A stretch of 63,214 bases of DNA, the filler included, from Salisapilia sapeloensis CBS 127946 (taxonomy: Eukaryota > Protista > Oomycota), in assembly GCA_023334545.1 (NCBI GenBank). It is 10 parts of 10 records of this genome, joined end to end, with 100 filler letters (N's around TTAATTAATTAA, not from the genome) between each part and the next. Parts side by side here need not be neighbours in the genome. Positions count along the whole stretch, not along the records: positions 49,802 to 51,425 come from JAADVB010001085.1; 9 more parts are not named here. One strand, given 5' to 3'. Positions 1-63,214 of this stretch are shown here, piece by piece (position 1 is the stretch's first letter; each line of letters begins with the position of its first letter). A program made the translations under genes and the position numbers. The notes below the pieces were generated by a model. The model saw only the letters and a list, made by a program, of their open reading frames with translations, searched no databases and was not told the origin of the DNA.

Positions 1-11392: not shown

Positions 11393-13087
11393 TTTTTCCT
11401 TTTGCGTTTCCAGACGCGAATTTGTAAATGGAGATCGGGAGCGGATGATTTCGTCTGCATTAACTCCTAGAAAAGTGGATAGTCAGTTCGTGATGTGGCG
11501 AGAGTATCATCCATCCGCTTAGGGCAGGCATTTCAGTCACGCGAAGTCTACCTCATGTGCCACGCTGTCATCGTCAGTAGTCATTGCAGGTTTCAAATAA
11601 GAAACTCCACAAGGATTAGTTGGATTGATCCACCGACTAGACCAAGACGCGTTGCACAACACAACATGCCAAGTTAGACTGGTCATGCTTCCAATGACTA
11701 CAAGTCAGTCAGTCAATCTGTTTTTTAAATTAGACGTTGATATCAAGCGCAAACGTGGCTCTGAGCGAACATAATTAAAGATAGTCGCTACGGCTTGCAA
11801 TTTCTGGACCGAAGAGCTACCTGCCCTGCGAGCTTCTATTTTGACCAGGCGACAGCTTAGTTCGGTCATTTGGGCGAGATCAAATTCAAAATGTGTGGCA
11901 TATGATGTGGAGCTCTGCCAGAGAGAAGAGTATTGGCATTTCCGTTCAAACCTACTGACTAGCGGCTAACCAAAATGAGAAAGCACTGGAAACCTACTAG
12001 TCTTCTTATGCTCAGCAATATATGGGGGCAGAAAGTTACGCATATCTGCAGCACATGTGCCGCATGACTTCCTCGCCATACCCACGGCGTCCTCTTTTTA
12101 TATACATCTCCAATTATCCCACCGTAACACTCGCACATCTTCGCTCTACACATCCCCTTGGTAGAAACTTAAAGTCATGGTATTCTTGCATTAAATGGTT
12201 AAACAGTGCAAGACATTTATGTCGATTTGCGTTCACCTTCCGGTTGGCCGGCGCATTGACGAAGAAGTGACCTGCAGAAAGACCTGGCCTCCTAGATGTA
12301 TTGCACGCTGAGCGCGGATTGCTAGTTTTTGGCTGTACGCTGTGGGAAATTGGGAAGTAATTACTTTTGCACAAGGCTCGACAATAAGAGTAGATGGGAC
12401 TTTTGGTTGGAAAGATAACTGAAAGGTTCGAGAGGCTTACGAAAAGTAGATGAAGATAGGATAAAAATTAACTAAGAAATACACTGTTCAACGCGAAAGT
12501 CTTTGAACTGCAGTCATTTTCCTCTTCCATCGATCATCCTTCGAAATATACCGAGAAACAAAGGAGATTTTCTTTCCACTACTCTTACCGTTCCGAGAAC
12601 TGCTCCGCAAAGTCCTCTTCGTACCCTAGTGCTCATTAATCCATTTTTGGCAGTCTGAAATTCACATATAAGAGGTATGGCGATTCATTGAATCGCCATA
12701 GGAAAGCTTGATTGGAACTTTTAACTTCCAACATAATAAAAGGTCAAGAGCGTTCAAATCGCTTTGTCAACTTGAGAATAGTTTTTACACTATAGGCATA
12801 CCGATATATAACCGATTCGTATTAGGCTGCCTCTGACCGAGTGATTTTACATCACTAGCCCGATGATCAAGGGTAGTGCATATGACACTTTGCATTGCGA
12901 TTTGATTCTCATCACATCGGTTTTTCTATTCATTCCTGATCGTTGCTCAAGGATCAATTCCCCGTACAACACTGTCACAATTTATTATTTTATGAAGCCC
13001 ATAATGGAGCAGAGGAGCGCTTGGACGGTGTATCGGATTCAGTGCCAAGCATTTTATAATGAGATCGATCATCGGCTTGGGTGTCGA

Positions 13088-15240
13088 TTATAAAAAGATT
13101 GGACGGGCTTTAACTGCAATCACTTGATTCACCAGAGCTACACCAGTAACCTTCCTCCCTCCTTCTGTCTTCGCGTCATGGTAAGGCAGGTCATGGGAAT
13201 ATAACTCGGATAAGATGGCGCCGAAGGAGTATATATCCGATCGCTCGTTGTACATGCCATTTCCACTTAAGACTTCTGGTGCCATCCAAAGCACAGTTCC
13301 TGTTTCCTGTGTCATCGTATTGTCCAAGCTTTGGGCGCGAGCAGTGCCAGCATCCGTCAACTTTGCACGCAGATTTGACGAGAGCAGCACGTTCCTCGAG
13401 TTGAGGTCTTGATGGACAAATGGAGGATCAAAAGAGTGGATGTAAACCAGTGCGGTCGCAATGTCCAGCGCAATATCGAGTTTCTCTTGAGTCCACGCTC
13501 TGGGTGTTGACGTTGCCTTCAATTAGTCGTATAAGTCACCATCAGGCATATATTCAAAGAGCGCTTGAAAGTTCACTCCCATCATCCACGCAACACCATG
13601 AAACATGACAATATTCGGATAATCGAGCTCACACACCATCTTTACTTCGTCAACGAACTTTTCTATATCCACTCCTTTTGTCTTGCTTCTTACTAGCCTT
13701 TTAGAAGCAAACCCCTCGTTGTGGTAGCTGACCAGCCAGACCTCATCAAAGGGCCCTCCGCCAATTTCTGGATGCCGTGGATGTATTTGGAGCGCAGTTG
13801 ACGTTGTAGTAGAGTTTCGTCGCGCCAAATTGAGTATTTTGTCCCAAATTCCAATGGATCAGAGAGGTTGTGATCACTTGTACGTTTGGTGCCTTCTTCA
13901 CGGTGGTCTTTTCGACGATATTAAATGAAACCAACCACTCCAACAGCAATGGTAGCTAGCACCACGATTAAAAATACTATGTAGAGAGCGAAGTTAGACC
14001 CGTCTGCTTCTGTACTAGATGGTCCATCATGCTCTCTGTCGGAGGATCCATTTGCCATCAAGCCTAATGGCCCGATACAAACGGACAGGTCAAAAATTCC
14101 GGATCTTCTCTGGTTTGTTGCAACTATGTTTGATATGGAGCAAACTGGAGCTGTACGACAGATTCGTTAAATTATCCAGGACATCCTTTAACCCCTGTGA
14201 TACTGTTAAATTTTTTATTTGATTTCCCTCCAGATATAGCTCTTCCAATTAAAGAGAATTGGCAATGGAGTCAGGTATGTGATCCAATTTGTTATACTCC
14301 AAATTTCTAGATCATCAGGCGTTAGTTCTGTTCAGCGAAACAAGATAGCAATACAAGCTGTACAGGTATGCCATATTGGGAATGTTGCCCATGAAGCTTT
14401 CCAGTTTATTCGAAGATAGATTTCTATGCAGAGTGTTAATATTCGTATATTACACTACTAGATTGGGATTAATGCGGCTTAAAAAGCTGTTACGATATCA
14501 ACAGTTCGATTCATGGGAAACCCTGCTTAGTCGTTATGGCTCATCTTTCTGCGGTGTGCAGTATGAAATTGTAGTCGGTAGTACTTAGTCGTCACACGTA
14601 TTTATACATATATAATAGTAAGGTTTTTGATTTTGAGGATCGTAGAGGGAACTTTCGTTAGCAAATTGCTGGTGATATCTAGGTCATACAGCGCTGGATA
14701 TTCCACAAAGCTGATCGTATTTGTCGGCAGACTGAAGTTGCTTATATAGAGGTATTGAAGCTTTGCTGGACATTTGATGATGTAATCATCTAGCTTGACA
14801 TTCACTAGTGTCCTGACAAGATGTCATACGTGGTGTTGCCTCCTTAAAGCCATCTATTCAGAGGTACCTTAAGTTAAAAAGTAGTTTTTACATTTTCTAG
14901 CGAATATGTACAAATCGATGACATATTCATCAACCGAGAGTGGTCCAATTTAGTCCAAGTACTTTTTCGTGCAACGACGGATATCTTGTTTGCGGACCCG
15001 GACCATCCGTCCGTGAGTCACTCCCACTCACTGACGGATACTTGCTATAATCATGAGGGACGTAAAAGAATAATTGTCCACCCCACAATTGTGGCAGTTC
15101 AAAGCACTGGTATCGACACCCAGTCTCTTCGTCTGCATCTTTGTAAAAGTCTTTGCTTGCGATGTCACTGTCTTTATCATCACATGCGTTCCTTTCGCTG
15201 CCAAATTATTAAACCATGCATAGATCATCATTATTGTCAC
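13088..15240 (-). pseudogene. Decayed LRR receptor-like / TKL kinase
   Basis: Kinase halves 13828-13523 (IGGGPFDEVW, VDEVKM, LFEYMPDGDLYD*) and 13522-13088 (HQDLNSRNVLL, LTDAGTAR, WMAPE, SDIYSFG) are in one frame split by a TAA. LRR remnants lie at 14600-14805 (LYDLDITSNLLTKVPSTILKIKNL) among multiple stops. Upstream limit approximate. Confidence 0.75.
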
Positions 15241-15728
15241 AGGGATTGCAGTCAGATATGAGTGCGTGAAGTGGCTTCCTGCAGCTCATTATATCCTGAG
15301 CATTTCCATATCCTAACAGCGCCATCAAAGCTACGAGAAAAAATTCATCGTTTTAAAGGAAAATGCAATGTAACTATAGGCTAAAGATCTCCATGGTGGC
15401 CAGTTGTCGCAGAGTTGCATATCCTCCACCAGTTTTCTTTCATAGAAGAAGGACAAACAAGCTAAAGCTCTATCATATACATTTGTCCATTTAATTCTGT
15501 CAATGTAATCGTTATGCTTCTGCTTTTGGTAGTATTTCTTATGATACAATGACAGTTCAAAGAAGCTGTGAGCTCGAGACGGTAGCTATGGTAGTTATGG
15601 ATACTTTCATAATGTATAGTTTCCATACTTTCTGGATACAGATTTGAGTCGGATATAACTGGCGTAAAGGCTTGGAAGGTAGATGCCTCGAGATTCGACG
15701 GTTTTCAATTTGAAGGTCAATCAATTAC

Positions 15729-16053
15729 ATGAGCTTTTGTTCGTTTGTAGACTACTTAAGTGAAGAGGAATGTTCGAGCTTCTTCGCATGGGAACATGAG
15801 CGTCAGGTCGATAAAGTGGAAGCCTATTTAAACTTTTTGTCGATGCAAGAGCAGGTAAGAGCGAATGCCAAGGCTTCCAAAAAAGCGTCGGTGTGCTATG
15901 CAGAGTGTCAACCACCTAGTTTTCGCTCGAAAGTTGATAGTAGAGACGACTGTGTCCTAGATAAGTTGCTAGATGGAAGATGCAGAAGTGGATTTGGAGC
16001 GTTCGGGACTGAAGAAGGGTTCATTCCTCAAAAGACCCAGAGTTTAGCAGTTG
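15729..16053 (+). CDS. Hypothetical protein, 5' partial (cut by contig end)
   Basis: ATG-initiated frame open up to the linker (MSFCSFVDYLSEEECSSFFAWE...). Confidence 0.4.
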
Positions 16054-16153
16054 NNNNNNNNNNNNNNNNNNNNNNNNNNNNNNNNNNNNNNNNNNNNTTA
16101 ATTAATTAANNNNNNNNNNNNNNNNNNNNNNNNNNNNNNNNNNNNNNNNNNNN
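16054..16153. other. Artificial contig linker
   Basis: N44-TTAATTAATTAA-N44. Confidence 0.99.
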
Positions 16154-16836
16154 GATACGCTCAAAGCAAAACTCATTTGAAGTCCAATGCTCTATTAGCT
16201 AGAATATGTCTACTTTCTTAAACACGACCCGTATATTTGGTACATTTCATGTAGAGTGTTTCGCTTTGAAGTACGACCATAGTTGCCATGTCTGGGGTGC
16301 AGAGCTGACAATATCAAGCGACTTATCGCGAATTTGATACAAGCATAGATCTTTGGAAACTTGGTTAGTCCGTGATGGTCTGTAGCTTCATACCGTTGAT
16401 GATTGGTAATTTAAGGAATAGACCGATTTGTCCAGATTTCCATAGCTGTAATCAGTTGCTAGCGTTTGCATCGGCAGAGCTCCTTTTCCTAGTACGTCTA
16501 CCTCAAATCTATGTCGCTCACCTGGTCGTGTAGTTCTTTCACATTCATCACCATAGCAGCTAGCAATTGCTTTAATATCCATTGAACAAACGTTTTTTCC
16601 AACGTAAAAACTCTTACGCCAAACGGCTTTATTCAGCGAGTCTCTTTTGTATGCAAAAGCTAGCCAGAATGCTGTCAACGTCTTAGCACATACCGGTCAG
16701 CTCTTCCTCGTACAATTGTCTGCCTTATCTCTCCTAGGTTTCTTCCATCCACCTCCTCTTCAATCGTAATGATGCGCTCAAAAGTACTTTGCCAAATGAC
16801 TAGAAGACCGTTCAAACGTGCTTACATTCTGGTTTT

Positions 16837-19125
16837 CTACTCTTTCTTCGGTTCGTCATAATCTTGCTTCTTGATAGCCTTGAGCTGGTCCAACAAAAAG
16901 GACAGGTCGAACGCTTTTTCCTTGAGATAGTGATACCGGTCGCTCGCACTAAAGTGACCAGAGCTTAAGTCCATCTTCAACAGCACATCGTTTCCATCTG
17001 CCTTGACATCCCGCAGCTTGGCCACCCACTTGGTCGGCTCCCAGTACGCCACACGCGGGTCGTACAATCCACTCGTGACCAAAATATTCGGGTACGGCTG
17101 CTGCTTCACATTGTCGTACGGCGAGTAGCTGAGCATGTAGTCAAAGTACTCTCGTTCGTTCGGGTTGCCCCACTCTTCCCACTCGCCCGTCGTCAACGGA
17201 ATCGACGCATCGCTCATCGTGTTCATCAGGTCCACGAACGGGACGCCAGCCACAGCTGCCTTGAACAAGTCCGGACGCATGTTCAGCACTGTGCCCATGA
17301 GCAATCCACCAGCACTGCGTCCTTCACACGTCATCTTGCTCGGGCTCGTGACGCCAGCCGACACGAGCTTCTCGGCACAAGCGATAAAGTCCGTGAACGT
17401 ATTGATCTTCTTCTTGTACTTTGCGTCTTCGTACCACGTCCGTCCCATCTCTCCTCCGCCTCGGATGTGAGCAATCGCAAAGATGACACCACGGTCCAAG
17501 AGCGGGAGGATCCACGAGATGAACGTCGGGTCAACACAGATCTCGTACGAGCCGTATCCATACAAGTGAAGCGGCTGACGGTCCTTGGTCCGCAGGTCCT
17601 TTCGGTACACCATCGAGATCGGGACTTTCGTTCCATCCTTGGCCGTCGCTTCCATCCGTTCAGACGTGTAGAGCGACCTGTCGTACTTTGGCACAGGCTT
17701 CTCCTTGAGGAACTCCATCTTACCAGTGGACACGTCGTAGTCGTACGTGGTGCGAGGCGTGACCATTGATGAGTACACGATACGCAGCTTGTTTGTGTCG
17801 TAGTCAGAGTTCACGGACACGAAAGCGCCGAAGCTTTCTTCATCGAACGTCAAGCGCTTCTTGGAGAACTCGTTCGGTCCGTCGATGGAGACGAGCCAAA
17901 TCTGGGAGTATCCGTTCTCCCGACCGCTGAGCGCCATGAAGCTCTTAAAACAGTCGATGCCATCCACCTTGATTTTCTCGTCGTACTTGAACACATCTCG
18001 CCAGTTGGATGGAGACGGCATGTCTACTTGCGTGCACATGAGTTTAAAGTTGGTCGCATTGTCCTTGTTCGTGACGATGAAAAATTTGTCTGCGTGGTGG
18101 TCGACACTGTACAAGACGCCCTTCTGACGCTTCGCAATCGTTTCCACCTGTCCGTCGAACTTGTCTAGATCGATGAACGACACTTCACTCGTTTCGCTAC
18201 TTCCAGACGACAGGAACAAGAAGCGTTCGGAGCGAGATTTATAAAAGTAGGCGTTGAACAGCTCGTCGTCTTCCGTGTACAGCAGCTCATCCTTGTTGCT
18301 GCCGATCGTATGACGCCACACCTTATCCTGACGATGCGCGTCGTCCTGCGTTGCGTAGTACAACGTACTCGAGTCACTTCCCCATTCGATGTCAGAGATG
18401 TTTTCAATCCGGTCGGCAAGCAGCTTGCCTGTCGACAACTCCTTCACGTACCCAGTGTACGTCTCGTAGCCATTCAAGTCAACCATGTAGGCGAGGTACT
18501 TGTGGTCCGGACTCACGTGGACGCCACGAACATCGCAGTGGTTCTGACCTTTCGCAAGTTCGTTCTCGTCTAGCAAGAGCTCTTCTTGGCCCTGGAGTCC
18601 ATTCGCCTTCTCTTTCCGGCAATGGTACACGTAGCTACTGCCTTTCTCTGTACGCGTGTAGTACAAGTAAGGGCCGTGCGGATGCGGATGCTCTTCATCC
18701 GTCTCCTGGACGTGAGACAAGAGCTCCGTGTACAGGTTGTCTCGGACGTTGGCAAGGTGCTTGGTCTTAGCAGCCGTGTACTCGTTCTCGGCACGAAGGT
18801 GGTTCAGGACTTCAGGATCCTTCCGCGTGTCGTCACGGACGTAAAAGTAAGGGTCTTCCATGTATAAAATCGGCTTCATCGGGTTATCCCCTCGGTTTTG
18901 GCCGGGGACGGCACCGAATGGTACCATGTGCGGCTTCTTAGGTAGCACTGGTGGCTTCAAAGCGACTTTCGAGTACATTCGACTGCGCATCCGGACAACG
19001 CACATGGCAGCTACGGAGGCTGCACTGACGCCCAAGGTTACCATCGTCGAACGCGCCATCTTCTTACGTGGATATGGTCGACGATCTGAGAATGAATCGA
19101 AATGTGGCGATCGGAAGATGGGCAA
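16837..19125 (-). CDS. ptrB: Oligopeptidase B (protease II, S9A serine peptidase)
   Basis: DPYFYVRDD; beta-propeller region; HLYGYGSYE, HIRGGGEMGRTWY; catalytic GRSAGG; GLYDPRVAYWEPTKW; GHFSAS. Intronless. Confidence 0.96.
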   Translation of the reverse strand: MPIFRSPHFDSFSDRRPYPRKKMARSTMVTLGVSAASVAAMCVVRMRSRMYSKVALKPPVLPKKPHMVPFGAVPGQNRGDNPMKPILYMEDPYFYVRDDTRKDPEVLNHLRAENEYTAAKTKHLANVRDNLYTELLSHVQETDEEHPHPHGPYLYYTRTEKGSSYVYHCRKEKANGLQGQEELLLDENELAKGQNHCDVRGVHVSPDHKYLAYMVDLNGYETYTGYVKELSTGKLLADRIENISDIEWGSDSSTLYYATQDDAHRQDKVWRHTIGSNKDELLYTEDDELFNAYFYKSRSERFLFLSSGSSETSEVSFIDLDKFDGQVETIAKRQKGVLYSVDHHADKFFIVTNKDNATNFKLMCTQVDMPSPSNWRDVFKYDEKIKVDGIDCFKSFMALSGRENGYSQIWLVSIDGPNEFSKKRLTFDEESFGAFVSVNSDYDTNKLRIVYSSMVTPRTTYDYDVSTGKMEFLKEKPVPKYDRSLYTSERMEATAKDGTKVPISMVYRKDLRTKDRQPLHLYGYGSYEICVDPTFISWILPLLDRGVIFAIAHIRGGGEMGRTWYEDAKYKKKINTFTDFIACAEKLVSAGVTSPSKMTCEGRSAGGLLMGTVLNMRPDLFKAAVAGVPFVDLMNTMSDASIPLTTGEWEEWGNPNEREYFDYMLSYSPYDNVKQQPYPNILVTSGLYDPRVAYWEPTKWVAKLRDVKADGNDVLLKMDLSSGHFSASDRYHYLKEKAFDLSFLLDQLKAIKKQDYDEPKKE

Positions 19126-19356
19126 AGCAAGAAGCCAATAAGCAATTTATTTCGATATAATTGACTAATTAGTGACAAGGTACGTTTGCGATAAATTAAC
19201 GTTGTGCCAATCACATGTATTATTTGAGAAAGCTAATTCAAAAGTATCTATACGAGCTATCTAGAAAATCAAAGAAATTTAAACGCTAGAATTGTAAATT
19301 GTATACTAAATTGGATAGATATGATAAGAAGTTTAGCACCAAACAACCGAAACAGC

Positions 19357-20154
19357 ATGTCCGCGGCCATTGAGCAGAGGAATCAAGACGCGACGCTGTA
19401 TGTGGGCAATGTGGACGACAGAGTGACAGAAGAGTTGCTTTGGGAACTCATGCTCCAAGCGGGAGTCGTTGTCAATGTTCATTTGCCTACAGATAAAGTC
19501 ACGAACCGGCATCAGAACTACGGTTTTGTCGAGTTCCGCAGCGAGGAGGATGCAGCTTATGCACTCAAAACGATGAACATGATTCAATTATATCAACGTC
19601 CTATCCGACTCAAGCGAGCAGCGCAAGACCGTAAAAGCCTGGACATTGGTGCCAACTTGTTCATCGGGAACTTGGCCCCCGAAGTGGATGAAAAGCTCTT
19701 GTATGATACATTTTCGGCATTTGGTGGACTCATCGAGACGCCAAACATCGTTCGCGACGAAAACAAGACGCCGCGTGGCTTTGGCTTTGTCTCGTACGAA
19801 AGCTTTGAAGCCTCAGACCTTGCGATCGAGTGCATGCACGGACAGTTTCTAAGCGACAGACAGATCGTCGTGCAATACGCTTTCAAGAAGGATAGTCGTA
19901 ATGAGCGCCACGGTAGTGAAGCTGAACGCATGTTGGCCCAAAGCCAGAATCCAAGTCAAATAGCGAATGCCGTCAAGCCGAATATCCACTTTGCAGGCGT
20001 CGATACGGTACCTCCCCCACCTCCTCCAGCTGTGAACATGATGCCCATGGCCAACTACGCTGCTCCACCACCACCACCTCCCCCCATGCCGTACACGGAC
20101 AACGGCTACAACAACATCCCGCCACCTCCACCTCCACCGCCGCAGTATGGCTAA
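19357..20154 (+). CDS. SF3B4: Splicing factor 3B subunit 4 (SAP49)
   Basis: [14 protein letters not shown], two RRMs, [12 protein letters not shown], Pro-rich tail; start taken at MSAAIEQ. Confidence 0.96.
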
Positions 20155-20345
20155 AAGATGAATATCAAAAGTAGCCGTTTTATCAAAAGACAATCAATTC
20201 GACATTTGATTGGAAGATAATGCAAAATTTTGTCCAGTCATGAACCGGATAGTACTCACCAGCCATTTTCGACCTTAAGGAGCGGACCACTTTCCATTTC
20301 GTCCCCCAGCGCATTCGCCACCGAAAGTTAAGAAACCTCTAAACC

Positions 20346-21276
20346 ATGCCTCGTGGACCTCGTAAGCACCTCAAGCGTATGTCAGCGCCGCACCACTGGA
20401 TGCTCGGCAAGATGGACGGCATCTGGGCGCCTCGCCCGTCGTCTGGCCCGCACAAGTTGCGTGAGTGCCTTCCGCTCATCATCATCCTCCGCAACCGTCT
20501 CAAGTACGCCTTGAACAAGCAGGAGGTCAAGATGATCTGCATGCAGAAGCAGGTCAAGGTCGATGGTAAGATCCGTGTCGACCCGGACTTCCCGTCTGGA
20601 TTCATGGACGTCCTTGAGCTCCCGAAGAGCGGTGACCAGTTCCGTCTCCTCTTCGATACCAAGGGCCGATTCACGCTCCACCGTATCTCCAACGAAGAGA
20701 CCAAGTTCAAGCTGTGCAAGGTTGTTCGTCAGGAGTACACGAAGAAGGCGATCCCGTACATTGCCACCAACGACGGCCGTAACATCCGTTACCCGGACCC
20801 GCTCATCAAGGTCCACGACACCGTCAAGGTTGACCTCGAGACCGGCAAGGTCGTTGACTTCATCAAGTTCGAGCCTGGTAACCTCGTCATGATCTCCAAG
20901 GGCCGTAACAGCGGACGTGTTGGTGTTCTCCACTCGATTGAAAGGTAGGAACACACCTTATTGACTCATTGTGAGCTGGGTGTGGTCGCTTATACATGCA
21001 CGATCTCCTCAGGTTTCTTTTCACCTCATACACTTATGAGGTCCCATGCCAAGCACGTACTAACATTGTCTATTCCTCTACAGACACCAGGGTGCTTTCA
21101 ACATTGTCCACGTTCGTGACTCGGCTGGCAACTCGTTCGCCACGCGTCTCTCCAACGCCTTCGTGATCGGCAAGGAGAACAAGCCGATGGTGTCGTTGCC
21201 GCGTGGCAAGGGCGTCAAGCTCAGCGTTCTCGAGGAGCGTACTCTTCGCGAGCAGAAGGCCAAGAACCAGCACTAA
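20346..21276 (+). CDS. RPS4: 40S ribosomal protein S4 (eS4)
   Basis: [11 protein letters not shown]...HKLRECLPL. Intron 20945-21083 (GTAGGA...TACTAAC...CTACAG). Exon 2 [30 protein letters not shown]...KNQH*. Confidence 0.98.
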
Positions 21277-21397
21277 GTGCTCTAGGGTTTAAAACCTTAG
21301 CATCTGTGCTCTAGGCTTTACAATATGGAAAGGGGACGAGACTTCAAGAGTTTTTAAGAAAAAGACTTTTGAATTCAATTTTGTGGTACTTGCTTGC

Positions 21398-21724
21398 TTA
21401 TCCGCCATCGGGAGCGTCCGGTGCGTCTGGTCCGCCGTGACTGCCGTGGTCAATGTGGTATGGTCGATTGTTGTCCTGACGCTGCTTGCGAGCACCTTCA
21501 ATAGCTTCATCTGCATGGCGTTTCGCCTGGACGCCGGACGTGGGCTTCTGTTTACTGCTCGGTTTGATCTTTTCACGCAGTTCTTCCGCCTTGACTTTCA
21601 ATTTTTCCGTGTTGGAAGGCTTTGCCGTGCTGTTTTGACCGATCGAGTTCGGTGCGACTTTCGCCTGTACCTTTTCCAACTTGTCCTTGGCTTTCTTCTG
21701 TGCGTTCGCGAACCCTGACTGCAT
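21398..21724 (-). CDS. Small hydrophilic Lys/Ala/Gln-rich protein
   Basis: 108-aa ATG ORF, convergent with RPS4; INR-like TCATTCC upstream on the minus strand. Confidence 0.6.
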   Translation of the reverse strand: MQSGFANAQKKAKDKLEKVQAKVAPNSIGQNSTAKPSNTEKLKVKAEELREKIKPSSKQKPTSGVQAKRHADEAIEGARKQRQDNNRPYHIDHGSHGGPDAPDAPDGG

Positions 21725-21969
21725 TGTTCTCTTGCACGTCGAAAGCAGAAATGTGAAGGAGTTTGGGCGCGCGGCTATCGACGGAGAACGCTGTTGAAAA
21801 TTGTCTCGGAATGAATCAGGTGCAAGATAGTTGAAGTTGAATGCAACTTTTGAAGATTGTCGCAGGTATCTACTTTGGGAGGCGTTGGGATCATGTCGAC
21901 GGAATGGAGGAAGATGGATACGCTACGTCCGCCTGCGTATGTCTGTCTTCGTAGGAAGGCTCGCGCAGA

Positions 21970-22069
21970 NNNNNNNNNNNNNNNNNNNNNNNNNNNNNNN
22001 NNNNNNNNNNNNNTTAATTAATTAANNNNNNNNNNNNNNNNNNNNNNNNNNNNNNNNNNNNNNNNNNNN
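21970..22069. other. Artificial contig linker
   Basis: N44-TTAATTAATTAA-N44. Confidence 0.99.
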
Positions 22070-22344
22070 TTCGTGATGATGGACCAAAAGAGTGCGACCG
22101 TCATGTAACCCAGCGTAATAGCACCCAAAAGGGAGCTGTCTTGGTTCTTGCGCTTCAGCTCTTGCGTCTCGAGACGCTGCTTCGGAAGGAAGTAGACCAT
22201 GAACCACGAGCCCACCATCATGGCGTACATGAATATCGCCTGTTTCGTCACTCGCGTACGGATCTCGTGCGTGTCCGATTGGATCTCTTCGTTCGTCGCA
22301 TTCCAAGATGAGTCCACCAGTCGCGACACGGTCGACGCGAACGG
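22070..22344 (-). repeat. Inverted repeat arm A (3' part of the FBT gene)
   Basis: Reverse complement of 39863-40137; I found two mismatches by eye over 275 bp. Confidence 0.92.
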
Positions 22345-23742
22345 AATTGCAAGGTTATGGACTGTGGTCAACATACCGTAAATCACACCTTCATTTCCGT
22401 CCTCGACTAACTCGACTGTGATGTACGTGCCGATAATGAACTGAACGCCGTACGGGACCTCAACGACGATCGGAGGGCCAAGCCAGAACCATTGGCTTCG
22501 GAAGACATCCCAGATGGAGATCAGGGTAAAGCACGCGTCGATCGCCAGCATGAGCATGCCTGTCGCGACAGTCATGATGCGCCAGTCCCATCCGAGTCCC
22601 CATTTACTAGTAACCATAATACCAACGAGGAAGGTAACTTTTCCTAGTACACTCGCGATGGTGTTGTTGATAGGAGTGACGCCAATCATGTAGAGCTGAA
22701 CGGGGCTGGATGCCGTCATGCTGAAGCTGCTGAAGAAAGAGGCGAAGAAGTTGTAGAAGACAATCTGGTAGATAGCACGCGTCCTGACCATACGCCAGAA
22801 GTCCTTGATATATCCCTTAAAGTTTAGCTTCTCGCGCTTCTCTTCGTTGATGTAGAACCAAGTTGCAGGGATGACCGGAGCCAAACAGCAAGCGAGAATG
22901 AGCATCAATTGAGGGAAGCTGAGCGATCCACTGAAATCACCACCATAATCCTCGCCGTTGAAGGCAAAACCGGTGAGGAGAACACCAATAAGCTGAAAAA
23001 CCGTTCGGACAGAATAGATCGCGGATTGGACCTTACCACGGGTCTCGAGCGGTTCGCGTTGAGCAAGCTCAGACATGCAAGAGTCAGCAGCAACATCAGC
23101 CATCAAATAACCGACAGCAGCAAGCATCATAAGTACGATGTACTTGCCAGCTTGATCCGGAGCAGACTTGTTGAAGCGTTGCTCGATGCCTTCGTGCAGG
23201 TGGTACTCCGTCGGATCAATCTTCCGGTCAGCTGGATCGAGGAAGTATGGTTCACCAACCGGAATGGCAGCCATAACAATGAGCATAACCAAGCAGATAG
23301 ACCATCCGAGGGCCATGTATGGTCGACGACGGTAGCCACAGATCGGTACACAATCCGAGAGCATACCGTAGAAAATTTTGAACGACCAAGGCAAGGTTAC
23401 CAAAGCATCTGCAGCGAGGTAGACGGTACCTTCGGAGTTCAGGTACGCCTGGAGGAACGGGTAGAGCGTGGCAGGAATCACACCGTAGATAAGACCAACC
23501 GCTGCGTATTGGATCGGGATACCAATGTACTGCCTACTGAAGATTTCTGGGTTTCCACCAGGACGCAGAGCACCATCTTCTTGAATGTCATGTTGAACAA
23601 CAGCATCACGCACAGGCGTCTTAACTTGTTCATAGCCACTTTCAGCGTCCTTGTGCTTAGACACTTCACTAGCGTAAGAGAGACGAGCAGCGATCTCTGC
23701 TTTGTCACCACCGTGCTTGGCGTCACCAACGGGTCCGGCCAT
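22070..23742 (-). CDS. Folate-biopterin transporter family (FBT/BT1, MFS) protein, 3' truncated by contig end
   Basis: LPWSFKIFYGMLSDCVPICGYRRRPYM, ADVAAD, QREPLETRG, EG.IYGMLTTVHNLAIP; multiple TM helices. Confidence 0.88.
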
Positions 23743-25185
23743 CACTGTCTTGCTTCTTGGAGTAGGGGCTTGTGAGGAAGGCAGGAAGTTCGGGAATGAC
23801 AAGATGGACTAAGCGCGAATGCGAGGGGAATCAGAAAGCTGGAGCGAACGGACGGTAATCTGGCCTTTAATCGATCCAACAATACGAACCCAGCACATCC
23901 TCTCTCAGGTCGTGCCACTAAGGTCAGACTGCACGAACATTGTGGTGCAGAAACTGGATGTCGTTTCCCGTTGCTCATAATTGCGCACTAGGTGCTGTGA
24001 GATCGGTTTGGTGCATAGTGAAGGCAAAGCGGTGAAAACTGATATAGGTGTCGTTAAGGCGGTGCACCATCGCAGATGTGTTAATGGTAGAGGATGCGCT
24101 CAAAAGCATCTACATCGGAGACCTCTAGCACAGCTAATATGGTGGCAAAGGTAGTTGATAGGAGAGACTAATCGAATTACTGCATGTAGTCGATTGCATG
24201 AAGTTATGCGGGACTGTCAGGGTTTCTAATCAATCCAGATTTCGCTTTTATTAGATGGAGGATGCTTCAGTATTTGACGGTGTTTATGCACGTGACGGAT
24301 CTACTCCCCCGATTTATCATCTACTCTTAAGAAACGACTTATCGAAAGATTGCAACTGTTTCAAGAGATATGGAAACCAAGAGGAGAATTTGTAAGTCCG
24401 ATTTATGTAAGCTCTGACCAGAGGGGCTTAAAATGGCCTAGGAAAAGATTTGCATCCCTCAACCTTCTGAGCGTGGACACTGAGGCTATCCCACTCTGTC
24501 GCCGAATGTGCCAGGCCATCCCGGAAGTGGCACTACTGTCCTATTCCCTTGTCGATGTGCAACGTGCCCTGGTCGCCCACCAGGCACGCTTTCAGCGCAT
24601 AGTACACTAAATATGAGCTTGAGGAGGTCCTAGTTGCAATCAGGCAATCGCAAGTACATCGGAAGCAACCTGCCAACTAAAGGCGAGAAAGCGTTTTGAG
24701 ATCAACTGCTAGTCCCAACCTCTTTGTTGCCTTATAGAGTGGGATCACGGAGCCCGACACGTATCTCAGCCTCTCAGATCGGCAGCGTTCACATGTAATT
24801 CTACTTGATTCCCATCTCTACATCTTACCTTGTTGCAAACCTATCAATGTCTTGTTTTGGGGGATGCTTTAAAGTAACCTTCGGTTCCACCTGTGCAACG
24901 TGCTGCTAGCAATCGAAATGACAATCGCTAGGACATGTTAAAAGAATTTGTTTGAATATAAAGCAATTAAGTTGCTATCTATTCATAATTACGACCCTGG
25001 TAACCCAGCAAGTATTCTTTCCAAGCTTTTCCGTATCCATTTCGACGTGAGATGGGACTTTTGGAGGGACGTCGACGCGTCCGACGTGTCTTTCGAAAGA
25101 AAAGAATACGAAAGAAAATATTCGCACTTGATCGAAATTACTTACACTGTTATCAAGCACAAACCATTCCAGTCGACTTAAGGCG

Positions 25186-28100
25186 ATGGACGATGTTGGC
25201 GAGCTGCTTCGTGCCAGCACAACGGATGTCGCCGCTGTACAGAAGTATCTACGCTCCATCGGTCATTCTGAAGTATACTCTCCATTATGTTTTTCTCTAC
25301 AGAGCTCCATTTGTCTAAAATAATCGCTCCTTGTCCTGATAGCTGACCGATTTATTGGATGGGTTTACATTAAGCAGTGGCAAGAAGAGCAATGAAAGTG
25401 CAGGTATATCAGGTGAGCAAGTGGATGAGAGGAATTGGCAAGCACTCATGCATCTCTTGTTACGAAATGATTTTTCCCGCCTAAAAGCGTCCACCAAGAT
25501 TCTACAGGTAAACTCTTCCCAATGCCCCTTCTATCTCCAGTACAAGTCCACTTGTACACTGGAGTACACTCTTATCTATTCAGTGGCAACTGACTAAGCT
25601 TTCATGCCAATTTTATTCCAATAGGCACTGTGCAAAGGCTCTCCGACGGAATCAGAAGCCATGCAATGGATAGCCGAAGTTTCCATCGGCTATATAAATG
25701 CGGGGGAGAATCAGAGCTCTACGTGGACCAAGTTTCAAGTCGAAGTACAGTCTCTAGTCGGCGCTCTTTTAAATCTATTGGAAGGTTTAATTGGTGAAAA
25801 CGACCGACGCCACTCGGACAAAGTCATTGCTCAGATCCTTGGACTTGTGCCAGTTGTCTTGTTCACGTCCATGGACCGAAACTCGTCACATGCAAGTAAC
25901 ATGGTTCATCATTTGCTAGGAGATCTATTGGAACAACCGTGGGACGCAACCAACGTCCACTTATTGCTAGAAGTGTTGCGTGAATGCGCCTCCCTCGTGT
26001 CCTCACTTGGATGGACACAGCTGCACGGTCAAGTCCGGAATCTGGTTTTGCCCGGAAGCTCAGGACACTCAGAGAAATCCTTGCAGACGCTACACGAGTG
26101 TCTGTCTGTAGCAGCAGTGACAGAGAATAGCGACTGGGTCCATTTAACTCGACAACTTTTCCAGCAGCTACCAGCTAATCTGCTCTCAGAGGCAGAGTTT
26201 GATCTCCAAATGGTACTTCGATGACCAATGTGCTGTAGCCGGTTAAATACTCATGTACTTGTTATAGACGTTGCAGCAGTATCCGACGCTGCTGTCATTA
26301 ATTCCCACGTCAGTCCAAGAATCCTTGGAAAACGCAGAAGACGGCAGAGCGAGTGATCTGCTGCTTCTCTTGCACTGTTTGAACGCGTCTCGACCGATTC
26401 TCACGCACCGTTCGTCCAGTCTACAAGGCTCGTCTGTCTTTTCAAGCGTAGAAAAGGTTGTGCTGGAACTAGTGCAAGACAGAGGTATTCTAGGCGGTGT
26501 GCTCCAGATTGGAGGCAAAAGTGTTTATGCGAGGGAATGGAAAGCAAGATTATTAATGGAGTTTGGGAGGGTGTGGTTGAAAAGCAAGAAGGATGTATCG
26601 CAGCAGATACTCCTCACCATCTTCCATGAAGCCCCAGAGATCCGGCGAGAGGTGCTTGAAACACTCATGGAGGGCTGTCGAGACGTCCAGACGAGACAGG
26701 TACGTCTACTTCTCCTTCTGATTGTGACTTCATAGTCTAATTGGTTCAGACAGGTTTGCATGCAGGTGTTTGGAACAGTCTTCCAACAAGAGAAAGAGCA
26801 GCTGTATGCACATGTAAGTGCAATTAAAGACTGGTTGCGTCTGCTTTTCCAAGACGCGTCGGAAGTAGCAAAGGAAGGCTTTTTACTCGTCTTTCGTCTC
26901 AGCCACACCCATCGAGATTTGTACCATGCCCAGATGATCTTCCTGCGTAAACTAGTTTCGTCCTCGAATCCGACGCACCAGTACTTTGCCTTTGACCTCT
27001 GGTGCTCTTTCCTGGAAGACGCGTCTACACCTCTGGACACCAGTCAAGAAGAAGAACTCGTATCGGCGTTGCAAAGCTGTCTCCAAGTGTGTGAGGATCT
27101 CCAGATCTTTTGTCTTGAACGACTCGTTGGGCTCTTTGCCTATAACTGTCTCTCGTCCTCCTCCACGAGTATCTTGTATAGCACAGTCTTCCAGTTGCTA
27201 CAGTCGTACCTTGTTCTACAGGACATCGATCGAGAAGAAGACGGAGCGTTCCCTCAAATCCAGACAAAACGTCTGACTAGCTGCTATCAAAAGGACACGA
27301 CCATCGATGGTGCCGTGCAACTAGGTATCGTCGTACAGCGAGCACTCGAGTGTTTACTGACGTGCAATCGCATGCTGGACGAGAAGGACGTTCACGGTCG
27401 ACTTTTGGACTTGCTCCAAGATAAAAAGAGTATCGGGCGATGGTGCAGTGTTTACTTGAAGCGAAAGGTCGTGGAGAAACAGGAGCAGTGGGACCAAATT
27501 GCAAGCATCAGTGTTGTCTCTGCTGTTTGTGGAGCAGGTCTCGTTCTAGCGGTAGGCAAAAATAGAAACAGCGCAGGTCGGACAGGTGCGAAAGGAAAGC
27601 AAAAGGGACGACTGCAGACATGGAGTCTCATGGAAACTGCCTTTGCCGTTCACCGAGCGCTCGTTGCGATGTGCAAGACGTATCATACGTGCTACAGTAA
27701 GCAAAAGAGAAAGTGTGAGGACGTCCTGAAGCCATTCTGGCGACCTCTGGATGGACATGTAGAAGCACTCGTAGGATACACGTTGGAGCTTATGACCAGC
27801 GAGCAACAGTCGGACTTACCGTCTATAGACACGATCAACTACCTCTTGGATCGGTGTAGTGAGACGAATGTCGAGTGTAAGGAGCAGACAGGTATGATTG
27901 AAACATTGGTGAAGCTCTACCTGGTCGTACGCAAGCCTGCGCTTGCCGACGTTGACGATACGACTATGCATTTTATGCAGTATGAAGAAGCAATAGTCTC
28001 GAGCTTCCATCCAGACGTCCGATACCTCGTTGTTTCTCCTCTATGTTCCTCTAGACTTGTCATGTTAGATCGAGAGCATGCACAGGACCTACTACGTCGC

Positions 28101-29474
28101 GTCTGCCGTGCTCTTTACCATACAATAGGAAAATGGATAGCGAGTGAGCAGGATGTGAATACGGAGCTACAAAGGGTGCTGAGTGAAGTGAATGGCGAGA
28201 CATCGGGTGCGAATGGCTGGATTGAACTCGCAGAAGCTTTCGCGAACGACCTATCTGCTGCTTTTGAAATTAGTGAAAGCTCCAAGTTGCATGTCGCTCT
28301 GGCACATTTGGTGAAGAGTCTTTTCAACCATGGTGTCCAGATACTGCCGAGTGGAGAAGATGCGTGCTGGCAGGTGATTGAGATTTGCTACGAAGTCGTC
28401 TGTGAGAATGCCGTGCAGCCGACAGCTTTGCTACGTGTGTTGCTGTCGGTGGCACTATCGCCTCAAGTCGTTCATCAAGCCAGTCTCGTTGGTGAGATGG
28501 TCGAAAGACTGGAAAGTACGTTGGCTGGATGCGGTTTCCAGTCGCTTGTGAAAGTGGTGGAGCCGGATGTGGAGGAAGGTCCTTTGACGCCAGTGAGAGG
28601 TCGGAAGCGACTGCGACAAATATCTGCTGTCGATCCTCCGGCGACTGCTCCTTTCGAGGAGGACGAAGAGATGCGGAAACCTCTTTTGACCACATCCAGC
28701 AGTCGCTCCGCTGCGCTTAGTTGTGTCGTGTTGGTGGTCGAAAGCATGCATGACCACTTGCTGCAACAGTTGAGCAATGGACAGGTGGAAGAAGGACTGA
28801 TACAGTATATTACCCAAGCGGAGAGAGTGATGAGCGACAGTCTCCTTAGCACAAAGCAGATTAGCAGTGTCGACTTGTGGAACAGTCGGATACTTGTCAA
28901 GGTGCTGGGTATCGTGGAGAATGTGGTCAGGCTGTGTAAGAAAGCAGCTCTTCTGATGAATGCCGTCGGTGTCGATAGTGGCATCCTGCTCATGGAAGAG
29001 GCAGTCAAGATGACGCTGGAGGGGAAGAAGTGGACGGAATGGATGAAGAACCATATCCAAGATGCCAGTCTGAAGCGAAAGGTATCGGCAACGTCACTCA
29101 AGGTCGATGTCTTCCTACTCGATGTGCCTCAAGTCGTGCAGTCTATCCGGAAGGAGGTATGTAGTTATCTCTATCTTTACTAGAGTTAAATTTAACTGTG
29201 AGTTTTGTCGTAGGTCAAGCTCGAGGATGCACATACGGAGCGATTGAAGACATTTGTCGGCCAAGTTACAGATATGGTTGCGTCGACTGGTCTTGTGAAT
29301 GGAAAGAAAGGTGTCAGTAAGAAAAGGCGGGGGATGGAAGGAATGGTGCCGTTGGTGGCGAAGAAGAAAAAGAAGAAGCGTCTGCGAAGTAGACACCCGT
29401 ATATTGACGAATTTTTGAGGGAAGAAGACGGTGGAGATGCGTATGTAGACTTGGAAGATTTTATCGATGCTTGA
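25186..29474 (+). CDS. FANCI: Fanconi anemia group I-like protein (multi-exon)
   Basis: Exons joined by short GT-AG introns. QILLTIFHEAPEIRREVLETL and MIFLRKLVSSSNPTHQYFAFDLWCSFL resemble FANCI solenoid motifs. All-helical; basic NLS-like stretch and acidic tail. Exon boundaries partly approximate. Confidence 0.65.
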
Positions 29475-29699
29475 TACCAAAGTAAAATGCAATACCTCGA
29501 GCTTTAATTGTATTTTTCTCGACTTAGTAGTAATTTCGCTTTAGATAATACTTCCCCTTGCTTGCATAGCATGCAGTGCTTTCCGATTGCGCATTTGAAT
29601 CTGAAATGGACGTCGCAAGGGTTTGCAGGCGGTTGGCTTGCTGCGATAGCAAATGCGACTCTCGTACCGCTTTCTACTCATCGCAACCACATTTATACC

Positions 29700-31197
29700 T
29701 CTACATGAAAATGCATAGATAAAAGCAGAAACCTGGAGCTCTTCTCCAGATTCTTCTAGAAGTTTAGGCTAGAGCGAGTTTACATCAGAATTAAGATAAT
29801 GTAATGAGTGAAATCGCATGTGGTAACCTGGACTAGTTTGAGCTTCGCAAAGATGAATTCTACCTCCTGAAGCAGTTCTTGCCGAGTCATTAGGTCGAAT
29901 CGAAGTCGATTAGTTCGCAGTGCCTGTCACATTCGTCAAAATTAGTTCAAGCAAGCATGGTTATCGATGCTTGATGTACTTCAGTAAACGCATCCCAAGT
30001 GACCATTTCGCTGTCGAAGATACTCTGGATCTTGTCATTGACTTGACCGGTCTCTAAAGGAGTAGCTTCATTTGCCTGAAAGCGTACGTCGTCGCAATAC
30101 AGAACAAAGCCTCGAGTGTTCAGGTACTGGACAAGCTCTGGAACTCGCTCAATTTGAATTCTACGAAGCAAAGAGGTCATGTTAAGCTCCCGGCTTTCAT
30201 TCAAGTACATACATACCCTTTTCCGCTTTCCTCTAGAATTCGAAACTGTTTACGTAGTGTCCCAATTTCCCATTCGTCTAGTGGGCCATACTTTAATCCG
30301 TTTTTTCGATCGGGCTCTGGAAGAGTGTCCAATGGTGCAACAGGTACCATGGGAAGGTCCGGCTTTAAGCTTTCTTGGTATTTTCGCTAGAAGCAATGCG
30401 TAAAGATAGACGTTCAGTGAAACATATATAGGATAAAATAAAGCACCGCACAACTTACATCCTCCTCAGCTTGTATAGCTTTTGCCTCTCGAAACATCTG
30501 CTTGACGAGCAATGAATCATGCCCACCTTCATTTGCTTTAACAGGATTTTGTTGATTTGACTTCGTTTGGTCCGCATGTTTCCGCTTGAACAACCTACAT
30601 GAGATGCTCACGATTAATCTCTTTTGCCAATAACACGAATTCGCTACCTATTAGCCTCGTATCTGTCATCTTCTGTAATAATATGACGATCAAAAGCATG
30701 GAGTGTTGGGATTGCGTGAATGACTTTCAATCGATAATTCTCTTCGGCTTCAATCGGGTTTCCGAAAAGATCGAGGTCGGTCAAGTGATGAAAATGACTA
30801 AGAATGTATAAAACTTCATCCAGCCCGCTCAGTTGATTGCCATAAAGACGTAGGCACTGCAGAAACTTAAAGTGACGAATAGAACTGCCTTGGAGAGAGC
30901 TGATTTTGTTATTGTGAGCGTAAAGCTGCTTTATTCGAAAGCATTGATCCAGCCCTTCTAAGCGTTCAATCTAGAGCAATTGTATATTAGTACTCGAAAG
31001 ACATATGCCATATTGGAACTTCTGCGTGAAACTTGTCCTACCTGGTTATCATTTATCCATAGCACTTCTATGTTCACAAATGCTTCAAAGTTTGCAATCC
31101 GACCGATATTTTTGTTGGCGAGATACATTTCAGTGCAGTCCTTCACATACTTGCGATTGCGAACTGGCAGCTCTGCAGCAGGGTCGGAGTCGACCAT
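29700..31197 (-). CDS. LRRC72-like SDS22-type LRR ciliary protein (multi-exon)
   Basis: CTEMYLANKNIGRIANFEAFVNIEVLWINDNQ / IERLEGLDQCFRIKQLYAHNNKI...LDLFGNPIEAEENYRLKVIHAIPTLHAFDRHII (LRRcap). 3' end approximate. Confidence 0.7.
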
Positions 31198-31340
31198 ATT
31201 CTAATCTTTTGCAATGACGTGGTAAGGTATTTGTGAGTGAAAATACCGTTGCGTCAGTTAAAGATAGTAAACTTTTTCATTTCCGAAATTAGCTTGCGCC
31301 AGAATCATTCGGCACAAAGCTCAGCTCTAGTAAATAAGCT

Positions 31341-32399
31341 ATGTTCGCAGGTTACAACAAGAACAATCACAAGGGAGCGTTAATAGGCAATTGGGTCGAA
31401 GAGGAAGCACTGCGTCACACTACCGGGTACTCACGCCGCAAAGTCCCAGCGTCAGGGCTACCAGCAGGTACGCACTAAAGAGGTTTCAATTGAGAAAGTT
31501 AAAGCTAACTACTGTACGCTACGCTTGCATTGACATCGTCACCTTTAGATCGAAAAGACGCTCACGATGAAGATACTTATCATCGGGTCATCGGTCACAC
31601 AAATGGCATATCGGACAACAACTTTCAAGTAGAAACTGCAACTGTTGATACTCATCGTCCATCCATCGCTCAACTTCGTGAAGCGCAACTGTACGAAGAG
31701 GCAAAGAGAATTAGACGGGAATCATTGGAGAGAAAGAAGAAAGAAGAAGCACAATCTAGCATTGTGACGACGGAAAACCGAGACTCGTTCAGAAACTTTG
31801 ACCCCAAAGTGCTCAACAGCATCAAGCGGATGACAATTGGTGATCGTCGTCCAGAGATAGTCGACCCAGCACTTGCTCAAATCACACGAGGTGAAGTAAA
31901 GAATCGCGATCAACAGACGATACAAGATCTCAGAGACACTCCAATAACTCGATACTCTCATTCTATTGCAACAGGAAAAGGTTTAGACTTTCCTTCGACA
32001 GTGTCAGATGGACCCAATCCATTCAGTCGGTCTAGTGCATTTACTAACGAGATCCGTGATCCTGATAAAACTCACGCCGAGTCAACTGAGCCAGCGTCTA
32101 TGTTTGACAACCACCCAGAGATGAATTGCCACCAGCGCTCTGCCCTCTTTAGACTACAAAAATTGCTCAAACAAGATGCAAATAAAACGAAGACACTACT
32201 AAATGAGTTAAAGCTTCATTTAGACCGAGACGCTATCCAGAAGAAGCATTTTATCCAAACGCTGATTGGCATATTAGGACAAGATGGATTGTCAGAGAAA
32301 GATGCAGTCTTTATTTTCATGTACTTTGATACATCAAACGCTGATGTGGCGAACATTGATGGTCTTTTGGATTACTGCAAGTCCTGCTCGGCAGAGTAG
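31341..32399 (+). CDS. Putative axonemal microtubule inner protein (GNWxEE motif) with C-terminal EF-hand-like region
   Basis: Exon 1 MFAGYNKNNHKGALIGNWVEEEALRH; intron after 31468; long exon 2 ends ...FIFMYFDTSNADVANIDGLLDYC. Confidence 0.6.
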
Positions 32400-32453
32400 T
32401 GAAGGGTTAGATTATTCATCGAGCGAAAAAGACTTTGGGCTAACACTCCCTGA

Positions 32454-33668
32454 TTAAAGCTGAATTGACTTTAAATTTAAGATTTTTACATAAAGTGGGG
32501 ACATGTTCGCTCGTAACAATGCAGATCCGTTTCCACTAGAGCGTGATGCCATTATTTCGTTTAGCTCTGTGACCGCAGTATCTGTTAGCGGTATATAATC
32601 AGATTCCTTTTTGCTACTTGCAGGAGCATTTACTCCCTTTGTAACACTCGTAGACGGTGGAAACTTTGACGCTTCCTCTGGTACTTCAGATTCAGTGTCG
32701 CAACTGGTATTGCCTGTTAAATTAGATGGCAGTACTTCTGCTTCGTATTTTGTGCCATTTAGTGAGTAACTTTCACCTGGATAATCGACCTGGTTATTCC
32801 CATCTGCCGATGCTACAGCTACTGCTTCTGCTTTTACTTCTGATTTTGCTTCAGTTTGTGCTTCATCAGGTTTTTGAAGCGATAGAATCGGCGCAATGTC
32901 AGCGACAGGCCCCCTCTTGCGAAAGCGCATTGGTGAAAGGCCTTCGATACCGTGATTTCTGTAGTATTCGGGAACTATCGGGTTGCACCATGATGGGCTA
33001 TACTTGCGTTGTGAAAAGAAAGCCTGGGGTGCTTTGGGCTTCGTGGCTTTGAACGCATTATAGTTCATATGGACTTCAGACGGATATCCAGATGTCTCCG
33101 TAACTTCCGGACGAGTAGGAAAAATAGTAGTGATACGCGGACTTGCTTTAACAAGACGATATTTCGGATCGTAGTGTGTCGGACCAATGTATGGTGGTCG
33201 ATTTGCTGTCGCAGGTCCTTCAAGTACGTTTCCTTCTTTATCACGAATAATGCGTGGTGTTTCGTGCCTCGGAAGCTCCAAAAGCTTTTTCTTTTGCCAG
33301 TTTCTCCATATTGTAATGCATAATGTATGTCCTTCTTCTTCATTAAGAATGCAGCCGTTCAATTGAAGAGTAACACTGTATAAACCTTCCCGGGGAAAAG
33401 ACGGAAGCTTGCATGTAACGCGTTCTGGCGATATATACGTTCCGACGGTTTGGACGATATAGCTTTTTTCTTCGCTTAATTTCTCTTCAGGATGCTCCTT
33501 GAAATGGATCTTGGTCTTGGCTGGCTGATAGGTGAATATAACGCTGAGCTCATGAGTTTCATACAGGCCACGCCCTTCGATTGAAACCACAAAGCCACCA
33601 TATATAGGACCGCTAATTGGCGATACAGACAGTAGATATGGCTCTTTGCGTTTAGCTTGGTCTTCCAT
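32454..33668 (-). CDS. IPT/TIG-domain protein
   Basis: PYLLSVSPISGPIYGGFVVSIEGRGL...YISPERVTCKLP...VTLQLNG; the rest is low complexity. Confidence 0.7.
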   Translation of the reverse strand: MEDQAKRKEPYLLSVSPISGPIYGGFVVSIEGRGLYETHELSVIFTYQPAKTKIHFKEHPEEKLSEEKSYIVQTVGTYISPERVTCKLPSFPREGLYSVTLQLNGCILNEEEGHTLCITIWRNWQKKKLLELPRHETPRIIRDKEGNVLEGPATANRPPYIGPTHYDPKYRLVKASPRITTIFPTRPEVTETSGYPSEVHMNYNAFKATKPKAPQAFFSQRKYSPSWCNPIVPEYYRNHGIEGLSPMRFRKRGPVADIAPILSLQKPDEAQTEAKSEVKAEAVAVASADGNNQVDYPGESYSLNGTKYEAEVLPSNLTGNTSCDTESEVPEEASKFPPSTSVTKGVNAPASSKKESDYIPLTDTAVTELNEIMASRSSGNGSALLRANMSPLYVKILNLKSIQL

Positions 33669-33997
33669 CTACCGCCAATAGTAGATTATACGATCAAATC
33701 TACACCGTTTGACGTAGCGTGGCGCATATATACTAATGTATTATCAACGTTTATTTATAGTACTCCTGTCTGCTCTGCAAGGAAGACTAAAAAGTATTCA
33801 TTTATACATAAATGCAATAAGTACATTTATTCCAATCAACCTGAAAAGCATGTAAGGACTGGAAGCATGTCATTTCCATGCTTGCAAACTTTTACAAGTA
33901 TAAAATATACTTAATATTACACGTATTAGGTTGGCCAATATTTATTCACAAGACGTTTAATTGGGCAAAATGTTCTGACAACAACTTCCGACACGAA

Positions 33998-34821
33998 ATG
34001 GAGGAAGCGGAAGCTGCTGCTGTTGCAGCTTTCCATGAGCAAATTATCCATCGTGTGTGTGCAAAATTTAAAGAGAACACCCCAGATGTGAATGCAGATG
34101 TCGTAGATCAACTAGAAAAGGTAACTTATATCATTGTATTCCAGGAGTTGCATGGGAATGATTTTGGAAGATCATTTAGACTTGGAAGCAGAGCTTGAAG
34201 GCGTATACGGGGAGTGTAAATGACGTTATAAGTGTCATTCAAGAGAAGATCAATAAAGACGCAACTGAGGAGCAAGCATCAGGTATAACGCAACCTACAA
34301 GTGAAAGAGTTGGAGTGAAGCGGAGGCGAGGACTGGATGATGACGCATCAACCACAACAATAACAACAGCCATGGACTCTACTCATCCAACTGCTACATC
34401 GACAGATATAATACCCGTCAATATGTTGCCCGTCAGCGATTTTCCTTCGACATTGGCGGCATACTGCAAAAAGATGAGTTACTCAAGACCAATACGAGCA
34501 TACCGCGGTACTCTAGAGTCTATTGTGCTTACCCGTGTTCGACCACTGGGACCAAAGGAAAGCCTTTGTGGGGGCGACATGTTGTGGGTTCCGCATAGCA
34601 AAGCACAGCTTGTCGATAATGACATCGGAGCTGATTTGACCGAAGACGGCTCAGATACATCCATTGGACTTGTCCAGTTCATTCGCGATGACCTTGAGAC
34701 TTCTAAATTGGTCGTAAAATCACCTCACGGGGAAGAAATCTATGCATGTAAAGCTCAAGTAAGACGCTTTCAGGAGCACATTATACAGCAAGGTGAAGTC
34801 ATTTGCAAGACAAATTCTTGA
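33998..34821 (+). CDS. Hypothetical protein with TFIIA-alpha-like N-terminal helices
   Basis: Exon 1 MEEAEAAAVAAFHEQIIHRVCAKFKENTPDVNADVVDQLEK; intron 34121-34179; exon 2 TWKQSLKAY... in frame with the 208-aa track ORF. Confidence 0.6.
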
Positions 34822-35448
34822 AGATTAAAGGTATTGCAAGCCATGCTGTACTCCAAAGAAAGTTTCAAACTAAATATGAGTGCTCTTTTGAAAAACGCCA
34901 CCGCTTCTATGAGTATTCTTGTCTAGGATTATGCAATCTGTCGGAAATCTGGATAAAGCGAAATTTGACCTAAAGTCATGGGCACGATGTAGTGGCAGGA
35001 TCTAACCTGCCATTTAGAGTCGCTTTTCCTATCATTGCACCTATGTTTTGTTGCAATGATCGAAGTGAAAACGAGCAAAAAAGCCTAGACGAAAGCTACC
35101 AAAGCAGGCGAAAGTAAATCCGTGTGCAAGTACAGTCTAGGAGATGGACAAAGCTTTAATAATAGAGATGTGTTGTTGATTAGGTTTACTTTATAGCACT
35201 TACTGTAACTTTTTATTTTAATGTACACTAAGAAAACTAGAAAAAAGAGTACATACATAACTTTGTTAAACGTGAACTATGTTATTTGTTTCAATAGCAA
35301 GTGAAAGTTAGATGAGCACTCACATTTCGATTTGAAGTGCTTCTTATGCAGACCGGATTGCATCTTGGTCATGTGAATAGTTAGAGTTGTCATCTAACAA
35401 ATTGAGAAACGTTAATGGGATGTTAGAAGCCTCTGCAGTGTGAATGCT

Positions 35449-37627
35449 TTACGTTCGTTTCTTCTTTGCAGATCCAGAAGTTTTCGAACGTTGTGCGATA
35501 TGCATCTTTGGACTCAATTGAAGACTCGCGACACTTTTCGCAGCTTTTTTCTGGAGTTCATCCCGAGACAAAACGCGGTCTTCGCCATCGTCACTTTCGC
35601 CATCGTCTTCGCGTAGCTCTTTAGATGCCTTAGCTTTGGTATCATGCCGCTGCATTGCCTTCACGTTCGGACTAACTATCCTCGGAGATTCTTCATTTCG
35701 TGCAGGACTAGAATCCCGATCTGCCGTGGACGTCGAACCGGCAAATTCAGGGAATGCAGATTGTACTGCGTTGAGGGCTCTACTAGGGTCACTTGGCAGG
35801 AGGTTCGCACCAAGAATTGCCTTCGGCATCTGACCTGGGTTTCTGGCCAACAGCATCTTTGAAAATTGCTCAATGACTTCGTTGCAACGTTCCTCAATCA
35901 TCTGCATTCATGTGGTAACAAATTTAGCAAGCGTAAATCGATATGTAGATTCGCAAACGTACCGATAGGAATTGCAAGACGTTGCCTTCCGTGATGCCAT
36001 GTGCAGCGATCATATTGTTCATCGAGTTAATGCGAGCCTGTACGAGGTTTAGCGGATTAGAAAGTAGCAAACGTGATACTAGTCAAAACTCTACTCACCA
36101 TCATGAGCGTCTGGTCTTCGGATTGTCTTCTCGATTGTTGTGTCACTTCATTGTTGTTGTTTGCTGCTGCAGGCTAAACCGAGTAGAAATGTTAGAAGGT
36201 AGAGAGTAATTAGCGACTTTTACGTCTAAACAGAAGCAAATTGCTTCACACCTGCATGATATCACCACAACCGATGGCATTGTATAGACGGTCGACTGCA
36301 CGAGCTATAGGATAGAACTCTCGAAGGGCCATTGCTCGCATCCGCTCATATTCTGCATTCTCTGTTTGAAGTCTGGAAAGAAGATTTAGTGCTCAATCGT
36401 TAGGGACGGTCAAGCGCAAACATAGATAGCGTGTTTACTTGTGGCGAGATTCGACTAGCATATCCACGACCCGGTTGCGGTGATCATCGTCAGTTCTTGC
36501 TGCAGCCCCACTCAAGCTAGTATCAAGAAAAGTAGCGTAAGGGTATACCATAACAAGTTGGCAGTTGGAAAAAGATAGTACGTTTGCGCCTCTACTTCGG
36601 CTTGTGTTTTTTCTTCCTCAAGCTGTTCGACTTCATTACGAAGGTTTTGCACGTACTTGAATAGTGCAAAATTCTCCTCCTCTTTTTCCTTGTACTTGCC
36701 AATGATGTCATGACAATCTTCCACTTCCAATTCCTTCTGGAGCGTTGCAAAAACTGTCTCATACTCTTGAAGTTTGGTATTCACACACTCAACAGCTTTC
36801 TTGTCCGCCTCCATCTACACCAGGGACGAGTTACATTTTCACATGACGTCGAATTCCATTTCGTCCTACATACCGTTTGCTCAATATCAATCAAGCTTTT
36901 CTTTAGGTTCTGCTCGTCATCTATTGACATGTTGCCTCGCATAAAGTCTTCTGCACAATCCATAGGATCTTCTTCCAGCACTTGTTTTCTGTAAGCTTCC
37001 GATTTCTCCTGCTCGTGCTTAATGATGGCAGCCAGATTGTGGTATACGTGGTCAAAGCTCTCCTGCTCCTCCAAGTTACTATTCGTTAGAGAATACGCTT
37101 GAGCAAGAATCTATTCCGTATCCATTATACCTGCAGGTCAATTCATATAAAAAGAGTACAGCACTATAGGTACTTACTCGATCCCTTTCAGCCATTGTTT
37201 GCGTCGCTTGCTTAAAGTTTTCCTGCATTTGTCGCTGAACGTCTTTTAATTCCTTTTGGTGCTTTTCAAAAATGGTTTGGCTAAGCAGACGAGCTGCACG
37301 CAACTCGTCAACTCTACGCTTTAATTCATTGTTCATTGTTTTCATCTTGCTCTCTCGAGAGCGACATGCAGACAATCGATTCTCCAACTTCGTAAGCTCT
37401 CGTTTTTCATCAGCTATTTTGGTTCGTACAGCGTTCATACCACCACCTCGATGATCTCCTTCGCCTCGGCGCATACGCAGCTCTTTCATTTCCTCCAAAA
37501 GCCGCTTGTGTTGAATGTCGAGCTGCTTCAATCGCTGCTTCTGACCTATCAAAAGGCGAGCATACTTGTCTCCTTGAATTTGAAGTTGGAAGAGCTGCTC
37601 ACACTGAGCTTTTGCACTCATCGCCAT
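35449..37627 (-). CDS. ODAD1: Outer dynein arm docking complex subunit (ODA-DC2 / CCDC114 / CCDC63 family), multi-exon
   Basis: LTKLENRLSACRSRESKMKTMNNELKRRVDELRAARL and KYKEKEEENFALFKYVQNLRNEVEQLEEE are coiled-coil signatures of this family; several short introns. Confidence 0.8.
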
Positions 37628-37907
37628 CGTTACCAGAGATATCAATTAAATGCTTACTACGTTAGGAAGACTTGTACAGTACGAATATCTTTGTCTTACA
37701 AGCCACAAATAGCTTTGAAACTCCTCTCGAGTTGGTGGGTGGGAATGGAAACTTGGATAAAATATGGACAAAACCTGACCGAGGCGTAAGTTCATCTTTA
37801 TTTGCTTTGGAGAAATCTTACACTGTGCAAAGATCTTTGCAAAGCACAGAATGTGCAAACTGTGGCCTCGGCTTGATGCCGTACTGCAATGCTACACAGC
37901 ACTAAAG

Positions 37908-39143
37908 TTATTTGTCGACGTAGACAACTTGAGGCAGCTGGAAGCCATTGAAAGCCGAGCCTGTGGCAAAGCTATATGCTCCCATGTGGGGAAAGAGAAT
38001 CCAGTCACCGATATTTAGTAGCGGCAACTCGGCTTCTTTGGTTATAAAGTCCTTGCCATCACAAGTCGGCCCCCAAAGACTGCATGGTACACTCGTGGTT
38101 TCCTCTGACTTTATGGTAAAAGGCAACGGGTTGTACACTTTAAACAAATGTCTCGCCGTGAAACTTCCGTGTGCTCCGTCGTTGACAAAGTACATGTATC
38201 GAGGAATGTGGAGATTATCTTCCTTCTGTTGTTTTGCGCGTGTTGTTAATTCTCGATCTCGCTTGCGACCAATGATGTTGAGTGCTAGCACAGCACAGCC
38301 AGAAACAAAGTATCGCCCAGGTTCCGAAATCACTTGAACGCCATCCGACTCGGGAAAGCATTGGTCGAGTGCTTCATTCACGACTTCTGCGGCATCCTGA
38401 ATATTAATTGGGCCAAGATCGTCACCTGCAAATCCTCCACCGATGTCAAGCACATTTAATTGAAAACCAACTTCTTTTGCCATATCGAATACGGTCTTGG
38501 AACGATAAATAGCATCAGCGAATGCGCTTGCTGCAAGAACGCCCACACCTGTGTGATAAGTCACTCCGACCATGTTAAGATCCAGTCTCTTGGCAAGCTT
38601 GAGCAAGTCCACCGCTTCGTCCATTGGTGACCCAAATTTGGGTCCGAAGGATGATCGCGACTTTGAGTCATCCACTTGGATACGCAGTAACAGCCGTGAA
38701 GACGGGTAAATTTCGGCAATCTTGAGCAACTCATCTTCGTTATCTACCGCAAGCAGGTCGACACCACGCTCCTTCGCCAATTTGAGGTGAGAAGCTTGCT
38801 TGATGGTGTTGGCATAGACAATCGAATCTGGATCGGCACCATGTTTTAATGCAAACTCAATTTCAGGTCTACTGGCGCAGTCAACACCACACCCAAGTTT
38901 CACTAGGAGCTCCACCACACGAGGATCGGGGCAGCATTTCATGGTGTAGAATGGGTGCACACGGGGCATCAGCGTTGTAATCAAATGGTATTTTGCAGCA
39001 ACAGCACGAAGATCGATTACATAGAACCCCTCCTCATCACTATCGTGTTGCTGGGTTGCAATGTGGTCCATAATCCGTCGCCGTAGGACATTGTCAAGCT
39101 CTGTAGCATGATGGTTTACTTCGAGTTTATCTAGGTTCGACAT
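37908..39143 (-). CDS. ODC1: Ornithine (group IV PLP-dependent) decarboxylase
   Basis: HPFYTMKC (PLP Lys), DCAS, YANTIK, LRI, KFG, LDIGGGF, SEPGRY, WGPTCDG, GDWILFPHMGAYS, FNGF. Confidence 0.92.
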   Translation of the reverse strand: MSNLDKLEVNHHATELDNVLRRRIMDHIATQQHDSDEEGFYVIDLRAVAAKYHLITTLMPRVHPFYTMKCCPDPRVVELLVKLGCGVDCASRPEIEFALKHGADPDSIVYANTIKQASHLKLAKERGVDLLAVDNEDELLKIAEIYPSSRLLLRIQVDDSKSRSSFGPKFGSPMDEAVDLLKLAKRLDLNMVGVTYHTGVGVLAASAFADAIYRSKTVFDMAKEVGFQLNVLDIGGGFAGDDLGPINIQDAAEVVNEALDQCFPESDGVQVISEPGRYFVSGCAVLALNIIGRKRDRELTTRAKQQKEDNLHIPRYMYFVNDGAHGSFTARHLFKVYNPLPFTIKSEETTSVPCSLWGPTCDGKDFITKEAELPLLNIGDWILFPHMGAYSFATGSAFNGFQLPQVVYVDK

Positions 39144-39862
39144 TATTCTTGGCGAGACTGCGAGTTGAAGAATGAGAGATACCCGACAAGTGTACCTGAT
39201 ATGGACGATGACCCCAAGAATTTTCTATCACGAATGACGATTCACCAAATCGGGTAAATAATCAGATTGGCTTTTGTAGTCAGTTGGAAGTGAAGGATGT
39301 GCGTAAATGTATATACTTGCGCGAAAAGGTATGATCTACAGCCGAACAGCTTGCACAAGCATAGACCTAGGACATAAGCTGTACATGGCGGTAACCTATC
39401 AATGTTCTCCAAGTTTCTATTTGTTTAATGCTCAACGACGGCTACTATATTAAATCGATGAATACATTCAAACTAGATGGTCGAGTATGCTACCATCATC
39501 TTCTCCATGCAATTCCACTAAAAGTTTTTTCGCTACAAGCATGTCTTAAATAGCCTTATACTTCAACTATAGTTTCGGTTGGTACGAATATCGATTTGAT
39601 ATCTAATAAACCTACCTGCTCGAGTACCATTCTCAGTTCTTCTAGCAATCTCCAAATATTTACGGTTTGTTTAATTGAGTATCGCCCGTTGCTGCATTCA
39701 ATCACATTCTCATGTTGTTTTAAAAATCATTCTTATTAGAATGACCTTGCAATGTCAAGGTCGCAAGCGAATCCAAGCCTGAGGAATGCTCGAGCGTCCA
39801 GCCCTGTCCGACATTTACAATCACCGCAGATACCTCCATGACAGCTTTCCATGCTGAAAATA

Positions 39863-40137
39863 CCGTTCGCATCGACCGTGTCGCGACTGGTGGACTCATC
39901 TTGGAATGCGACGAACGAAGAGATCCAATCGGACACGCACGAGATCCGTACGCGAGTGACGAAACAGGCGATATTCATGTACGCCATGATGGTGGCCTCG
40001 TGGTTCATGGTCTACTTCCTTCCGAAGCAGCGTCTCGAGACGCAAGAGCTGAAGCGCAAGAACCAAGACAGCTCCCTTTTGGGTGCTATTACGCTGGGTT
40101 ACATGACGGTCGCACTCTTTTGGTCCATCATCACGAA
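39863..40137 (+). repeat. Inverted repeat arm B: 5'-truncated duplicate of the FBT 3' coding region
   Basis: Near-identical to the reverse complement of 22070-22344; the in-frame upstream sequence is unrelated and contains a stop. Confidence 0.9.
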
Positions 40138-40237
40138 NNNNNNNNNNNNNNNNNNNNNNNNNNNNNNNNNNNNNNNNNNNNTTAATTAATTAANNNNNNN
40201 NNNNNNNNNNNNNNNNNNNNNNNNNNNNNNNNNNNNN
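40138..40237. other. Artificial contig linker
   Basis: N44-TTAATTAATTAA-N44. Confidence 0.99.
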
Positions 40238-40239
40238 CC

Positions 40240-40737
40240 AAGAAGGTTCGACTCTGTCTCACTTGCGACCAGTTCACGAACCAAGTCAGCTCGTACAAGG
40301 TAGCTCGACAGGAAATTCGAGCGGGGCGGTACGAGAAGGAAGGCAGTGGATGTACCACGGTTGAGCTATCGAGGATCTCACAGATGACCGAAGGATCGAA
40401 TGATCTAGCCGGCAAAGAATCCTGCGCCGGTGAAGTCTACGAGTTTGAGAATGACCAACGCAGCCCTTCGACGGAAGGCTCCTTAAGCGCCTTTGCACAG
40501 TTCACGTCATCTAGTAATAATGCTCAAGTTGTCGAGTCGAAGAGACGGTCCTCGGGAGAAGATGCGTCCGCACAAGGAGGTGCGGATGGGGAAGACGAGT
40601 TGGATACGATGATTGAGAATGTATGGCGGGGCAGCATTTCGGAGCTTTCTCTCAACGATCAGGAGCGTGATCGTCAGTTGGCGTGGCTAAAGATGACTGA
40701 ACTACGATTCCGCCAGGATGAATCAACTACTGGATAG
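40240..40737 (+). CDS. C-terminal fragment of an oomycete START-like/FYVE family protein
   Basis: Frame open from the contig start: KKVRLCLTCDQFTNQVSSYKVARQEI (last Cys pair of a FYVE-like finger), then a Ser/acidic tail. Confidence 0.55.
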   Translation, partial: KKVRLCLTCDQFTNQVSSYKVARQEIRAGRYEKEGSGCTTVELSRISQMTEGSNDLAGKESCAGEVYEFENDQRSPSTEGSLSAFAQFTSSSNNAQVVESKRRSSGEDASAQGGADGEDELDTMIENVWRGSISELSLNDQERDRQLAWLKMTELRFRQDESTTG

Positions 40738-41413
40738 TTCAAAGGAGAGGAGAAGCGTGGTGCATGAATAGTAGTGACGCAGCGCTAAAGAAACTGGAGT
40801 TGGTTGTGAGTAGAGTATGTTAAGAATGCGTTTCATGTTGCTACCTTATAGACGGTGCTTCTAAAGTATATGCGTTCGCTTTGTTTCGTGCTGCAGGGCC
40901 ACCTTTCACTGAGCGTATATCGCCAATAATTTCTGTAATTGAGTGTGATCGCTTCTACTACAGAACGAGAACACTTCTTTAAGAAGAAAATTGAAGATTA
41001 ATTGTCCTTTAGTCCTTGCCTTGAAGTTCTCTCTACTTCTACGGCAACCTAGGCCAGGCAAAGATCTCGTGATGAATGATTGTCATGGTAATCTGGCAAT
41101 CTTTTCTACGGAATGCAAATGCAAATGAAAAGAAAAAGAGAGCGTAATTCTGCTTGAATGCAGTCACCGTCAATATTGAGTGATCAATACCTCTAGACTA
41201 CGCTACACGGCTTTGTTATCTCTGCTATCGTTCGTCTTACAGCGATTGTATGCTTTTGATGTTCTCTTGTGTTATAGATTGATAAACACGAAATACATTT
41301 CTAGGGAAGGCAAAACAATCATGTAGAGAAACCATTTTAGAAAAGATAGCTTGAATATTCTTCGCAAATAGAGCTAGCACTGGAGTAGCAAGAAGTCAGC
41401 TACACTTCCAAAT

Positions 41414-44400
41414 TTGATCCTTTGGAACAGGCGCCTCTTCACACCAGGCTACCGTGGATCGACGCTAGGAGTCGTCGACGGTATCCCCGGTCTGCAGCTC
41501 GCACATCAAGTGACCAACTACTACCCTTGCTTACCTTACGTTCTATCACGTATGGCAGGTGCCTCTCCAAGTGTTCACGCACCAAAAGATCCTCTGGATC
41601 CATCAACTGAAGGCTGGGTTACAGCATACTCAAGATCGGCTAAAAGAAGCATAAAGCTTCCACCAAAACTACTGCCGACAAGGGCGGTCTTTCTAACAGA
41701 AAGGAAACAACAAGTCGTCCTGTGTCCAAATCTAGATCAGGTCAAGTTTCGGCAATCGTGCCGCAAGGCCGTACAGAAGTGCAGCTACTCCGGAAACTCA
41801 TTCCTAATGGAGCAGCGCATCCAATACTTTTAGAGTATTTGTTAACTGCCCATGACTACGCTATTGCAAAACGAATTATAGAAGACCATTACAAAAAGCT
41901 TACGAAACCTCGTTTAAAACATGAATATGACGAAAGTAAACATGAATGGGAAAGCAACTATGAAGTCCCTCACTCATTACAAAAGTTCCAGAAAACTTGG
42001 AATCTTACTGATTCAGCTGCAATCCAAGAATTGATTGAGCTGGCCACTCAATGGCTGAAAGTAGACAAGATCTCTCCATATTTGCTAAAAAGGCGCATGG
42101 TAACCTGGACTTTGCTCAACAGAATACCTAAAGAGTGGACGCCTACTCGGAACATGCTAGAACGAAGTAACCCAACTAATCGCACTATGCAGGTGTACGA
42201 CAATAAATTTAAAACTCCTGCTTATAGTAAGCAGACGTCGCAATGGAAAGGATGGGATCTTCCAGATACATACATTTCCAACGAAAAGCTCCCACCTAAA
42301 TTAACGGTTGATGGCGACGGTTCAACTGATGAAGGCTCAGTGGATGAGCTTGAACAAGCTATCCAAGCCAAACTCACGAGACTGGCAGTCTTATGCGCCA
42401 AGTCGGCTGTTCCAACCTTGAATTTGCGTATAATTACTGGAGAAGAAAAAGAAGCCATTGATCTAATTCTAGCTGGCAAGCTTGAAGTGCCAGTTGTTCC
42501 AGGCTTCATGAAGCAAATCCTCAATCCTGTTCAACTTTCTGAATTTACGGACCTATTTCATGCGCAGACTCAAAAGGGCCTTCATGGGCACTTGCCACCA
42601 GGGAAACTGGTCCATCAATCTTTTCCTATTGATAAATTATGGACATGCTCACCGCACCTTTGGCTGCTTCGGACACCTTTAAAAGCTACATGACAGACTT
42701 CAAAGCGTCAATAAGCTCCGTCAATTACTCTGAAGCGAAAAGAAAGTTAGAATTTCGCTTTACTAGTAAATCTACTGCTCAAAAATGGGATGGAGCCTAC
42801 GTTTCGTTTAACTGGGCAAAAATACTTATACATGATTACCAAAAGAGAGAGCCAACCTTATGCAAGCAGGCTTAACACCTATCCTTCGCATCGATAGCTA
42901 TCCTTTCAGTCCTAAATGCTTAGATGGCGAGCTAGGTGCGAGAGATTTTATGCATCTACTAACCAAGGTTTTAAACCTAAAAGTAGTTTCGCTTGAACAA
43001 GCTCCTTTACACTCTGATGGTACTGATGCCAAAGTTTGGCAGATATAATTGATGGACCCCGAATGCCCCGAGGTGCTACAAAAGCACACACATATTCAAA
43101 GGCATCAAAGTTTGATAGCTATCTATCACAACAAAGTGCATTTAGGTCTGCCTTGTATAATTTGCAGGAAGCAAGGACACAGCTATAGGGAATGCACAGA
43201 GACTACTGAGTCGGCGTTGGCTAGTAGAACTGAGATGACGTTGCTCACTGCTAAGAAGTATGGATTACAAAAAAGTCCAACTTTCCCCGCCAGTCTAAGA
43301 TGACGGATATCACTACAATGCAAGCTTTCCAGGAGATGTTACTTTCTAATGCATTGGCAGACTCGCAGTCTAAATCGCAGTCTAAATCACAAGGAAAGAA
43401 ACAGACAAAGCGTCCAAGTACAGCTCCATACGGATCGTAAGCTAAGCATCCGTCAGCTACCCTCAACGACGCGGTCAAGAAGGATACTGATGATACAAAA
43501 AGCAAGGGCACAGGTTCTATGGACGGTGAAAATGCCTCACCATCATCTAACATATCGAACCCTGGAACGAATGATGATGCCGATAAGCATAACATGGATA
43601 CTAATCAGGATGATCAAGTAGCTGAGGATGGTAAGAAAGACGTGGATGCCAAAATGGATGTAGACATGGATGACTATCTAAACCAGGACCTCCTTTACAA
43701 AGCCACTCCAGATATTGATACTGGTCAAACTGGTGTCTCTGATCAAGAGTCATCGTTCAATTTAACAGAAAATGTTACCACTACAAAGCTAGACACTGCT
43801 GCAGATAATACGACACAAAAATGTAAGAAACTAAGATTAAGACGCCGATCGTCGGTTCATGAGAGCCGGCTTAGATCTAAAGCTATTAGGCGGAATACGG
43901 ATGACAAAACTACGGCCAACTATTTCAAAGCTCCTTATCTACAGTATTTAGTAAAACATTCCGTGCCTGTAAAATCCCATCAGATTGAGGAATTGACGGA
44001 GCCATGCGAAGAAGCATCGCATACAGACATCTCCTGCAATCAACATGTTTTGAATACAGGGTTTATGACTCTCAGAGAAGCACACACTAGCTCCGACTCG
44101 CCGCACCTGAGCCATCGTGTTCAGCTGCGCCCACAATCTCTTCCGTAAGAAAACCAACTATGGATGATGAATTGCAAGTATCCTCGGATTCCATTACGGA
44201 GGATCCGCTTGCTACAGCTGTACACAAGGAGGAAACCATTTCAGTGGACAGTGCGATGGATGAAACCTTTCATAAGACACCATTAGACACTGCAATCAAA
44301 GAAGAAATTCCCTGCTCTGATACCTTCAGTGACATACCCTTGAATTCCATGACGGAGAATGACGCAGTTCAAAATTCGACTGTTACGCTCATTGCAACGC

Positions 44401-47400
44401 CAATTATTGATTCAGTAGGTGCTTCTTCCATGTCACACTTAATCGGTCTTACTCAAGGCGTAAATCACGACTCCATGCAAGTGAGGACGGTGAGAAAACC
44501 ATGCGAAGAAATACAGCACATAAGTCTGCAACTGAGTATGCATCTTTGAATACTCTTAGTGAGGAAGGCTTTCAAATAGGAATTACAGTCTCCAGCTCAA
44601 CAATGACATACAATTGTCAGAATTGGCTGACCCCTGTAAAAGGTACCATGATATCGGCACCAGCAAATGGCCAATGTGCATTTACAGCACTCTATGCGTC
44701 TATGACCAACCATAACTCACCTGGTATTCGTTTTGGGGCGGAAATCAATTCAGAGGTTCATTCTTTGAAGTCCCGGATTTACACGCTCATGATGGCAAAT
44801 CTCTCGCACGATATAGAGTGTGAGCTTCTTGATCCAAATGTGGAATTGCAGAGGCTCTACCCGGACCGCATAATCCCAACATCATTGAAGGTTATGACTG
44901 CTCAGCTATATGCACACTACTCGCACCACGACAGTTGGCGGTGGATGCATATTGACCCAAACCTTTTTGGGCTGGAGCCGAAGTACTCCGTGCAATGGCG
45001 CAACTATTGTGTGAGCCGCTAATAGTGCTCAGCGTGGACAAAGTTGATACAACGCATATAGGCTATTACTATTATACAGATTATGTATTGCCTGATGGCG
45101 TACAGCATGAATCTGGCTGTGGTGGATTCATCACTGATGATCACGCTGATTCCTATATTGCTGCCTGCGCTAGTCTTCACGTGGTTCCAACGATGTTACT
45201 TCTCAACGTAGACAAGGGGCACTTTTATAGGGTCTCTCAACATGAAATATACTTACAATGGGAAGCAGAAGGAGATCCTACATACGTGGAGTTATTTAAA
45301 GGTCAATACCCATGGATCGCGGATCTAAGTGCCATTCCTGAGGTGAATCTGCCCTATTGTCTGATCTTCCTGGTCACGATAATCTGGTGGACAATGATAG
45401 CACCAACAAAGCTATAATATGCCGCGTTTCTATGAGAAATCGCTTAGACATTATCCTGCAATGTCTGAATTTACACCCGCTTAACGCGTTTGTATCTAAC
45501 GATGACGAGCTAGGAAAACTTGCTTTAGCTGTAGGTACTGATATTTTGATAAAGTCGAGGCTTCATAACACACTTGTCTTGATACACGATAGCGCATCTA
45601 CATCTATCGATGAACCAACAGGCAGAGGTAAACACTCGAGTCGTCATGTAATGCTGACATTACGACAATACGAGCATTTACTCTAGCTTACTGATCATGG
45701 TATGGGTGGAAGCGTTGCTGATAGGTCTTTACTGAACACTATGCACCAGAGCAATTTATCAGCGGCAAATCGCTGGTCAAAACTTTCTTTTCATCTCATG
45801 AGACACCCACGGAAATGGCGGATAAAGCATACCATTTAGGTGAATTATTCCTCCAAACGATCACACAGAATGCGAGTATTACATCACTGTGGCACGCACT
45901 TCGCTATCCGGAATTGGCGGCTCAGAACCTTTCAACTAGCACCTTACGGAAAGTCGGCGATCACGCCATCTTTACTAATCACTCTAACCTTCTTGCTCGC
46001 ATTAGTGCAGATACAACTCAGCCAGAAGAAGCAAGAAAGCATTGCAGCCGATGGCTCGCAGCATGTCAATCTCTTTCTGCCGAGTACACTGTTGCAAAGA
46101 TAATTACTAGTCCAGCGAAATGGAATACGCTTCATCAATGGTATCCGAAAGCTGTTTATGCACCGAGGCCAAACAGTATATCTATAGATATCTGGCGTGC
46201 TCTACACTTGTTAGCACAGTTAATTCGAGAATGGAGCATGACACCAATGGGACTTATAGATGAAATGCCTAACTATGTATGGTATCGCGCTTTTCCTAAC
46301 ATCAAAAAGCTCTGCGATGATATAGCAACTAGCAATGACTGGTCCAGGACATGGGCAGTGAAACTGGTACCTCGTCTGGTCTACAGGACTTAACTTCAAG
46401 TGATGCTGAGGTTGAGCTTACTGATAGGTCTTAAGGGCAGCCAGGCCCAACAGCGGTGGATGCTTCCATGTCAAGCATCTGACCGCACTGTGGAACAGAA
46501 AGAAATCAGTACTGAGAACCATCCTACGTTACATCAGTACCTTGTTCCACAATCCGCTGCAGACTATGCAGTACAGCAACATCGTGCATTTAATCAATTC
46601 CGCACTCAAATTGCTAGAAAAAACAAACGTAAGCACACACGACATGAAGCAAGTCTACACGGTCTAAACAACTTACAATCTGGTATAAACACACTCGGGG
46701 TTACCACTCAAAATATCAATGGCATAGGGAGCCTACATGCGGACAGAGCAGCATGTTTTCGCTTATTTCAAAACACAGATCAACTTGGCAAACATGATAT
46801 CGTCCTTTTGCAAGAAACGCATGTTGCTACCGCTGAAATGGATTCTTTGACAAGGCAATATTCCTTGCACTGGGGCTTCAGACCGACAGCTGAAAGCAAA
46901 GCAGTTTCATATTGAAGTGCTGCGAAGGAGCGAAAAGGTGGCGTCGCTGTCCTGGTCAATCCATATGGAGCATTCAAAGATGTCAAGCCAGCACTCACGG
47001 CGCACTGGTCTCCATACTTTATGGCAGTTACTACAGGGATTGAATCGACGAGTTTCCTCCTTCTTAATTGCTATGCTCCACATCAACCAAAAGCAAGAGA
47101 AGCCTAATTCCAGCAATTAAGCCAGATCATTCTTCCATCTTCAAACGCTGTATTGTGTGGAGGCGACTTTAACTGCACGCTACATCATGCAGTAGATCGT
47201 AGCCATGAATCGACAATGCACAACAAGATTCACCCCCGTTACGGCGAGTCCTTGATTATTGGGGCTTGATAGATGCGGCTATCCATCTTCGTTTGGTGTC
47301 TTCTGATACGGCTACAGCCGGCAATGCACTATCTAATTTGCATACGTATTTTTATCATTTCATGGAGGTGAAGCAACATCCAGTCGACTAGATCGTTCGT

Positions 47401-47717
47401 ATGTGTATGGTGACGGTGCGATATGGACCAAACGATTGGAAGTCTTACCACCAGTAAAGCAAGCGGACCATAATGGCGTTAGGCTGCGATTAGTGTCTCC
47501 ACACGATCCAACTAAAACGCAAAAATTACCTCGCATCCACCCACCACCTGCGTATGCAGCTAAAGTCATTGAAGCATATGCAGTGCAAGAGCTTGAAGCA
47601 CACCTAGCTCGAGCAACAACGAGTGAAAATGCTCTGACAGCGCTGGAAGCAGCTGAAGCCTGGGATGAATTCAAAGTGAAGCATTGGAAAATGATACTGG
47701 CAACTATTAAACAGCAA
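41414..47717 (+). mobile_element. Degenerate L1/Tx1-like non-LTR retrotransposon (gag-like ORF, CCHC knuckle, OTU-like protease, APE endonuclease; RT region cut off)
   Basis: CIICRKQGHSYREC at 43154-43195. PANGQCAFTALYASM...WAGAEVLRAMA...GHFYRV at 44650-45235. APE motifs TQNING, IVLLQETH, LCGGDFNC, RLDRSYV, ADHNGV from ~46700 to 47500. Many frameshifts and stops. 5' boundary approximate. Confidence 0.85.
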
Positions 47718-47817
47718 NNNNNNNNNNNNNNNNNNNNNNNNNNNNNNNNNNNNNNNNNNNNTTAATTAATTAANNNNNNNNNNNNNNNNNNNNNNNNNNN
47801 NNNNNNNNNNNNNNNNN
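47718..47817. other. Artificial contig linker
   Basis: N44-TTAATTAATTAA-N44. Confidence 0.99.
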
Positions 47818-48076
47818 GCCACCCGGCACTGTCTGTGTAGGAATCTTTCACCACGCGCCGGGATGGGTGTCGCTCACGGTACATGGTCACATTGTCGGAT
47901 GACTTGACCGCTTTCCAACGTTTGTCGTCAAGTTCACGGGGTACTGAGCGATCAAATTTTTGAAAATGCCGGAGTGCTTCGTGGACGAGTATCATCGCGA
48001 TACGCTTGCAATCAGCCTTTTTTTCCTCCGACAGGGAGAAGCCTTTGTATGCGTCTGCTGTCCATTGTGTCGACAT
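47818..48076 (-). CDS. N-terminal fragment of an oomycete START-like/FYVE family protein
   Basis: FSLSEEKKADCKRIAMILVHEALRHF...LDDKRWKAVKSSDNVTMYRER; runs off the contig end. Confidence 0.65.
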
Positions 48077-49701
48077 AGGCTTAAAGTTATTGGCAACGTG
48101 CAAATGTATGAATGGTATGTAAACGGACTTTTAATTCTATGGTGGAGACGACGTAGCGGGAAACATTTCTGGCGTGCTCGGCATACACCGTCGCTTCTGT
48201 AGCATTTGGGTTGGCTTGCGCGAGATGGGGAACATAGCTCGAACAGAAAAGTGGTCAGTGTAGTTGAAATTCGTAGGTTTGTGAAGGTTCAATCGCAACT
48301 CTATTCTCTATCTGAGAAATGAGCGCCTGGGCAAGCGATGTCGGCTCATGTTCATATCAACATAGCGTTGTTTGGCTTGACTATTCTATTTCTACCTTCA
48401 AGACCTACCAAAACTGAGTTCAACTGCTTAAAAGAGCATGAAAATGACCGTGATGATATGGAGGAATAGCAGGATACAAGGTGCGACAAATGATTGCATC
48501 AAGTGACGAGCAAACAACGTCCTACCATACCAACCACTTCATGCTCTCTTGGTCTCTGATTGCGGTCACTTTTGCAGCTTTTGAGGTTAGTAAAAACGCT
48601 CCTCGTCTTCCTTGTAGTGACTACTGATAATAGTTGACCCAGATGTCGAGTATACGATTTACATCATGTCGGTCACTGCGTGCTCTCCTTTTCTACAACT
48701 GCGACCGTCTTTGTAACTTTCGAGGGAAATGAAGCCGAGGCAAAATGACAAAATGGGAGTATATAGTGGTATATCTAGATTACTGGTAATGCAGCTTTTT
48801 CGGATCCAGTGGAAATCTAAAGCTTTCACTTCCGGACTCCAAGGAGTTTAATGTAAGTACTCTTTGTTACAGAAAAGAAAATCTAAAACTAGAGCACTTC
48901 GGGCACTCACGGAATTCGAAGTGAGAAAGCATGTACTGAAAGCACATCAAAAAGCAATGTTAAGAATAGTACTAGATAGTCCCTTAAGCGCATGATGAAA
49001 ATGCGAATGTGATCGAAGACCAACCTGTACATGTAGCGAGGTGTTTGGTATGCTTGGAACTGGGTACACCTAAGTTAAACCTACATCAATTACAGAAAAG
49101 CACGTAGTTTCTCACTGCAATAAAAATATTTCATTTTTACGACGCAACATTTGTGCTCCATTAGGCTGTACACCAGCATGCCGAAGTGTTTTGATTTGAG
49201 ATCAGGTCCTTGGAAATGGCAATTGACATGAACACAGGATAACTCACCTTTATCTTTGGCTGCCGAGAAGAAGAGTCCGTCCACGTAGAAAACACGCATC
49301 GGCTCTTGACATGAAGTCACTCAGTATTCTTGCTCTGCTGTGTTAATGCCACTTTCGGCTTAGGAAGTGAGGTACATTAATGTCAAGTAACTTATGATGT
49401 CTAATGTCCGTCCCGAGCATACGCTAGTCGCATGCTCGCCTACCGGCCCAGCCATGACCCAAAAGGTCTTAAGTTATGGTCTGTACGTAGACTATATGCT
49501 ATGTGTCCGTAAGCTCCATCAACCGCCGAATTTCAGACATCATGTAGTACACTTTCGGCTTAAGCATTGAACAATCGACGAATAATTTTAAACAGTCTGA
49601 CAGCACCCAACCGCTCATTGTCAAATTAAAATTCAGTTTCTACTTCTGTGGCTATATTTTAATTTTTGCTCGAAGTATGTCACAATACTTACCACGAGGT
49701 A

Positions 49702-49801
49702 NNNNNNNNNNNNNNNNNNNNNNNNNNNNNNNNNNNNNNNNNNNNTTAATTAATTAANNNNNNNNNNNNNNNNNNNNNNNNNNNNNNNNNNNNNNNNNNN
49801 N
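49702..49801. other. Artificial contig linker
   Basis: N44-TTAATTAATTAA-N44. Confidence 0.99.
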
Positions 49802-49961
49802 AGAGCTCTTCAGGAATACCACCACCAACTATGGGGGGAATAGAAAGAACTACTTCGTAGTCCTTCCTTCTCTAAGAATAGACATTAAGTACATATGAAG
49901 AGCAACGTGTATAAGGTAAAGAAAAATGAAAACTGAGGGTTCTAAGGTATTATATTTAGCA

Positions 49962-50729
49962 TTATTGCTGATCATCTTCTTGCCTAAACATATCTCCTAA
50001 CAAATCATCGCTTTCGTTTCCATCATCTCGCCGCAGTCGTTCAGCTTCTTGTTCTTGTTCACGCATAGCTTCCTCCCCCTCTTGAATCTCACGCTCGGTT
50101 ACGGCTTCTTGCCAAGCAGCATGGTCGTTTACTAGAAAGTTCTCCGGCGTAGTCAAAGTCTCACTAGTCTGTCGTCCGCGGTACCTAGAAAGAAAACGAG
50201 TTGTTGGAGTACTTACGTTGTCGAATGTATCGCCGAATACAGCTTCTGCTTCTTCCTCAGTGTCGGAATCTGTGAACGTGAGGTCGATGATGCTTTCATC
50301 TTGGGTACGGCGTTGCACCAACGATCGCATCGACACGCTATATGACCGTAATAGGCGCCGCTCTCTCCGTAGAGACGCCAACCTTTGCTCGTTCTGTAGT
50401 TGCCTAGCTTGGAGTCGATCAATTGTCGTCTGCATTTGAATTCTTCGGTTGCGCTCTCGAGTAGCAACGGCATTTGCGTCTCTGACATTGTCAAGTTGAG
50501 CAGAAAGCTCCCTTGTAATGCGTTGTACCGTAGACTGGAGGCGTTCTATTGTGGCGTCTCGGTCGGAAATGGCCTCATCGGCAGCAACGGCTTCTTTCGA
50601 CATGTAATTATTTAACAGAAATTTACACAGATCGTCGTTAGAGGTGTCCGGGCGTTTCAATGGAGCAGGCCTCCGCTTCACCCACCCGTCGCTCCTGCGC
50701 AAGTACTTAAAAGTGTGTTCCTTCGGCAT
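49962..50729 (-). CDS. Putative viral accessory protein: basic N-terminus, coiled coil, acidic tail
   Basis: Intronless ORF from MPKEHTFKYLRRSDGWVKRRP; heptads ATIERLQSTVQRITRELSAQL...LASLRRERRLL; IIDLTFTDSDTEEE. Confidence 0.65.
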   Translation of the reverse strand: MPKEHTFKYLRRSDGWVKRRPAPLKRPDTSNDDLCKFLLNNYMSKEAVAADEAISDRDATIERLQSTVQRITRELSAQLDNVRDANAVATRERNRRIQMQTTIDRLQARQLQNEQRLASLRRERRLLRSYSVSMRSLVQRRTQDESIIDLTFTDSDTEEEAEAVFGDTFDNVSTPTTRFLSRYRGRQTSETLTTPENFLVNDHAAWQEAVTEREIQEGEEAMREQEQEAERLRRDDGNESDDLLGDMFRQEDDQQ

Positions 50730-51189
50730 TTTTATAAATGGAAAGAAATACAACAGCTCAACAACAAAGATTTGCTGCCGACCATTCAAACGGTTGGATC
50801 AGATTAACGGTATGGAACATTCTCACCCACCATCAACGGTGTCGCAAGGTCTGTAACGATCCAATGGGAAAGGGGATCAGATGTGTAACCTGGTCCGACC
50901 AGATTAGTCCGAGGTCTAATTATACATACATTCATACCATCATTCAGGCAATCATTCCTACTCGGAATGCATGTTCAGAAACATCCTGGTGAAAGATCGC
51001 GTAGTAACACATATGGTTCAACCAGTGACTAATTTTAGTCAAAAGATCGCATGACTTATGGGTACGTAATGACTGAAGGGTCACAAACGTATTAACAAGA
51101 TCGCATAAAAGTATCCTGCAATATCTCAACGCACATCGCACTTCTAGACGCATGAGATGCACCATTCGAAAGCTCTTGCCAGTGTCAGT

Positions 51190-51203
51190 TCATTCGGCAA
51201 TTT
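51190..51203 (+). promoter_or_regulatory. Oomycete INR+FPR core promoter in front of Rep
   Basis: TCATTCGGCAATTT, one mismatch to TCATTYYNCAWTTT, 3 nt before the ATG at 51207. Confidence 0.65.
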
Positions 51204-51206
51204 GCC

Positions 51207-51425
51207 ATGTTCAGCGCACCCAGACAAGTATCTTACCGAGCACAAGACCGCGAGTGGGATGCACGATTCAACGTCCAAACCGACGAGGCCCTCAACAACA
51301 TTATCTCCTCCATCAAGCGAGAAAACGATGCCGGAAAGTTTCGATACATTCTTATCGGAGGTGTTGAGATCGGAACCAAGCCATTCCAAGACGACTACGA
51401 AGTCCGACACATCCACGTTGCAGCC
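51207..51425 (+). CDS. rep: HUH-endonuclease replication initiator (Rep), N-terminal fragment
   Basis: EWDARFNV (motif I-like), YILIGGVEIG, RHIHVAA (motif II, HUH). From recall it matches Phytophthora parasitica virus-like Reps. Cut by the contig end. Confidence 0.75.
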
Positions 51426-51525
51426 NNNNNNNNNNNNNNNNNNNNNNNNNNNNNNNNNNNNNNNNNNNNTTAATTAATTAANNNNNNNNNNNNNNNNNNN
51501 NNNNNNNNNNNNNNNNNNNNNNNNN
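51426..51525. other. Artificial contig linker
   Basis: N44-TTAATTAATTAA-N44. Confidence 0.99.
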
Positions 51526-53754
51526 AATGTTCTTTTACACACGACGTCGAGCGGAGAGCATTGCAACGCTACAGTAGGTGACAGCGATATTGCGCGTTGT
51601 GAGCGACTCGAGTGATACGAGAAGGTTAAAATGCATACTTTTAATTCATTAAGATCATGCACGACTTGATAAATGATTGCTTGGAAGTGTGTTACCTCCT
51701 TCTATGCTGTTACACTTATCTTGCCAACTATGTTGAGAAGTTGTATTGTACGGATTCGGCACTATATACATAGCGCGCACATTCCCCTCAGCAATGCAGT
51801 ACAGGTGCTTTCGGCGTTGTATCCAATTCAGATGCCCTGTGCGAGATTGTGATAGTAATCTTCTCTTTTACGCGTACACAACGGTCCGCTAAAGCTTGCA
51901 AACAGTCGGAGATTGTATAATGGCCCAAGTGAGTAGATTCATTTAGCTGTCTAATTTCCCCTGAAAATCTCTGTTTTGCCATTGATCCATGTATTCAAAC
52001 AGTCGACAAGGAATACAGCGATTGGCCATTTTCGGATATAAACTTACCATCTAGATTTCGAGCAAGCTATAGCTTGTTTCGTTAAATCTACCGCTGGTAA
52101 ATGAAGGTAGCGCGCCGTTCTGTAAAATCGACCGAAAATAATGACCTTGTCGTAGTACGCATATGGCACCGTCACACACAAATGATTATTATGTAAGTCA
52201 GAGTGTCCACGTCGGACGCTTGGTAATGGCAGCGGAGCGGGATAATCTCGATAAAGGCTCGTACTACACGGTTCCTTCGTCAGCATGCAGGTTCAGTACT
52301 ATAGATTCGAAAAATACATTAACTGATAAACCTCGCTTTGTCACAAAAAACGTTTGTCAATGGCTAAAAGCCGACATGATTTTCATTGTGTTGCTCTTGC
52401 TTCCAGAGGGAGTATCTAGGAGAGGAATCAAAGCTTGAAATTCAGCGTTTGGTATTAAGCAGCTTATCACTCTAAATTTAGGCAGGATGAACGCCAACGC
52501 TCAATGCGTTCAATGGTACGAAGTGAACAGTCTCAGCTGTGTATGCTTATGTTTGTAGTTCAAGTAATGACCAAGTTGCCGATTAAAAAGTAAACTATCT
52601 GCTGAGCTTTATGTTAGGCAAGTTCTGGACGCAGCTTGCATTTATACCAAGCACAAACAGAGTATCGGGAACTTTTGATTCATCCTAGTGCATGCATTCT
52701 AGAGTAGCAAGGATTAAGAGTGTCGTAAAGTAATAACGCCTAGAAAATAATGCATTGAAAGGATTCTGAAATGTCTGTACTGTAATTGCGAGGTTAAATT
52801 TGTTCATCACTCAAAACCGTAATAACGGAATTGGTACTAGCGGTTACTTTGCGTGCGGAGCAGCTAGCGCTTTATGGCTAGTCATTCTTCTCTTCATCCG
52901 CGCCGAGAACGCGTACTGCATACTCAAGACATATATAATGACAGAGCCTCTTACGTTAAGAAAACGACAATCGATGGAGAAGTTATCTAGATGAGTAGCA
53001 GCATCGCAATGCGGTCTTGGTGCACCGTATCTACCTAGGCATACATATCGACCTTTCGAACGCAATGGCTTTCGACAATAGAAATTGCATGCCCACTTGA
53101 CAAGGAACATGCGGACACGCTAAACTTTATTTGGCGACCTGGAATCTTTTATCCTCGTGCCTTACAGCGAGCCTACTGTTAGTAGTAGATTGATCAGAGC
53201 ATATCTGATCCAAATGTTTATATCTCTACGTATGCGCTTGTGTGAGAAACTTCGACTGTGGTATTCAAAAGCATGCTGTGTGACGAGAGACTGCTATGAC
53301 CCTATTAAAGCTTGCTTTCTGTCTTATAGCATACCTCCATGCGTTTCTTGCTTCAATCTAGTGTATTGTAGAGAAGGGCATTTGACTCGGACGACAGCTA
53401 GCACTCTTCCTCTCTAAGTCGATGTAATTCATCAGCGCTATAAACGAAAATAAAGACAAGCTTCCTTTTAAACAGAGACCAAGCGTCAGAAACTGTCTTG
53501 ATGAAGGCATGGCTCAAACCAGCCCTCTGTCGTCTCTATCCTTTTGCAGTGTTCAGCCCAAGGTCATCCTTGGTCTAGAGAGACTATGGTTCCTAGCACA
53601 TCATACGAAGACGAAAGTGTCCAGTCGTAGTGGCAAATGCTCTAAGAAGAGTAACGCTTTATCTATCTTGACTGAGGCACAGCATGATGCATACCCTCTC
53701 GATCGATAACTAAATGCAACTGGATCTTTATTAGTTCCCTACTTATACAACGAA

Positions 53755-55008
<1,254 letters not shown>

Positions 55009-55035
55009 TCAAAGGTCGGAAACGCAAAACATGAT

Positions 55036-57348
55036 TTATTTCGCGTCCAGCTCCTTGGTCCAGTCGAAGGCGTCCCAATGTCTACGAAAGGCACGCACAG
55101 CCACAACCTCTTCCTCCACCGACTGCTTCTCCCGGTTATTGTACCTAGGCGGATCCATCTCCAACATCCCAGCGACAACACCAACGCCAAAGTCTCGTGG
55201 GAACTGCTCGCTGTCTTCGATCACATGCGCATACCCGCCGCTCTTGTCTCCATCTCTCCACTCCATACTAAAGTAGGCAAATTGCTTCGGCACATGCCTC
55301 CTCACACCTCCATCCTTGATATCGATAACCTTCTTATGCGTTGACCACTCTTCATCCACCTGCATCAGTTCCTGCTTAAAGTACATGGGCGCATCCTGCG
55401 CTATTTCCATCGGCACAGGCACACATTCCACAACCGTATGCCTTTTCCTACCCGGCGCCTGTGTCTGCTCTAGGAAGACAACACCCATACCAAAGACAGA
55501 GAGACACATCTGCGTCAATTCCTTCTGGAATCGACGCATCTCGATGTACACGTCCTCTTCGGACTGCGTAAAGGAACTTAGATGATCAATCGGAACGATA
55601 ACACAATGCGCCTCATGCAGACGCTTGGCCGACGGTATCGCTAGATACGTCGACTCTCCTAACGCCACCGTCAAGTGGCTCTTCCAAGCTTCACTATGTC
55701 GACATCGACCGCACCGACGCGTACGTTCATCCCACTTGCGCTCATCCATCCGAGTCTTTTGCTGGTCGTACTCCTGTCTCTTCCGACGCGTCAGTCTATC
55801 CTCCGGCCGCTGGAGCATCTTCGTACCCACCTGATCCTCCTCGTCAAACCCACTCGACGACTGCTTCGCGTCCGAATCTTTATACCTACCGCCTAGTCTC
55901 ACGATATTTCTAGCCTGCACTTCGTCCATATCGCCTCGACTAAATCCTGCCTTGGCCGTTCGTTCCTCCCGAACCATCTCTTCCAGAGACATGTCTTCCG
56001 ATACCTCTCTCCTTTCCTTCTTACCCTGTCGAGACCCACGACGTAGATCCTCCTTCTCCAACGGAGGCGCTGGACCTGCTACCGGATAAAAGGCACTGTC
56101 AGCTGCAACACTAGCTTCATGCTGCTTAGCTTCTGCGTCGTTCAGCTGGTCGCGGAGCTTGTGGAAGAGCTCCGTTTGGCCTCGCATCTGCGCTCGTAAA
56201 GCCTTTGCTGCCAGAGCATTTAAGTCCTCTTCCCCTGTTGCCTCCTCTTTCTTCGTCTCGGGTGTCTTGGAGGCTGGAGGGGTGGGACCTCCGTATAAGA
56301 AAGCTTTACGTCTATCTATCTCCTCCTTATCCTCTGCCTTGTGCTTCTTCGGTGGTACCTCTCGTGTACCATGTCTCCGTGGACTTCCAGATCTCTTCTG
56401 TCTACCAGGATGTCTCTGTGGACGACTAGCTGCTTCCTCAAAGTCCGGAAGCTTCGAGTAGTCCACTCGATCTTCCTCCTCTACATCATCCGTAGGGAAA
56501 CTACTAGCGGCAGATCTCTGGACGCGTGTGGAGAAACTAGATAGAATCGTCTTATCACTTGCATCTCGACCAACAGGCAGTCTCCTGCCCTTTGAGTTGG
56601 ACCTACTAGACGTATCTGCATGACGACGGTAGTGTAAGTGAGCGTCAGGACGAGCAGAATCTTGGAAAGACTCTTGGAGAACATCTAGAGAGCCAAAGCG
56701 CTCCATGACGAGACTTTCTAACGACTCTCCTGTCTGCGCTGCTTTGTCTTTACATCGCTGCAGCATCTTGGCTCGCCAACTAGCTCCTCCATCTCCTACC
56801 AGAGGCTTTCGAGGAGCTGTAGAGTCACTCTGGGTGGTAGAGGACTCTTTCTTGGGATCGTAGAGACCATATCTTAAGCCAGAATGAGGATCTCGGAGTC
56901 CTGATGCTACCTCTTGGTCGTGCTTCGATAAGCGCTCTTCCTCCTCCACGTCTTCCTCTGTCTTTTGTTCTGTAGTTGGAGTCGTCTCGAATGACATGCT
57001 CATCCATTCATCACGTGGGGTGGATTGTGAGGGTTCAGGAGCACTGGGTGGCTGGTCATTGTCGGAACTGTCGGTGGAAGAATCAGACGAATGCTTTCGC
57101 TTCTTCTGTTTACGATGCTTGTGCTTGCTTTTCTTCTTCTTGGGCTTGTCTTTACTCTCACGACCTTTGTGTTTCTTCTTATTTGCTTTAGACGTGTCTT
57201 CATCCTTATTGACGAACGTAAGACCTTGTAGGAGAGAGCTCATGCCTGCTCTACTCTGGTCGTCTATTAGTTGTTCGTTATTGTGTCTTTTGAATTTAAG
57301 CCAATGAAAAGGCTTATAGGAGACTTTTGTCCAGTCATATACGTCCAT
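55036..57348 (-). CDS. CWF19L2: CWF19-like protein 2 (spliceosome; CwfJ C-terminal domains)
   Basis: RDEWMSM, VGDGGASWRAK, HCVIVPIDH, HTVVECVPVP, YFKQELMQVDEEWSTHKK, FPRDFG..VVAGML, FDWTKEL. Confidence 0.93.
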   Translation of the reverse strand: MDVYDWTKVSYKPFHWLKFKRHNNEQLIDDQSRAGMSSLLQGLTFVNKDEDTSKANKKKHKGRESKDKPKKKKSKHKHRKQKKRKHSSDSSTDSSDNDQPPSAPEPSQSTPRDEWMSMSFETTPTTEQKTEEDVEEEERLSKHDQEVASGLRDPHSGLRYGLYDPKKESSTTQSDSTAPRKPLVGDGGASWRAKMLQRCKDKAAQTGESLESLVMERFGSLDVLQESFQDSARPDAHLHYRRHADTSSRSNSKGRRLPVGRDASDKTILSSFSTRVQRSAASSFPTDDVEEEDRVDYSKLPDFEEAASRPQRHPGRQKRSGSPRRHGTREVPPKKHKAEDKEEIDRRKAFLYGGPTPPASKTPETKKEEATGEEDLNALAAKALRAQMRGQTELFHKLRDQLNDAEAKQHEASVAADSAFYPVAGPAPPLEKEDLRRGSRQGKKERREVSEDMSLEEMVREERTAKAGFSRGDMDEVQARNIVRLGGRYKDSDAKQSSSGFDEEDQVGTKMLQRPEDRLTRRKRQEYDQQKTRMDERKWDERTRRCGRCRHSEAWKSHLTVALGESTYLAIPSAKRLHEAHCVIVPIDHLSSFTQSEEDVYIEMRRFQKELTQMCLSVFGMGVVFLEQTQAPGRKRHTVVECVPVPMEIAQDAPMYFKQELMQVDEEWSTHKKVIDIKDGGVRRHVPKQFAYFSMEWRDGDKSGGYAHVIEDSEQFPRDFGVGVVAGMLEMDPPRYNNREKQSVEEEVVAVRAFRRHWDAFDWTKELDAK

Positions 57349-57430
57349 AAAGCATCTCAGACGTGATGCGAGTGAGCGAGTACCGGTGGGGGCATGCCGT
57401 CAACTCTTGCGAGGAGCTGGCAGAGGCCAA

Positions 57431-57530
57431 NNNNNNNNNNNNNNNNNNNNNNNNNNNNNNNNNNNNNNNNNNNNTTAATTAATTAANNNNNNNNNNNNNN
57501 NNNNNNNNNNNNNNNNNNNNNNNNNNNNNN
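57431..57530. other. Artificial contig linker
   Basis: N44-TTAATTAATTAA-N44. Confidence 0.99.
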
Positions 57531-57819
57531 GAATGTATTCTCCGCACAACCCAACAACAAAACAAACACTCTTACTATCAATCAGATAACCAAGTAAGCA
57601 ATATCCATGCACCACTAATCCATCGACTAACACCGGTCGATGAATAGATGTTCTTGGCATCCATCATTGGCTAAACACATTGATTACCGTCCAAAAGCAC
57701 TAGGATGCCACCGATTAAGGTGTTTTTATGTTTGAAAACGCAACGTCATGACCTACAGTATGGTATCTTCAAATTCTACTCCCGGTTTGTGCGATCCGGT
57801 TGAGTCCTTCAGCACAGCT

Positions 57820-57833
57820 TCATTTCCCAATTT
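57820..57833 (+). promoter_or_regulatory. Oomycete INR+FPR core promoter
   Basis: TCATTTCCCAATTT, exact match to TCATTYYNCAWTTT. It places the real start at ATG 57874 rather than 57748. Confidence 0.75.
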
Positions 57834-57873
57834 ACCTTTGCAAACACAAGCCATCCCTTCTAATTCGGACCTC

Positions 57874-59082
57874 ATGTCTTTCCCCAAAATCAAACTGACC
57901 TACTTCAACGCCGCTGGACGCGCTGAGTCACTTCGACTTGCTCTCCACATCGCTGGTATCCCTTTCGTGGATAACCGAATCAGTTTTGAAGAATTTCCTG
58001 TGCTTAAAGATAGCCTTCCAACTAGACAGGTCCCTGCACTGGAAGTCGACGGTGAAGTGTATGCCCAGTCAGTGGCTCAATTGAAGTTCATCGGACGCAT
58101 TGGAGGGTTGTATCCTGTCAATGACCCAGAGGCTGCTGCACATGTCACGGAGATCCTCGGCGCAACAAATGACTTAACTGAGCAGCTCGTACCCTCATTT
58201 ATGGAGCAAGATCCGGAGAAGAAGAAAAAGCTCGTGCAAGCGCTGTTGGAGAATGTGATGCCAGTGAAATTGCCACAGTTGAATGCACGCTTGAAGCAGA
58301 TGCAGCAACTTCGAGTCTTCAGCTCCGGGAAAATATTCGTACATGATCTACAACTTTACACGCTTACCAGTCAGATCAAGTCTGGTGCATTGCCCGGTGT
58401 ACCGACCACCATTTTCGACCAGTACGAGAGCATTCAGCATGTAATGGACAAGGTTTCCACACACTCGAAGGTTGTCGAATGGAACTCGGTGAAGCACGGG
58501 ACGACTCCGAGTCTAAAGCTGACTTACTTTGATATCCCCGGTCGTGCTGAGAGCATCCGTCTGGCGTTTGCTATTGGAGGCATCGCTTTCGAAGACCATC
58601 GCGTTTCTGAAACGGAATTTGCGGAGCTTAAGGACAAGCTACCGTACGGTCAAGTGCCCGTGCTAGAAATGGATGGCAAAGTGATCGCTCAATCGATGGC
58701 TGTTTTGGACTATGCCGGAAAGCTTTCTGGGCTGTATCCTGAGAATGACCCAGTCCTCCAGATGCGAGTGGACGAAGTAAGCATGCTGCTTGAGGACTTT
58801 AGTGCTGACTTTATGATCAAAAAGTTGCCAGTCCTTGACGCTACGAAGAACAGACTGACGCAACTGGATGCCCGTATTGGTCACTGGAGTAGCAAGTATG
58901 CCGCAGGCGATGTCATGACCACTACGGACTTGACGATCTTCGGCCTCATCAAGCATGTTACGTCTGGTTGGTATCCAGAGATCCCAAAAGATATTCACCA
59001 CAGCTACAAGAACATCATGAAAGTCTTTAAGCAAGTGGAGGAACATCCCAAGGTCGTCGAGTGGTATCAGAAGAAGCAGTAA
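57874..59082 (+). CDS. Tandem two-domain glutathione S-transferase (sigma-like, Tyr-type)
   Basis: Two copies of KLTYF..GRAES.RLA..I.GI.F.D.R.S..EF..LKD.LP..QVP.LE.DG.V.AQS. Confidence 0.93.
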   Translation: MSFPKIKLTYFNAAGRAESLRLALHIAGIPFVDNRISFEEFPVLKDSLPTRQVPALEVDGEVYAQSVAQLKFIGRIGGLYPVNDPEAAAHVTEILGATNDLTEQLVPSFMEQDPEKKKKLVQALLENVMPVKLPQLNARLKQMQQLRVFSSGKIFVHDLQLYTLTSQIKSGALPGVPTTIFDQYESIQHVMDKVSTHSKVVEWNSVKHGTTPSLKLTYFDIPGRAESIRLAFAIGGIAFEDHRVSETEFAELKDKLPYGQVPVLEMDGKVIAQSMAVLDYAGKLSGLYPENDPVLQMRVDEVSMLLEDFSADFMIKKLPVLDATKNRLTQLDARIGHWSSKYAAGDVMTTTDLTIFGLIKHVTSGWYPEIPKDIHHSYKNIMKVFKQVEEHPKVVEWYQKKQ

Positions 59083-59252
59083 GACCGCCGGTTCTCATCC
59101 AATGTGGCAATAAGCACAATCTTCCGCATGCCGTTTGGAGAGTAAATAGGACAAGGAGCGAATGAAACGAACACCTTTTGAAATCCAAGAGCAAATGTCT
59201 TAGTCTATGTTAGTCCTAGGGATAGACGACAAAGCACGTTATACCTTTCAAT

Positions 59253-63214: not shown

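What the first reader, a model, noticed from the sequence alone, without database searches (positions are those of the whole stretch)
49802..51425. Fragment of an oomycete-type ssDNA virus
Seen: a stand-alone contig with divergent intronless ORFs. The plus ORF has WDARFN and HIH motifs of an HUH rolling-circle initiator. From recall it resembles Reps of Phytophthora parasitica virus and the parvo-like hybrid virus (PHV/NIH-CQV) group. The first 42 nt are also an open frame ending RALQEYHHQLWGE*, possibly the end of another viral gene. It could be an endogenous element, an episomal virus of this host, or a reagent contaminant, since PHV/NIH-CQV was traced to silica spin columns.
Basis: partly seen in the sequence, partly recalled or inferred. 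Interest (0 to 1): 0.85.

Follow-up and report, generated by a model that had tools for sequence, protein, structure and literature searches.

The report
Fragment of an oomyvirid ssDNA virus
This 1.6-kb piece is the left-hand part of a small single-stranded DNA virus of the recently named family Oomyviridae (the 'parvo-like hybrid virus' group once mistaken for a human hepatitis agent), and its genes sit behind a start-site signal typical of water moulds (oomycetes), which bears on the open question of who the real host is.

Summary
Window 51207-51425 (+) encodes the first 73 residues of a replication initiator (Rep), cut by the piece's edge. WDARFN is at 51255-51272 and HIH at 51408-51416. 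Window 49962-50729 (-) is a divergent, intact 255-codon gene.

A 4138-nt JGI metagenome contig (L001) is 92.5% identical. It supplies the rest: a 390-aa Rep whose model matches circovirus HUH endonuclease domains and SF3 helicases, then a capsid gene.

More than 1000 protein clusters share this Rep. They lie on 3.2-4.6 kb contigs, many with terminal inverted repeats and phospholipase-A2 capsid genes. This is the published profile of Oomyviridae (NIH-CQV/PHV).

The window's lineage is at most about 65% identical in Rep to all other members, so it is a new member of a known kind.

- The oomycete INR+FPR core-promoter motif ends one base before the Rep ATG. Across 84 related genomes it occurs exactly 109 times (about 0.4 expected per strand), directly before gene starts.
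- A +1-frame ORF overlapping Rep is kept open in 66 of 72 relatives.

The 42-nt frame at the left edge is no more than chance. Whether the contig is a free virus, an integrated copy or a reagent contaminant cannot be decided from this piece.

The parts
49802..49961 (.). Non-coding stretch beyond the stop of the accessory gene (its 3' flank). It may lead towards the genome's left terminal repeat.
   Evidence: 87.5% identity to L001 over the 112 shared bases, the least conserved part; L001 ends 48 nt short. It folds no better than shuffles as ssDNA (z -0.7). No inverted repeat is found in the piece. The open frame is within chance.
49962..50729 (-). Accessory gene, 255 codons plus stop. It has a basic N-terminus, one very long helix (coiled-coil-like) and an acidic tail. 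It is specific to this lineage.
   Evidence: 64 synonymous against 12 non-synonymous codon differences from L001. The start is at ATG 50729. The only homologue among 5.8 billion clusters is P0001 in L001. No Pfam or PHROG family matches. The AlphaFold model has a helix at 31-143 (pLDDT above 90 for residues 50-125), a disordered acidic stretch at 144-203 and a helix at 195-253. Homology to the upstream ORFs of other lineages is only a weak hint (hhalign probability 36%).
50730..51206 (.). Divergent intergenic control region between the accessory gene and Rep.
   Evidence: 96.0% identical to L001, far above the synonymous sites of the neighbouring gene, which points to constrained non-coding elements.
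50994..51104 (+). Three direct copies of the word AGATCGC, starting at 50994, 51044 and 51098 (spacing 50 and 54 nt). They are candidate binding sites for a regulator or for Rep.
   Evidence: the repeat finder family D1. The same three copies with the same spacing occur in L001, and no other of the 84 loci has two or more upstream copies. Their function is inferred only.
51190..51205 (+). Oomycete-type INR+FPR core-promoter block (15 of 16 positions), ending one base before the Rep ATG.
   Evidence: The pattern is INR, a 2-nt gap, then FPR, as defined for Phytophthora infestans in PMC3599244. It matches here with 1 mismatch. The same block lies before the Rep start in 44 of 72 relatives and is heavily enriched before gene starts across the family.
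51207..51425 (+). Rep gene, first 73 codons, cut by the piece's edge. This is the N-terminal part of the HUH endonuclease domain, with the motif-I-like WDARFN (51255-51272) and the HUH motif HIH (51408-51416).
   Evidence: 96% identical to residues 1-73 of the 390-aa Rep of L001. 46 representative proteins match this fragment at E<=1e-3. Motif residues are invariant. The relative's model puts residues 16-22 and 67-75 on strands of a domain matching PCV2 and duck circovirus Rep endonuclease domains (TM 0.77-0.81).
51157..51425 (+). ORF in the +1 frame overlapping the Rep 5' part, cut by the piece's edge. Candidate start codons are at 51157 and, inside the W-D-A codons, at 51259.
   Evidence: The stop-free run in this frame has a median of 175 codons and reaches 100 or more in 66 of 72 relatives; the +2 frame has a median of 25. 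An ATG sits at the W+4 position in 36 of 72 relatives and in the window, and no other ATG lies between 51207 and 51259. Only 1 third-position change from L001 occurs in the Rep part. Synonymous-codon sharing is modestly raised in Rep residues 31-120.

Best explanation
The piece is the left-hand 1.6 kb of the genome of a small linear ssDNA virus of the family Oomyviridae (Lineavirales, Cressdnaviricota). This is the group first known as NIH-CQV / parvo-like hybrid virus.

Shown:
- A divergent gene pair shares a conserved 477-nt control region.
- Leftwards lies a lineage-specific 255-aa coiled-coil protein with a basic head and an acidic tail.
- Rightwards lies the replication initiator Rep, of which only the first 73 residues (motif I-like WDARFN and the HUH histidines) are inside the piece.
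- In the 92%-identical contig L001, Rep continues into an SF3 helicase and is followed by the capsid gene.

Inferred mechanism:
- In the host nucleus the ssDNA is made double-stranded.
- Host RNA polymerase II starts at the INR+FPR block that abuts the Rep ATG, giving a leader of about 15 nt.
- Rep is translated. Because the leader is so short, some ribosomes probably pass the first AUG and start the overlapping +1 ORF at the next AUG, 52 nt downstream.
- Rep uses the HUH metal site and a tyrosine beyond the piece's edge to nick and join the viral strand at an origin. That origin is most likely in the terminal inverted repeats seen in relatives. The SF3 helicase then unwinds the DNA.
- The INR+FPR signature says the transcription machinery used is that of an oomycete.
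For: - Closest relative and layout: L001 is 92.5% identical over 1574 nt, with a 390-aa Rep, a 411-aa capsid-side ORF and a small ORF.
- Family size: more than 1000 clusters of about 390 aa on contigs that do not exceed about 4.6 kb.
- Fold: the Rep model has pLDDT 87.6. BFVD gives a 'parvoviridae sp.' Rep fragment from Grus japonensis at 50% identity, then at least 500 CRESS Reps over 320-400 columns. PDB gives Vientovirus Rep, AAV2 Rep68, and PCV2 and duck circovirus endonuclease domains (TM 0.77-0.81) and the PCV2 ATPase.
- Helicase by sequence profile: AAV Rep40 at 5.5e-5 and PCV2 Rep at 2.8e-4. Pfam Parvo_NS1 matches 41 of 48 members.
- Family traits in relatives: inverted repeats between contig ends in 32 of 55 long loci, up to 303 nt at 100%. 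PF08398 PLA2 scores above cut-off in 4 of 6 capsid-side ORFs tested. The L001 capsid-side ORF is homologous to those of 31 other loci.
- Taxonomy and literature.
- Real genes: purifying selection on the accessory gene.
- Promoter: the INR+FPR definition comes from PMC3599244, which reports the combined motif in five oomycetes but not in a diatom, Arabidopsis or yeast. The window has a hit at 51190-51205. Across 84 loci there are 88 sense and 21 antisense exact matches, against a mean of 0.4 (maximum 5) for 300 column-permuted patterns. With up to 1 mismatch there are 167 and 55, against about 11. The block ends a median of 2-8 nt before the ATG of Rep, capsid-side and upstream ORFs, in the orientation of each gene, including in L001 and in the widespread 3292-nt lineage.
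Against: - The 73-residue fragment has no significant Pfam, PHROG or PDB sequence match of its own. Even the 48-member profile finds only the helicase part. The endonuclease call is therefore fold- and motif-based, and was made on a relative, not on the window's own full protein.
- No tool returned a hit named NIH-CQV, PHV UCx or Phytophthora parasitica virus. The tie to Oomyviridae is through one named BFVD hit, shared traits and the literature.
- Neither the piece nor L001 shows a terminal repeat, and L001's capsid-side ORF has no detectable PLA2.
- The accessory gene has no INR+FPR block.
- Transcription start, leaky scanning, nicking site and host are all inferred; nothing here is expression data.
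Confidence: 0.88

Rival explanations
1. Provenance rival A: the contig is a reagent- or laboratory-borne contaminant (silica spin columns), not a virus of the sequenced organism.
For: PHV sequences were recovered from the membranes of 29 commercial kits and are widespread in unrelated datasets (PMC13141889). One family lineage (P0091) occurs as the same 3292-nt contig in more than 100 unrelated SRA runs. Family contigs are binned into bacterial MAGs. The piece is a short stand-alone contig cut inside a gene, as low-coverage contaminants are.
Against: This particular lineage is rare. Its accessory protein has one homologue, on one contig of one JGI metagenome, among 5.8 billion clusters. Its Rep is at most about 65% identical to every other cluster. 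An exact 22-mer from its promoter is absent from IMG/VR. A kit-borne sequence would be expected to recur nearly identically in many runs, as P0091 does. Rarity is only suggestive.
Confidence: 0.3
2. Provenance rival B: the piece is an endogenous viral element integrated in an oomycete (or other stramenopile) chromosome.
For: [quoted passage not shown]
Against: There is no host-like flank at either end: the right end is inside Rep, and the left end is 160 nt past the accessory gene. Both reading frames are intact. The accessory gene is under strong purifying selection relative to an environmental contig (64 synonymous to 12 non-synonymous). Gene order is collinear with free genomes that carry terminal repeats. 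A recent, still intact insertion cannot be excluded with 1.6 kb.
Confidence: 0.15
3. The plus ORF belongs to a Helitron transposase or an ordinary host gene rather than a virus.
For: Helitron RepHel proteins also carry an HUH domain, and the fragment alone has no profile match.
Against: In the 96%-identical relative the domain is followed by an SF3 helicase (Parvo_NS1 / RNA_helicase profiles, AAV Rep40, PCV2 Rep), not the SF1 helicase of Helitrons. The gene lies on contigs of about 3.2-4.6 kb with a capsid gene and terminal inverted repeats.
Confidence: 0.01
4. It is a parvovirus (Parvoviridae), as many relatives are labelled in GenBank.
For: Pfam Parvo_NS1 hits the helicase part in 41 of 48 relatives. 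Relatives have PLA2-type capsid N-termini and inverted terminal repeats. The best named BFVD hit is labelled 'parvoviridae sp.'.
Against: The whole-length fold matches are to CRESS-DNA Reps: at least 500 hits over 320-400 columns. The endonuclease domain superposes on circovirus Rep domains. ICTV moved the group to Cressdnaviricota and calls the parvovirus labels erroneous.
Confidence: 0.03

Closest known systems
Oomyviridae (order Lineavirales): parvovirus NIH-CQV / parvo-like hybrid viruses, genera Nicoomyvirus, Avoomyvirus, Swoomyvirus
   Same: Rep combines an HUH endonuclease with an SF3 helicase of about 390 aa. Rep and capsid lie on the same strand. Genomes are small (contigs 3.2-4.6 kb). 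Relatives have terminal inverted repeats and PLA2-type capsid N-termini. The best named structural match is a crane-virome Rep at 50% identity.
   Different: Rep of the window's lineage (via L001) is at most about 65% identical to any other cluster, whereas the other members listed in the search with P0091 are 65% or more identical to P0091. The upstream accessory gene is about twice the usual size (255 aa against about 110-170) and has no clear homologue in other lineages. No PLA2 was detected in L001's capsid-side ORF. No terminal repeat was captured. Genus and species could not be assigned, because no named exemplar sequence was available to the tools.
Circoviridae and other CRESS-DNA virus Reps (e.g. 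PCV2 Rep, Vientovirus Rep)
   Same: The domain order and folds are the same: the endonuclease domain has TM 0.77-0.81 to PCV2 and duck circovirus domains, and the helicase matches the PCV2 ATPase.
   Different: Sequence identity is only 11-23%. The Pfam profile scans returned no endonuclease-domain family for any member. The genome is linear with inverted repeats rather than circular.
Parvoviridae
   Same: Linear ssDNA with inverted terminal repeats, an SF3 helicase recognised by the Parvo_NS1 profile, and a PLA2 domain at the capsid N-terminus in relatives.
   Different: The endonuclease domain and whole-length Rep fold sit with CRESS Reps. ICTV excludes the group from Parvoviridae.
Oomycete nuclear genes with the INR+FPR 'supramotif' core promoter (Phytophthora infestans, PMC3599244)
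   Same: The same 16-nt block occurs, with the same 2-nt gap, the same orientation and a position close to the start codon.
   Different: Here the block abuts the ATG (median gap 2-8 nt), giving leaders of about 15-20 nt. In P. infestans, hits are reported mostly within 50-100 nt of the start codon. Function in the virus is untested.

Membership tests
HUH rolling-circle endonuclease superfamily | Motif I-like strand at the N-terminus | tested here: met
   WDARFN is at 51255-51272. W, D, R and N are invariant in 28 and 48 relatives. It lies on the first strand (residues 16-22) of the relative's model.
HUH rolling-circle endonuclease superfamily | HUH motif (two histidines separated by a hydrophobic residue) | tested here: met
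   HIH is at 51408-51416. H68 is invariant and H70 is kept in at least 90%. It lies on strand 67-75 of the model.
HUH rolling-circle endonuclease superfamily | Catalytic tyrosine (motif III) | not testable with these tools
   It lies beyond the piece's edge. Relatives have an invariant Y97 and a nearly invariant Y96 and Y107. Which one is catalytic was not resolved, because fold search gives no residue-level superposition.
HUH rolling-circle endonuclease superfamily | Endonuclease fold | tested here: met
   Tested on the 96%-identical relative only: PCV2 and duck circovirus Rep domains match at TM 0.77-0.81, rmsd about 3 A. There is no sequence-profile match for this domain.
Oomyviridae / Lineavirales | Cressdnaviricota-type Rep (HUH + SF3 helicase) related to named members | tested here: inconclusive
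   The domain make-up is met via L001. The best named hit is 'Grus japonensis parvoviridae sp.' Rep at 50% identity; the ICTV exemplars named for the same crane species are parvo-like hybrid viruses. No phylogeny with the exemplars was possible.
Oomyviridae / Lineavirales | Linear genome with terminal inverted repeats | tested here: inconclusive
   32 of 55 long relatives have inverted matches between their ends, up to 303 nt at 100%. The piece and L001 show none. The left 160 nt fold no better than shuffles. The ends were probably not captured.
Oomyviridae / Lineavirales | Jelly-roll capsid protein with a PLA2 domain | tested here: inconclusive
   It is not in the piece. PF08398 scores above cut-off in 4 of 6 relatives tested. 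L001's 411-aa ORF is homologous to the capsid-side ORFs of 31 loci, but no PLA2 was detected in it.
Oomyviridae / Lineavirales | Stramenopile (oomycete) host | tested here: inconclusive
   The INR+FPR enrichment before genes fits an oomycete host. This is sequence inference, not a host demonstration.
Helitron RepHel | HUH domain fused to an SF1 (Pif1-like) helicase within a large host element | tested here: not met
   The helicase is SF3. The context is a genome of about 4 kb with a capsid gene.
Parvoviridae | NS1-type endonuclease and placement of the replication protein within Parvoviridae | tested here: not met
   Full-length fold hits are CRESS Reps, and the endonuclease domain matches circovirus domains. 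ICTV reclassified the group.

The most novel reading that the evidence does not exclude
The contig is a fragment of a replicating oomyvirid in the organism that was sequenced, and that organism is an oomycete. It would then be a natural virus-host pair for a family whose host has so far only been predicted from endogenous copies. On this reading, the INR+FPR promoters before every gene, and a conserved overlapping ORF reached by leaky scanning from a roughly 15-nt leader, are general and previously undescribed features of the family's gene expression.
Probability: 0.3. Interest if true: 0.75.

Novelty: new member of a known kind. Interest (0 to 1): 0.5.

Why it matters
The NIH-CQV / PHV group has a troubled history. 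It was first claimed as a human hepatitis agent and then traced to spin columns. It is still mislabelled as parvoviruses of birds, dogs and plants, and was placed in its own family only in 2025. A 2026 preprint states that no ssDNA virus infecting oomycetes had been isolated before its own, unrelated virus, and that the oomycete host of Oomyviridae is predicted from endogenous copies.

This piece adds a divergent lineage with an unusual accessory gene. More usefully, following it up showed that genes across 84 related genomes are preceded by the oomycete-specific INR+FPR start-site block. That is independent, sequence-level evidence for the host, and it makes the question testable with plain expression data.

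If the assembly this contig came from is an oomycete's, the contig is a lead to a natural host. If not, it is one more example of these sequences turning up in unrelated assemblies and should be flagged so that it is not annotated as host DNA.

Tried and rejected
- Pfam, PHROGs and PDB sequence searches with the 73-aa fragment gave only noise: RIPK4 kinase, a carbonic anhydrase family, a movement-protein family and a terminase PHROG, all below threshold.
- Pfam and PHROGs on the 255-aa ORF gave only weak coiled-coil noise.
- P0162, a 1270-aa hit in the representative search, turned out to be an ankyrin-repeat protein on a 316-kb contig. It is not an integrated copy.
- Looking for a named NIH-CQV or PHV protein: cluster look-ups of the NCBI-sourced hits and a third protein search with the widespread P0091 lineage returned no virus names.
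- The original NIH-CQV and PHV papers (PMC3690853, PMC3807889) are not held.
- Circular closure or terminal repeats in L001 and the piece: none found.
- Hairpin potential of the left end: none.
- Other members of this lineage in IMG/VR by an exact 22-mer: none. IMG/VR holds only one family member by protein patterns.
- Homology of the accessory ORF to upstream ORFs of other lineages: at best hhalign probability 36%.
- An INR+FPR block for the accessory gene: none within 2 mismatches.
- The second motif hit, at 49936-49921 (-), has no ORF behind it and is treated as chance.
- A fold search with the coiled-coil model was not run, as such matches are uninformative.
Full report
**1. What is in the piece**

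The piece is window 49802-51425 (1624 nt). It holds two divergent ORFs around a 477-nt spacer.

The plus ORF starts at ATG 51207 and runs off the piece's edge after 73 codons.

The minus ORF is listed from a TTG at 50789 to the stop at 49962-49964.

A run of that length is expected about half the time by chance, and it has no comparator.

**2. First searches**

The 73-aa fragment alone gives nothing significant in Pfam, PHROGs or PDB sequence searches. The 255-aa ORF gives only coiled-coil noise.

A search of 1.84 billion representative proteins with the fragment found 46 proteins at E<=1e-3, 33 of them at E<=1e-10. Nearly all align from their own N-termini.

The minus ORF found a single homologue, P0001 (95% identity). 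It lies on a 4138-nt JGI metagenome contig, fetched as L001.

**3. The closest relative**

The piece aligns to L001 over 1574 nt at 92.5% identity without internal gaps, and reaches 48 nt further on the left. In the window's orientation L001 reads:
- accessory ORF (-);
- Rep of 390 aa (+), whose first 73 residues are 96% identical to the window's;
- a 411-aa ORF (+);
- a small ORF (+).

**4. Are the genes real?**

Against L001 the accessory ORF has 82 differences in 768 nt. Of these, 66 are at third codon positions, giving 64 synonymous against 12 non-synonymous codons.
- Codons 1-42 from ATG 50729 show 9 synonymous and 2 non-synonymous changes.
- The TTG extension shows 1 and 2.

The gene is therefore 49962-50729, 255 codons.

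The spacer is 96.0% identical, and the Rep part 97.7% with a single third-position change. Both are far more conserved than the synonymous sites next door, so both carry extra constraint.

**5. What Rep is**

L001's Rep found 1055 clusters at E<=1e-3. The best 120 are about 380-460 aa long and sit on contigs that top out near 4.4 kb.

An AlphaFold model built with 48 relatives has mean pLDDT 87.6.

Against BFVD:
- the best hit is a 275-aa 'Replication protein (Fragment) [Grus japonensis parvoviridae sp.]' at 50% identity (E 2e-33);
- it is followed by at least 500 CRESS-DNA virus Reps aligned over 320-400 columns at 14-22% identity.

Against PDB:
- the best hits are Vientovirus Rep and AAV2 Rep68;
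- the isolated endonuclease domains of PCV2 and Muscovy duck circovirus Rep match at target-normalised TM 0.77-0.81 and rmsd about 3 A;
- the PCV2 ATPase domain matches at TM 0.67.

A 48-member sequence profile reaches AAV Rep40 (5.5e-5), B19 NS1 and PCV2 Rep, in the helicase part only. Pfam Parvo_NS1 hits 41 of 48 members.

So the protein is an HUH endonuclease fused to an SF3 helicase. The window holds the first two endonuclease motifs. The catalytic tyrosine lies beyond the edge; relatives have an invariant Y97 and a nearly invariant Y96 and Y107. I could not decide between them.

**6. Which family**

In the NCBI taxonomy, Parvovirus NIH-CQV and the parvo-like hybrid viruses UC1-12 are Nicoomyvirus moldensis, in family Oomyviridae, order Lineavirales, class Arfiviricetes, phylum Cressdnaviricota. 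'Phytophthora parasitica virus' is an unclassified species.

The ICTV summary describes linear ssDNA genomes, 3 genera and 38 species, with likely stramenopile hosts. [quoted passage not shown] Another paper describes a PLA2-containing capsid and the widespread mislabelling as parvoviruses.

I fetched 83 further loci: 1 from IMG/VR, 80 from metagenomes and 2 from bacterial MAG bins. Their layout is:
- a small upstream ORF on either strand;
- Rep of about 390 aa;
- a capsid-side ORF of mostly about 430-660 aa;
- contigs mostly 3.2-4.6 kb.

Of 55 loci of at least 3300 nt, 32 have inverted matches between their ends, up to 303 nt at 100%. PF08398 (parvovirus-type PLA2) scores above its cut-off in 4 of 6 capsid-side ORFs tested. 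L001's 411-aa ORF is homologous to the capsid-side ORFs of 31 other loci, though no PLA2 is detected in it.

These are the published traits of Oomyviridae. The tie to named members is nevertheless indirect, because no tool returned a hit named NIH-CQV, PHV or Phytophthora parasitica virus.

**7. How far this lineage is from the rest**

L001's Rep is at most about 65% identical to any other cluster. The window's 73 residues are 33-64% identical to 26 other members. By contrast, all 120 members listed in the search with P0091 are at least 65% identical to P0091.

The accessory gene is roughly twice the usual size. It has no clear homologue among the upstream ORFs of other lineages, which themselves fall into several unrelated clusters.

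Its model shows:
- a basic N-terminus (10 K+R in 42 residues);
- a single helix at residues 31-143 (pLDDT above 90 for 50-125);
- a disordered acidic segment;
- a final helix.

I read it as a nuclear, oligomerising accessory protein of unknown role. That is inference.

**8. Oomycete-type promoters**

Just before the Rep ATG I saw what looked like the oomycete start-site element. I took its definition from Roy et al. 2013 (PMC3599244):
- INR is YCAYTYY;
- FPR is MWTTTNC;
- the two are nearly always separated by 2 nt;
- the combined motif was found in five oomycetes but not in a diatom, Arabidopsis or yeast.

The 16-nt pattern matches window 51190-51205 with one mismatch and ends one base before the ATG.

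In the 84 loci:
- exact matches number 88 on the Rep-sense strand and 21 on the other, against a mean of 0.4 (maximum 5) for 300 column-permuted patterns;
- with up to 1 mismatch the counts are 167 and 55, against about 11 for Markov-resampled sequence and 10 for the swapped order;
- 69 of 84 loci have at least one sense-strand match.

The matches are not scattered. Counts and the median gap from motif end to ATG:

| Position of the match | Matches | Median gap to ATG |
|---|---|---|
| Before the Rep ATG | 35 | 2 nt |
| Before capsid-side ORFs | 60 | 5 nt |
| Before upstream ORFs, same strand | 12 | 2 nt |
| Before upstream ORFs, opposite strand | 18 | 8 nt |

Relative to the WDxRFN anchor, 44 of 72 loci have the block 56-97 nt upstream.

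L001 has it before Rep and, exactly, 3 nt before the capsid ATG. The widespread 3292-nt lineage has it 1 nt before both Rep and its divergent upstream ORF. The window's accessory gene has none.

The simplest reading is that these genomes are transcribed by oomycete RNA polymerase II machinery, each gene from its own core promoter with a leader of about 15-20 nt.

I found no paper in the searchable library that holds both 'parvo-like hybrid' and 'oomycete'. I could not read the ICTV proposal itself, so I cannot say whether this has been noted before.

**9. An overlapping ORF**

In the +1 frame the window is open from 51157 to the edge. Across 72 relatives:
- the stop-free run covering the WDxRFN site has a median of 175 codons and reaches at least 100 in 66;
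- the +2 frame has a median of 25;
- stops in the +1 frame number 13 and 18 in the first two 50-codon bins after the W codon, against 85-127 per bin in bins 2-7.

An ATG lies inside the W-D-x codons in 36 of 72 loci and in the window (51259). No other ATG lies between 51207 and 51259.

Same-amino-acid pairs share the codon more often in Rep residues 31-120 (0.50-0.54) than in residues 301-390 (0.39-0.44). This is a modest effect and is not corrected for amino-acid make-up.

With a leader of about 15 nt, leaky scanning to this second AUG is plausible. That is inference.

**10. Other elements**

Three AGATCGC words start at 50994, 51044 and 51098. They are kept with the same spacing in L001 and occur as a set nowhere else.

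**11. Provenance**

- Against an old endogenous copy: intact frames, purifying selection, collinearity with free genomes and no host flank.
- Against a common kit contaminant: the rarity of this lineage (one other contig in the protein collection, none in IMG/VR). By contrast, the P0091 lineage recurs as an identical-length contig in more than 100 SRA runs.
- For contamination in general: the literature and family contigs in bacterial MAG bins.

I put about 0.3 on contaminant and 0.15 on endogenous copy. The remainder goes to a virus present in the sample, whether of the sequenced organism or of something living with it.

**12. Verdict**

The piece is a new, divergent member of a known family.

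The added value is the family-wide oomycete promoter signature and the conserved overlapping ORF. Both are descriptive findings that need expression data.

Before fetching the promoter paper I recalled, in my reasoning only, an older oomycete promoter consensus. I also recalled a few short textbook Rep motif strings of circoviruses and parvoviruses. None was entered into a tool, used as evidence or written here. The pattern used in all scans is the one printed in PMC3599244.

The consensus lines that the alignment tool printed were not used.

Noticed in passing
window 51157-51425 (+1 frame relative to Rep); family loci L001-L084: A +1-frame ORF overlapping the first ~150 Rep codons is kept open in 66 of 72 relatives (median 175 codons, against 25 in the +2 frame). 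An ATG lies inside the invariant W-D-x codons in half of them and in the window (51259).
   Followed up: partly
window 50994, 51044, 51098 (+); same spacing in L001: Three direct copies of AGATCGC lie 50 and 54 nt apart in the Rep-upstream region. They are conserved in L001 and absent as a set from the other 83 loci. Their role is unknown.
   Followed up: partly
L019, L021, L028, L051, L060, L061, L062: In 7 of 84 loci the Rep reading frame is in two pieces: an N-terminal ORF of mostly about 140 aa (one of 99) and a C-terminal ORF of about 230-260 aa, on the same strand. The seven N-terminal pieces cluster together, so this may be a shared feature of a sub-lineage rather than damage.
   Followed up: no
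L086-L095 (Logan assemblies of SRA runs): One lineage (Rep P0091) appears as a contig of identical length (3292 nt) and identical gene calls in more than 100 unrelated sequencing runs. This is the distribution expected of a reagent-borne sequence. It also carries INR+FPR blocks 1 nt before Rep and its divergent upstream ORF.
   Followed up: partly
L083 (Thermosediminibacteraceae MAG), L084 (Nitrospirales MAG): Whole family genomes (3952 and 3279 nt contigs) are binned into bacterial metagenome-assembled genomes in the GTDB species set. These are mis-binned viral or contaminant contigs.
   Followed up: no
L038, L035, L045, L083, L017 and 27 other loci: Contig ends are inverted copies of each other, up to 303 nt at 100% identity. 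This fits linear genomes with terminal inverted repeats. L001 and the window piece do not reach such repeats.
   Followed up: partly
L001 1429-1414 (-), inside the capsid-side ORF: Besides the exact INR+FPR block 3 nt before the capsid ATG, a second block (1 mismatch) lies inside the capsid ORF. It might drive a shorter capsid form.
   Followed up: no
window 49936-49921 (-): A second one-mismatch match to the INR+FPR pattern lies just past the stop of the accessory gene, with no ORF of note behind it. It is probably chance.
   Followed up: yes
L007, L018, L024, L026, L030, L039, L047, L069, L073, L075, L076, L078-L081: Fifteen distinct family contigs come from one JGI metagenome (Ga0181363). 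Their identity to the L001 Rep used as query ranges from 54 to 61%. That is real diversity within a single sample, which is hard to explain by one contaminating sequence.
   Followed up: no
upstream ORFs of L002-L084: The ORF upstream of Rep is on the opposite strand in some lineages and on the same strand in others. It falls into several clusters with no detectable mutual homology, so this is a fast-turnover accessory slot.
   Followed up: partly
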